Below are positions 1 through 64,000 of a stretch of DNA of 64,000 nucleotides, piece after piece. Source of the DNA: Styela clava. Its lineage: Eukaryota. The notes under the pieces were generated by a model. It was not told where the DNA came from, searched no databases, and saw nothing but the letters and a program-made list of their open reading frames with translations. Position 1 is the stretch's first letter. The number at the start of each line of letters is the position of its first letter. The stretch is from NCBI RefSeq assembly GCF_964204865.1, contig NC_135253.1:5394001-5458000 (forward strand). The letters are read 5' to 3'. The position numbers and the translations under genes are program-made.

Positions 1-10
1 GCCATTAGAT

Positions 11-424
11 TAGGCTTACCATACGTCCTGCTTTAAGCGGGACAGTCCCGCTTTTCAGCGTTTTGTCCCGCCGTCCCAATAAGTTAGCCAAAAGTCCCGC
101 TTTTCCAGCATAATACACAAACATGTTCTCGTTACTGTTGTTTCTGTGTAGCGCAGCGCTAGCCTACTTACTGAGGTGAATGCGTTCGTTTTCCGCTGAT
201 GGCAGACGTATCGCATGTAAAACCAATACTAATTAGTCTAAATTCGAATTATTTGTACCGGTAGCGCATGAAATATGGTCAATAAAGACAGCCAGGACAG
301 CTTTAAATGTAGGAATGTAGGCCTATGTAGTAAAATCGGTAATGTGAAGTTATAAAATCACAGCTATGGGGTCGTTGTCTTTCGAGGCGTCCCGATTTGA
401 AGTCACAAAAATATGATAACCCTA
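11..424 (+). mobile_element. Non-autonomous hAT-type MITE (family A)
   Basis: Imperfect TIRs TAGGCTTACCATAC / ATATGATAACCCTA; exact 8-bp TSD CATTAGAT at 3-10 and 425-432; subterminal GTCCCG repeats; related copies at ~37929-38157 plus 43868-43900, and from 61128. Confidence 0.9.
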
Positions 425-813
425 CATTAGATGAATGTTTAAAAACGTTGCGCATTGGTATGGTCATATCAAGTTACACTACATACTATTTACGCATATA
501 TAGTTGAATTCTCATTTATTATTCAAGTAAAATTATAGTAATAGCATTTGCAGTATCTGCTGACAGTCGCGTTTCAATTCCATACTATTCTCCATATTCC
601 TGATTTATTATCATTAGATTCTGTTATGATGTCTGTATGTTGCCTTAATGCTGCAATCTCGTTTTCATATTTCAGTCTTTACTTGTCGATATTCATTCAG
701 TGCTGGTTCATTGTCATCATATAAGCCCTTCTGCACCGCCGAAAAATGCGACTGCACCCCATGACTGCCAAACGCGACTGCACTACCGTAATGAGCTTAA
801 TTAATACTTGTAC

Positions 814-837
814 CATAGCCATTATATAACGGCTCTG
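814..837. mobile_element. 24-bp CA..TG palindrome with 7-bp direct repeat (P-like footprint or minimal MITE)
   Basis: CATAGCCATTATATAACGGCTCTG, arms match 10/12, flanked by CTTGTAC at 807-813 and 838-844. Confidence 0.6.
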
Positions 838-1359
838 CTTGTACAGCGAATATTCAATTGTAATAGACATTATTTGTTAAGATTTATAATTGTATATATG
901 AAATCTTACAGATATCCTACTTGGAGAATATCCTACCCAGAGCTGTAGAGTAGTAGAAATCTACATTCAACTCTTGACTGAGACAAATTTGACACCAGAC
1001 TATGGCTTAATTGAAATTTTGGCTGGCTATTCAGAGGTCAAAAAAGTTCTACTTCAGCTCTGAACACGTAAATAATAAATTTTTTTGATACAAAAACGTT
1101 GGTGCGAGCAATGCATTCCTTCAATAGACATTCGGGATATTCAGGTCGTCTCGATTTCTATTTCTTCTTATATTCTGTCAATGATTGTTTGACTTTTTCA
1201 TTGAATTTTAATTACTGCTAGATTTTATCACAGGTGTTGCCGCTCGATAACCAGTATTGGTTTCTCGTGACTCCTTTCACCCCGAATTACCGTTGTTGCT
1301 TATTTTTACATTCTGTATTCATTTAGTGTATTTCATGTATGGTGAAAAAAGAAACTACT

Positions 1360-1512
1360 GATTACAAGTTCATGCCTCCGAACACAAATAACTGGCTAGC
1401 TAATCCCATATCCGATATGGACTGGTAACCGGACGAGAAGCGTAGTTCGCCATATGATTAAGCCGTCTTATCGACTTTCCTCTCCCCCGGGATAAATATG
1501 TAATTCCTATCG
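1360..1512 (+). mobile_element. 3' part of tRNA-derived SINE family
   Basis: Shares CGCCATATGATTAA..GTCTTAT..CTTTCC with 12027-12060 and is the reverse complement of 21078-21180. Confidence 0.6.
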
Positions 1513-2557
1513 TATCATATTATAAAGTTAATGCATTGGATTCGTCCCAATCGCATAAACTTCACTTGTGTGTTCATTTTCTTGAAAAACGCAGCTGGTG
1601 CAAGGATGATCTTCGAACCTTGAACTTTCCGGTTGGAAAATTTCTGCTCTTGTAACCAGCGTCTCCGAGCGAGGCACATCACATTTTAACCAGTAGAAAC
1701 TAGTGGAACTCTCTGTATGCTGCAATACGACTCCATCTTGTTCACCAGATACATAGATTACTGGCGTTGGGCTTTACTGGAGAATACACCAAACTCACTT
1801 ACGAATTAATTCGCGTCCAGACAGTCACACCTGAACGAAACAAATTGCTGAAGATTCTGAGATTGCTGTGGAGTCGGGCTTTCTAATTTCTGCGTTTGTG
1901 AGTTGATCATATTATATAATGTATACGGTATCCCAGGCTTTACAATCAACACTGAAAAACTGAAATAGATTATGTAGTCTACTGATTGATAAAAAGGGCT
2001 GATATACAGGTATAACTGGCAGCCTCCAGTCTGCCAGTGATCGCTGAAGGTAAACATGGGAAGGTAAAAGAAGCCTTCGATACAGTTATACTGTAGCACA
2101 ATAATACAAGAATAATATTATAGACACTAGGACTCACATAAGTTGAATCTTTTTAAAATTAAGTCAAGAATTAAAGTGGCTTGGATAATTGAAATATTAG
2201 ATTCAAAAAAACTTGTTCTCTTAATAAAGCATTAAAGTGTCTTTGTACAGCCTGAAGTAGTTTACTGTATTGCATTATTATTTATAACAAAGCTCGTTGC
2301 ATAATGCACCATGTTTTATTTTGTTATTCAAATTATCGAAACTCAAGTGTCGGATGGGAATAGAGAAAAAATATATTTGTAGGTAATTATGCCATTGGTG
2401 CATTTATTTTTGGTATGTTTCATCATAGAAAAATAGGAAACTAGCTAGGTATTTCTACCTTCCTTTTATTAGTAGAAAATTACATCTTGTTTATTTTTTT
2501 TAGACATTCTCGTTTCTGCTTTATTTTTGGAGTTTGAACAACATAAGTAAAACTGAA

Positions 2558-5500
2558 ATGGAACGCCATCCCACTATTTATCTCAAAAACCTCCAAATTT
2601 CTGGAAATACTCGTGCAAGTTGTCTTTTCCACAGGTTGGTTGTCTATGGCTGCATATAACATGTGCTTTTACTTTCGAGGTTAGGTACTTGGGATAAATA
2701 TTATTGTCTCTAAAGCAATTTTCAATCCTACTTCAGCACTGAACTATGTGAGAAATAAATTTTAATAACAATAACTTCGGCACATGCAAGCTTTCTGTAA
2801 TTGTCTGTTGCCAATGTCAATTTGATGTTTTTGAGTTCTGTCAGAACTTTTGACTTTATTATAATTATTCCCATCAGAAATCTGAAATTCTCGATAAATC
2901 TAAACTGTGGGCATAACTTACATATTATAACAAGCACTCACAAATACCTTCAGGAAAAGACTTGAAGACTTTGAGTCGATGTATGTTCAAAATTTGAATG
3001 CTCATTATGGATGTATCAATGCTCTTGAATTCTCTAATGAAGATGGAAATTTTCTTGCATCAGGTGAAGTGAGATAGTGTTTTCAATAACGATGTAGTAA
3101 TTTAGTAGGTACTCCTGTAGTATGCATCCAGGTTAGGGTTAGGATATAATTTTATTCCAATTTTTCTCATTTGAAGTTATATTACGAGTTCAGGGACTGT
3201 TTGTGTTACCCAAGTGAATATCCCCCTGCCCATAGGTCAGTCTGTTTACACAACTTGATGCAAAATAGGCGAACAAAATTTGTTACATTCGTATTGGTAC
3301 ACACACTTCTGGAGCGCCATTTCGTATGCTGCTTGAATATAACAAAATAAATAAAAATATTGGTTTCTTATTAGAGTTATTGGAATAGTCGGTCATACAG
3401 CATCCATTATCACAAAAGTACAGATGCACGAATAAAGAGTTGATTTCAAGTAACACCAACTGAGAGTTAAATTGACTGTTATTAGTATTATATTGTGAGT
3501 TAACTCCTTATTAAGATATTTTTTGCTTTTTGTAATGTTGTCTTGATACATGTATGCAGGTGGAGATGATAAAAGAGTTGTACTTTGGAACCTGACACTT
3601 GCAATGTTAAAACCGAACTATCAACCTGTGGTAATGCATGCGACTCATCTTTCCAACATTTTCTGTTTAACATTCAATATGACAGATGACAAATTGATAT
3701 CTTCGGGTGAGAAAGAGTATATATGTTCAAAAGTTGAAAGTGTATTTTGGCTACATCAGGGCTTCTCAAACTGGGCCGTCTGCCCTCTTGGGGGCCGCAA
3801 GCAGCAGACTTCACTTGGTACCATTTGTGATGGTTGCATTAATTAACTGTAATGTGTTCAATTCTTTGATTGATTTTCATGCATATTATTTTACTTTTGT
3901 TAGTTTTTTATTAATAAAATGGTTAATGAAATAACCGTGCCAACGGAGTGATGAAAAGGGAATCACATATCATTATGGTATGAGAACCACTAAGTTAGTT
4001 CGATTATAAAGCATGTTTATAAATTGTTATATTTAATTGAAGTCATTTATTTTCTGTTAATAGAATGCCGATTGTAGGATTTTTTAATGTACGGTACTTT
4101 TTTTATTTTGAATTCCACGTTTTGATTGATAAGTCCTATGGACTTTTAGGTAATGATGGTCAGGTAATTCTTCACGACTTGCACACAAATAATCTGGTGG
4201 ATGTTTTCATGTGTGACAACTCTGTGTATGGATTATCTTCTAGTCCAAGTAATGAACATTTGGTTGCTGCAGCTTGTGAAGATGGCACAGTTCACATTAT
4301 TGACACCAGGTATCTAATTCCGAAGAATTATTTTAGCACATTAACAAACTACTTTCTGTTATTTTATGACTGGTATTTGTGCATATATTCTTAAGTATCT
4401 GTTAGTAATTGATTATTTAGTATCAGATTGATAAGAATGGCAGATTCATATGTGGTATATATTATGAAGTTACCGGCCTCGTTTCGAGCAAATGCTGATG
4501 AATGATACATTGAATGATTTTTGGACTATAGTACTATGAAACAGATCCTAAAGTTTTGTAAATGTAGATAACACATTTTCATTTTATAACTGTCTTTTTC
4601 AAGGCTTACTAAAGCAGATGGACTTTGTTTGGCACGGAGATCATCAGCTTTTCATAGTGTTATGTTTAGTCCAGTAGATCATCATTTGATTGCAACATCA
4701 CATTCCAGAGATGGAATGGCATTATGGGATATAAGAAGCCCAAAAAAGTATGATTTAGCTTGTGTTTTCTACTAATATTGAATGCAAAATATATTCATTA
4801 TCTCGGTGTTGCAGATTCAAAATTTAAAAATATAAATGTTTACTTTTATGAATTATTACTGCATTAATCCTCTAAAACAGTAGAATTCTCAATTAATATA
4901 CACAAGAATAAATCTTTCAAAGTCGACTGCGTTAAATTCAGTCGACAAAAATCAAAATTTTCGAAAATTCTAGTATTTCATCATCTTATGTTTTTAATTG
5001 TTTCATGATTATAGGGAAGTGCTGCATTATGGACAAAGAGGTTCAAAACAAAGAGCCATGAGTGCAAGATTCAACAAGACTGGGAACCAATTACTTTGTC
5101 TCCGACGTCGACAATGTCTTGCCTTGTATAATATCAGTGATAGTGTAAGTAAAATGACATCTTTTATGAAGCTCTTGTTTTGAACTTCATTCATTTTTCA
5201 GACAATTGATGGAGTTGACTAAAAATATGTTTATACTGTATCTGACTATCTGTATGTGTATATCGTAAAATTCATTTCTTGAAAAAATCTTTAGCTGATT
5301 GAAATCTAAGACAACAATGCTTATCTGAAAGCTGTTGCTGGAATCAATTGTAATTTGTAAAGTGATGGGAATAATGATACAATTGTATTTTGCTTATTGT
5401 ATGATATATTTTTAAAATACCATACATATCAAGAACGTGGTATTTTTCAATTTGCTCTTTTTTTATATGGTTCAGAAAAGTATTGCTGAATTTGATTGTG

Positions 5501-8500
5501 ATGGATATTCAAATTACTGTACAATGAAAAGTTGCTGTTTTGCTGGTGACAAAGATCAGGTATGTGTCTGCGTTACTTCTATAAAAAAAAACATAGTAAT
5601 GTTCTAAGGTATATGGACCAAATTTTGCATATCGAGTTCGCTGAAAAGATTATCGAACAAGCAATACGGAGGTGGTCAAGCAATACCATATGTTTAATTG
5701 GGGCTCCCGAAGTATGCGAACCAAGATGTCGGACATCAGAATGTAATATGTGTACTAGGTTAGGGTTAGGCCATAATTTTAGGTATAAATACTACGAGAG
5801 GCTCTTGGCTCGTCTTCGAACTGATAATAGGACTAAAATAAGGAAAATTGGAAAAAAATTATCGCCTAACCCTAACCTGTTACCCATGTTACGCTCCGAT
5901 GTCCGTCATCTTGGTTCGCATACTTCGGGAGCACCGTTAAATTGATGGAGGAAAAAATAAATAAGAGGAATAGCCTTCTAGAGACTTTCTCCATCATTTG
6001 AGTAGTGAAAATTTTTACATCATTGCGAAGGAAAATGATATTTTCATAACAACAACAGAAATTTAGCGAAATGAAACATATGTACACTTTTTGTCAAAAA
6101 GTTATGGTCTCATATGCTGTTTATTGCACTTTTTTCCTGCAGTACAATTATACTACTTTGAGGTAATGCTATTACATAGATATATCTGGTGGTTGGTATT
6201 TGTTTAAGTGAAATTTTATATTAATTTTCAATCGACAGTATATTGTATCTGGATCTGATGACTTCGGTGTTTACATGTGGAAATTACCTGGAGAATATGA
6301 AGGAAAACGTCAACATGTTGGCAATGCTTTCAAGGTCCTAAGAGGACACCGGTCTATTGTTAATCAAGTAGGAACTTATGTTAAATCTTTTTTGTAAATT
6401 TAATAATGAACGATCATTTGCAGCAACAGTATTAAAACTGTAATATAGCATTATTTAATGTACGGTATATGCTATTTCTTTTAGTGCATTTCGCTTTCTA
6501 TCAGTGTAATTTATGTTGCGTTTATTTGATTGACGAACTTAGGACAAATTGTAGACGTAGCCTCAAAATTATGACGAATCTTGAAAACGAGGACAAATTC
6601 ATTTAATAACACGCAAGTAGTGAGCAAATAATAACCTTATTATGGATGGTATTATGGAATCTGAGAAACAGGTTAAGGACCTGAGTTGATTCCTATTAGT
6701 ATGTGCCATCATGTTGAAATGCAAAAGTTCATGATTCAAGTCAGCAAGTTAAATAGTATCACATATGTACTTGGCCAATGATGCATGCAACCCTCAGCTG
6801 CTATTTTAGAAAACTCATTTTGAATTTATACTCTTGTTATTAGCATTAGTCCAGAAACAAATGTTCGGCACCTTAGTTATGGTGAGCTTCTCTGTCTGCC
6901 GGCTCTCACTAATTCGGAGCGTCCATTTAGGAAACTGGCATTGTAACGCATTTGATTTCGAATTGAAGTCCTGAATATTCATGGATTCGACATGAATCTT
7001 AGTCTGGATCAGAATCTTGGCCTATCCCTGGTGGGAAGCCCTGGTTCTACTGAATGAATATTGTTATTATATTATTGACTCAAAAGCTGTTTGTAGGTAA
7101 GGTTCAACAGACATTCAAATCTTCTTGTGTCCTGTGGTGTTGAGAAAATGGTCAAGTTATGGAGTACAGAGCGGTTACCTATGGGTGGTGGGGATGTTTT
7201 TCCAAGCTGTGAAAAACCTCGAAAACGATACTCTCACAATGAATACATCCAGCTTATATTTGAAAGGTTGGTAGCTCAATAGAATATTGTCTGTCCATTT
7301 GTTATATTAAACATTTCTTTGCTAGTAAGTAGTAAAGTACATATAACTGTAAGTAGAGCTCGACCGATATCGCTTTTTTGCACCGATACCGATAACGATA
7401 TATCGGCCAACTAGTGACCGATAACCGATATTGACATACCGATATCTACAACTCGAACCCGCAGTAAATACAAATAGAAAGAAACATTCAGTTTCAGTCA
7501 ATCAAAAGTTTATGTTGAAAAATAAAGCAGTCCTACACAGTGCTTGCGTCATTAATAAAAGTTTCGCAGCAAATAATAAGAACACACATCAATGCACAAG
7601 AGAAAAAAAGGCAGTCAGTAAAAAGCTTATAGAAGTCCATTTTGATCCATACAGTAGTAGGTGGGAGTAGGCTTGCACGTAATTTACGGAATTGTTTGGA
7701 GTTACGGAAGGGAAGTTACAATTTACGTAAAGTCGTAATTATTGGTCGAGCGCTTTCGCGTTTGAAACGTGCTCCTTCCAAGCAGTCAATTCCGTCGATT
7801 GTAAAAAATCAAAGTTTAACAAGTAGAAGAAGTTAGAGTTCCGGTATTCGCAGCCGTTTTGAGCCGGCATGACGCATTGCCACCCCGTTTGAGCGTTTGG
7901 TTTCACGGTCAAAACGATATTATTATTAGCGTTATCACCGTAACGCAATTAGCACCGACAGACTTTTTTGTCTTCACGATTTGGTATCTTTTTTATTCGG
8001 CGCTGATAATGATAAATAAGAATGTGCGATAGTTGATTGTAATTCCGAAAGGCGTTTTTTTTTTTCTTTCTCTCCGTGAAACAGACATGAAACGAATTTT
8101 ACCGCCGCTATAAGCGCTCCAAGGAGAGGAGGCTAGGCTACTTTCTTTTCCCGACTCAATCACTTTTATTAATACAAATCACAGCGCATTAAAAAACAAA
8201 ATAGAATTTATTAGCATTAATTTACAACAATTTACGGGTAAGAATTTATCGCCGGCTAAATAATTATTATTTGATTTAAATTTATCGCAAATAGTGTTAT
8301 AACATTTAGGCCGCGAAATGATTTGATATAAAATGGAGCTTGGTAATCGGAATATCGTCAATAATTCAGCATCAATAATTATTATAAAATGCTAACTAGG
8401 TAGCAAAGTCGGATAATGTAAAAAAACGGAGCAATAACAAGTCTTCGTCGCGAGGCAAGCGCAGGTATAATCAAACGAGAAAATACGCTTGTCGTTGATT

Positions 8501-11415
8501 AATAACTTAGAACCCCGAATTTTTTATTCAATACGAAAGTCGATTTTAAAAAAGGCAACTATCGTTTCATTAATATCCGTATACCATTATCGGTAATGAT
8601 AAAATTGATCGCATAAAATTGGGACGGTTAATTTGCGAACGTGATAAAGGAAAATCAAAGCCAACACAATTAAACAAGATAAAAATCAGAATAAATTCAA
8701 TTTGAATTCACTCCTTGGTATTTGTCTTTAACATCTGTCGCCGGCGTGTAGTACTGTCGGTAATATGAAAACCAAACTTTGATGTCCCATTCGGAAAAGA
8801 AGTGGATTCGAATGGTTTTTATGATAGGTTTAAACGTGTGAAAAAATATCGCAATTACGGGGTCATTACGTAATCAATTTTTCCGTAATTACGGAATTGA
8901 TTTTTGTCGATTACGTGCAAGCCTAGTGGGGACGCAGGATATTCGAAGGCGAGGATTTTGCGCCGCACGAAGAGAGAAATATAGAAGAGAACTCTCTGTT
9001 CATTGAAAGGCAAAATGAGAGAAGCGTAAAAAAGGAAAACGCTCGGCCGCAGATATTTCCCGGGGAAAAATACTCATTTTTTAGAACGTGGAAAAGCGAC
9101 TAACGCTGATATATATCGGCCAGATATATCGGCCGATTGGGCCGATATGATATATCGGCAAACACGCAATATCGGCCCGATATATCGGTTGGCCGATATA
9201 TCGGTCGAGCTCTAACTGTAAGGTTATGAATACTTTTAAGTAAAAGAATTGTTAAAGTAGTGTTCAAATTGTTTTTTTTGTCAATCTGTCAGAAGTATAC
9301 CATATGGGAATTTTTCATACAAGCTGCTATGAAAGACTCTCACATAACTAGGATACACTTTTTTGTTATAGGGATTTGACTTAGCCATATGTCAGTGGAT
9401 TAGTCCCATTGTATATGTCTCACAGAGGGGGTTATTCCAACATAAATTATATGATAATCTCATTTTCATAGTTCCGGAATGGTACATGATTATCATGCTG
9501 AAGATATGGAGGAAGATCCCAAAATGCTGGCATTTTTTGATAGTCTTGTTCAACATGAAGCTGACGATAGGACTTCCGATTCATCAAACTGTGATTCATC
9601 AGTGGCAATTCAGTTGTGAGTAATAGGTTTTTTTTTTGATTCAGTGAATCTGTTAGTTCCGCTTATTTTTTGAAGTATCTCTGCAGGTACACTAATTGGC
9701 CCGTTAGTTCTCAGTTAATCTTCACATTTCCATTTGCAACAACCTGCCCCAGTCTGGTTCCAACTGCGACCCACTCAGATAACTACGGTACTCCAGTTCC
9801 AATTCCTGGTTGACGAAAATTTTGATCTATCTCTCTATTTTTGACCACAAGGCTAGCCTTATATAATTTCATATTGAAAATGCTCTATCAAGCTTCATTT
9901 GTTTCTGCTGTAAATTTTGACATTGATTACCGCCATGAGGAGTTTGAAGTTCAGACTCACAATAGCTCAAAATTTTTTCTTCAGCTTTGACTCTTGAGAT
10001 TCCGGCTTGAAATCCAGATTCCTGTTCCGAAGGCCTGCTATGCTTCCATATCCTAATAAGGAAAATTAATCTCTCTCTCACTCACCAACCTAATTTTAAA
10101 CCTTTTTCTAGGAATGATTACTTCAGCACTCATGAAGAAAATACGACCAATTCAGAGAGGTAACCTACCTAATCAGAGGCAACTCATTTTTTCATAAAAA
10201 TAGCTACATACATCTAGTTGATGAATCATATTTAAATTCTTAATCTGGCTACAACTTGTCTTTAGCTTGACGTTATAAATAAAATATTTCAGATAAAAAT
10301 CACAAATGGTTTGGGGCAATATTGCAAGCCAGGCTGCTCACAGTTTTATAAACAAAAATGCCTGATATAAAGTTAGCCCAGCATTTATTTTTCTTACTGC
10401 AATGTAAAACTTTTAAACTACAGTTTGACGAGCGATGATGGAGGACCTGCAAGTCTTGATACTTTGGGAATAGGTGATGCAACAACTAATAAATCAGGTT
10501 AGTATTTTTTAGTTTTACTCATTTTCAAATTAGCTATTTAGCCAAAAAATTCACAATTTTGCTCTGAATAATGTCCAAGCCAAGCAAACACTGAAACATA
10601 GAGCGCTACTATGTTTTGGAAGTTTTCAAATATTTTTGACGTGAAAATAGCTCTTATAATTCTTTATGCACTTGGCACATGACAGTGCATTGTACTGGTG
10701 ACCCCAAAAGCAGAATCATTTGAAACATAATCTGGAGAAAACATAACTTTGGTGTAGATCTTTCTAGATTATTGAAACTTTTGGGTGCATTCACAATTCA
10801 CATGCAAACAGAAGTTAAATGTATTTTTTTTTCATTTTTGTAGGAGTAACTCATGGGTTATGCTTCTTTTTTTATTCATTCTTTTAGTTTAACCCTACGA
10901 TCATTACCCTCTTATATTTATGTCCAATGCCTCTTCTTCACTGCTTCGATGGTTATATTGATATCAAATTAACAATTATAGCTGCGCAAAAAGCATCGCA
11001 AAAGAAGCTTCGGAGATTACGAGAAAAGGTGAAGGAGGATAGTGATTGGCGGGTACAAGACTTTGAAGAGAAGTCCAGTTCTGAACTTCCTCGAACATCT
11101 TGTAGTAACTCTGACGAAAAACTTGAAGATGACCAACCTACCACTTCGACATCAGTGTCGAGCGCGAAAGTAATTTCTCCAGTAAAGACAAAACGTAGGA
11201 GAAAAGAGCGAGAGTCTGTCAAAGCGTGTTCAAGCGATACCAGTGATTCTGAAAATGAAGCAGCACGGACTAGACAAAGAAATGCACACAGACGTGTAAG
11301 ACGGCCATTTAGAATATCACAGTCGAGTGATAATGGTAGTCCTAGTACGAGTGGATTATGTTCGAGCACATTTTCATTTAATAACATTGATCCACATTCC
11401 AATGGCCAATCATGA
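2558..11415 (+). CDS. DCAF5: DDB1- and CUL4-associated factor 5 (WDR22), WD40 protein, 13 coding exons
   Basis: Phase-consistent GT-AG exons 2558-2634, 2954-3063, 3560-3706, 4150-4309, 4604-4747, 5015-5144, 5476-5559, 6239-6367, 7097-7266, 9472-9615, 10112-10159, 10424-10497, 10982-11415. Motifs AHYGCINALEFS..ASGGDDKRVVLW, SAFHSVMF, CTMKSCCFAGDKDQYIVSGSDDF, LRGHRSIVNQVRFN and EEDPKMLAFFDSLV match DCAF5; Ser-rich tail. Confidence 0.95.
3107..3319. mobile_element. MITE, 6-bp-TSD family B (contains GGTTAGGGTTAGG)
   Basis: TIR-like ends AGGTACTCCTGTAGTATG / CACACTTCTGGAGCGCCA; flanks TTTAGT/TTTCGT; internal sequence shared with the 15223-15439 and 28348-28574 copies. Confidence 0.8.
3757..3992. 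mobile_element. Degenerate hAT/Charlie-like MITE
   Basis: Ends CAGGGCTTCTCAAAC / GTATGAGAACCACTA resemble Charlie TIRs; no TSD retained. Confidence 0.45.
5699..5936. mobile_element. MITE, 6-bp-TSD family B
   Basis: 38-bp TIRs GG(G/T)GCTCCCGAAGTATGCGAACCAAGATG(T/A)CGGACATC matching 36/38; inner inverted GGTTAGGGTTAGG / CCTAACCCTAACC; flanks TTTAAT/TTAAAT. Confidence 0.9.
7354..9214. mobile_element. Non-autonomous hAT element in a DCAF5 intron
   Basis: Perfect 17-bp TIR TAGAGCTCGACCGATAT; exact 8-bp TSD ACTGTAAG at 7346-7353 and 9215-9222; dense subterminal CCGATA/TATCGG repeats. Confidence 0.93.
7668..8925. mobile_element. Second hAT-like element nested in 7354-9214
   Basis: Perfect 16-bp TIR TAGGCTTGCACGTAAT; subterminal TTACG/CGTAA repeats; imperfect flanking repeat GGTGGGAG/GTGGGGAC. 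Confidence 0.85.
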
Positions 11416-11779
11416 ATCAAAGAGTTATTTTTTCCAATCATGTATGTGTAGTGGTTTGCGACCTTTATCAAAAATTGTTTCTGTACCAAGTTCTAGTTAT
11501 CACACCCTGGTTATTATTTTTGATTTGAGAAAAAATATTTGATTACGGTTGCAAAACACTGCCATTTTGTGTATGATAAATACGATACACCTTGTTGCCT
11601 TAACCCTGTTGACGACCACTGAGTTTGCAAATCCTTATTATAGATAAATATTATGTTTGTTTAATTTGTTTTGTTATCATTATGTTCCTGCAAACTGCCT
11701 CGCACTTACCACTGCTAAACTATAATAAATGTTCTCGTTTTTTTGCAGCTATAGTTCTTCGTTGGTTTTAGTTGTCATA

Positions 11780-12070
11780 GTGTAATGGTAGGCTCATCGC
11801 GCTAAGCATTGGGAATACGCCCATCGTACTTCTGATCACCCTGCTTGGGTTTGCATGTTTGAATCCAGTGGGTGATAACGCCCATCGTAAATCTGATTAC
11901 CCTGCTTGGGTTCGCATGTTTGAATCCAGTGGGTGCTGCCCGTGCTGTTACGGCTTCCACCACCACTAATCTGAACTGGCCACTAATTCCCAACAAGGAC
12001 TGGAAACTAGAAGAGAGGTCGTGGTACGCCATATGATTAATCAGTCTTATGGACCTTTCCCCGAGCATCG
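11780..12070 (+). mobile_element. tRNA-derived SINE with internal 61-bp tandem duplication
   Basis: B-box-like GTTTGAATCC twice (units ~11817-11874 and ~11878-11935); body shared with dispersed copies at 1360, 18770, 20045, 21078 and 21925. Confidence 0.65.
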
Positions 12071-12763
12071 ACTTCCTTGTTTACTTCGTGACATCAGCAA
12101 GATGCAAAAAGTGACGTAACAATGCTCCATTTTAGCATCCGCTCAGACGGGCGTGGTCGTAAACATCAAAGTCCTTATGGTAAACATTACCTCGTTTTCG
12201 CGTTTTTGAACTCTATTCGTTGGTTTCAGTTGTGTTTCGGGAATTTAAATATAAAAACTAAGATAATTCAATCAATGATCACTCTGTCTTCTTAGGAGTT
12301 TTAATTTAATTGCAGTAATAAAAAATTAGTGTAGAAATAGCTATGATAGACTGAGCTAAAATTCTTTACCGGTACTTTTAAAAAACAGATTGCCGTAGAC
12401 GATGGATCACAATGATGGTTTGAAACACATACCCCATTTTACAGGTGCCAACTCGCGAAACCACTCCTAAAATAAGCCCGAAAATTTTGCAATGGTAAAG
12501 TATAGGAAGAATTTTTCGGGGTCAAAGGTCGGGGAAAAGTCTCTAGTTTCCTCTTCCCTGGATAAATATGTAAATCTTAACCATTAACAAATAGCCTAAT
12601 CTGTGTGCTATTTAGCCATGGTATACCGGTTCGGTCAAGATACCAGGGCCAGCTCATTTGAGATTGAATTTTCCAACGAGAGCGAAGTTCGTCCATGTAA
12701 TGTCGAAATTTGGAATCCGACTAGCGCGTACTGATATTTTTGTAAGTCTTATTGTGGCCATCT

Positions 12764-12854
12764 GGGCGCTCCGGAAGTATGTGCACCAAGATGGTGCACA
12801 ACCTGAACATATACGGCTGTGCGCCGTCTTGGTGTACATACTTCGGGAGCACCA
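12764..12854. mobile_element. Short hairpin MITE, 6-bp-TSD family B
   Basis: Nearly fully palindromic GGCGCTCCGGAAGTATGTGCACCAAGATGG..; exact flanking CCATCT on both sides. Confidence 0.88.
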
Positions 12855-13555
12855 CCATCTGGGTATTTACTCCGAAACCATGACTTTGAAAGAGGGGAGA
12901 ATATAGAAACTACAATTGGTTATATGTATTTGGTGTATTGTGTTGTCCCTATTTATATATATTGTCTTGTCTTATAAACTCCCTTGTATAAACAGTTCTG
13001 TGTACTCCTCCCTTACCACTTTCGCCACACCAACCCATTGCCCCACCTTACACAACTGTCTGTATAAGGGACCATATCATATGCATATGTGTGGATACGA
13101 ATTTTGATGAAGTTAATGTAATGGGATCCAAGTTACAACAGTCATTGACAGGTCCACTGAAATTTCTATTTGTGTAAAACTACACATATTCCACCTTTTT
13201 TTTTACGAGTTGTCAAAGCATGGAAGTTTGGATACCTGCTGTGAACTATTAGCGTTTTTCACATAAATATTAGGCTGTATAATAGAATGACTTCATGATG
13301 TAGGAACTGTTTCAAAGGGTCTTGTTTAAAGACCAGGGACAACCCCCACTGAACCTTTTGAGCTTGACTGAACCCAAATTAAAAAGAACTGATATAAAGC
13401 ATCAAGAATCCTGAAACTCCGTCAACAAAACAAAGACCTTTAATACTAATCTCTACTGCAACCAATTTCTGACAAGCTATTCTTAAATATAAACAGTGGA
13501 TGTACACAGAATTGAACAGCATATATTCTTGTTAACAAGTTTATTATTAACATTG

Positions 13556-16500
13556 TCAGCTTGAAGTTGACATTAATTCATTCAATATCTGCAATTTGTC
13601 TTCAACTTTTTGAGCCAAGTTTGCAAACTCTAGTTTTGATTCTTCATTCAACAAATCTTCCTCTTGTACCTGCAAGTGACAAAGGCTTTTTTTTATATTT
13701 AAAGCCCATATTTTGGGGGTCAACATTATCCACTACCTTTCGAAATTGTGACATAGCTCGTAGAAAATAAGATAGACTTATCATGAAGTCAATTTCCGCA
13801 TATTGGCCAATTTTCTATGTTTTTAAAGCATATTTTAAAATAGAGGATGTTCATAAAGTCTTAAATTTTATTAAATTACAAAGGGAGTTTATCGACACCA
13901 TATTCAGTTTCTTTAAATTAAAGGAGTTACATAATCAAAACAAATAAAAATCTGGTTAGGATATATCAACAACTGACTTCATAACAAAATTGAAATTGTA
14001 ACATGATTTTATGAACACTCAGTACACAATTTGAAGTCTAATACTAATCACAAAGTATATCATACTGATAATGAAAGATTCATTTAGTTCCTAAAAATAA
14101 AATTCACTGACCCTAAGTTTTGCTTTGACTCCATTGATTGAAAGTCTCGTGGAAGTAATCATTGACTTAAATTCTCCTTCATTCATGTTCTCCTGCTTAT
14201 GACACACTGAACAAGCTATAACATAACGAATAGAAATTCAATTATTCTTATGTGCAACCACCTGACTGTGCTTGAATTGAACAAAGATATAAAATTACAG
14301 TAATTGGCAATTCTAATACATTTTAAAAGTCAATGAAATTGGAGAGAGGGAATTTATTTCTTTCCTATCTATCAAGAACACATAACAAAAATACGTAACT
14401 AGGAAATATGAAATGGTTACTGATTTGATGAATTCAAATCATAGACAAAATCATGTGCTGTACTGTACTGATGAAAATGGAACAATTGCCATCCACAGAA
14501 TGACATTCCAAATCTGATATAGATCTGTTTCAAGAAGTTTAACAAGAGGAGAGTACTCTCCAACGTATATAACATGAACATTTTTCATAGACCATTATAC
14601 ATAGGCTTATTGCTGTTATATTCAATATATATATATATATATTCATTATTTGCAATAATGACTCATTATTACTTTATCAAACCTACATTTAGCGGGTATG
14701 AATAGTCCATTTCATTTTTGTATTTTCTGTTAATAGCAAAATTGCGGAAAATAATTCACAACATAATTCCAAGTATGCTACAACATTACGATAAAAAATT
14801 AAAATATTTCAGTCTTCCATGATTCTAATACAAGATAAATTACCATCAATAACTTCAATGCAGAGTGTAACTGCCTGTTCTGCCGATTTTGAATCTTTTT
14901 CCCAAGATGGTCGTTGCAGAGCAGAGCGCAGTGATTTTTGCAAGAATGTTAGAGCTTTAGCATTTTCATCTTTGTTTTCACCACCTGTTCCATTACCTAG
15001 GACTTTAGCATAAAGTGACCAAACCTCCCAGTTGCTTGTTGTCTTACTTGTGAGGCGACCGAACAGAGTCAATGCTTTCTGTTTCAGTTTTGAAGCTGTA
15101 AACAAGTTATTTATGGTAATTGTAATATTACTGCATTTTTTAAAAAGTGAGATATTTATTAATCATAAAATTTGAAAAATGTAATGAATGCTAATATGAC
15201 TTGCTGTCTAACTGAAAAACTAGGGCCTTCCAGAAGTATGTGTACCAATATGGAGGTAAACTAATTTTGTTCGCCTACTTTACATCAAGTTGTGTAAAGA
15301 GACGGAAGCCTATGGACAAGGGGTATATTCACTTGGCTAACAAAAACAGTCCCCGAACTCATAATAGAACTAAAATAAGGGTAATCGATATAAAATTATG
15401 ACCTAACCCTAACCTGGTACACATACTCTGGAAGTACCGAAAATAGTATGACATATCTTCGCTGGCATAAGAGTTGGAATTTAAAACTCCCGATAATCAA
15501 ACTACTACTATACCTAATTTATAAGATATTGTCTGCAGATGACAAATTTTCGATTTAATCACATGAAATTGGATGCTTCCTCTAAAATTGACAAACCACA
15601 ATATTTTGTGAAAGTCTAAATTGATAATCAATTGACAATGATATTCATGTTAAAGTACCTACCTGGAACATTGTTTGAACCTAGAATATCTTCATTCATG
15701 GCACGAACTAATATTTTTAAGACCGGTATGTCAACATATTTGTCCTTGAGATCGAGTAATCTGAATGTTAAAAAAATATTTATCATTTCGTAAAGAGGCA
15801 ACTAAAAAACTGTAGCTGGAAAAAACAATCAAATTTTTCACATATCACATGAAAATGCATATGGCTCCATTTATGGAAGACCACTACAGAATTTTTATAT
15901 TAGTTAGCTTATCTTTTAAAATGAAAGAGTGATAAAGGAGTATAAGCTGTTTCCAGCATACTGAAAGCTATATGTAAATGTCATTCTATTTCCTATTTTA
16001 CCTGTTATATGAACGAATGAGATCAGAAAAATGTCCAGTATCAGCACTGACAAAAAGAAAATTTTCCCATAATTCCCAGCGATCGTAGTTACATTTTAAA
16101 GCTTCAACTAGAGCCTTATATGCTTGATCCCTGAAAAAATATAAATGGCATAAAACTGGATCGAGAAAATTTGCTCAAAGCAAGACCATGCGCACCCACT
16201 CAAAAGAAAAGTAAACTATCTCTGAACAAACTGAAACAATATAGAAGCGGTACCCAAAGGGGGCGCTACCACGCACCGATTTGCCAAGCGCTCCAAAAAA
16301 TTACCAGAATTGTGTTAAAAATACCTAATATACATGATTGAATATTTCACATGTTGTTTTCATTAGAGTGTTTACCCTGATAATTTGGCACCTCATGAAC
16401 AAAAATTTTAGGAATCGCTGCCATATAGAATTATGATAGCGCTTTATGCATTAATTGACAGAATAATTGAAATGATCAATGCAATCAGGAAAACAATTTA

Positions 16501-19500
16501 GGGTAGTGGATTTCAAATTCTTGGACAATACTTTCAAATAAAAGTTCTTATAATGTCAATTTACTGATGACTTCTCTGACTTTGAGATGTCCATAAAGGA
16601 CTAACATGGAAACCAATCACTTAATGTGATAAAAAATACTTACTTTTTATTTGCTCTCACAAAAGAAACTGCTAAGTTTGTCCATGCTTCAAAGTTCTGA
16701 ATAGATAAACAATAAATTATTCAAAGGTAACAAAGTATATGTAATTGTAAAGAGACAAACATCTGAAATTTCCTAATCATATTGTATTAAGATATAAAAT
16801 ACAAAAGTTGAAGTTAAAATCTACAATAAACTGATTATATACAATAGTGATATTTTAATTTAAAATAATTAGTATCTTACATCCCAATTAAGACTGACGC
16901 ATCTCTGGAAAGCCATCGCTGCTTTATCAAAATCTTCACATGCAAGTGCCGCACATCCCATACTGAACCATGTACCAGTCTAAATTATATAAATAAAGTT
17001 TAATTGACAATTTTACAATATGAGTTGCAATGGGCTGATGTCATAAACTAATTTGTGCTTTTTAAGTCAGGAAATGTAAAAAATATATCTAGAATTGGTG
17101 TTACATGCAAAAACAAAGTTAAAAATCATTTAAGCACCCTCCATGTCTTTTACCTGAAGGTTATTATTTATTTAATATTTATATATATTTGAACAGTAGC
17201 ATGCCATATCACAAATACGATAACTATGTTGGCATGCAGATTTAGTATGTTGAGTGCAGTCTGCATGCCAACCGGCAACCATCTCATCTTTTTAAAAAAT
17301 ATAGTAATGTCATTGCTGATATCCAAAAGTTACATTGACGTAAATTGTTTTGATCCAAACACAGTAATAACAAAGCTCATTCAAGACACAAAATAATCAA
17401 TCTAAAAGGGATCCAAGATCAGATTTCAAAGTCAATCCTGGGACAGAATAATATTCTAAAAATTTTAATGATTCACCTGTAAATAGTTGACCGCCAGTGA
17501 CTTTTCAAAGCATTCTATGGCTTCCTTGTATAGTTTCTTTGATATTTTGTAAGCACCAAGTGATCGCATTGATCTTGCACTGCGCTGGTTCGATATATCC
17601 CATCCTTTCAAGTAAAGGTCTGGATCCTGCACAAAAAATACAGCGGCCATATAAAAAAGACAAACAAGTAGAAATATCGAGCCACATTTCATTTTTCAAT
17701 TGTTCATGAACAGCAGGAATGTACTTAGATTACCAATCTTCCCTAGAAAAATAAAATACTCAGACCTAGATGTAACTAAAACTGTCACTTATGCCTAAAT
17801 AAAAACATCCTCTTTTTACCCATTGTCTTGCTTGTGACAAAAATTGAAGTTTGTACTCAATGGGATCTGTTAAAGAAAATCTGTTATATAATTGAAATGC
17901 CTCTGACTACCACATCAAGCGAAATGGAAATAAACAAATTTTCCTTACCAGTAATATATCTCCCAGCAAGCAATACAAGTTCGCGGTCTCCTTGATAGCA
18001 AGTTGTTTTCTTATTAATTCCTCAGCTTCGTGCCCTCTCTCTGTTGATATCAGACAAACAATTGCTTCTTCCCACATATGCAATCTCATATAAATTTCTA
18101 GTGAACTGGCACGGACACCCAGACTTTCATACAACATTGCAAGTTGTTTCTAAAAAATACAAAACAAAATTTTCCGAAATCCGGACATGTGAGCACGCCT
18201 TTGAATGCTACTACATCTGAAGTTTTTGTTCATATTTCATTACAAGAATCCAAAATATTAGAATTCAGTGCACTTTGGTTCGAACAAAGCCTTGTATGGC
18301 AGCCACTGATATGTAATGAGCTACCATTTTTTAAAGAAACCCGGAAGCTTCCTAGTTCCTCACTGCTTACCCAACCCTTTTATGGGTGATGTGGTAAATT
18401 TCAACCTAGATGTGTAACCTGCGAGTGCAATGCCAACACAGTTAATCCTAATGTAGCAACTGCTAGGTCAACGAAAACTCAACCAGGCGTCCGTGGCCAA
18501 CCGATGTGGGCCACAATGCTGAGCCCAAACTGATTTTACCCTTCCCTTCACAAGCCTACTCCCCATTCTTCCTAGTTTCAATGCTTGATAAGGTTATTTC
18601 ACAGGGTGTTTTCACTTAGTGCATTATGAATCGTTTCATCATAATGGGATTTGGAATAATCAAAATAACTCTATAAATACCACTGGAATGATAAACACTG
18701 GGGCAATGAGTGTTAAAAGTTCCGGAGGAGGGCCACAAGCCATTAAAGGGTGGGAAACGCAGCCTTTTGCCCATGTCGGGTATGGTATTAGTTAGCAAGT
18801 TATTTGTTTCAGATGCAGTAATTTGATGGTGGAGAAATTCATAACCGACCAGCAGTTTCGTGAATCACCCTACGACGAAGCAAGTCAGATGATCTTACTT
18901 ACCAGAGCTTGATAGATAATACGATATTGAAACTTTACATAAGATTGTAAAATGATACAGAGTAAATATTCATACCTCCATTATCCACTTTGGTTTTGGC
19001 CAAACGCTGTAGAATAGTGACAACCTCTTCAATGACGCAAGATGATGATTGTCATCAGAAAATTTTGATTTTAAAGAAATATTTTTCACAAGCGATTCTA
19101 GTTGCATCATACTCCTTTCTACTGTTCTTGATTTAAGTTTTTCATGAATGCATCGAACTCTCAATGATTCTGTGTGAATTGACCATGATTTCGGATCGGA
19201 TAGAAGGTACTGTTATAGAAATTGAAATAAAGAAAGTTGATTCAGAAATGCAACACTTTGCTATAACTTAATAAATGTAAATTTAGAGTTGGGAACAATA
19301 AAACATAAATGATAAAAAACTATTGTTCACAATACACTGATTAACAGTCATTTAAAATAGTTCTCTTGCACATTGTTTATAATCAAAACTCGAAAATTGA
19401 ATACAAATTTATTCATATCTGTCATAAATTATATCCACTATAATTCTCATTGAAGTTAAAAATGATCGATTAAAAAAACTTCATGATATTATGGCAATGG

Positions 19501-22500
19501 GGTAGTAGACCTAATTCATATTATAGGGGAGGTTATCCCAGAAGATGATATTTCTCTTATTTTTCTCCAATTACATAATTCATATAAATTCTCTACTTAT
19601 TTTTTTGAATACAATCAAATTAACTTACCTCAATAACACATTTTATTTGTTCATCTTTGAGTTTGTGAGAGGCAGACGTTTTCTGCATTTTTGTGCTGAA
19701 ATGTAAAATATTCGAATAAAGACTATTCATATTTAGTTTAGTATTCCTGAGGTCTAATGTGTCAAAATTCAATAACACCACGTCTCTTGCAAATATACAT
19801 TGGCAGCATCATGCTTCTGGGAGTCCCGTATATTTTAGTTCAACATAGCCTGCTTTATTAATCTTATCTTGGATAAGGTGGTAGAGTTCAAACATGTGAC
19901 CATAACATCCGATGTAACTGTACATGAGCTCCAATGCTTTATTAACAGATCAGCAGGCTTTCATGGATTGCCATGGCTATCGTATAGTACCATGAAGTGT
20001 TAATGTACTATCTATGAATAGGATAGTATTCCCATATTTATCACAGGAGAAAATAGAGTCAGTAAGGCGTCTTACTCGTTTAGTCTACCACAGCCTCTCG
20101 TCTCGTTACTAATTTATGTTATGTGTTTCAGATGCATGGACTTGATGGTGAAGGAAGCCGCAACCCGCCAGCATGATGCACCAACTGCGAAGCCTTAAAG
20201 AATTTTTTGATATTATAATATTCAGAACATAAAAAGAAATTTCCCGACTACCAGAGATTCATTTCACAATCTATCAGAAGTGAAAAAAACTAGAACGACA
20301 AGCACCATTACTCACCACATCATCAATATCACTGCTTGCTCCTCTGGAATAAGATTTTGATTTTCATTATTTTCTTCCTCAGAATACTTGACCGCCTCAA
20401 GGAGAGTGTCATCATTTAGAGGTAAAGCCTAAATATATATATATATATATTAAATTAAATATTTCCATTAAATGAGTTAGGCACAAAACAGAGATTCTAA
20501 AAGGTAAAAACTACGACATGAAAGATGGCGGACACCGGAACGTAGTATGTGTACCAGGTTAGGGTTAGGCCATAATTTTAATCAAATTTTCCGCATTTTA
20601 ATTCTATTACGAGTTTGGGGACTAGCTAAGTGACTCCCGTAGTATTTGTACCTGAAATTATAGCCTGACCAGAACAATAGATGTGCCATCTTGGTTAACC
20701 GGTACAGAAACTCCGTGGCTTTGAGCATTTCGTTCTCGTTCATATTGACATTTATAAGAATAACAAATAATCACATGAAATTTATAATATAACTTTCTCT
20801 CATAGATTACTTCAAGAAAAATTTTTCTAAAACAAAATATTAAACCTTTGGAATATCTTCATCAGTCAAAGTAGGTGCTTTTGTAATCAGTTTATCATTT
20901 CTTGTTCTGTTGATTTGCACTCGAAGCTGTGCAATCAATTTCTCTTGGAACCTGGTTCGCACACCGAGAGCACCTGAAATAAATCCATATCTTTTACGAA
21001 TTAAGTTGACAAGAAACAATTAGAAAGAATACTCTTATGTTTGAAAAATAATGAATGAAATAAAAATACAACTTTTTTTTATCCCTGGGAGAAAAAGCTG
21101 ATAAACGGCTTAATAATATGGCGGATCACAGCCTCACGTCCAGTTACAAGCCCATATCGGGTATGTCATTAGTTACCGGCAATCAATTAGCAGCCACAGG
21201 ATTAGAACTTGCAAACCCTAGCAATCAGAAGTATGACAGCAAGCTTATTCCTAACATATGATGTGCCAATTGCCTGGCCAATACAAAACCATACCATCAA
21301 GTGAGCATTCAATTCCACACAAGGCTGTAGCTGTTTGAAAACTTTGTTCAGCCTCTTTGTATTGATAATAAAATAATTGAAGTAATCCAGTCTCCAGGTG
21401 AAACTGAATTTTGTATGATCTGAAGAAATTATAAAACAATGTTTGATTTAGATATGTATCACAAACGCCATATATAAATGTGATCATATCAAAAAAGCAA
21501 TCCAGCAAAAGTGAAGATATGCATATCTTACTCTCAAAAAATAAGATTTAAGGTATTGCTATAACCTATAAGAATTGATAACCTAAAAGTTATATCGTAA
21601 TACAATAATATTTAAGTGGAATGTCTAGTTGTACAGCATAGCAGACACCAATCATTCCGGCTATGAAATAGTTATAAACTAAAGTTTTTAAACTAAAGGT
21701 ACACCACCTATTCTGTTCGCTTTCTAAAAAGTCCTGTTGGCTGAAATTCTGGATCAAAGCTTTAGAGAGTTCATGAAGAGTAGGAGAACGTTCCGGTATC
21801 AACTGCTGATGTATTGATATATATCGTAAACACCACCATTTTGCAGTCTGTAAAATATTTCAATTACAGTAATGTATTTAAGTAATAATGTAATGAGGTG
21901 TCCAGCAGCCATCTAGCACATAATCATCTCCCACAGGATTCGAACACACGCAGTGTAATCAGAGGTGCTCGCTCATGCCATTCAGTGAACACTAAGGCTA
22001 GATCCTGTGCCCACCACCTTCAAATTCAAGGTGTGCTGTATGAAAGAATTTCGTAACTTCTCAACAAAACTGATATCAAAAAAACTGTGAGAGTATATAC
22101 TCCGGCAAAGAGCAGCTCAATATCGATAATGAAAAAAAGTTTTTTAAGACTATACCTGTAGGTGATGAAACAAATCAAATTGTTGAAATAATATCATAGC
22201 AATATAAAGTATAATCGGGTCTGCAATGAGAGCATATACATTTTCTCCATCAACATCAAGTTCCTGCAATATTCTTTCTTTTATCTGAACAAAATATTTT
22301 AATTTTTTTGTTAAATTCAAATTAGATAATGCTGTAAGCACTCACCTCAACAAAGGTACAGAGAAACTCGTATCTAAAAGCATGTCTCAAGTCATAAGTT
22401 GCAATATATATATCTGTACAACTTACAAACTATAAAAAGCATACTAAGCAATTCAAGAGTCCTGCCGCACACTCTTGAATTGCATGGTATGGTATTTTTA

Positions 22501-24411
22501 TTCCTGCTTCAACATCCTTGCATTATACACATGTACATCCACTAGCACAATAGCATTGAGGAAAGATTGGGCGTATTCTCTACTGATAGTAAGCATGTAC
22601 ATGTAAAAAGAAAATACTGATGCAAAATAAGGAACGGAAAACACACAGATGATATCAAACATGATATCAACTTCTTACAGGTTACGGTGTAAAATCAATT
22701 GATGTGAGATTGAATTCGAATGGTGCAAGCTACCATAATGTGAAACTTCAGAATCAACACTAATTGTGGCAAACACTGAAATATATGGGAAATGAAAAGT
22801 GCTAGCGCATGATGCTGGGACTGGGAAAATAGTATATACTTACATCCACAGAATCAAAATTAGTGAATAACAACGACGTCAAATCTGATGATTCAGGTCC
22901 AGTCCAGTTATTGATAACAAACAATTGAAGGCATGAAACTCCATAGCACAGAATTTCGATTTCTCTAATAATAAAAATCAGCTATGATAGAACATTCACC
23001 CCAAAAAAATGAATTTAATAAACATATGTAATCTATTGAAACAGAATCCTATGCCACAAAAACAAAAAAACCACAACCCAAAAGCTTCAACAATATTACA
23101 TGAATTATCTGTTTATAAAACCAAATAATAATGGGTCAAAACTAGTGGTGAAAAGTTTACTCCCTCCTGTAACCAAAACCTTTAAAGTGATCTTTAAAGT
23201 GTGAAAAGTTTCATAATAGTGGCAAACATAATCGGTATTTGAATATATTTACATAATATGCATATAATTCAGACTCTCAGATTTGAATGGAAAATTGGGG
23301 AACCCTTGGCCTGTATTGGGGGAAATCTGGGGTGCCACGGTTGAAGACCAGTGCTCTAGAACAACTAGTCAAAAACGTGTTTCCCATTCAATTTTTTATT
23401 CGATTCAACAATGTGGAACAAGAAACACTAACTTCCTTAGAGATTCATCATCATCTGTTAGGTATTGTCTCGCCAAAAACTTCAATTGATATATGTCTTC
23501 CATAGAAGTTAAATTGAGAAAGGAAACTGTGTTTTTGATGTGAATTATACATTCTTTATATTTTCCAGTAGTCACTAATTTCAACAGTTCCTGTGTAGAT
23601 TCAGAATAGTCACCTTAAAAATAAATACAAATTGTGAATTTATGGGTCACTTCCCAATTCAAACCGACCTGAGTTCCAAATTAATGAGTTTAATACAGAT
23701 GAAGGCTATTATCCATAAGAAGTCAATGCAATAATACATTACAAATGTCAAATGTGTAATATAATCATTATTCACATTTTGAAACAAGCAGGGATAGTAT
23801 TCCATTATTCTATTGTTGCTCATAATTCATTAATTTGTTTTGGCTTCTGCAATTATAGAACTTGAGTCAGGTATACTAAAAACACATTTTATTTTTTTCA
23901 TACGAAGCATTTATATCTCTGATACTGTATTAAAGTATTAATATTACAAATAGCTGAATACCGTAGGCTATATCACACTCAAAATTCAAATTATTGAAAC
24001 ATATATATTTTGCAAGGTAATTGAGGTAATGTTCAGAGGTTAGAAGGTGCATGAAAACTCATTTCGGTATTTCCTTTGCACTAACTTAATATAGTAGTAG
24101 ATTACTGTTAGATCTTATTTCAATTTCAGGATTTTAAAATCAATGAAGAACAAATTTGTGGCATTAGCACAATTTTCTGTATTGAAAAAAACCAGACACA
24201 TCACAAACTCAATAAATGTCTAGTGAAACAAGGTTAAGAGATTAATTCTACGTGCCTGGCATCAGGTTATTGAATTGATCCAAAAATTGACAGACAGATC
24301 ACGAAATCAAACTATTTAAAGAAAAAAATGGAAACGGACAATATTAATTTTATATTTACCTGAAGGCTCAATGCCATTGAATGGTGAAATTAGTTCTAGC
24401 TCAAAATCCAT
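13556..24411 (-). CDS. TTC27: Tetratricopeptide repeat protein 27 (EMW1 homolog), about 19 coding exons
   Basis: First exon 24360-24411 ([17 protein letters not shown]); last exon 13556-13669. Motifs [71 protein letters not shown] and WELWENF, plus TPR repeats, match TTC27. Confidence 0.93.
15223..15439. mobile_element. MITE, 6-bp-TSD family B (inverted relative to the 3107 copy)
   Basis: TIR-like ends GGGCCTTCCAGAAGTATG / CATACTCTGGAAGTACCG; CCTAACCCTAACC; flanks AAACTA/AAAATA. Confidence 0.8.
18770..18875 (-). mobile_element. SINE fragment
   Basis: GCCCATGTCGGGTATGGTATTAGTTAGC is the reverse complement of the SINE body at ~1375-1425; also similar to 20120-20175. Confidence 0.5.
20045..20175 (-). 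mobile_element. SINE fragment
   Basis: Similar to 18800-18855 and 21085-21150. Confidence 0.45.
20503..20705. mobile_element. Degenerate family B MITE
   Basis: AAGATGGCGGACACC..GTACCAGGTTAGGGTTAGGCCATAATTTT..GCCATCTTGG shared with the 5699 copy; termini eroded. Confidence 0.7.
21078..21235 (-). mobile_element. SINE copy
   Basis: Reverse complement of 1395-1497 plus a B-box-region remnant. Confidence 0.55.
21925..22020 (-). mobile_element. SINE head (tRNA-like) fragment
   Basis: GGATTCGAAC is a B box (GTTCGAATCC) on the minus strand; resembles 11780-11875. Confidence 0.5.
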
Positions 24412-25023
24412 AATATCAATCACCACCTGTTCATAAAACGAACAGCACGAAACGTAACGAAATGTTATAGGTATAGCATAGGCTAACTATCAGTGCAGCA
24501 GTAGTACAGCAGTATGCTGGTATTATAAATATCCCACAAGAGAGCACGTGTGTCGTTGTTTGTGGATAGTTGATTATGGTAAATTCAAGAACTTTTGTTT
24601 GATATTTAATTTAAAAATGATTATTTCGACTTTATAAAAAATAAATTTATAAAATACGAAGCTTGATTTTCTCAAACATATTTCGTGACAGACATATTTA
24701 GCGTAATGTAGATTAAAAATTTGGTCATGCAAAACATCCGCAAGATGGCAATATAATGCATTTGTTTACGCCGGGATTTGGCTTCACGTAACGAATGGAA
24801 ACGCAGCTCGCAGTGTGCGAATTTTTGCAGACTCCATTTGTATACTTGATTTCGACTTTATTTTGCTGTAAACGACTTATTTTTTCCAACTAAAAGCTAA
24901 AAATGAGGAAATGAATATCAACGTGGCAAAAAGTTGGTTTTCGGATTGAAATAATTTGAAGTGTGAACGTCTTTGGAGAATTAATACCACCAGAACAAAC
25001 AACTTCACCACCAACAATTTGAT
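24412..25023. promoter_or_regulatory. Probable bidirectional promoter between TTC27 and the coiled-coil gene
   Basis: Divergent start codons about 610 bp apart; locally CpG-richer, with CACGTG (24545) and YY1-like CAAGATGGC (~24740). Inferred from geometry. Confidence 0.55.
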
Positions 25024-28000
25024 ATGTCGAAAAACTCCAAGACGGCCCGCGCGAAAAGTGGTGGATCAATTCGTCCACTTGGTGCATTGCGTTTAGCACA
25101 AGGTGCAACATCCCAACATAATGCTCCGACAAGGTGCAGTTACAATAATAATTATGGTACAGAATTTTGTGAATTTAATGGAGTCAGTTTCAAGACTGAA
25201 AATGCAGTCATGTAGCGACGCCCTCAAAAGCAGTTATACAATCCAGTCAACTCATTAGCAATGTTGACCAATACACATGTATATATCAGTGGCTATATTT
25301 TCATACAATTTAGCAAAGTCAGTAATGGTTACTCTCATATTAATCTGACAACTGAATCTGTATAAATAATTCAGAAATGATCCTGCTTTACACATTAACC
25401 AGCTCCACACGTTAAGACCTGCATCACCCAGTAACAACAATCAATTAATCAAGGAAAAAGAAAGAGAATTTAAGGTTGGTAAAATATATCCATTTTCCAT
25501 TCCAAACATAAAAAATTCAGTTTCTACTAGTAGCAAAGTACAGCAGTTCCCAAAGCAGATTTGCTAAATTCACCCCGAAAATTATAGGAATTGTGTTAAA
25601 CATAATTATTATATAGTTATTTTACATATTTTATTTACTATAAATGTTCTATTGTCTCTTATTTTGAATACTGTGTGTCTGAATCAATGAATTCATGTTG
25701 TCTTTCTATGTTATTTACTTCCTGTTACTTAGTGTCTCTATTGTTACAAAACTATTTTGCGAGCTGCAGTTTATTTATCAGCTGAACAGCGTTTAGCAAT
25801 GAGAGTCATTTTTTTAGTATTTCAAAGAGAAAATCAGGTAGAGATGAGGTAGGAGAGTTGACCTTTCGCCTTTAATCCTTAGGCCTACATGGTTGAAAAC
25901 TTCAAAAAGCATGAGGTACTTACTCATTAACGATAACAAAATTAAGTTTTATTATTTTTTGTGTAAGTGCGGCGTGAGTTTCTTCCTTTATAAATTGGCG
26001 CTGCACAAATAAAAAGTCTGGGAACCACAGATTAGTGGTCGTTTGTCAGGAGCCTTGTTCATACCGGGGTGTGAAACAAAAGTAAATAGTAAAGTTCTTA
26101 GTTTCTTACTTTTACAGATGTTGTACGACAGCTATGTTAATATGCAGCAAGATTTGAGAGACCAGAAAAGAAGATTTAGAAAAGTTGAGGTAGAGTAATA
26201 TTAGAATGCAGCTGCAGGAATATAGATGAATAAAATCAAAGTGGTTTGTTCAATTCCATTACGGCCAAGAATATCTATCTGATAGGAGTGCATACAACCG
26301 GCTATGTTCTAATTTCCATACAGGCAAAAGAACAAAAACTGAAAGATCGCATTTCTGCATTGGAGAAATTAATCGCCGAATTGAGATTTGAATTGAAAAC
26401 AAAATCGGAGATCTGTGAAGCTCTCAAAAAGACACTTGAGACAAAGGTAAAAACATACAAAAGATTGCTATGGTAATGAAATAAGTTCTTGATCAAATTT
26501 TATTATCAATTGGAAATCTATGAAAAACATTGTTTCAAAGACTCTTGCGTACATGGTAACACTGTTTTTTCGTAGCTGCATTCGCCAAATAAATATGAAA
26601 AACAAGATGACTAGTGATGTAAATCTGATTTGCTCACACAGATCAAATACTATGAAGAAAAATTAGCAGAAAAGGATGCAGAACAAATTGAAACGAAACA
26701 AAAACTTGTAACGGCAGAAGCTGATATATTAGCAAAACAAGATCGAATAGACTCTCTTATTGAACAGTATGAAAAACAAATCAAGGATTTGAAAGAGGAG
26801 GTGATTTAATTATTCGTATATTCACTGTAAGACACAAAATGAAAGTACTAAATAGAACACATTTGAATATAACTTCACACTACACAGAATTATTTACCAA
26901 CAGTGGTCACAGCAATATGATGTGTTATTTGGTTTTGAGAGTGTTTCAAATAAAAATAAATTGTTTACATTTTTCACGGTGCATATTTTAACTACCTTGG
27001 ATATGTTTTCAGCATGAGAGGAAATTGAAAGAGCTGGAGGAGAAAAGTGAAGCTGAAATCAAAGAAAGAGATGGAAAGTTGCTCATTCTCAAACAAAGGA
27101 TGGCAGAGACGATCGGAAAAAATTCAAGGTATAATCCCTTTTGAATGTCATAGCAACGGTGTGGATTTGGCATATCGCTTCAAAATGACTAGTCTCTCAT
27201 AAGATCCACAGATAATTAGTGATTTTGTTTTGTGGTTGTACAATATAGGGTTATAACAGCTATACGGCAAATATAAAGAAGTATATCATATAACACAATA
27301 TCATAACAGGAGAATTAAATCTGATTGGTCCCAGTGATTTTTGCTCAACCTGCAACAACAAGTTAAAAAATGATTCACAGTTAATGCCTAAAACCATTAT
27401 GTTTCGCTTTCAAAGTGAAAGACAACAACAACTTGAAGAATTGAAAAAGGATTTAATAAAAACATCACAAGAAGCTAGGGAACTTCATAAACAGTTGAAA
27501 CACTTACAGTTACACCCACCAAAGGTATAATTTTGCTTTGTAAATTTCAGTTTGCTAATCATATTTTTACCATAATGCAACTTATTACCAATCAAGTAGG
27601 TAATCAACAATATATTTCAAAAAAAATGTATTTGATTTTGATCTCACAATTTATTTTATAACCAATTCATCCATTATGAAATACCTTCCCATTGATGTTT
27701 TAGTGCTCCAATTGTGCAATACTTACTGAAAAATTAGAAGATAAATCATTGCAACTAAGGCTCAAGGAGAAAACTATAACAGATCTACAAAATATTGGAA
27801 AATCGATGCAACTACAACTTGGGCAACAGGTGAATTTCTTCATCATATTTTAAATCTTGTTAAGTGCATGTCGTACAGAAATAAGTTAGTTATATATGTA
27901 TGTATATGCAGGCGCGTTCGATACGATTTCATTGTGTCTCGTCTATATAGATTCCGGGCTATCAAAAGACGTGACAGCAGTTGAGGTTTATCTGGTCTTG

Positions 28001-28779
28001 TAACAATTTTTAGCACAGGGCTTTAGTGTTGCGAGAGGAAAGGTCACACGAAAAGCACAGGGCAATGTGTATAAGAGCAGGAGTGAAGCCAGGAATAAGG
28101 AAAGCAACTTCAAGTCCAGGGTCAAAAGTAGCATCAGTAAATGCAACATATAACAGATGGAGAGTAAACAGTGCAGAGCTGACAACAAGAAAGGTTAGAA
28201 TAGGATTTCATATTATCCTGTAAGAGGGGAAATGATATCTTAGTCTGGGTTCAGATACATAGACATGTATGGTGAAGTCACAAGTGGCAGTCATAAAATA
28301 TGAACCACTCTGCAAATATGAATTCTATAGACTGTATGCAGAACAATCAATATTCCCGTAGTACAGGAACCAGGGATTAGGGTCAGGCCATAATTTTGTT
28401 CCGATTTTCCTCAAGCGTTCCGGTTGAATATTACGAATTTGGGGACTGTCTGTGTTAGCCAAGTAAATATACCCCCTGCCCATAGGTTTCATCAGTCCTT
28501 TTATACAACTTGATGTAAAGTGGGCAAACAAAATTAGTTGGCTCCATATCGGTACATACACTTCTGGAGCGCCCAACAAACCATGAAAATTGAGTAAACT
28601 GTAATAACCAATTTGGAAATTCAGCGGTGTGAAAGTACTTATTGGATAAGAAACCCAATAAGGTGAGCAATAACTTATGTGAAAGGCTCAAACATTTACT
28701 TTGTCTATTTTTTAATTTTTTACAGGACATGATATTAACAAAGTGGGAAGAGAGAGAAAAAAGAGAATCCCAGTTTTAA
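25024..28779 (+). CDS. Uncharacterised coiled-coil protein (9 core exons plus a possible cassette exon)
   Basis: Phase-consistent exons ~25024-25133, 25375-25474, 26119-26190, 26323-26446, 26642-26800, 27013-27128, 27416-27523, 27703-27829, optional 28014-28193, and 28726-28779. E/K/Q/L-rich heptads and a CSNC motif; family not recognised. Confidence 0.85.
25541..26030. mobile_element. Degenerate hAT/Charlie-like MITE
   Basis: Ends CAGCAGTTCCCAAA / TCTGGGAACCACAG; no TSD. Confidence 0.4.
28348..28574. mobile_element. MITE, 6-bp-TSD family B
   Basis: Colinear with 3107-3319; right TIR ACTTCTGGAGCGCCC; flanks AACAAT/AACAAA. Confidence 0.8.
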
Positions 28780-29549
28780 AGCATTGCTAAACTTGCATTA
28801 TTCATACATTATTATATTGACCGTGATCTGTCATTACCTATTTATGTTCAATTATTTTTCATATGTTATTTGTATATACCTTTTGACATATAACTTATTT
28901 ACACTGTGTGAAAGTGGAACATAAGTGCCAAATGAATACCTCCATAATAACATTTAGGTTCAATTTTAATAAATATTAAAACAATACAAAAAGTTTGAAC
29001 AACATATTAGAATGGCTAATTTGCACAAAAATACCACACACACAGAACACTGGCCAACTGGAAATGCACAATCTAATTTCATGACAACCGTTCCTACATC
29101 ACCGCTTAGACTTGCAATGTTGTGCAATAAGTTATGGGCGACTCTGTGGTTATCCAAATATTTTCTATAACTTACATCGCTGATGCGCTGTATTATCAAA
29201 GAAACAAATTTATTGTAAATAAATAATAGGCTGGTTAACAAAATGATATTCAAGATCCTACTTTTAATTACGCTTTATTAAACAGTGTAACTTGATTTCA
29301 TAGAAGCTTTACCTTTGTTGGCGAAAACCTGCCAAAAAGCCTTGCTTTCGATATCCAGAACTATAGATTCCTAAACTGTCTTTATACGCACAAACCAAAA
29401 TACATATATGAGAAATGCCGTTATGCAGTTTTATCAAACAACATGTGCAATCTCATATAACTCCTTGTTGAATAATTGCATGTGTCTTGCACCAAGAATA
29501 TTATCTGTTTGTAAAGTTACACAGCTTATCACATTATAGGCTGTTTTTA

Positions 29550-29975
29550 TCAATTAGGTTGTTGTTGCATTTTCTTCATTGTTTCATCTTCTACTTGTGA
29601 AGCTTCTGTTAATTTTTTGCCAATTGTTTCATGAATCTCAAAATATTTGGCGATGCAACGATCCAAGCAAACAGATTCCCCTTTTTGTAGTTCTGCTTCG
29701 TAGTAGCTGGTACTGATACATTTCTTCTGACATGCCGATGACATTCTGGTTAAAAAAAGTCATTATATTTTTAGTGAATTTAGTCCAAATGTCATCTATA
29801 AAAACACAAATAAATTCAAATATTGCATCGATTGCATAAAAGGCGTGACTAGGATTAGCTGCATACCGTGTTGAAGTATAGGTGTTAAATAATAAATATC
29901 TTACCTATTGTACATATCAGTCATCATTTCAACTTCAAGCTCAGCAGCCAATTGTTGTTCAGGAGCTACATTCAT
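29550..29975 (-). CDS. TIMM10: Mitochondrial intermembrane chaperone Tim10
   Basis: Exons 29905-29975 and 29550-29745 give [47 protein letters not shown] with the twin CX3C motif. A probable non-coding first exon ends at ~30966 (GTGAG donor). Confidence 0.97.
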
Positions 29976-30480
29976 TGTTTGTAAATATTGAAGAGCACAA
30001 ATACACTATTTAAAAAATGAATTAGACTAGAATGCAGAAAAAAAAGTTTGTTCTGTTGTTTGGAACACCTGTGACAATGTAAAATTTGAGCAGAAAACAG
30101 TAATAATTTGATTCAGCATTTTAACGGTATATAGGCATAGGAAGTTTTTTTTCAACGTCTCTTGGCCTAATAATATATGCATATCGCATATATTAACATA
30201 TACTGATATAGTAAAGTGAAAATCAGATTGCATTTACATTGAAAGACAAAGTTCTGGTAATAAATGATAGTATGTGACATACGGTATTCGAATAAAGCTC
30301 TTAGCCTCAATACCTATGCTCCTTTTTCAGAGATGGAAATGAAGCCCCAAACCCAGACATGAACGCCTCTAAAATATACTAGGCAACACCAACTGTACCT
30401 CGATATACTGCATAAGTTAACAGATAAAATAAAAACTCTATTACAGCTTTCATGCACTAAGCCCATCTGTGATTGAATTC

Positions 30481-30941
30481 TGGCGTCTGGTATAGTTCAG
30501 TACCACATGTACTTCTAGTTGACCTGGCTCAACAATTTTTGCATATGTCAATCCTAACCCCCACCTGACTACGTCACCGAAATATTACGTCATTTCGACG
30601 TCACAGTGGCGTAATAAGGCCCACCGAAGTATGCGGATGCTCGTCCAAAACGCACAGACCATCACCCGAAATCGAGCAAGCAATTTCTCTCATTTTCCCG
30701 TCACAACGGTCACTATAGGAGAGAGATCGCCGGCTTTAGCAAGTTCGTTATCGGCGGCGCAGATGTCATTTCGGGCGATCGTAATTATACTTTGGCAATC
30801 CCTATGACGTGAGGGTGACGTCGTAGTGACGTAATTTTTGGATGACATAGTCAGGTGGGGGTTAGGAATAGCATATGCAAAATTCGTTATGCTACGCCCA
30901 CCGGAAGTACTTGTGGTACAAAACTATACCGTACTAAACCC
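30481..30941. mobile_element. Long-TIR MITE (family C) with 6-bp TSD in the putative TIMM10 5'UTR intron
   Basis: About 110-bp imperfect inverted arms (GGTATAGTT..TCCTAACCCCCACCTGACTA..TTACGTCA); exact GAATTC at 30475-30480 and 30942-30947; related fragment at ~63620-63670. Confidence 0.85.
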
Positions 30942-32045
30942 GAATTCTGAGGGTTAATAACTCACCAAGGCCAGACGGCACCTGGGCAATACTGCCATAT
31001 GAATACCTATGGCGTCATGAGTATCTCTTGTATTTGGACGATCACAGTAGACCTATGAAAATTGGTCCTTGAGTAGGATAGTTGCAGCAAATCTAAATAT
31101 GGAGAAAATCACCGAAAACAGAAGTGTAACTGCGAAATGGACTATAGAAGCAACACACGTGCGAATCTGCGAGACTGAAATGGAATAATAAATTTCGCAA
31201 AATTACTATACAATTCCATAGATGCCAGATGGCAACGGGTATATCAATTTTGGGATAAACAATGATTTAAACCAAAAAACAATGATTAAATTCAAAAACA
31301 ATTTGAACAAATTTTTTAGAGAAACTTGAATATTTATACTATTTTGAATATAAATTGAACTATTTTCAAGTCAGTGCTTCCTACAATTGCCACGATTCAA
31401 TCTACAATCTGGCTGAATCTACTGAATTTGTACCAAAACTTGTTGCGCAATCGTTGTCGTGTGCGCCAGCGTAAACCAATAAATTATTATAAATAGCACA
31501 TGGCATCTCTGGGCTGGTGCACCCACGTCTCAGGAAAGCCTGATTTTTGTTTTACAGATTTAAACTTTTTGATGACTAGACTCGAAAATATTCGAAACAA
31601 TTCCGCGACATATACAAATTGCATTGCTAACCTGTACATTTGAAGTTTCTCGTCTAACGACGTGTTATTTTTGTTAAAATTTGTCGCCTAATTCGGGTCC
31701 TCTAAAGCGATAAAAGACAATATTGTAGGCGAAAACAGATAACTAAATTGCAGAGTAACCTAGATGGAGGACATAATTTAGAATTAAGTTAGGAAATTGG
31801 TGGATAGCGTACGATCTCAACTACCAACAAACCAAGCACACAAAATTTATACTCGATTCAAAATTGGGCATCTGAACATCCTGGTTCCAAACCGATTTTT
31901 GTTCAAAACATTCGCCTCCAGTCACTGGTCAGAAGACAGATTCAAGTAACTGCATTAACTTAACAAGATACGATATTAATTTCAAAACTCATTCTCTGTT
32001 AATCTAAATTTGATCATATTCAGAATTTAATTTCTACCATTTGTC

Positions 32046-32204
32046 ACATGTCAGAGTTGAAACTAAATTATTGTCCCTGGCTTTCCCGGAAAAAAATCTC
32101 ACTGGACTGTGAAAACCATTCGCATCAGAGACATCCACGACTTCACCGCCAACCACTGTTACTCATCAAGCCTAAAGTTCATCTGAAATCGTCATCAAAC
32201 ATGT
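32046..32204 (-). ncRNA. Candidate box C/D snoRNA
   Basis: Minus strand ACATG-T-TTGATGA ... CTGA-CATGT: C-like box, D box and 5-bp terminal stem, with an extra internal TGATGA and CTGA; lies ~95 nt upstream of a 3' splice site at 31950. Confidence 0.45.
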
Positions 32205-32467
32205 ATGTTATTATCCTTTTCAAACTGCATAGATGTAAGACACGCTAGTTTACAGACAGTGTACACACACAAGGCCTCTGCAATCCATATAGCTGCAGTC
32301 CAGTGTGGTTATAAGGCAGTAGAAAACACATGGATATAAAATACTGCATTTTATCAGGATTGCCTTCCCTCAAATTTAAATATGAAAATATGAGCAGCTC
32401 AGTGTATTTATCGATATAAAATGTGTGCATGATTGCCTTTTCCAAATTCAACATACAAAAATACGAA

Positions 32468-35400
32468 CTATGATAGTTTTATTCTTTTACATTCCGATTC
32501 ATCAGTATCACCATTTTTTGATTGTTCATATAAAAGAGAAAAAGGAATTTCAAAAGATAAACAAAGCATGTATTTTCCTGGTGCAACTTTTCTGACTTCC
32601 CGAATACTATGTTCAGGAAGATTTTCACTGAGGCTTTGTTCTGCTCTCTCTTTAATATCACCTAAAATAAATACATATTTAAGAATAGTAGTAGTGCAAA
32701 AGATTGTGTCAGAAAGTCTTAAATTTGACAAAAAGCCTTAATTATATAGGAATCATACCTTTTAAATCTTGAGCAGATGAAAAAGCATAACAATAAACAG
32801 TCACTGGAGGTAATGAACTTGATGTCTTGTTGTCTTCAGCTCGACTAAATGATAAAATATTATTGAATTAAATTAAACATTCCGATTGCTAAACCGTTCC
32901 TTATCAATGTTGCATACTTAATATTCTTGACCAATCCTGTGAATGCATCTAAAAATTCTATTGCCAGTGCCGGTAGATTCATTATAACACATATTGTCTC
33001 TGTTTTTGATGACAATCTATAAAAGTTAAAATGCAATTGATAAGATAGATGGGTTAATTCATTTTCAGTCACCATCCCTGGGGTATTGAATACTAGTGGT
33101 AAGATACCTAATACTTACTGCAAATGTTTTCCCAAGCATTCTTTGATAAACTTTCTGCCATCCATATTGAATGCATTCAATTTCGCTTTATTTAGTTTTG
33201 AATTGTGTAAAAGCCATTTGTATGATTCTTCATTTAAGTCATTTGCATATACTTCACAACCTGTTGCCATAATCAAATTCATTTTCATAAACTCATAAAA
33301 AAAAAAACTTGATTTCAGTAAAATGGAGGGGAAAACTGCTACAAAACCATTTAAATAGAGAATCTAACAAACTTGAAATGTTATTTGAGGAACATGTTCA
33401 CTCTCAGCATATAGGGTCGTAGCTTGAAACTTTTTCTTTATTCTGAAATGTATTACAGTGGTGGATGAATTTTAATAATTTTGCATATCCCATTTTTGAA
33501 GTACGAAAATTTAATAATGGAAAACAAGATCATTATAATTTATATTCATGCCATTTCCAAAACGACAGCATGATACAACTTACAAAAGTCAACAAAATAG
33601 CAAATACATAAAAATATTTTGTAAAAGTGATAACGAAAAATTGTCGAATTTAAACCCTTTGGGTAGTACTATCAGCGAGTTCTTTGATTGGTAGTTTACC
33701 TTAATACCTTTTTTGGCAAGTGGTATGGAGAAAGGTCCAACTCCTGCAAATACATCAAAGACAACAGATTCCTTTGGAATCAACTCCACTATTCTCTGAT
33801 GCTCAGTTTGCAACTTTGAATTCCAGAAAACCTGAATGAAAAAGGGCTCCAGAGTTTAGATACTCGTATGTGAATAGAAAACTACAGTACTAATAAATTC
33901 TGCATCATTACTAACAACAAACCTTTGAAAAATCGAATTCGAAAATATTGCCATATTCAATTATTTTGGTAACAAAATTTGCTTCACCGGCAATAACCTC
34001 CATTAGGAAATTTCTGTATGTATTGTCAATAGTTGAAGATTTATTCACGACAGTTGTGATTGCTTTGTGTTTGTCAAGAAGTACCTGAAAATAAGGTTTT
34101 GATAACAATCACATTTGCGAGTTAGAATGAGAATTATTCCTAATTATTAAACCCTTCTGAAATAATTTATCAAAGTACAGTCACAACTCACAATAATTCA
34201 CTCAATTGATCTAGGGCAGATGCAACATCTGTAGTTGCACATATATTCATGTTAAACTTGAATATTGTCGGAGGCATAATGTTACAAAGTGATTTAAAAA
34301 CCATTTTGAAAAATTCCAGAAAGAACCATAATCAACATTTATGAGCTTTGAATGGAGAGAAAAATATGAGTTTAAATATGGTAAAAGCAGTCAATTAATA
34401 ATCTTCATCAAACCATTTCAGAAAATTAAGCTGGTTAACATTTGCATGAGATTGTCAAAATAGTAACCGTTGCTCGATATATCAAACTAATAACAAACTT
34501 CAATCCAAGATATAACTAACCTGACCAATTAATTTCTTGTATGGCATTTGATGTTCTAATAAATTGACATGAATGATATGACCGACTCGTTCAAAACCCG
34601 ATGTTGAATCTAGTCCTTCAGGTAATACTGCACCAATAATTTCTTGGTGCTTGTATACATCATACCTGTAATATATTGAAAATATATTTACCAACAGGTA
34701 AACAAGGCATATGTTTCAATGATATGCATACAGTCAATTTTAAGTTCATTGCACAATAAAAGTCATTCCATATGGCTTTGTTTTGTGAGGTTCTTTCTAT
34801 TTTGGTACAATTTAAGTCTTTGCATCTGAGACAAGTTAACTATTTTCATACACAGCATGCACTGGCAACTGGGGTTCACTATGCAGCCGTGGTTGACTAT
34901 ATCATTAAGCCATCTTATTAGCTTCTCTCTAAATCAGGATAAAAAAGAAAATCCTACCTTACTTAATACAGTATCTATATTTATTTGAATTCAGAAAATG
35001 TCAGGAATCATTAATATTGAAATTGTGTGATATTCGAAATACAAAGAAGGTTCTTGATTTAATAAATGAGATCCGTTTACACAGAGATTTAAGACTTTTG
35101 AATATGATTTTAAATAAGATCAAATAACTTAATATTATTTATAGCAATTGATAACAAAATTAAATACCACACGCCAAAATAAATCAATGGTCTAGATGGT
35201 CTAGCACAGTATAACGCTTGAGTAAACTTATTGTTTATTAGATAAGAAGTTATAACAAAATATCATTGCTCAAAGATATAATAACCTTATTTCCAACTTG
35301 TTAGTGTAAAATCTTGATTCAATTTGTAAATCGTTTAAAAGTTGTTGTTTGAATTCTGGAAGAGATTTGAAATTGAAGTCTTGTTTCATTACAACAAATT

Positions 35401-35919
35401 TAGCATTTTTTTGAGCTTCACAATTTTCTGCAGACAATAAATTTGCTCCTCTCCTCTTAAGAATGTCTTCTTTAAATTTCTTCTGGAACTTATTGAGTGA
35501 AGAAAAAGGTACTAGTATCGTGTTGACATCTACTTCCTTTTTAAATGCGGACCTGTTATGGCGGAAAATTCATTAAAAATGTAAGGAGAGCTTCCAGAAT
35601 AAATAAATGAATTGCAAAAGGATAAAAATATACTTGGGGTTATTTAGTCCACAATCTCCATCATTCAAAGTAATAGCAAATGAACATGCCAGTTTAAGTA
35701 GTTCTGTTTTTTTACGAAACATTTGAAAACGCATTACAAGACATTCAATATCTCATACCTGTCTAATTCAACCATTCCTCTCACACCAGATGGTGGTGTG
35801 AATATATTCTGGTCACTTTGATTGAATGTTTCACCATTATTCATGATTAAAGAAAAGATTCGGAGACGCTTTTTCAAATAATATTTGAGAGAATCCAATC
35901 TTAATACTCTAAATGACAT
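32468..35919 (-). CDS. TRMT5: tRNA (guanine(37)-N1)-methyltransferase Trm5, 9 coding exons
   Basis: Motifs [105 protein letters not shown] and [15 protein letters not shown] across exons ~35759-35919, 35287-35551, 34521-34665, 33922-34084, 33700-33831, 33117-33260, 32899-33016, 32759-32823, 32468-32661. Confidence 0.96.
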
Positions 35920-36252
35920 CTGGAACTAGAGATAGAAAACAAAGTATCGAAAAGTAATCAAGTGATGTGCTGCAATGAATTAATTCAACCCTAATTAAAA
36001 ATAATGATGGATTTCTAGATAATGAGAAATTATCTGTATTGAAAATCAAGATTTTTGAATTTTTTTTTTTAAATTTAAATCATGATTTTGTTGAAAATAA
36101 AGTCAATTCAAAATTGTTGAAAATAATTGCATGACAAAAACCAGAAAATATATTACGCTGGTACATACATTTGTTTGCAATCTCACAAGCATAAGAAACA
36201 TACTAATTGGCAGTGTCTAAGATATATAAATTTTGTGGGCCTTAAACAATAT

Positions 36253-37257
36253 TCAAAACTGTGTACAACTTTTCGTGTCATAGAAATGAATAGCTTTATT
36301 TCCAGCTATTGCACATATAGGTAAAGTGCTGTGCCATGATGCACACATGCTTGTTTCATGAACTTTGTGAAGAATGGGTTGACGATGACCTAGATGGTAA
36401 ATTTTTACAGTGTTTTGAGGTTGACCAAGTGTAAGAAAAACATCTTCGTGGTGTTTAGACCAGAGTAATTTTCTGCAACCTCCAGAATTAGCTTGCTGTG
36501 AATCAAGTGGATATGAGGATTTTGTAATATCCCAAAGAAACCATTCCATTTCTGCACTAGCTCCAACTTTACTGTGATTCAACCAGCACCAGTCTGCAGA
36601 AGTTAAGCTGTGTTTTTTGCAGTCAATAGCGAGTATTGCCTGTTTCAAATGTACATTGTAAAATCTTATTCGACCTCCTAGTTCCGCCGCCATCAATTTG
36701 CCTGATTGGTCAGGGTGCCAACATACGCTCACACCGGGATACTGAAGTGGGAAAGACACAATAACATCACCACTATCGACATCCCAAACTTTGCAAGAGT
36801 AATCGTCACTCACAGAAGCTAGCTCCTGACCTTCTATTGGCTCAAATGAGATATGATTTACACAATCAGTATGGCCTTCAAGTGAATTTTCCACAGCTTC
36901 TTCCTTCAGATCTGCTGTATATACATTGATCACTCCAGTTTTAGTTCCAGTAGCAATCACAATTAGGTTTGGCAAATGTTTTATATTTGAAACAGGGGAC
37001 CAGGCAAGACAATTCAGATCGCATACTCTCAGCTTATGAAGTATAACATTATTATGAACAAGATTTTTGTATATTTGCTTTGCATAGCCACCATTAGCTT
37101 CTTTCTCTACAGAAAATTCACAGCTTTCAATTGTGAGACCATCTTTACTAGCAATTGCTATAAGGTTAGATGCACGTTCGAAAGGACAAAACTCCAAAGC
37201 ATTAATGAATGGTGGTGCTTCTACAGCTTGACTATGTACAGTGTGAGTGCTCATCAT
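36253..37257 (-). CDS. NUP37: Nucleoporin Nup37 (WD40), single-exon 334-aa ORF
   Basis: Intact ORF with LEGHTDCVNHISFEP, LASVSDDYSCKVWD, FPLQYPGVSVCWHP, KLMAAE..GRIRFY, LTSADWC, WFLWDITKSSYP and SWHSTLPICAIAG, characteristic of Nup37. Confidence 0.92.
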   Translation of the reverse strand: MMSTHTVHSQAVEAPPFINALEFCPFERASNLIAIASKDGLTIESCEFSVEKEANGGYAKQIYKNLVHNNVILHKLRVCDLNCLAWSPVSNIKHLPNLIVIATGTKTGVINVYTADLKEEAVENSLEGHTDCVNHISFEPIEGQELASVSDDYSCKVWDVDSGDVIVSFPLQYPGVSVCWHPDQSGKLMAAELGGRIRFYNVHLKQAILAIDCKKHSLTSADWCWLNHSKVGASAEMEWFLWDITKSSYPLDSQQANSGGCRKLLWSKHHEDVFLTLGQPQNTVKIYHLGHRQPILHKVHETSMCASWHSTLPICAIAGNKAIHFYDTKSCTQF

Positions 37258-38939
37258 ATTTCCACCACTTTAATCCAAACAATTATTAATTTTTTTTTTT
37301 ATGGTTCCAACAAAGTGAAATTTTCAATAATTAAATAATAAATAAGATAATAAAATTGAATCCATGTTCATCGAGTTGATTCCACAGTTTGATTTTAATT
37401 AGTTATTTTTTGATTGAAAAAAAAAGAGTTATGAAAAGTCATAAGTTATTGCATATCATGTCGAGTTCGTTTGTGTAAGAACATTGTTTTCTAAATTTTT
37501 CCATGTTTCTCCTTGCTAAAAGAGAGTTTCTTATCTTCACTATAACATTATTGACATTTCAGCATTTGGTACAATATTTTGAAAAATTACAGCATTGCGC
37601 TCCAACCATATTTCAGTATTTTATACCGTGCAGTACACAATAACAATACAATAGCATTACGTTCGAAAATTGATAAATGAGAATTAAAGTGATGATTTAA
37701 GTCTAATAAATTATTTATTATTAAAATTTGTTTGCGAAAAATTCCCAGTCAATTCCTAGCACTGTCAGACTGTAGCACTAATGCTCAGGTATAATTCCAG
37801 TCTTACTACTTACTGAATAAAGCGAGAAACAGCCCAGATGAGAGGAAAACAGCGCAGAAGAAAGGGAACATTTTTCTTTCATTATTTATTAGCGTCCTTG
37901 AAATTTTAAACAATTTGATGGGAACCCTAACACTAATTAGTATTGGTTTTACATGCGATACGTCTGCTATTAATGGGAATCAGCGGGAAACAAACGCCAT
38001 TCACCTTCAGTAAGTAGGCTAGCGCTGCGCTACACAGAAACAACAGTAACGAGAACATGTTCGTGTATTACGCTGGAAGGCTGAACGCAAAAGAGCGACT
38101 TATGGCTGACTTGTCGGGACGGCGGGACAAGACGCTAAAAAGCGGTACTGTTCCGCCCAAAGTGACTATAAACCAAGTGAGGACATGCATTGGTAACGTT
38201 ATAAGCGCTCGTGTGACGTCACACCAGCCATTTTGTGTCCAGAGTTCTATCGCTGTATGATCCTAACCAGGGAGATGAAACTAGTCTGGAAAGCCACGCC
38301 CACAATAATAAAACAAACAAAGTTATGCGCGTTAGGAGTTTCTGCAGCTTCACGCTCCATTGCGGTCACTTGATTTGCTCGGGGATTATTGAAGAGGGTG
38401 GTATGTGCACAAAATATCTCGCTGTCGCCTATATTCTTAGCTCAGCAGCCTATAGTATTTCATTAAGTTGGTTCAATACTTTAATTAAATGCCGGTTGTC
38501 CATCTTAAGCTCGGTCTCTTTAGTTTATTTCAAGATAGATTAGATTCGGCTTCAACTAGTATTTCCCCCTCAAGACAACGCAGGTACGGTATGGTAACTT
38601 GGCGTTCTATGAACCACCCCAGTACTGCAATATTCTACCCGATTATTGTAACCTAGGGCCTAGGCTACTTTATTTCTTATGTTCTGTGAGTCCGGTACTG
38701 GGTTACGATCTTTATAGTTACACACCCTCCATTCTAGAAGATATAATTCTACTATTATTACTTACGACTAACATACCAGCACTATAGTCTGAGAGTATTC
38801 ACAGATTTACCAAACACCAATTTCTTTTTCCAAAGTCAAACCGTTTTATTTTTTCTTTACGTTTTTGTATTACTTTTTTAGAATTGCATAATTTGTATTA
38901 TAGTGCTATAGGCTATTTATTCACAATCACTCATCAACA

Positions 38940-39790
38940 AGAGTAATTGATGTTGCATTCCACAATGCGATAGTGTCAGTGGATCTTGCACCCTGTTTTT
39001 GCCATCATCCAAGCGGGTTTGTTCCGGTGAAAAATTTATATGGGCAGCAGTGTTCCCTCTAAGGTGAGCGCGTGTGCACTGCAAGTTTATGCACATGATT
39101 TGATTGCGTAATTTTCAAAGTCCTTGACGTTATCCGCTCAGACCATCTCGCTAGCATTTTCTGGGAAAGTGTTGGAGAAGTGGGATTGGGGCTTATTACA
39201 GATGGACTTAGTGCAAACCGTAAAATGTTCCATGAGTTAAATAATTTGAGGTTAACTTTCCCATATACATGTATCAATGGTTCTGATCATTTCATTTACT
39301 CAAAACAGTAAGCAATAATGTGTTTGCGAGTCACGCTGGTGGAATTCGCCTATTGAAAAAAGATGACCATTTTCGTGCAGTACCATCTTTTTCATCCAAA
39401 GAGTTCCACTCCTGCAAATTGACGGAATCCCACTTGTGCTTACAAAGCTACCCAAAAGTGTGTGTCAAATATGCAGCCCAGGTGCTATCTAAGACTGCTG
39501 CAAGATTGATGCAGCAGAGAGGTGGGCCAGAACTCTTGGTCAGCATGGTTTGATATTATGAATACTTGGCCAAATTTTGGATATAAAAAAGGGTGCTCCC
39601 GTAATATGTGTACCAAGTTGGGGTTATCAGGTTGTGCGCTATCTTGGTACACATACTACGGGAGCGCCTAAAAAATGCTCCGACCATTCCATAGCATTGA
39701 TGAGTGACTGATTTAGCTTGAAAATAATTTTCATTCCAGGAATACGCAACTGGAAATCATCTGTCGCAGAGACAAAAGAGTTCTAGATAT
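38940..39790 (+). pseudogene. Decayed P-element/THAP9-type transposase
   Basis: Ordered motifs LASIFWESVG..ITDGLSANRKMF, HLLKTVSNN, KLTESHLCLQSYPKVCVKYAAQVLSKT and WFDIMNT; broken by frameshifts, deletions and a MITE insertion. Confidence 0.85.
39591..39669. mobile_element. Short family B MITE nested in the P-like element
   Basis: TIRs GGTGCTCCCGTAATATGTGTACCAAG / CTTGGTACACATACTACGGGAGCGCC; AAAAAA on both flanks. Confidence 0.85.
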
Positions 39791-39969
39791 TCCGTATTTT
39801 TATTATGCAACTTACATTGCCTATTGCCATGAAAATATACTATATTGCAATGAAAATTTTGTTATGAAAAATAGATTGTTTGTTTAATTACTGCTAAAGT
39901 AATAAAACTGGAATGACATCTAAACGCACTACCTTGCAAAATAAAGTGAAAAGAGATCATGCTCTTCAT

Positions 39970-41668
39970 CTACATTTATTTTTTAGTAGTTTTCGTAGGG
40001 ATAAATTCTGTTTGATGGCACCTTATTTTTCTAAGATGTCCAGCATGCTAGTATCGTTTTGGGCGATACCAAATGATTCTATATTAAAATTTTCAAAAAC
40101 TGTGGCTGTAACATCTTCATGAGCATAGTTTAATCTAAATTCAATTTCGAGCAGCTTGGACACTGGGCAATGGCACGGTTAAGCGTCCATATTCTGCATT
40201 ACTGCAATCATAGAGTCAGTTATCAAACAGTCCGGTTCGGGAGAAAATAATGACTGAATTCTTTTGCAGTCTTCGGGGTCTTAGCATCGTTTTTGCTTTC
40301 CTAGTAGAATGAACCCAGCAATGTATTGGATTATATGGACCTCATCGTCATTCAATATGATAGAACTTGAATTCAGTAAATCTGGAAAACATAGGGAACA
40401 GGTGTGTAATAGTAGGATATCGCAATATTGATTACCATGAATGTCAATCAAACACGGTCAATACTTGAAATTAAATTCGATCAAGCGCCTGTTAAGCTAG
40501 TGCGCACAATGTATGAATCAGGTAGTGCTTTATTGCCTACATTCAAAACCAATATTGCTTAGAAAACAGTTGCGTTTTATATCCTTATGTATGAATAAAA
40601 ACCCAATTAAGCAATTTTTGCCAGTTAGTCATATTGTCCGTAAATTATGGTATCTAAACATACTCAAATCCAGACAAATATTAAGCACCACACCTTTCGT
40701 TTTATCCATTTCTTTGGCTGTGAATCTATCAAATAATTACCCGACAGACTGGAGGGTATAGTAAACCTGGAATACTCTGTTCCAATGTGAGGAATAACGC
40801 TAACTGCATCACAGCTGAAAGATAACATTTGATCACTCAGGACTTTCCTTCAGCAACAATTGCAAGTATTTGACCACATTTGGTAAAATAGGGACAGTGG
40901 CTGCAATGATCTTCCCCACACTAATATCTCTGCCTAAAAATAAAAAAAATTCAAAATTATTTTGACAGATTCATCCCATGGTGTTTAAAAAAATCTGCAC
41001 TTCATGTTTATCTTGAGTTGTGGAAGTTGTATTAGTAATCATGGAATTTATGTAGGGGTCTATAATTATGTAAATCTTACCTTGTTTGTGAATATGTTGA
41101 GCCAAAGATGCCACGCTGGAAAATAATAACTTTTGACACGTCGAGCACCTTGAAATAAAACATAGGTTATTTTTTATAAATCTCAGAATAGGTTGTTTAT
41201 TAGCAAAAATATTGTCATGAAAATATCACATTTAGGTATGTAGAATAAAATCCAGAAAATATATTGATGGTAAGATAATTGAATGCATGATCTGTTGGGG
41301 TCTTGCATTAATCTCTCCTAACACTTTTTGCCCTCTGTCTGTCTGTAACTCTCTTTTCAATAGCTGTCTTACTTTTGCTCACTCAAGGCAGCAAGGTAAA
41401 CTTTTCTTCCATTGACTCATCAAGATCTATGAATACATGTCAGTTTATGATCCTCTAACATGAATGAATCTAGTACGGTACAGGCAGACAGGTAATGTCT
41501 GAATATATCATCAAATTCATAATCTGATTCAGGGATTTAAACTCGGCAGCTCTGTCTGTCATATCTCAGCACATGATAACTGCTCCCTGAATAGTCACCC
41601 GCTAATGGAAACATACTGATAGTATATATTTAACGTATAGAAATGGTAGGCTTACCTTTATTAGCCAT
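39970..41668 (-). pseudogene. Second, spliced gene of the P-like element (C2H2-like N-terminus, YIAGF/GRLTVP C-terminal motifs), disrupted
   Basis: GT-AG bounded segments 41656-41668 (ATG GCT AAT AAA G), 41383-41426, 41081-41148 (CSTCQKLLFSSVASLAQHIHK), one starting ~40933, ~40664-40713, and a long one from 40381 (DDEVHIIQYIAGFIL..YGRLTVP); in-frame stops and frameshifts. Confidence 0.55.
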
Positions 41669-44600
41669 AATAGCCACTGATTATATAATACCTTGAGTCC
41701 GATGCGACCAACAGATATGGTGAAACTGCAGCAAAACGCTGGGAACTCGAGTGGGCGTTAACGAATCAAGTTGCCGCAATGGAGCGTATCGCGTCAGACA
41801 CTCCTCATTGGTCAAGGCTTTAGTTGCGCATCATGGTATGTTAGTCGTTGATCCTAACTAAGTGATTTAAACCTGCGATCGTTAAACAGCTGATTAAAAA
41901 AAAACGATGCTCAATAATTCGGAACAAACTTTCGCAATGGCAAAACGAATGAACATTCTTCTGAAAAATTAATTACCCGCAGATGTTTAAAGTCATCCAA
42001 CTAAATCAACAACTCAATAGAACCAAAATATTAAATAAAATGATACACATTTTAGTATTAAATTATTATAAAATTCCCGATGTAAGTATCGCTACTTGCA
42101 CAGAATCTATTTTAACAAAGTGACAGAACCACAATACAAATTATACTGCAGAATCTTGCACTATTTTTGCGGTACATGTCATGATATTAAAATATGCGTA
42201 TCGCAAATTTTCAACAAGGTGTACATTGCCAAAATAATATTAAAAAAATATACTACATGCATGGAATGAAGGATAACGGCGTATATCAAGTTTACAAGAA
42301 CATCTAATAATCTGGAGTGTATAAAATATCAAATTATCTATTTTATTTGAGCTCTTGCCGCAGGTCCACGAGCATACCGTTTTTCAATAATTTTATTTGT
42401 CTCCTCTTTTGCGTGAATATTTAACCTTAAACTGAGAAAACGTTTCAAAATTTTAAAAGCGATGTTGTGGCAAGATGGTAAATTATATTTCAAGCAACCT
42501 CATCTGTCGGAAAAGTAACAGGCGAAAATATATTATAAAAAGCATTAGTATTTGCGCGAAATATAGTTTATACTTCGCGCAAAAATACGATTGCTTTTTT
42601 GGATGGGTGGCATAAATATTGGGTAAAACTATCAATTTTCAAATATTTATCGTGTGTGTAAGACCTTAAAGGGGTTGGTAACGATTGTGGGTATTCATCG
42701 GGATTGACACTTTCCATAGAAACAAACAAACAATTTGAACCCCGTGTCTTTTTAGGGTTACCCCGGAAACGAAACATCAAGGCTAATTTTTCACTGTTAG
42801 ATATCGATAAAATTACAATTAAGTTTTATCAACGAAAATGGAGAAGACATGATGGCGTCGCTAAATCACCTAGTAAATATTTCACATTTTCCGACGCAAA
42901 AGAATCGAAACATCCTGCCAATAGTAAGTTGCTAAGAGCTGCAACGCCAGTCGAGGCGGCTGGTTTTTAAATTTTGTACTTTATAATGTACATGCTTCGA
43001 TGAAATTCATTACGCCGCGCAATGTGCTAGCCATGAGATCGTTTACATTCTTTAAATTTTGGAGCAACTGTTGCAACAGTTCGTTAAATTAAGAAAAATT
43101 TTCCCGTGAAAATTCATTCCATCATCTTTTGGAATGACTAATGTAAAACGCAGACTTTAAACTTTCGGCATGGTGTGAACAGGTATCATAATACCAGTTC
43201 AAATAGTACCTGATTTAAACGTATGCATTAGGTTAATGACGTTTCACACTTGCGAAGGAAAGCGATATGTGTTCTTCATATAGAACGTTGCTACGTAATT
43301 GCGTAACGAAGTGATTAGGGAACGTTGTTGTTTAACTCAAGTTGGCGCAGTGGACATGTCAAGAATTGGAGAACATTGAATGAAATAACTTATACCGGTA
43401 CAATTTTACTGGTGCATGATAAATTCTATCTAATGTCGAAAGCTATCTTTAACCTCTGCAAATGTGTCGGTGTCATATTGGGTTAAAACAAGAACAAATC
43501 GAAGTTTTTGTTATTATTTCAAAAGCTTTTCAAAAAAATTCCACGCTTCTCAATTTTGCAGATTATGATAATCGCAACATTTTATCTCCATCTCATAGTT
43601 ATAATTTGTCTCCTGGTTGTCTTTCAAACAATATAAAACTTATCTGCATATAATTAAGGTTCGTGAGATATGAGGTTTCAAAGTTGCATAACGGGATGAT
43701 AAGATAACTATCGCAACTTTCACGAAACCGCACGATACCAGTATGATTCCACGAGGCAAATGGCAAAAGAAAAATGAAATTAACCGAATAAAATGCAAAA
43801 CAGTAAAAAATCGCGTCCGCTATGCATCATTGGACTCGGTGTCTCCACTTGGTTTATAGTCACTTTGGTTCCGCCTAAAGCGGGACGTATGGTAAGTGTA
43901 GCGTGTAGCCATTACAAAAATCCCAAGGTCAGTGTTAAAATTTCATCGAGTACAATATAATTAGATTAGATAGATATATTTAGCAATGCCGTACTGTCCA
44001 CAAAAGATCATATCTACTACAGGTGCCAGTAGTTTGATTAAGATATTTGTGCCCGTCCCGATTAAATCATAATCGTGATCATGACTGATTGTGTGCCGTG
44101 TGGCAGATTACAGCAATTTACCGAATTCGACAAATTGAGCCGCGCTTGCCACACTGACTCCGCCGTGTCTACCACTCAGATTCTTTTTAAGATATAACCG
44201 TTTGAAAAATCCCAAGTTCTTATTCTGGACAAAATACGAACGATTGAAATTTGTTTTATTGTAATAAAAATTGTTTAATCATATTTACGGTTTATTATAT
44301 ATACTTTACTCTAATTATCTTATATATCGTCACATACCGAGAAAAAATCACCAAATTTTGTGTTTTACAATGCCTATAAAAAAGCGATTTTAATCTACCA
44401 CGAGTCTGCTAAAACAAAACGTATGGTGTTATCCTTGGTTTTATGTTTTAGTTTTAATTTCTAAAATGCCGCTTTTCAATCAAGAAATTTGGGTTGCGGA
44501 TTTCCCTTTTTAATAAATATTTTTAGATAGATAGATTTATTGATTTGTCAACCAAAACAAATATAAATATGAGGGCATACATACAAATAAATAAACACTG

Positions 44601-44935
44601 TTGTTTTCTGGCAGGGACTGGAGGGAGCGATACGACCATACCTTCATCCAAGTCAACTCCCCCAACTTCACTGTTACGCATAGAATTCACAGTTATTGGA
44701 TGACTAGGTATGTAGTCAATATATAAAATCTGATGTGGACTTGCCCGAGAATCATTAGAGGGGTGACCACATAACCATCAAACTTTCCCGCTTTTGTTTT
44801 TGGCGTTCCTGGACGTTGCTCTTTGGGGTTAGACTTTTTGAGAGATTTATTAAATAGTCGATCCCAGTTAAAGACAGTTTGTTCACTCCTGCTACAATAT
44901 AACTCGTACAATTTTTTCCCTAAATAATGACTAAT

Positions 44936-46985
44936 CAGTGGTTCTCAAACTAGGGTCTGAGAGTCGCATGCGGCTCTCAACAACCTTTCCTGCGGCTCTT
45001 GTTAATGCTTTAACAATTAATTACTTTCAAAAAACATTTTTCATTGAAAACTAATCATTGACTTGAAATTAAAATGCGGGAGTCTATTAGTTAGTTAGTT
45101 AGTCGAATGGATTCCCCCGTGTTTATTTGCGTAGCGTTGACTAATCTACAAGATGCAATGGTGACGCAACAGTAAGCGTTTTCGCGGCCACCCGGACACT
45201 TTTCACTTTGAAGGATTTTAAACATGGCTGTAATCATTGGCTTGCCTTCGTGGATTTTCAGTTTTTTTCGCATTTCCGAATATTAGGTATAAATCAAATA
45301 CCTCAATGATAATTTGATTTTTTCCCAGTAATCGAAAATAGTCCCGAAATATCTGGCGATCATCTCAAGCAGCTACGATTACGACCCACTTTGACAAACT
45401 TATCAGAAATCAAAGCCAAATTAAATGGCTGTTAGCCTAGGGTAGGCAAAATCGAATATTTTTTCGAATCGAATAATTTGAATATTTTTAACGAATACCG
45501 AATAGTCGAATAATGAATATTTTTTATACATAACAGAGGTCAATACTCCATTTGGAAATTAATAGAAACATTAAAAAGTCGGCAATAAAGCGTTTATTTT
45601 ATTATAATCGCTGATTGTCTTTGTCACCGCGATCGTTTCGGCTGCGATTAACCAAATAAATTTTTTTCTGAGTTTTATCCTCTGCCTTGGATTTGATCTT
45701 CCTTATCACCGCTTGTAAATTAACCGTGCCTGTTTAAAGTGAACAGTAACATCGATCGATTGCGTGAATCCTGAATGTTGATTTAAAATAGCAATTAAAT
45801 AAATTGACAATAGAGGCATTTCTAGGCCTTTGTGTCTAATAGAGGGTCAGACGCTAATTATAACTAATTCCTTCAAGTTTTAACTTTTTTTCAACAAAAC
45901 AACACCCCGATGGTTATTATATATATAGCTAAAATACTTACTGAGTGATGCTCAATTTTCTTTACGGAATTTGCAACTTCAGCACTTCACTTAATGATTT
46001 CGATTATGTCATGCCTTAGGCATAATTATTACCGCCCAAATGCTTCAAAATTTAACATCTGTAATCATTTTCGATGATAAAAGACGCAACAATTCGTCAG
46101 TGTGCGTTGTTACAACGAAATTCACGATTGATTTTACGTTCTACTCTTGGCTCAACCGCCATGCATGGTCGAGCAAAATTTTTACCTATTCAAAACATTT
46201 CTTAGCCAATGATGGAAGGGATCACTGAAGAGCTAATAAAAAGTGCTTTAAAGGGAGTAGGACATGACATTTCTTATCTGGTTACAACCTAATGAGTGTT
46301 TTTCATACAAGTAACTCATACCAGTTTTTGGAAAAACTTTTGGTCATTTTTAAATCCATCCTATTTATATAAGAGTTTTCTAACGACCTCAAATCGCCTT
46401 TTTCACAATGAAACGCCGAAAAGTCATTTTAACATTTAATTTTAATCAACTTTATGTTCGGTAACGCAAGTAATGGCTAATGACATGTCACCAAGCATGC
46501 GGAGTTTAAAATCTGGGAAATTTATTTTGAATACCTAATATGGTTTGACGTTTCTATATTTACGGAACGGTAGGTACGTTTTTTTGCAAAATATGGAATT
46601 GAAACGATAAGTGCAAAGATATAACACCATAACCCAAAGACAACGACTTTTCAAATTTGTCTTTTTTTTTCAGATAGCGAGCGCCGTTGGGAAATCTCGC
46701 GTAATTCTTGATTGAGTTGGAGACGCGCGAGTTCAGTGTCCAAGCAGAGCGGCGCAGGTCACGTGGTACCGGATATTCGAATAGTACAATGCCATTCGAA
46801 TATTCATTATCCGAATATTTTGCCCAGTCTTGGTTGTTACTTGTGTGATTGTTACGATGACTTGGTATTTTAAATACGCTCTTAAGGTTTGTTGCTTATT
46901 TTACCTTGCGTTGTTTGTGTGCGGCTCTTCGCAACTTCGAGGTTTGAAATGCGGCTCTGTGAATAAAAAAGTTTAAGAACCACTG
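44936..46985. mobile_element. hAT/Charlie-like element containing a nested element
   Basis: TIR-like CAGTGGTTCTCAAAC / GTTTAAGAACCACTG; TGCGGCTCT subterminal repeats at both ends; no TSD match. Confidence 0.7.
45438..46831. mobile_element. Nested hAT-like element with CGAATA subterminal repeats
   Basis: Ends TAGGGTAGGCAAAA / TTTTGCCCAGTCTT; CGAATA/TATTCG arrays at both ends. Confidence 0.55.
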
Positions 46986-47799
46986 GTGGTCGCAGAATCA
47001 ACGGTGTTCTTCATCGCCAGCACTTCATACTCGTTGCTCCCCAATTGCTCTTAATATTCATTATCTCCCGGACAATCATATTTGTAATTTGCTCGTATAT
47101 CAGATAGGGTTACGCTAGAAGTGTAGTGGCAAGCATAAAGATACTATTCTCTAAATTCAAGTTGCTGCAATAGTAACACAAATGTGTTAAGTTTAGAATT
47201 CGTTATCCACGGACACCATTGCGTTTTGACATGACTGCTCTAAGTCTCGTGCTAATCGGTATGTAGCCTACTTAAGCGTAATTCACCGAATCACCGCTAT
47301 AATTATTTAAAGTCTCAATAGAAATTGACACTTCAGTGGTTGCCCGAAACCTCGGCCAAGAATGTTTCTCAGTGAGTGAAATTTGCTTTTTATGATAGAA
47401 AATTATCTCGTTTCAGTTTTTCGAATCGACAAACGAGGTAGTTTTAATATGAAATCCCCTACTTTTGTTCAATTTATTACCCAATCCACATTGCCATAAA
47501 TCGCTCCAAAATTTGGGAATGCGGGAACAAAGAAAACCCTGTTTTGTATGGCATAATATGTCATATCATGAATACCTTTGTATTTGCCCGTTTATTTCTG
47601 AATGACTTTCATGTCAGAGCCCGCAATGATTTACGACTGAAATACCTCAGATTAAATATCTGTTCAACTCAGTTTGCCATTATCTGTGGTGCATGGCAAT
47701 TGATATGACAGGATTCACTTATACTATATACTGTATGAATTATTGGAAGATGAAGCCCGAAGGCCTGCTTAATTATATAGCGGCCGTTATATCCCATTT

Positions 47800-47910
47800 G
47801 GGACCGCTTGTAGTATGCGCACCAAGATGGCGCACAACCTGAAGTCAGGTTGTGTATCAGGTTAGAGTTCAGGTTGTGCGACATCTTGGTGCGCATACTT
47901 CAGGAGTAAC
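47800..47910. mobile_element. Short family B MITE
   Basis: Arms AGTATGCGCACCAAGATGGCGCACAACCTGAA and its reverse complement; exact CCATTT on both flanks. Confidence 0.85.
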
Positions 47911-48270
47911 CCCATTTGTTTCCCACACCAGAACGATTATGGTAACAGCTTACGAGTTAATTGTTATAGATAAAAAGGTGGAAGATGGACAAAATCGTCC
48001 GGGAAGGGCATTTACGTATTCGTAATATAAGAGTACAGTAACCATGTCGCATGTAATGTTCTCTAAATTGATTTCACTTCAAACCCGCGAAGGGTAGTCA
48101 CCAGTCAGAGGGGCGATAACATCAGATTGCTTAACATAATGCTATAAATAGAACAGTAATCGACACGAATAACATCTTACGTTTATACATAGTATAAATC
48201 CTATCACGCTGCTAATGCATAAAGATAAATTCAGTGAGATGTAATTCCCTCTCTACGATTGAACAACTTA

Positions 48271-51200
48271 CTATGTAATATTATATTTTGTATAAATTGG
48301 AAGTAACGTTTCATTTTTTTCCATACAGTAAGGATCTTCGTCTTCAAATAGATAATATTTCAAAGATTTGATTGTCCTCCTTGGCGTGTAATTTGTGAAA
48401 ATAGGATACTTTGGATTCTCAAATTTGTATTTTGGATTATAAACATCATCCACGTTGACACCGTGCAGGGTGCGACACAGTTGACAAAAGAACGGTTTCC
48501 TTCGATCGTATGGCATTGCTTCATTTTCGCTTCCCATTCTCCATCTTAAAAAAAAGAATTAGATATAATGCAGATGATTTTTTTAGCAAGCGTACACATC
48601 AAAACTTATGTTATCTTAAAGATACGATGAACGTAAATAGCTGAGAATAGATTACGTTCACATTTATTATTTTTTTTCTCATAAATTTATAATATTTTTT
48701 GAAATAACGAGGGAGTGCCTAAAAGGTACAGAATAATACACCAATATGGTGTCAGTTGTGTGTTAGTTTATCACGGATAACATTTTAGTTTATATGTGTA
48801 CTGTTTCATTCTTATAGGATAATGACGTTTGTTTTTGATGAGGGTATTTATTCATAACATAAACAATTTCAAGCATCACGTAACAAGGCTTTATTATTAA
48901 TAAAATATTTCACAGCAATATACCAATGCCACACGGAAATCTTTTAAAGAAATGCTTTTTTCAACAGAAGTATCAATCCATTTTTTCCACTTCAAAAAAT
49001 ATAGATTTATTAGGAAACTTGTGATAAATAATATAAAAAAAAGCCATTCTCATTTTCGCAAAGTTTATAAGAATGCTAGTTGAAAATTACCTGAAATATG
49101 CCAAATACTCTTCGTCGTTTTTCTCAAGGTGTTGCAAATATTCAATAAGATGTTCCACGGATTTGAAATCTTCCAAAAATATAAAGGATCCTGGGGGCGA
49201 AATAGCTTCATAATGTTCCTTTTTAGATCCCATAACCACAGGCACAGCTCCTGCGTAAAGTGCATTTCGAAAAAACTTCTCGGTAATGTAGTCCGTACAG
49301 TGGTAAGAATTTTCAAAGGCAAAATAAAATTTATAATTGCGGACTTTCTCCACAAGTTGTTTGTCTCCCAACGGGAATTTTCCTCCTTCGGGGAAGCATT
49401 TCCCAAATCCATCCATCGGATATCCAGTACTTTTGATCTTCAGCAGCATCTTGTATCGCAATCTTGCCCCAGCAGTCCAATCACAATCTGATAATATTGC
49501 AATACTTGATTTATTCTTCATTTTCAAAATATCCTGGGCACTTATCCGGCTTCTAATTGCTGCTCTTATCCAATGATATCGATAAGAGTTGTAAAAATCC
49601 GAGTCTCTTCTAAAAAATAAAGATGTCGTTATGTGAAAATACGAAAAGGCAGAATTCTTTAGAGTTAGAGTCCACGGTTCCGGGATTATACCTTTCATAC
49701 TTACTGGTAATTTAACTCGTTCAAACTTTGTATTCCTGTTTCCCACTGTTAATCAATTAAGAAACACCCTCATTGTTTGAATATACATGCAATCGCTTGT
49801 GTGTGTCTGAATTGTGTATGACTGACTAAACTTTACAGAAGTATGTTGTGTTAGTGTCGAGCAAGACTCATTTGAACTTGGCACATGTCATTATTTTACT
49901 ACTACTGTGACTTGATTCTAAATTGAAGTGAAAATGGACATCTCAAATACTTAATCATTCGGATACAGACATTGCATGCAAAAATGATACATCAGCTGAC
50001 CAAATTTCACAGTGCTGAGCGAGACTCTGCATTAGTTCAACCCTGAAATCCAGTATTGAAAATAATTCATAAGCATGCGACTTTTGGTACAATATTTAGA
50101 AATAATTGTAAAGAAATAATAATATTAACGGAGACTGTATCGTGTAATTTGACGTAAAACGAAATAATGCCCAAAATATGAAAACGGTTTCATTAATTTG
50201 GATGAAGTATTCGAATGAATATAATTTTATTTTTATTTTAGCGAGTTTTCAGTAATCCAGATCAGCGAGAAAATCATTCATTCAATATACAGGGTGTATC
50301 GAAAGTAAGTATACACTTTTAATTTTGAATTGTTCTCTGGGTACTTATCATACATCGTTTATTTCGTCAGAAAATATAGTATGGTTAAGTAGTGAAATAT
50401 AGGTAGGTATTGTATGCATTTTTTATCAACCCACTGAATGACAAGAAGATTTAACCAAAAATGAGGTGCAAAATTGCTGTTTGGCGAGAAGCTTATGAAT
50501 CAGTAGGGCAGATTCGCGCCTCTTTAACAGAGAATTTGTAATTTATTCGGCTCTGAATGTTTTCCGTATGGCGTCCGCCCCTTGGTCTTCATGATTTTTG
50601 TGCATCAACTACAGATCCAGTTTTCATAAATTGACGATGCATTGCATAAATTGTTCGTCTTATAGGAGCCAAATTAATTCTACATTCTCTGTTAAAGAGG
50701 CGCTGAGTTTGCCTCACTGATTTATATGCCTCTTGCCAAACAGCAATTTTGCACCTCATTCTTTGTTTTAATCTCCTTGTCTTTCTATGGGTTGATGAAA
50801 AGTGCAAACAATACCTAAATTTTACTACTTATCCATACTATGTTTCCTGAAGAAATGAACGTTCTAAGAGGAGTACCGTGAAAGCAAATCAAAACTAAAA
50901 GTGTATACTTACTTCTGAGACACCCTGTAAAAATAAAATTTAATTTGGAACAAATTTAAAATGTAGAATTACGTAAATCGAAAGTTTTCATATGATAACA
51001 GTGGATCGACAGCACCGTCCAGTTATATTCCTACAATCTTTCCACAACTACTACACAATGGAAATGAGCTATTCCATAATACCGCAGTAAAAAATAAAAT
51101 AATATCGTCAAGCTAATAACCGAATTGCGTAAGTCATTTTTGGTGGTTTTGAGTTTTTCATAAAATAGATATTTATGTAATGCTGCGCACCTGTCTGTTA

Positions 51201-54200
51201 ACTCAGATATTATTTTGAGAAGTCCGAAACTCATAAAAATAGAGATTTTGTATGATATGCGAATTTGTTCAATTGTTTCGTCATAATGAATTATCATTGT
51301 TAACGTAGGACTATTGTGACGTCACAAATGCAAAATAACCTCGGAGACAGATTTTCGAGTTTTTGCATCTCAGATTCCAGCTAAGTGCTTATAAATTTCA
51401 ATTTATACTACAGTATAAGAAGGCGTGCACTTGTGATATTTACTGTCTGAGTCCAATTCACCTTGGTTGGCTTTTATATAAGGGTACATTGCTGTTTTAT
51501 TCTTTATAATTAACTTAGTCTTATTTCGGTGGATGTGCACAGCGTGGTATATTGTTGAAATATATATTTTTAAACATAAAAAATAATGTAATTGAAACAG
51601 ATTAGTTATTTTGGGGATTAGACATCGTATATATCAAGAATTACATTTGTTTGGTTTTCAGGACTGGTACATATAGTCAAGTTGCAAAATTTTGAATAAT
51701 ATATCGAAAGTTTAATTATTAATTAGGTATTATCAGCTGTTATTGGCAATCCGTTCATGCGTTTATATATGCAGTTTGAACTTTTTGCTTTTTCATTTTC
51801 TTGTACCGACAACTTTGAGTGGAAGGGAGTAACTTATATATTACAAATTGTATTAGAATGAAACACAACTAAGTATCCAAAACACTCAGGCATTTGGCGA
51901 TATGCCTATATCAGGATTGTGGAACTCAAACGCACGCGCTAAAATTTCCCAAAAAGTACTTTCAAAAAAAAATTGTTACTGCATTTGTTTTGCCTTGAGC
52001 TATCAAATGAAAACAACTTGAAGGCACTGCAGTGATGAGAAAGAAACGAAAGGTGGGTCACAAATGTAGCATCTTTCAAGAAAATGGGAATCGCAGTTTT
52101 TCTGCATTGATCAATATTCATAAGTACGCGCGGTCAATTTGTTTCAATTCCAGCAATGTGATTACCTAATAGACTTATCACAACAGTCGATCTATTAATT
52201 TCAAGATCAACCTCAATAATGATGAATCAAAAATTGCATGAAGCCTTTTAAGAGCGTAGCTAGCCCTAATTTAAATTTGCTCTGTATTCGGTGTAAGGAT
52301 TATTGATAGCAAGCCAGGAAAAGTCCAATGTTCAGTAAATCATTCAATAATAGAGCATAATGGTATTGGGAAAAATTATGTCTCACTGCAAATGCCGCAA
52401 AATTGCATTTCAAATAAAGAAAATTTTATGGCCCCTCAGGACCCCCCTGGCTGCGCCCATGACGATTTCCGCACAATTCCCGACATGTAATGCGACCTCA
52501 GAGGCCTGCGAGGATTTTGACACGCGTGCCACATATCTTATTATCAGGGCTGGATTAACCATTAGGGATAATAAGCATGCGCTTATGGCATCACGGGGAG
52601 GAGGCACCACAGAAATTTTTCTAGTCAAATCCCCAATGGTGCCTCGATGTGTTATGTAAGATTAGTTTTGAGGATTAAAGCGAAGTCTTTGCTTCATGAG
52701 AAAATTTATGAATATAAATAAAAATGACTGTTAGTTTTGTTTCATTTCAATGGATCATATCTTGTGTGGTTCATTTTGTTTATATTTTGAATGTCCCCTA
52801 TGTCCTATAGGGCACCAAAGTCTTAAATGCTTAGGGTCTCTAGAAGTCATAATTCGGCTCTGCGTGTCATATATATATCTAATCGGTTAATCTAATCGCT
52901 CCCAATGCTAACGTAGGAAGACTGTGAGTCTCATACATGGCAAAAGGTAAGGCCGAAATACAGTATCGAATGCAAGATGAATACTTAAAAAGCTTTCAAG
53001 ATACATCACAGAATTCATTGCCTAATTTGGACTGGTACCTCATGCGTCTTAAATAAGCCATTTGCTTCATTGGTGTTATCAATGTTATATTCGGTATTTA
53101 TTTATGATCTTGAACGTTATACTATCTGTTAATCATAAACAGATCTGTAAACGTGACATCGGCCGTTATTGTGCATTTTTATCATTGATAAGACAACAAA
53201 AGTCAACAGTTTTATTTCAAATTGTACGTTTACGAGTTTGGAAGGTCTGTTTATAAGGAGATTTTATTTGAAGAAGAATGTCCGTGTGTACAATTTATTT
53301 AATAAGGTTAGTTAATAAATGAGTCACAAGTCATTAATAGCAATTTTGACGTTTTCGTTCACCGCGTAGTTCGATTTTCCAGACCGTATATGTTTTATTT
53401 GTGAAGAACAAAAACCTTTCAATAAATGACGGGGCAATAACTATGAATTAATACAAATTTTACTTACCTATATGTCATAGTAGCGTTGAATTGATAATTT
53501 TCCTCAAAATCTAATTCTTTACGATGGACGTACCTCATGAGTGGCGTCGGTTCTTTATTCCAAAATACATACATGTGATTCGGATTTCTTTAAAATCAAT
53601 TAGTTTAATTAACTATGTGATTATTCATTCCATCTTCCAAATTAGAACAGGTATGACACGGTAATCAGTAGTTTATTTTTCACCATACTAAAATTAGGCT
53701 CAAGACATACAAATTGCAATAAATTATAAACAGTTTTCATATGCTAGAATCAGCGGTTTCCGAACTATGGGTCGCGACCAACTGGTGGGTCGCAGAAGGA
53801 ATCTTAGTGGGTCGTGGAAAGATGTAGAAAGCTTTGAATAATTATACTGTTTATTAGGATCGGTGACAACTCGAATACGTAAATCTTCAAAAAAAAAATT
53901 AAATTGAATTTAAATTCTAATCTGTGAAAGTTTCCTTTTTACGATCTACTCAAAGGAAGAAAAATTTGCTACACAAAGAAATGAATAAATGACCATGTGG
54001 CTTTTCACGCATAGCAGTTTTGTACACTGTACAGCACTTCTTACCGTGTTTCCCCGAAATTTAGACAGGATTTAGATTTATTTTCTTTTGAAGAATAACC
54101 CTATGATAAAATTACATGGTAGAAAATCACAAGGTTTTTTAATAAACATTATATAAAAACCGACATCCATTGTTTTAATTGTATTTCCTATACGAAAATC

Positions 54201-57200
54201 AAGTGACAAATATCATATTTGTGATTGTGACTTCACACAATCTTGAATAGTGGTGCGATCCTCCCCTCAGTTCATTGAACCTTTCCTCTCCCACACGTTT
54301 TAAATTTATTTTAAGCGTAGGGTTTAATTAAAATCATTTTTAAACTTCAAATTAGGTACTATTTCCAGGCCAGGTCTTATTTTCGAGGAAACACGGTAGT
54401 TTTTGCGATGATGTTATGTCATAAAAAGTTTTAAAGTACGAAAAATCGCATAGTGCAGTAGGTAATAGTTCCCAAGATTGTTTTTATTCAGTGCGTACTA
54501 AAGCTTGGTTATAGGCGACCCAGTTGTGTTTTACGTGAGTTGATTTGTTTTTTGAATAAAACATAAAAAATGGATATTTGTTTACTGGTAATAGTTATTC
54601 AAATTTTGGCACCCCTGCATCTTATGTACATCTGTAGTTTAATATACAAGGAATATTGATTTCAATGTTGTATACCTTTCTGAAATCGGTGGCATGGTGC
54701 TGACTGATATATCTTTATAGTAGAATACTAACGCAGCTGTTGCGTTGTTTGATATCTGAATGCAGAAAATTACTGAATTTGAATATAATTAAAATTGTAA
54801 TAAAGATATAACGTAATCTTTAAATTCAAAAATTTTGTCTTACTCAATGAGAAACTTGAATACACAATCAAATATTACACGCCATGCCACCGGACAAAAA
54901 ATGCGACCTAAAAAACTAATTGAGCCACTTGTCTCACCATTGTCCGGTTCCGCGTGAATTCGCAATTTCCACATTCATCTCTGTTAACTTGTGGTTGACC
55001 ACCCCCTATTCCAGTCTTGTACCAAACTATTATAACCTGTCAAAAGTTGTAAGGTCGGTATTTTGTAGTAGTGTACCAATCATAGCTGTTTAAGTTGAAG
55101 ACAACATCACAACGTTTGTGTTGGTATCATTTCATCAATTTTTACTGGTAAAACGCCAGCACAAGTGATTATTTAATGGATTGGAATATTCTTTAGCATG
55201 TAAAATTATGTTATTGAATAATGCACACATTTTTATTTGTGTTCATTGTAATGCGTACATCTATGGATTATCATTATGGTACGATTTCGTATCCGACGAA
55301 ACTACTTCAATTTCGAGGAATAAATGGAAATTTGAAGATTTGGGCGTACTACATGGTATCGAATTATCTGAATGCTTATTGTTGAAGCAATTTGAATGAA
55401 GCGTGATGTTTATTTAACGCGTTTTGCATGGATGAAGTTCCGTTGAATAAATTTCCATCTTTATTTCTATCGTGAAGATGCTATGGGTAATATCAATTTC
55501 TGATTTATGATCATACATGAGTGCGAGACAAACTTGAATAAAACATTTCGAATTTTGCTCTCAATGCTTGACAATTCTGAAGAAAATGATCAAACGGGCA
55601 TTAATAACTAATCTTTCTCACAACACAAGAACAGTTTTTCGTAACCTTCGTGGTGTACATGTGCTGACATCGAATTCTTGGAACGAGCTTTAAGTGTTGA
55701 TTTAATTGGATAATAATGACATCACATGACCATGGTATCGCACCAATAGATAAGCCGTTCAACAAAGCAGTATTGGGGAGCTACAGAACTATACAATTCC
55801 TATCATCGGCCTGTGAATACATCTATGAATAACACACACTTAAACGATATGTATCAAGGACAAAACTAAAACCTGTTTAGTGTTTGGTGCTCTCTATTGG
55901 CCGAAGATGGCTATAATCAAAAAGCATCGTTGTTCAAGCCGACGCATTCATATTTTTTATTGGATAGGCCTAATAATTCTTTGAATAGCTTGGTTATGCG
56001 CGGTTGATTCACAACAGGTAAGCGACGAATAGTTGCAAAGGAATATGGACGTTAGGTACTCACTCAAATATTTGCCTAACTCGTAAATTTTCTTCTTGCC
56101 ATAAACTAGAGTTTTTAAATATATTTATCACCGTTTCATTTTTTACGAGTTCCATTTTGAAATTTTGAATGAATCTTTCGAGCCTATTCTTAAAGGATTT
56201 AGTTAAAATAAATTCATAAAGTAAGTGAAATTGTAATTCATGTACAAGTCTATTTGGCGTTTATGTTCTCGTTCAGTTTTACCATTTTTGTGCAAAGTAT
56301 TTTGAATGGTTATATATTATAGATATTGAAATACAATATTCTAACAAATACGGCGAATTTGGATAAATCTCACTGCGACTCAAATGATATTGAGCGTTCC
56401 ACTTAAACTGACCTTTTTATTACTGGACTCCTCCAATTTTTTTAATGCCGTTTTTTCAAGTGCATCGTAGTCTAATTTGTTTGCCGGCGTGGTTGTGTGA
56501 TGATTCTCTGTAAATTTAACCGTACTAAATTGTAAGTCCGTAGTTGAGTTGATACTTTCACTGAATTCTGTGCTGCTTTTTCCTCTGATTCGGATCTAAA
56601 ATATTACATAAACGACTATTATTTTTTGTTTACCTCATGTTATTTTAAGAATAGAACAGCAATTTGTTGTTATTATTGGTGTGCATGACTACATGCCAAA
56701 CACATTTGAAACAAGAGCAGAGGTGGAAAAATACAAAAAGGGGAATCAGAATCAAGCTGAAATACCGAAATATGACTCCACAAAAGTAGTCAACTTGAGT
56801 TCATTAATTACAATTTTGTTGCTTCATTTATCCTTTTTGGGGTTGTGCTTTAACGAAATGTGATTAAAGAACACTTGATCTAGCCTGGTAAATGACAAAA
56901 TATTCCAACTAAAATAGACCAGCTGGAAATCCAGGAGGAAGTCGAGCATGAGTCGTGTAATAACAGAAGACAAATTACTGGTATTGGAAGCGGCTCGATC
57001 ATGTGCGTTAGAGCTTGGCGCAACCAACAATCGGTCCGTTTGCAGGCTTGGTCGGTGGAATTGTTTGGAACAAAATATATCATGTAATGAGTGGCTTTAA
57101 AGCCAATAATGATAAAACTTCGCCAGCCATCGATATTGAAGACGAAAGTGGGTCAAGTGTATAAGCTGTACATTTACCAACAAATTTTATACACATAACT

Positions 57201-58062
57201 CATAATAGTACAACTTATTTAATATTATAACAATAATACTTGCGTATATTAAGCCTTATAAACTTCTTGTATATAATAGATAGATTTTTAAACAATTTTA
57301 CTTATATTGAGACAGTACAAAATGCAAGATTTGCGCGATGAGGATGCTGATCTATATGAGGCATTCAATGCAACATCATTTTCTGAATAACCGTAATATT
57401 ATATGCAATTTGTTCACGGTTAACGGTCAACCATTTTAGTTACTATTTTTTTTTACAAATTTTTATTTTTCACGTTGGGAATATAAAATCAACCAAATAA
57501 TCCAGAAAATAAATAAATTGCTTTCATTCCTAAAAATATGTTAAATAATTGAATATATGTCTATAGCAAGTTGAAAACAATCAGAACTTGTGCCTGGATT
57601 GGTGCTTATATCGGACAAGTTCGCATTGATTTCAGATCAGTACAAGGCAAAGCGTCCGAAAGTGCCTTTTCCTATAATAACTATATGCGTGTCTTTCATA
57701 TATGATACGATCAGTCAAATTTTTTGTTCACAAAACGCAGTTGATTTATTTTTTGAATAGAGTATAAAAAGAAATGGAAATTTGTTTACTAATATTAATT
57801 ATTAAAAAAAACGACAGTATGTCGCAAATTTTAAAGAATAGGGAGTGTCGTCTTGTGTCCATAATAGCAATCAAGAAATTACGTATTCATTTATTCTTAC
57901 ATTTGCAATCTTTTCCGAAGCTTTGTCATAGTATTTCCATACTAACTGGTATTTTCCAAATGGGTTCAACAAGAACACAAAAATCGAAAATAATGTTCCG
58001 ACAGCAAGCAACAGAACAACCCTTTGTAATTGTTTATTCGATGTACCATTAACAAGAGTCAT
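48271..58062 (-). CDS. Alpha-1,3-fucosyltransferase (GT10), type II Golgi membrane protein, 7 coding exons
   Basis: Phase-consistent exons 57901-58062 (TM VVLLLAVGTLFSIFVFLL), 56413-56595 (S/T stem), 54938-55036 (VIIVW..CGNCEFTRNR), 54676-54755, 53468-53587 (YVFWNKEP..FNATMTYR), 49091-49609 (RDSDF..YKFYFAFENSYHCTDYITEKFFRNAL..GAVPVVMG) and 48271-48544 (FCQLC). Paralog identity is not assignable. Confidence 0.93.
50290..50927. mobile_element. Tc1/mariner-derived foldback element
   Basis: TA TSD at 50288-9 and 50928-9; termini CAGGGTGT../..ACACCCTG; ~250-bp inverted arms; transposase N-terminal HTH remnant (KIAVWQEAYKSVRQTQRLFNRE..IRRTIYAMHRQFMKTGSVVD). Confidence 0.88.
52545..52862. mobile_element. 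hAT-like MITE (degenerate)
   Basis: Ends CAGGGCTGGATTA / TAATTCGGCTCTG; TSD not conserved. Confidence 0.5.
53751..54617. mobile_element. Charlie-like MITE interrupted by a Tc1/pogo MITE
   Basis: Ends CAGCGGTTTCCGAAC / TTTTGGCACCCCTG; GGGTCGC subterminal repeats. Confidence 0.5.
54044..54396. mobile_element. Tc1/mariner (pogo-like) MITE
   Basis: 23-bp TIRs CCGTGTTTCC(C/T)CGAAA..AGAC with TA TSD at 54042-3 and 54397-8. Confidence 0.85.
56690..56960 (+). mobile_element. Possible Penelope-like retroelement ORF remnant
   Basis: KVVNLSS..LSFLGLCF followed by IPTKIDQLEIQEEVE resembles the VVNLS..LxKGLxF.P motif upstream of Penelope RT; degraded. Confidence 0.35.
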
Positions 58063-59616
58063 GATGACTATATCAGCAATACCCCAAAAACGTCAACCGA
58101 CATCTTCATTGGCTGTTCAAACTTTGAATTGCTATGATCATAACCTATTGCTAACTAAAATTATTACGTGCAAATTAGATGTACGAAACTATGGGCATAA
58201 CATTTTCATATTTCTTTGGAAAATAATATTTCAAGTGATCAAGTATGTAAAGAGGATTGAACGTACAAATTTCCCATACTCCTATCAGTATAATACAGAT
58301 ATATGAGAAGGCTTATAGTATTATTGATACCTATATTTAACGCCATCTCCCAATGATATTATATGCCTTGTTGCCCGGTAACAGGAATATTCATAAACCA
58401 CACGGGAGATTCTGAAGAAGCGAAATAAGTATAGCAGCGAAATAGTATTCAAAGAGGCATATATTATTAGAATTGTGGCTTGTAATTTGTCTCAAATGTT
58501 TGAAACCGTTTCATTTTGGCTGAGAGATGGATAGTTTGCTTGTCGAAATCTCACTTCGATATATGTCGCAAATTGCTAGTACGAAATATTACTTTATACT
58601 AAATCCTGCAATGCATATACAATAGTATGTTATTTAACAGCAACAAGTTGCCAGTGATTGAGACTATATAAAAAAGATCCCTGAATAGTATGTTTTATTG
58701 TAATCAATCACAGCAATTTAATTTGAATTGAAGTATTCTCCTGAGTCGAGGTACTGCAACATCAGCACGGTAAATTGAAAACACGAATTTCTAATCAATT
58801 AAATTAGTCTAGACTAGAGTAGACTATACCCGTTTACAACTTACAATCGCTCAAGGGTCCTGCTTTTACTTCAGTGTTTTTACGTTTGATAATGAATAAT
58901 TTATGTGAAATAGACGAATACGGCACTAAGAAGTCCGAGATCACCAGGGATTATAATAGTCTCGAATGTGTGAAATTGTGCTTCAAACATTGAGGAAAAA
59001 TCTGGATCGTCCCGATAGGCGGCTGACTATGTTGTAACACGTAATGTATACCTAACACAGCAAACCACGGTGTTTCTCGCTATCATTTTGTATTATCTGG
59101 CATTTCACATTGCAATATCAGCTACTGCCTGTGGGCTTAGTTGACTTTAATTAGGGTTGATTTGACACATTTATGTGAACTGGATTACGATACTACGTGA
59201 AAATCTACACTTTTCGATTTGCTCAGAGTATAAATATAAAGAGGATCAGTACATAATTTGAATGAAAATTGCTAAAATCGTCGAAAACAGCTGCAATTGT
59301 TTGCTATACATATCTTGTCTCGTCGTCAGTATTCCTAAATATATCAGAAACAAAATATAGCAAATTCTGCTAAATACAACAATATCGCCGGATTAATTTG
59401 TGCTCTCTATCTTTTCAGCAATTTCAATACAACTTTTTCTCTCTTGTCTGACTAATAAAACTACTACAGCCTAAATGGCAGTACATTTTTGTAAGCGTGT
59501 TGATAATATTTACTCACATTTACATAGTAAACCTGCGCCAACGGCTAACAGAAATATGATACATTCCGTCTTCGTTCCAGTTTGTGAAAACTGGCCTGAC
59601 CAGCATACCTCGACAC

Positions 59617-59893
59617 CAATGTTCCCTCTAATTTTTTGTAGTATGTGTGCGCAGAAATTTTGGTGTGTGTGCTTTTTTTTTGGAAATGACTAATATTTGT
59701 GCAAAAACCAATGAAGAAATTTTGGCGTTCTGACCGGGTAATAAGTGGGCCAACAACAAACTTTCTCAACCTGCCAACCGAACACATTGTTACATTACAT
59801 CGAAATACGTCTGTACGCAGTAAATCTATGCGTGTGCGCAGCCTCTGAAAGCTGTGTGCGCGCGCACACGCGCACACCTTAGAGGGAACACTG
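59617..59893. mobile_element. hAT MITE
   Basis: TIR CA(A/G)TGTTCCCTCTAA matching 14/15; exact 8-bp TSD CTCGACAC at 59609-59616 and 59894-59901; a terminal scrap of the same family lies at ~39048-39080. Confidence 0.92.
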
Positions 59894-60815
59894 CTCGACA
59901 CTCACATACCATTGTCTGCTGACACAATGCCATCGCCGCTAAAACAGAGTTACTATATATTCTGAATACAGCGGATTCAACAGGTGACCTCGGAATACAA
60001 AAAACAATTCGACGTCTACCAGTGACAGCAAGCCCTTGTAGCATTCAATACCGCATACTCACAAGTATGTATAAGCACACTCCTAGACATCTTAACCTAA
60101 TTCAAGCCTTTACCAACATGGTTGGATATAACTAGCTCAATGAGTTCTGGCGAGCTTCCGAGTGAACTGAAATTAAAGGCAACGTAAGTAATACATCGCT
60201 TCAAGAAACAGGAAATATATATTCACTGACATAATTCTGCGAGCCCGAGACAATAATAGCGTATAGGTAGTAGCAAGCAATTACGTAACTCAGCGATTCC
60301 CAAAGGGTGAATTGACAGCATCGACAATTGCTTGCTTCAACTGATTTTGTACAGGGGTTGCAATTATTGATAATGTGGTGAGCTGTAGTCGGAACGGCGT
60401 TCGGGTTGTTGGACATCTCATTGCATTTGCGTTTCTGTTCCTGTTGATTACGTTACGTTCCAATTAATTTACGTTTTGTTACATCATACTTCGTAATTAT
60501 TTTTACATCCCATCACGTAAATAATTAGTACAGCAGTAACGTGTAATCACTGAACTGGAAATACATGGAACAATCTTATCTATCGTTTTGCGTTGTCGCA
60601 GCGCGGGACAATTTGATCGCCGCCATTTAGGCGTTTATGCTTCCAAAGTTTCTTCGTGTTGCAGTTTTCTTCGTTTGGCCTGTTTTTCGTCTATTTTACT
60701 ACCCAGTGCGCCACATATGGATCTATATGCGACTTTCTGTGGGTATTCAAAAACAATTATACTCGAGTTGGGAATTTGAAAAAATTTGGTTGCTCAGGCG
60801 ATTATACAATAGCTT

Positions 60816-63160
60816 AGGGTTACCAGACAGTCCGGAATTTAGGGTTAAATTTTGCGTCCGGGAAAAATTTAAAAAATGCTTGAATGCCCGGAATCCGGAA
60901 TTTTACTGCATCTGCAATCGTACTGTGCACACTGCTAATAAAGAACATTGTTAGTTCGTACCGTGCGCATATTTTTTACTACGAGGTCATGAACTGTCCG
61001 GAATTTTGTTTTTTCAAGTGGAAACAATTGTTTTTGCCTTATACCACGGCGAAGATTTCCTCGGTAGAGGGCGAAGCGCAGTTTATTTGGTACTCTCGTA
61101 GACTGTGTACCAGATTGGAGTTATGCCTAGGCTTACCATACGTCCCGCTTTAGGCGGGACAGTCCCGCTTTTTAGCGGCTTGTCCCGCGTCCCGACAAAC
61201 GACAAGTCCCGCTTTGGCGTTCAGGCATCCAGCATCAGTGGCGTAGCATCCACCCCCGCAACCCCCGCGGTCGCGGGAGGGCCTACAGCTCAAAGGGGCC
61301 CAAGCGGTTGAATTTTAGAAATTTAAGCCGCAAAACCAAAAGCTGTATTGCAAAACCAGTAATGCACATCTTATAATGTTGATGTTAGTTCTGCTCAAAT
61401 CGTTTTGTCATGTAACAATGCTAGGCAGTCGTCAACTTTCGGCGTCCTGTGGTTTGATCGTAAATATGGTTTGATCGCACCGCAAAATTAGGAAGGTTGT
61501 CAGAATGATGTCGAAAGCAAAACCTCTCAGTGGCGCACAGAAACGCAGAAGAGGAAGCACGTATGGAAAAAATTGAAGTAACCAAGATAAACGGCAAATT
61601 TTAGGTGACCATTGCTATCTAATAGCGACATGTTATGCTTTTTGACGAAATAAAAAAGCGTTGTTTTAGATTATGTCCAAAAGTTTTTAGAATCATTTCC
61701 ACGAAATATTTTTGCGGGGGGACACTTAGTGGACATAACGATCGTTTCAAAATTTTGTCGTTATTGTTATTTTCATTATTTGTCTCCATCATTTTAAAAA
61801 AAAATCGCTTTTCTCTTCGAATACTCGACCAATTGCTTTGAAATTTTCATTGAGTAAAGATTGATTTTTTGCCAGAAGGCTATTACTTTTATTTATTTCT
61901 AAATTTCGCATGAAATCTGATATTTCGTCTAAAATTTCGCTGTATTATTTTATGCACGGGAACACTGGCTGTCCGGTTTAATTCTGTAAATTATTTCGAC
62001 GCGAAACTAGGGAATTTTTTGTGGGTACCGGTGGCGTCAAAGGTAAATACTGCTTCGCTCTGGTTAACGTGTCCATATATTTGAGCACAGCTCTCTTGTT
62101 ACTCATCAATTTTAATCGGTATATATATATATATATATTACTTATCGATTTTAATCGGTAAGTATGTTGATAGGTATACTTACTGAGGGTGAATGCGTTA
62201 TTACTTATCGATTTTAATCGGTAATCACTTATCGATTTTAATCGGTAAGTATGTTGATAGGTATTTGTCTGTATGTCTGCCTGTTAGATGCACGCGATAT
62301 CTGACGAAAGCAAGATTGAATCTGCTCCAGATTTTGCATGTGCATTCATCATAAGTCGGACCAGAAGCCTATTGATTTTGGATGAATTATGTCGTATAAT
62401 TAGCGAGTTAATAATTAATTAGTGATGGGGCACAAGGTGTCTCTATGGAGTAAGAGCGCTGTTTTGGGGATCCCCTAACTTTTGATCGATAAGTCTTCGG
62501 TCTCTGACCGATATTCTCGTTTTGTTTTTTCGTTGTTCCCCGCTAACATTGTTAGCGAACGTATATCACATGTAAAAAATCAATTCTAATCGGTCCTGAT
62601 CGGACGTTCACGTGAATGTAACATTGAACAACGTCTTTTTGAAGGTGGTATCTACAGAAAAGCATGCTTGGGCCAATAAACAGAACAGAAGTAAATTTTC
62701 AATGCTTGAAAACGGCAGACTATTTTAATATTCTTTATTCATTTTACTGAACATAAAAAACTAAATTCGGATCATTTGTATCGTTAGCGTCTTTCCTTTC
62801 TATTTTTCGATCTGAACCGTATATTTAGACGAATAATATGCACATGAATGGTCTATGACAATATGGTCAATGAAGGCAGTTGGGATGGCTTTAAATCAGG
62901 AGTGGGCAACCTTATGCCGCTCGCGGGCCAAAATTAAAGGTTGCAAGTCATTGGTGGGTCGCACATATGGTATTTCTAGAAAGTTGAAAAATACCATTTG
63001 TATTGAATTGCTATCGATATTATTGCAATTTCACACAGACATAATTCAGAATATTTTTTCATATTTCATTGCAGTACTTCGGCACTATATTGGGACAGAC
63101 AAAAATTTCTGTTAACGTCCGCGTCGTGTTGTAAATATATTATATTTTTGCGAATTAGGT
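60816..63160. mobile_element. Nested cluster of hAT-type fragments
   Basis: TAGGGTTACCAGAC end with TCCGGAATTT repeats (60816); family A 5' end (61128-61220); CAGTGGCGTAGC end (61236) followed by MMSKAKPLSGAQKRR (61505), similar to hAT transposase N-termini; Charlie-like CAGGAGTGGGCAACC (62897). Confidence 0.65.
62099..62520 (+). mobile_element. Helentron-associated (HINE/DINE-1-like) element with reiterated 5' end
   Basis: Sub-terminal inverted repeat CTTATCGAT / ATCGATAAG; GTCTGTATGTCTG microsatellite-like core; 3' stem-loop TCGGTC-TCT-GACCGA (62497-62511) followed by a T-run; four copies of the 5' motif. Confidence 0.7.
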
Positions 63161-64000
63161 GCGTTCCGGTTGTTAAGATTTTTCCAGCTCACCACTGTTT
63201 GCAATTATGACTTACAGAACGGGTGGAACTTGGTAGGCTTTAAATCATGTTGGAGAATGATAGGGGTCCTAATTGTAATTATTAAGCGAGTAAACTTCAT
63301 CTATATTTTACTATTAACGCTGAATGGGTATCCTCCAAAATATATTTTTGTTTTCCCATGTATCAAGCGTCTAAAATCGTCTAATGGAGCTACCCCTAAT
63401 TGGATTCCAGTTCTATCGCAAGTATTCCGCCACCAGATGTTAGAGTTAATTTGCCCATTTTCGTATCAACCATTCTCTTTATTGGAATCTTATCATATAC
63501 AATAGGTTAGCAACACACTCCTTGTGCACATGCCTAACATCCAAGCCTTCTCTCCTTTTGGAATCTTAACATCTTCATACTGCTTGTAGCTGGTGGTCCG
63601 GGGCTACTTGGGGTCTAAAGTGGTGACGTAATTTTTGGATGACGCAGTCAGTTGGGGGTCAGAAATGTTTACAAAAATATTTATGCCACGCTTTATTATT
63701 TGATTGGAATTTTCGATTCAAAATGGCCAACCTAGTGATTTTCCTTCGGACCGCACCGTTTAGCGCTGTTTCTATAACGTCTTCCATGTCCTGTCTGTCC
63801 CCATAGTTTTATACCCAGTCTACACCAACCCTATTTTTATCGATGTTTCTCAGGATTGCCCTGTTGTTAAGCCATGTTTAAGCCTGAACGCCCATATATA
63901 TATATATATATTTATATATACATCCGATAGAATAGATTTTAAAAACGCAAAATACAAGTTACTGGATCTCCGCTCTAGGTTTCCCTTATTCTCGGTCGTT

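What the first reader, a model, noticed from the sequence alone, without database searches (positions are those of the whole stretch)
39970..41668. The P-like element carries a second, convergent, intron-containing gene (possible two-component P transposon)
Seen: inside the TIRs and opposite the transposase lies a series of GT-AG exons starting ATG GCT AAT AAA G|gtaag. They encode, with lesions, a C2H2-finger-like segment (CSTCQKLLFSSVASLAQH) and later QYIAGFIL..YGRLTVP. Known: canonical P elements have one gene, and YxAGY/GGLxxP motifs occur in the C-terminal region of THAP9-like transposases. Inference: a dedicated accessory gene, perhaps a zinc finger fused to a paralogous transposase C-terminal domain acting as repressor or targeting partner. 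This is the best candidate in the window for an undescribed system.
Basis: partly seen in the sequence, partly recalled or inferred. Interest (0 to 1): 0.75.

Follow-up and report, generated by a model that had tools for sequence, protein, structure and literature searches.

The report
Two-gene P-like transposon, dead copy
This stretch is a decayed copy of a sea-squirt P-type jumping gene whose family, unlike classic P elements, encodes its transposase in two opposite-facing genes, the second being a spliced zinc-finger protein that carries the part the first gene lacks.

Summary
Window 38268-41850 is one internally deleted, mutated copy of a multi-copy P-superfamily transposon flanked by an 8-bp target duplication. 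Opposite the transposase remnant (+ strand) lies a second, intron-containing gene (- strand, about 41668-39964) with stops and frameshifts.

More intact relatives in the same genome show what it was. Three lineages share only 33-64% protein identity, and all have the same tail-to-tail layout.
- Gene 1 has THAP, HTH and an RNase H domain with the GTP-binding insertion. It stops 45-60 residues after the RNase H C-terminal motif and has no C-terminal domain (CTD).
- Gene 2 (about 277-310 aa) has a C2H2-like finger, a helical region and a domain homologous to the P transposase CTD. The evidence is a profile hit to PDB 6p5a_B (E 4.6e-6), hhalign probability 92.9% and a structural match of Z 11.8.

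Gene 2 is spliced in RNA-like contigs of 4 of 4 runs. It exists as a stand-alone protein in Styela, Ciona, Clavelina and Phallusia; none of 36 database relatives is a full-length transposase.

My best reading is a naturally split P transposase, with gene 2 supplying the DNA-contacting CTD in trans. That function is inferred, not shown. I found no description of this layout in the papers searched.

The parts
38260..38267 (.). Left 8-bp target-site duplication, ATCCTAAC
   Evidence: The same octamer is at 41851-41858. Matching 8-bp duplications flank 4 of the 5 copies that have both ends.
38268..41850 (+). The whole element: a decayed, internally deleted copy of a P-superfamily transposon. Left end CAGGGAGATGAAAC..., right end ...TAGTCGTTG.
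   Evidence: Similarity to other copies starts at 38263-38268 and stops at 41842-41856. The copies are 80-93% identical, with at least 20 loci fetched.
38334..38375 (.). Left arm of the subterminal inverted repeat; the partner is 41764-41805
   Evidence: 42 nt, 81% complementary.
38950..39062 (+). Remnant of the first THAP exon of gene 1 (..SN*CCIPQCDSVSGSCTLFLPSSKRVCSGEKFIW..). It is followed by the point where about 1.2 kb present in other copies is missing (between about 39047 and 39092).
   Evidence: Read. Family copies match the THAP exon of L042, which scores PF05485 at E 5.6e-6. The deletion shows.
39108..39731 (+). Gene 1 remnant: end of RNase H N-terminal domain and the GTP-binding insertion domain (..GLITDGLSANRKMFHEL.., ..KLTESHLCLQSYPKVCVKYAAQVLS..), with stops and frameshifts. 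The RNase H C-terminal part is absent.
   Evidence: tblastn with the 366-aa C6 ORF matches residues 39-251. PF21788 is weak, E 0.019. No family locus passes residue 280 of 366, in 26 of 26 family loci with a match.
39592..39668 (.). Small palindrome (26-nt arms, 92% complementary) lying inside the gene 1 remnant
   Evidence: repeat I3.
39964..40395 (-). Gene 2, last exon (approximate 5' limit): homolog of the P-transposase C-terminal domain (..IIQYIAGFIL.., ..YGRLTVP.., ..NLSLRKLLKNKCR*). It has 2 in-frame stops, a frameshift and internal deletions.
   Evidence: tblastn with P0008, P0011 and P0039 gives E 3e-16 to 4e-13. In L037 the same exon is an open 185-aa frame.
40690..40925 (-). Gene 2, middle exon (approximate limits): ..GKIIAATVPILPNVVKYLQLL.. 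/ ..MLSFSCDAVSVIP.. / ..RFTAKEMDKTKG.., frameshifted with stops
   Evidence: In L037 it is an open 89-aa frame that aligns with residues 40-108 of P0001 at E 7e-11.
41081..41148 (-). Gene 2, zinc-finger exon (CSTCQKLLFSSVASLAQHIHKQ) between a conserved AG| acceptor and a |GTAAG donor. This copy carries a 3-nt insertion.
   Evidence: The collinear finger is seen in L037, P0001, P0012 and P0002.
41656..41668 (-). Candidate first coding exon of gene 2, ATG GCT AAT AAA G followed by GTAAG. A conserved acceptor (..CCATTAG|) follows at about 41570, so at least one more 5' exon is likely. The exact 5' structure in this subfamily is unresolved.
   Evidence: Exon 1 cannot be joined in frame to the finger exon directly; I worked this out from the exon lengths.
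41764..41805 (.). Right arm of the subterminal inverted repeat
41851..41858 (.). Right 8-bp target-site duplication, ATCCTAAC

Best explanation
Window 38268-41850 is a dead, non-autonomous copy of an ascidian P-superfamily DNA transposon whose autonomous relatives carry two convergent genes between their ends.

Gene 1 (+ strand here) encodes THAP, HTH and an RNase H domain with the GTP-binding insertion. It ends in a basic tail (..KGSNV..W..G..S..LPKRKK) shortly after the third catalytic motif and has no C-terminal domain (CTD).

Gene 2 (- strand here) is transcribed from next to the other end of the element and is spliced. It encodes a protein of about 280-310 aa: a C2H2-like finger, a helical region, and the all-helical CTD that canonical P/THAP9 transposases carry in the same chain.

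Shown here: the layout, the homologies, splicing of gene 2, and its conservation as a stand-alone protein in several ascidians.

Inferred (about 55%): the two proteins assemble into one transposase. [quoted passage not shown] Gene 1 alone would then resemble the CTD-less 66-kDa repressor form, so transposition would depend on co-expression of both genes.

The window copy can do none of this. It lacks about 1.2 kb of gene 1 and the RNase H C-terminal part, and gene 2 is broken.
For: Copies and ends: many copies at 80-93% identity, and 8-bp target duplications in 4 of the 5 copies with both ends.

Gene 1 of intact relatives matches PF21787, PF21788 and PF21789 and THAP. Its frame stops after the RNase H C motif in L037, L040, L041 and L042. 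Only 17 nt separate the two stop codons in L041 and L042.

Nine gene-1-type proteins from other sources were read, of the 101 found. All 9 lack a CTD, and 8 end in the same basic tail.

Gene 2 homology to the CTD:
- tblastn to the CTD of an 813-aa canonical P transposase of the same genome, E 1e-5;
- hhalign probability 92.9%, E 3.7e-7, over residues 647-805 of 813;
- family profile against PDB 6p5a_B/6pe2, E 4.6e-6;
- AlphaFold model (pLDDT 83) against 6p5a_B: Z 11.8, rmsd 2.7 A, 112 of 118 residues, next hit Z 8.2;
- Foldseek rank 1, TM 0.72 on the target, but E only 0.14.

Layout: the convergent arrangement is found in lineages sharing only 33-44% (gene 2) and 52-64% (gene 1) identity. 26 of 31 gene-2 loci face a gene-1 match.

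Expression: joints 8635>8717 (81 nt) in 4 of 4 runs and 8783>9383 (599 nt) in 3 of 4 runs, both GT..AG on the - strand of L042. The first joint matches the NCBI model P0001 (277 aa).

Stand-alone family: 36 of 36 relatives at E<=1e-3 among 1.84 billion representatives are 53-332 aa. The named ones are all ascidian: Styela clava, Ciona intestinalis, Ciona savignyi, Clavelina lepadiformis and Phallusia mammillata.

Constraint: dN/dS between the C6 relative and a window-family copy is 0.34 (last exon, 24 synonymous and 37 non-synonymous changes) and 0.36 (middle exon, 11 and 16).

Structural plausibility, from passages of the review PMC7776569: the CTD is joined to the RNase H domain by a flexible, disordered linker, packs against the other subunit and contacts DNA. 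The 66-kDa form lacking the C-terminal third is inactive and represses.
Against: No experiment or complex model links the two proteins; function is inferred from domain content only.

Pfam as run here gave no THAP9_C match to gene 2 proteins at E<=1, although precomputed PF22824 labels exist for P0002 and P0004.

The Foldseek E-value is weak (0.14).

The runs used are only guessed to be RNA, and contigs carry no strand. No spliced gene 1 junction was seen, and contigs run unspliced across a presumed gene 1 intron. Expression of gene 1 is therefore not shown.

Synteny outside this genome was not checked. Only equal contig lengths hint at it: P0005/P0057 at 6286 nt, P0007/P0053 at 3697, P0011/P0052 at 5833, and P0051/P0055 at 1,764,526.

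Most copies counted belong to one family and are not independent; there are 3 independent lineages.

The gene-1 protein search only saw proteins of 213-677 aa, so it cannot say how common CTD-less forms are.

The window's own subfamily lacks the catalytic end of gene 1 yet spread, so it was moved in trans. Which proteins did that is unknown.
Confidence: 0.7

Rival explanations
1. Gene 2 is a regulator rather than a needed subunit. A finger-plus-CTD protein could bind the element's DNA or gene 1 protein and damp or direct transposition. Gene 1 alone would be the working enzyme.
For: Gene 2 has extra DNA-binding-like parts, a C2H2-like finger and a helical region with weak homeodomain-like matches at Z about 5. 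One RNA-like contig joins spliced gene 2 to 1.9 kb antisense to gene 1 (X3 record 9), which could act as antisense control. P elements are known to make protein repressors (PMC7776569, passages).
Against: Known P repressors keep the N-terminal THAP part, not the CTD. The whole gene 1 clade has lost the CTD, a domain that contacts donor and target DNA in the solved complex. So some source of that domain is expected. Gene 2 has stayed linked to gene 1 across lineages only 33-44% identical.
Confidence: 0.22
2. The segment is only a scar: the transposase's own 3' end was inverted in a defective ancestor that then multiplied, and the 'exons' upstream of it are chance.
For: Gene 1 stops where the CTD would begin, and the last exon of gene 2 covers just the missing part. 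An inversion would give exactly this tail-to-tail layout. The window family is non-autonomous.
Against: Open gene 2 frames of 284-300 aa occur in the C2 and C19 copies, which are 33-35% identical to the C6 exon. The C18 copy, 44% identical, has an open 212-aa last exon and a 310-aa NCBI model. The finger and middle regions are conserved. Canonical introns are removed in 4 of 4 runs. Stand-alone homologs are annotated in five ascidian species. dN/dS is about 0.35. Gene 1 ends in a conserved basic tail rather than at a random break.
Confidence: 0.04
3. Gene 2 is a host gene, domesticated from a P transposase CTD, that this element family captured or that merely lies next to some copies.
For: NCBI annotates the homologs as ordinary 'uncharacterized protein LOC...' genes. 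One truncated copy (C2:473936-474391) has gene 2 without gene 1.
Against: In this genome it lies between the element's ends and inside the target duplications. It is multi-copy on many chromosomes. One 90% cluster holds 22 Clavelina members, and the 15 listed lie on contigs of many different sizes. It diverges in step with gene 1.
Confidence: 0.04

Closest known systems
Drosophila P element transposase and vertebrate THAP9 (P superfamily)
   Same: THAP finger, HTH, and an RNase H fold split by a GTP-binding insertion. 8-bp target duplication. An all-helical CTD with the YIAGY / GGLxxP / KIRxxxxxK motifs.
   Different: The canonical proteins carry the CTD in the same chain. An 813-aa example from this very genome has it in cis. 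Here the CTD sits in a separate, opposite-strand gene behind a C2H2-like finger and an extra helical region, and gene 1 ends in a basic tail.
66-kDa P repressor of Drosophila (retention of the third intron)
   Same: A P protein that keeps the DNA-binding and most catalytic parts but lacks the C-terminal third, as gene 1 does. In flies this form is inactive and represses (PMC7776569, passages).
   Different: In flies the switch is alternative splicing of one gene. Here it would be the presence of a second gene product. No repression was tested.
Two-gene DNA transposons of other superfamilies: PIF/Harbinger (transposase plus Myb-like protein) and ProtoRAG (convergent RAG1-like and RAG2-like genes).
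   Same: Two proteins encoded between one pair of ends, one catalytic and one accessory DNA- or partner-binding. ProtoRAG is also tail-to-tail.
   Different: Unrelated protein families. There the second protein is not a detached domain of the transposase itself.

Membership tests
P superfamily DNA transposon | Transposase with an N-terminal THAP zinc finger | tested here: met
   PF05485 at E 5.6e-6, 27.5 bits against a cut-off of 23.9, on L042:3525-4331. Family copies and the window keep a remnant of this exon.
P superfamily DNA transposon | [quoted passage not shown] | tested here: met
   PF21787, PF21788 and PF21789 are all over their cut-offs on the L037 and L040 ORFs. In the window copy only a weak PF21788 match remains (E 0.019), and the C-terminal RNase H part is missing.
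P superfamily DNA transposon | 8-bp target-site duplication | tested here: met
   WIN, L021, L023 and L024 have matching octamers; L022 does not. That is 4 of 5.
P superfamily DNA transposon | Terminal inverted repeats | tested here: inconclusive
   The window family has only a 42-nt subterminal repeat at 81%, and the two termini differ. The L042 lineage has inverted ends of about 90 nt at 81%. Copy L025 carries the left end at both ends.
P superfamily DNA transposon | A single transposase gene with the CTD in the same polypeptide | tested here: not met
   Gene 1 frames stop before any CTD. The CTD homolog is on the opposite strand.
P transposase C-terminal domain (THAP9_C, PF22824; chain B of 6P5A) | Sequence-profile match to the domain | tested here: met
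   hmmsearch of alignment A1 against PDB 6p5a_B, E 4.6e-6. hhalign to residues 647-805 of an 813-aa P transposase, probability 92.9%. Against this, hmmscan of single gene 2 proteins against this Pfam copy found nothing at E<=1. Precomputed PF22824 labels exist on P0002 and P0004.
P transposase C-terminal domain (THAP9_C, PF22824; chain B of 6P5A) | Same all-helical fold | tested here: met
   Model residues 123-265 against 6p5a_B residues 617-734: Z 11.8, rmsd 2.7 A, 112 of 118 aligned, 27% identity, rank 1 of 48,161 chains.
C2H2 zinc finger | C-x2-C-x12-H-x3-5-H with a beta-beta-alpha fold | tested here: inconclusive
   P0012 and P0039 fit the pattern (C-x2-C-x12-H-x3-H) and P0002 does too (C-x2-C-x12-H-x4-H). 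Pfam C2H2 models score below their cut-offs, best E 1.1e-4. The model shows two short strands and a helix at residues 10-33 with pLDDT 65-80. The window family has H-x-H spacing.

The most novel reading that the evidence does not exclude
Ascidian P elements run on a naturally split, two-subunit transposase. The catalytic THAP/RNase H/GTP-binding protein works only when a separately transcribed finger-plus-CTD protein docks in trans. Co-expression of two convergent, partly antisense genes would then replace the splicing switch that Drosophila uses to control the same domain.
Probability: 0.5. Interest if true: 0.75.

Novelty: new variant of a known kind. Interest (0 to 1): 0.62.

Why it matters
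P elements and THAP9 are a textbook single-gene transposase system. A lineage in which the DNA-contacting C-terminal domain has become its own gene would be a natural domain-dissection experiment. It bears on what the CTD does and whether it acts across subunits, as the cryo-EM structure suggests. It also bears on how a transposon can gate its activity through a second product. In addition, it gives an origin to a set of 'uncharacterized' C2H2-domain proteins annotated in sea-squirt genomes, and it warns that annotations which expect one transposase ORF per element will misread such families.

Tried and rejected
- Pfam on ten short ORF pieces of the window gave almost nothing. The copy is too decayed, so I moved to better copies.
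- A whole-genome scan with PF12596 found only three sub-threshold matches, none at the element.
- I suspected that the middle exon of gene 2 (..FSCDAV..IP..) is a degenerate RNase H C-terminal motif. Neither Pfam nor hhalign supports this, so I dropped it.
- The N-terminal helical region gave only weak homeodomain-like structural matches (Z about 5), which I treat as noise.
- dN/dS on near-identical pairs (L040/L043, L041/L042) rests on too few changes to mean anything.
- The metagenome scan for relatives returned one 1,492-nt contig (L044), too short to show a neighbour, and I did not use it.
- Searches for prior descriptions found no two-gene or split P element. For all of them I saw listings and abstract starts only. 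For PMC7776569 I also read passages.
- The 2009 paper on Ciona P elements is not held. Repbase cannot be searched here, so either could hold a prior description. Supplementary files were not consulted.
- I did not build a consensus of the copies and did not join the window's exons into a spliced protein. Exons and contiguous ORFs were searched apart, and full-length gene 2 sequences came from database proteins.
Full report
**What is in the window**

The region is AT-rich eukaryotic DNA. A DNA search of the window's own genome with 38230-41880 found dozens of copies at 80-93% identity on many contigs. Aligning seven better copies fixes the limits.
- The left end is CAGGG(A/G)GATGAAAC at 38268.
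- The right end is ..TAGTCGTTG at 41850.
- The flanks are unrelated between copies, and an 8-bp direct duplication brackets 4 of the 5 copies that have both ends. In the window it is ATCCTAAC, at 38260-38267 and 41851-41858.
- The two termini are not good inverted repeats. Only a 42-nt subterminal repeat at 81% was found.

Relative to other copies, the window lacks about 1.2 kb between about 39047 and 39092.

**The plus-strand gene (gene 1)**

The window keeps a remnant of a THAP exon at 38950-39062. It also keeps frameshifted pieces of the RNase H N-terminal and GTP-binding insertion domains at 39108-39731.

In a better relative at C6:18972000-18990000 (L037+L039), the same part is an open 366-aa frame. 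It scores over threshold for PF21787, PF21788 and PF21789.

None of the window-family loci matches that frame beyond residue 280 of 366. This holds for 26 of 26 family loci with a match. The whole subfamily therefore lacks the third catalytic motif and must have been moved in trans.

**The minus-strand gene (gene 2): the finding**

The ATG-plus-donor 18-mer is exact in 10 of 43 loci fetched, including L037. The splice sites around the finger exon are conserved in the five other copies shown.

The window copy carries stops, frameshifts and deletions.

In L037 the middle exon is an open 89-aa frame and the last exon an open 185-aa frame.

**What gene 2 encodes**

An intact canonical P transposase of 813 aa from the same genome (L038) carries PF12017, PF21787, PF21788, PF21789 and PF22824.
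- It aligns to gene 1 over residues 237-596.
- It aligns to the last exon of gene 2 on the other strand over residues 638-713 (E 1e-5).

An alignment of 21 gene 2 sequences (A1) gave three further results.
- It matches the CTD of that transposase over 647-805 (hhalign probability 92.9%, E 3.7e-7).
- It matches chain B of the Drosophila P transposase complex 6P5A/6PE2 (E 4.6e-6).
- An AlphaFold model (pLDDT 83, pTM 0.59) superposes on that chain with Z 11.8 and rmsd 2.7 A over 112 of 118 residues. That was the best of 48,161 chains; the next had Z 8.2.

Foldseek also ranks that chain first, but with a weak E of 0.14. Single-sequence hmmscan against the Pfam copy here found no THAP9_C match.

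Upstream of the CTD lie a C2H2-like finger and a helical region of about 80 residues with conserved motifs (W-W, YF, FSxDG(I/V)xxIP) and no clear relative. The finger fits the canonical spacing in P0012, P0039 and P0002. It is sub-threshold in Pfam and modelled as two strands and a helix.

**The layout is old and conserved**

Six-frame searches of the genome with the two L037 frames found three more copies with long open frames.

| Locus | Gene 1 identity | Gene 2 identity |
|---|---|---|
| C18 (L040) | 64% | 44% |
| C2 (L041) | 55% | 33% |
| C19 (L042) | 52-55% | 35% |

All are tail-to-tail. In L041 and L042 the stop codons are 17 nt apart.

In L042 both genes lie between inverted ends of about 90 nt, at 3401-3490 and 9619-9703. 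The THAP exon starts 35 nt inside the left one.

Across the genome, 26 of 31 gene 2 loci face a gene-1-type match within 3 kb. None is in tandem, one picked up a neighbour's gene 1, and four have none. Most of these are copies of one family, so the independent evidence is the three lineages.

**Gene 1 truly lacks a CTD**

Its frame ends 45-60 residues after the RNase H C motif in L040, L041 and L042, with a shared tail (..KGSNV....KLRKR..).

Of the 101 gene-1 relatives found in the protein collection, I read 9.
- All 9 lack a CTD.
- 8 end in the same basic tail. Among them is a Clavelina lepadiformis protein, and one relative is only 36% identical.

That search only sees proteins of 213-677 aa, so it gives no frequencies.

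**Gene 2 is a real, expressed, stand-alone gene**

Contigs of four runs from three studies were laid on L042:3707-9706. The runs are guessed to be RNA.
- They skip 8635>8717 (81 nt) in 4 of 4 runs.
- They skip 8783>9383 (599 nt) in 3 of 4 runs.
- Both joints read GT..AG on the minus strand.
- The 81-nt intron is the one removed in NCBI's 277-aa model P0001.
- Exon 1 reaches to within the right inverted end.

No spliced gene 1 junction was seen. One contig links spliced gene 2 to about 1.9 kb antisense to gene 1. Contigs cannot prove a single transcript, so gene 1 expression and the antisense overlap stay open.

In 1.84 billion representative proteins, all 36 relatives at E<=1e-3 are 53-332 aa, and none is a full-length transposase. 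Those with names are from Styela clava, Ciona intestinalis, Ciona savignyi, Clavelina lepadiformis (22 members in one cluster, on contigs of many sizes) and Phallusia mammillata.

dN/dS between L037 and a window-family copy is 0.34 for the last exon and 0.36 for the middle exon. This is consistent with past constraint on both.

**What could not be checked**

The only hint is that gene-1-type and gene-2-type proteins from unnamed sources share exact contig lengths four times: 6286, 3697, 5833 and 1,764,526 nt.

A metagenome scan gave one contig that was too short.

Pieces were searched apart.

**How it most likely works**

According to passages of the review PMC7776569:
- the CTD of the fly enzyme is tied to the RNase H domain by a flexible, disordered linker;
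- it contacts transposon and target DNA;
- the 66-kDa form without the C-terminal third is inactive and represses.

A domain that already works across subunits on a floppy tether is easy to detach. I therefore read the family as a split transposase. Gene 1 would supply end recognition and catalysis. Gene 2 would supply the CTD plus extra DNA-binding parts.

An inversion of the 3' exon, followed by gain of a promoter and a finger exon, is a likely origin. This step is inference, and I put it at about 55%. A purely regulatory role for gene 2 is the main rival.

**Novelty**

Six literature searches found no two-gene or split P element. The 2009 Ciona P-element paper and Repbase were out of reach.

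Two-gene transposons are known in other superfamilies, so I class this as a new variant of a known kind.

The window copy itself is an ordinary dead transposon. The interest lies in the family it reveals.

Noticed in passing
window 39592-39668; L042 5278-5506: A small palindrome (26-nt arms, 92% complementary) sits inside gene 1. The matching part of L042 (self-inverted 5278-5460) has RNA-like contig depth of 1600-5000 against about 40 nearby in all four runs. Many contigs break there. It is probably a very abundant short repeat (MITE or SINE-like) that is transcribed or embedded in many transcripts.
   Followed up: no
window 38764-38778 and 41834-41848; L025: A 15-nt stretch about 500 nt inside the left end is a perfect complement of the right terminus. 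One copy (L025) carries the 700-780-nt left end at both ends in inverted orientation. This suggests end-swapping or long-inverted-repeat variants within the family.
   Followed up: partly
L038 2168-4609 (G000:C6:11272000-11280000), and others: The same genome also holds a canonical, intron-less P transposase family. Its open frames are 813-834 aa with the CTD in cis, and several copies have identical domain scores. It may still be active.
   Followed up: partly
L037 3727-4593; L027 2-1876: A 288-aa ORF with CCHC zinc knuckles (gag-like) abuts the C6 copy. A 625-aa integrase-like open frame lies beside the C5 copy. Retroelements have inserted next to or into copies of this family.
   Followed up: no
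L042 5947-8784: One RNA-like contig (X3 record 9, 2,796 nt) carries the spliced gene 2 junction and then runs unspliced for about 1.9 kb through the 3' half of gene 1. In run X8, separate contigs end at 7887-7891, between the two stop codons. This may be an antisense overlap of the convergent transcripts.
   Followed up: no
window 39964-40030: The window's subfamily has lost about 26 codons of gene 2 that hold the most conserved helix (..FYLKIRCxQKA..). Copy L026 and the C6 relative keep it.
   Followed up: partly
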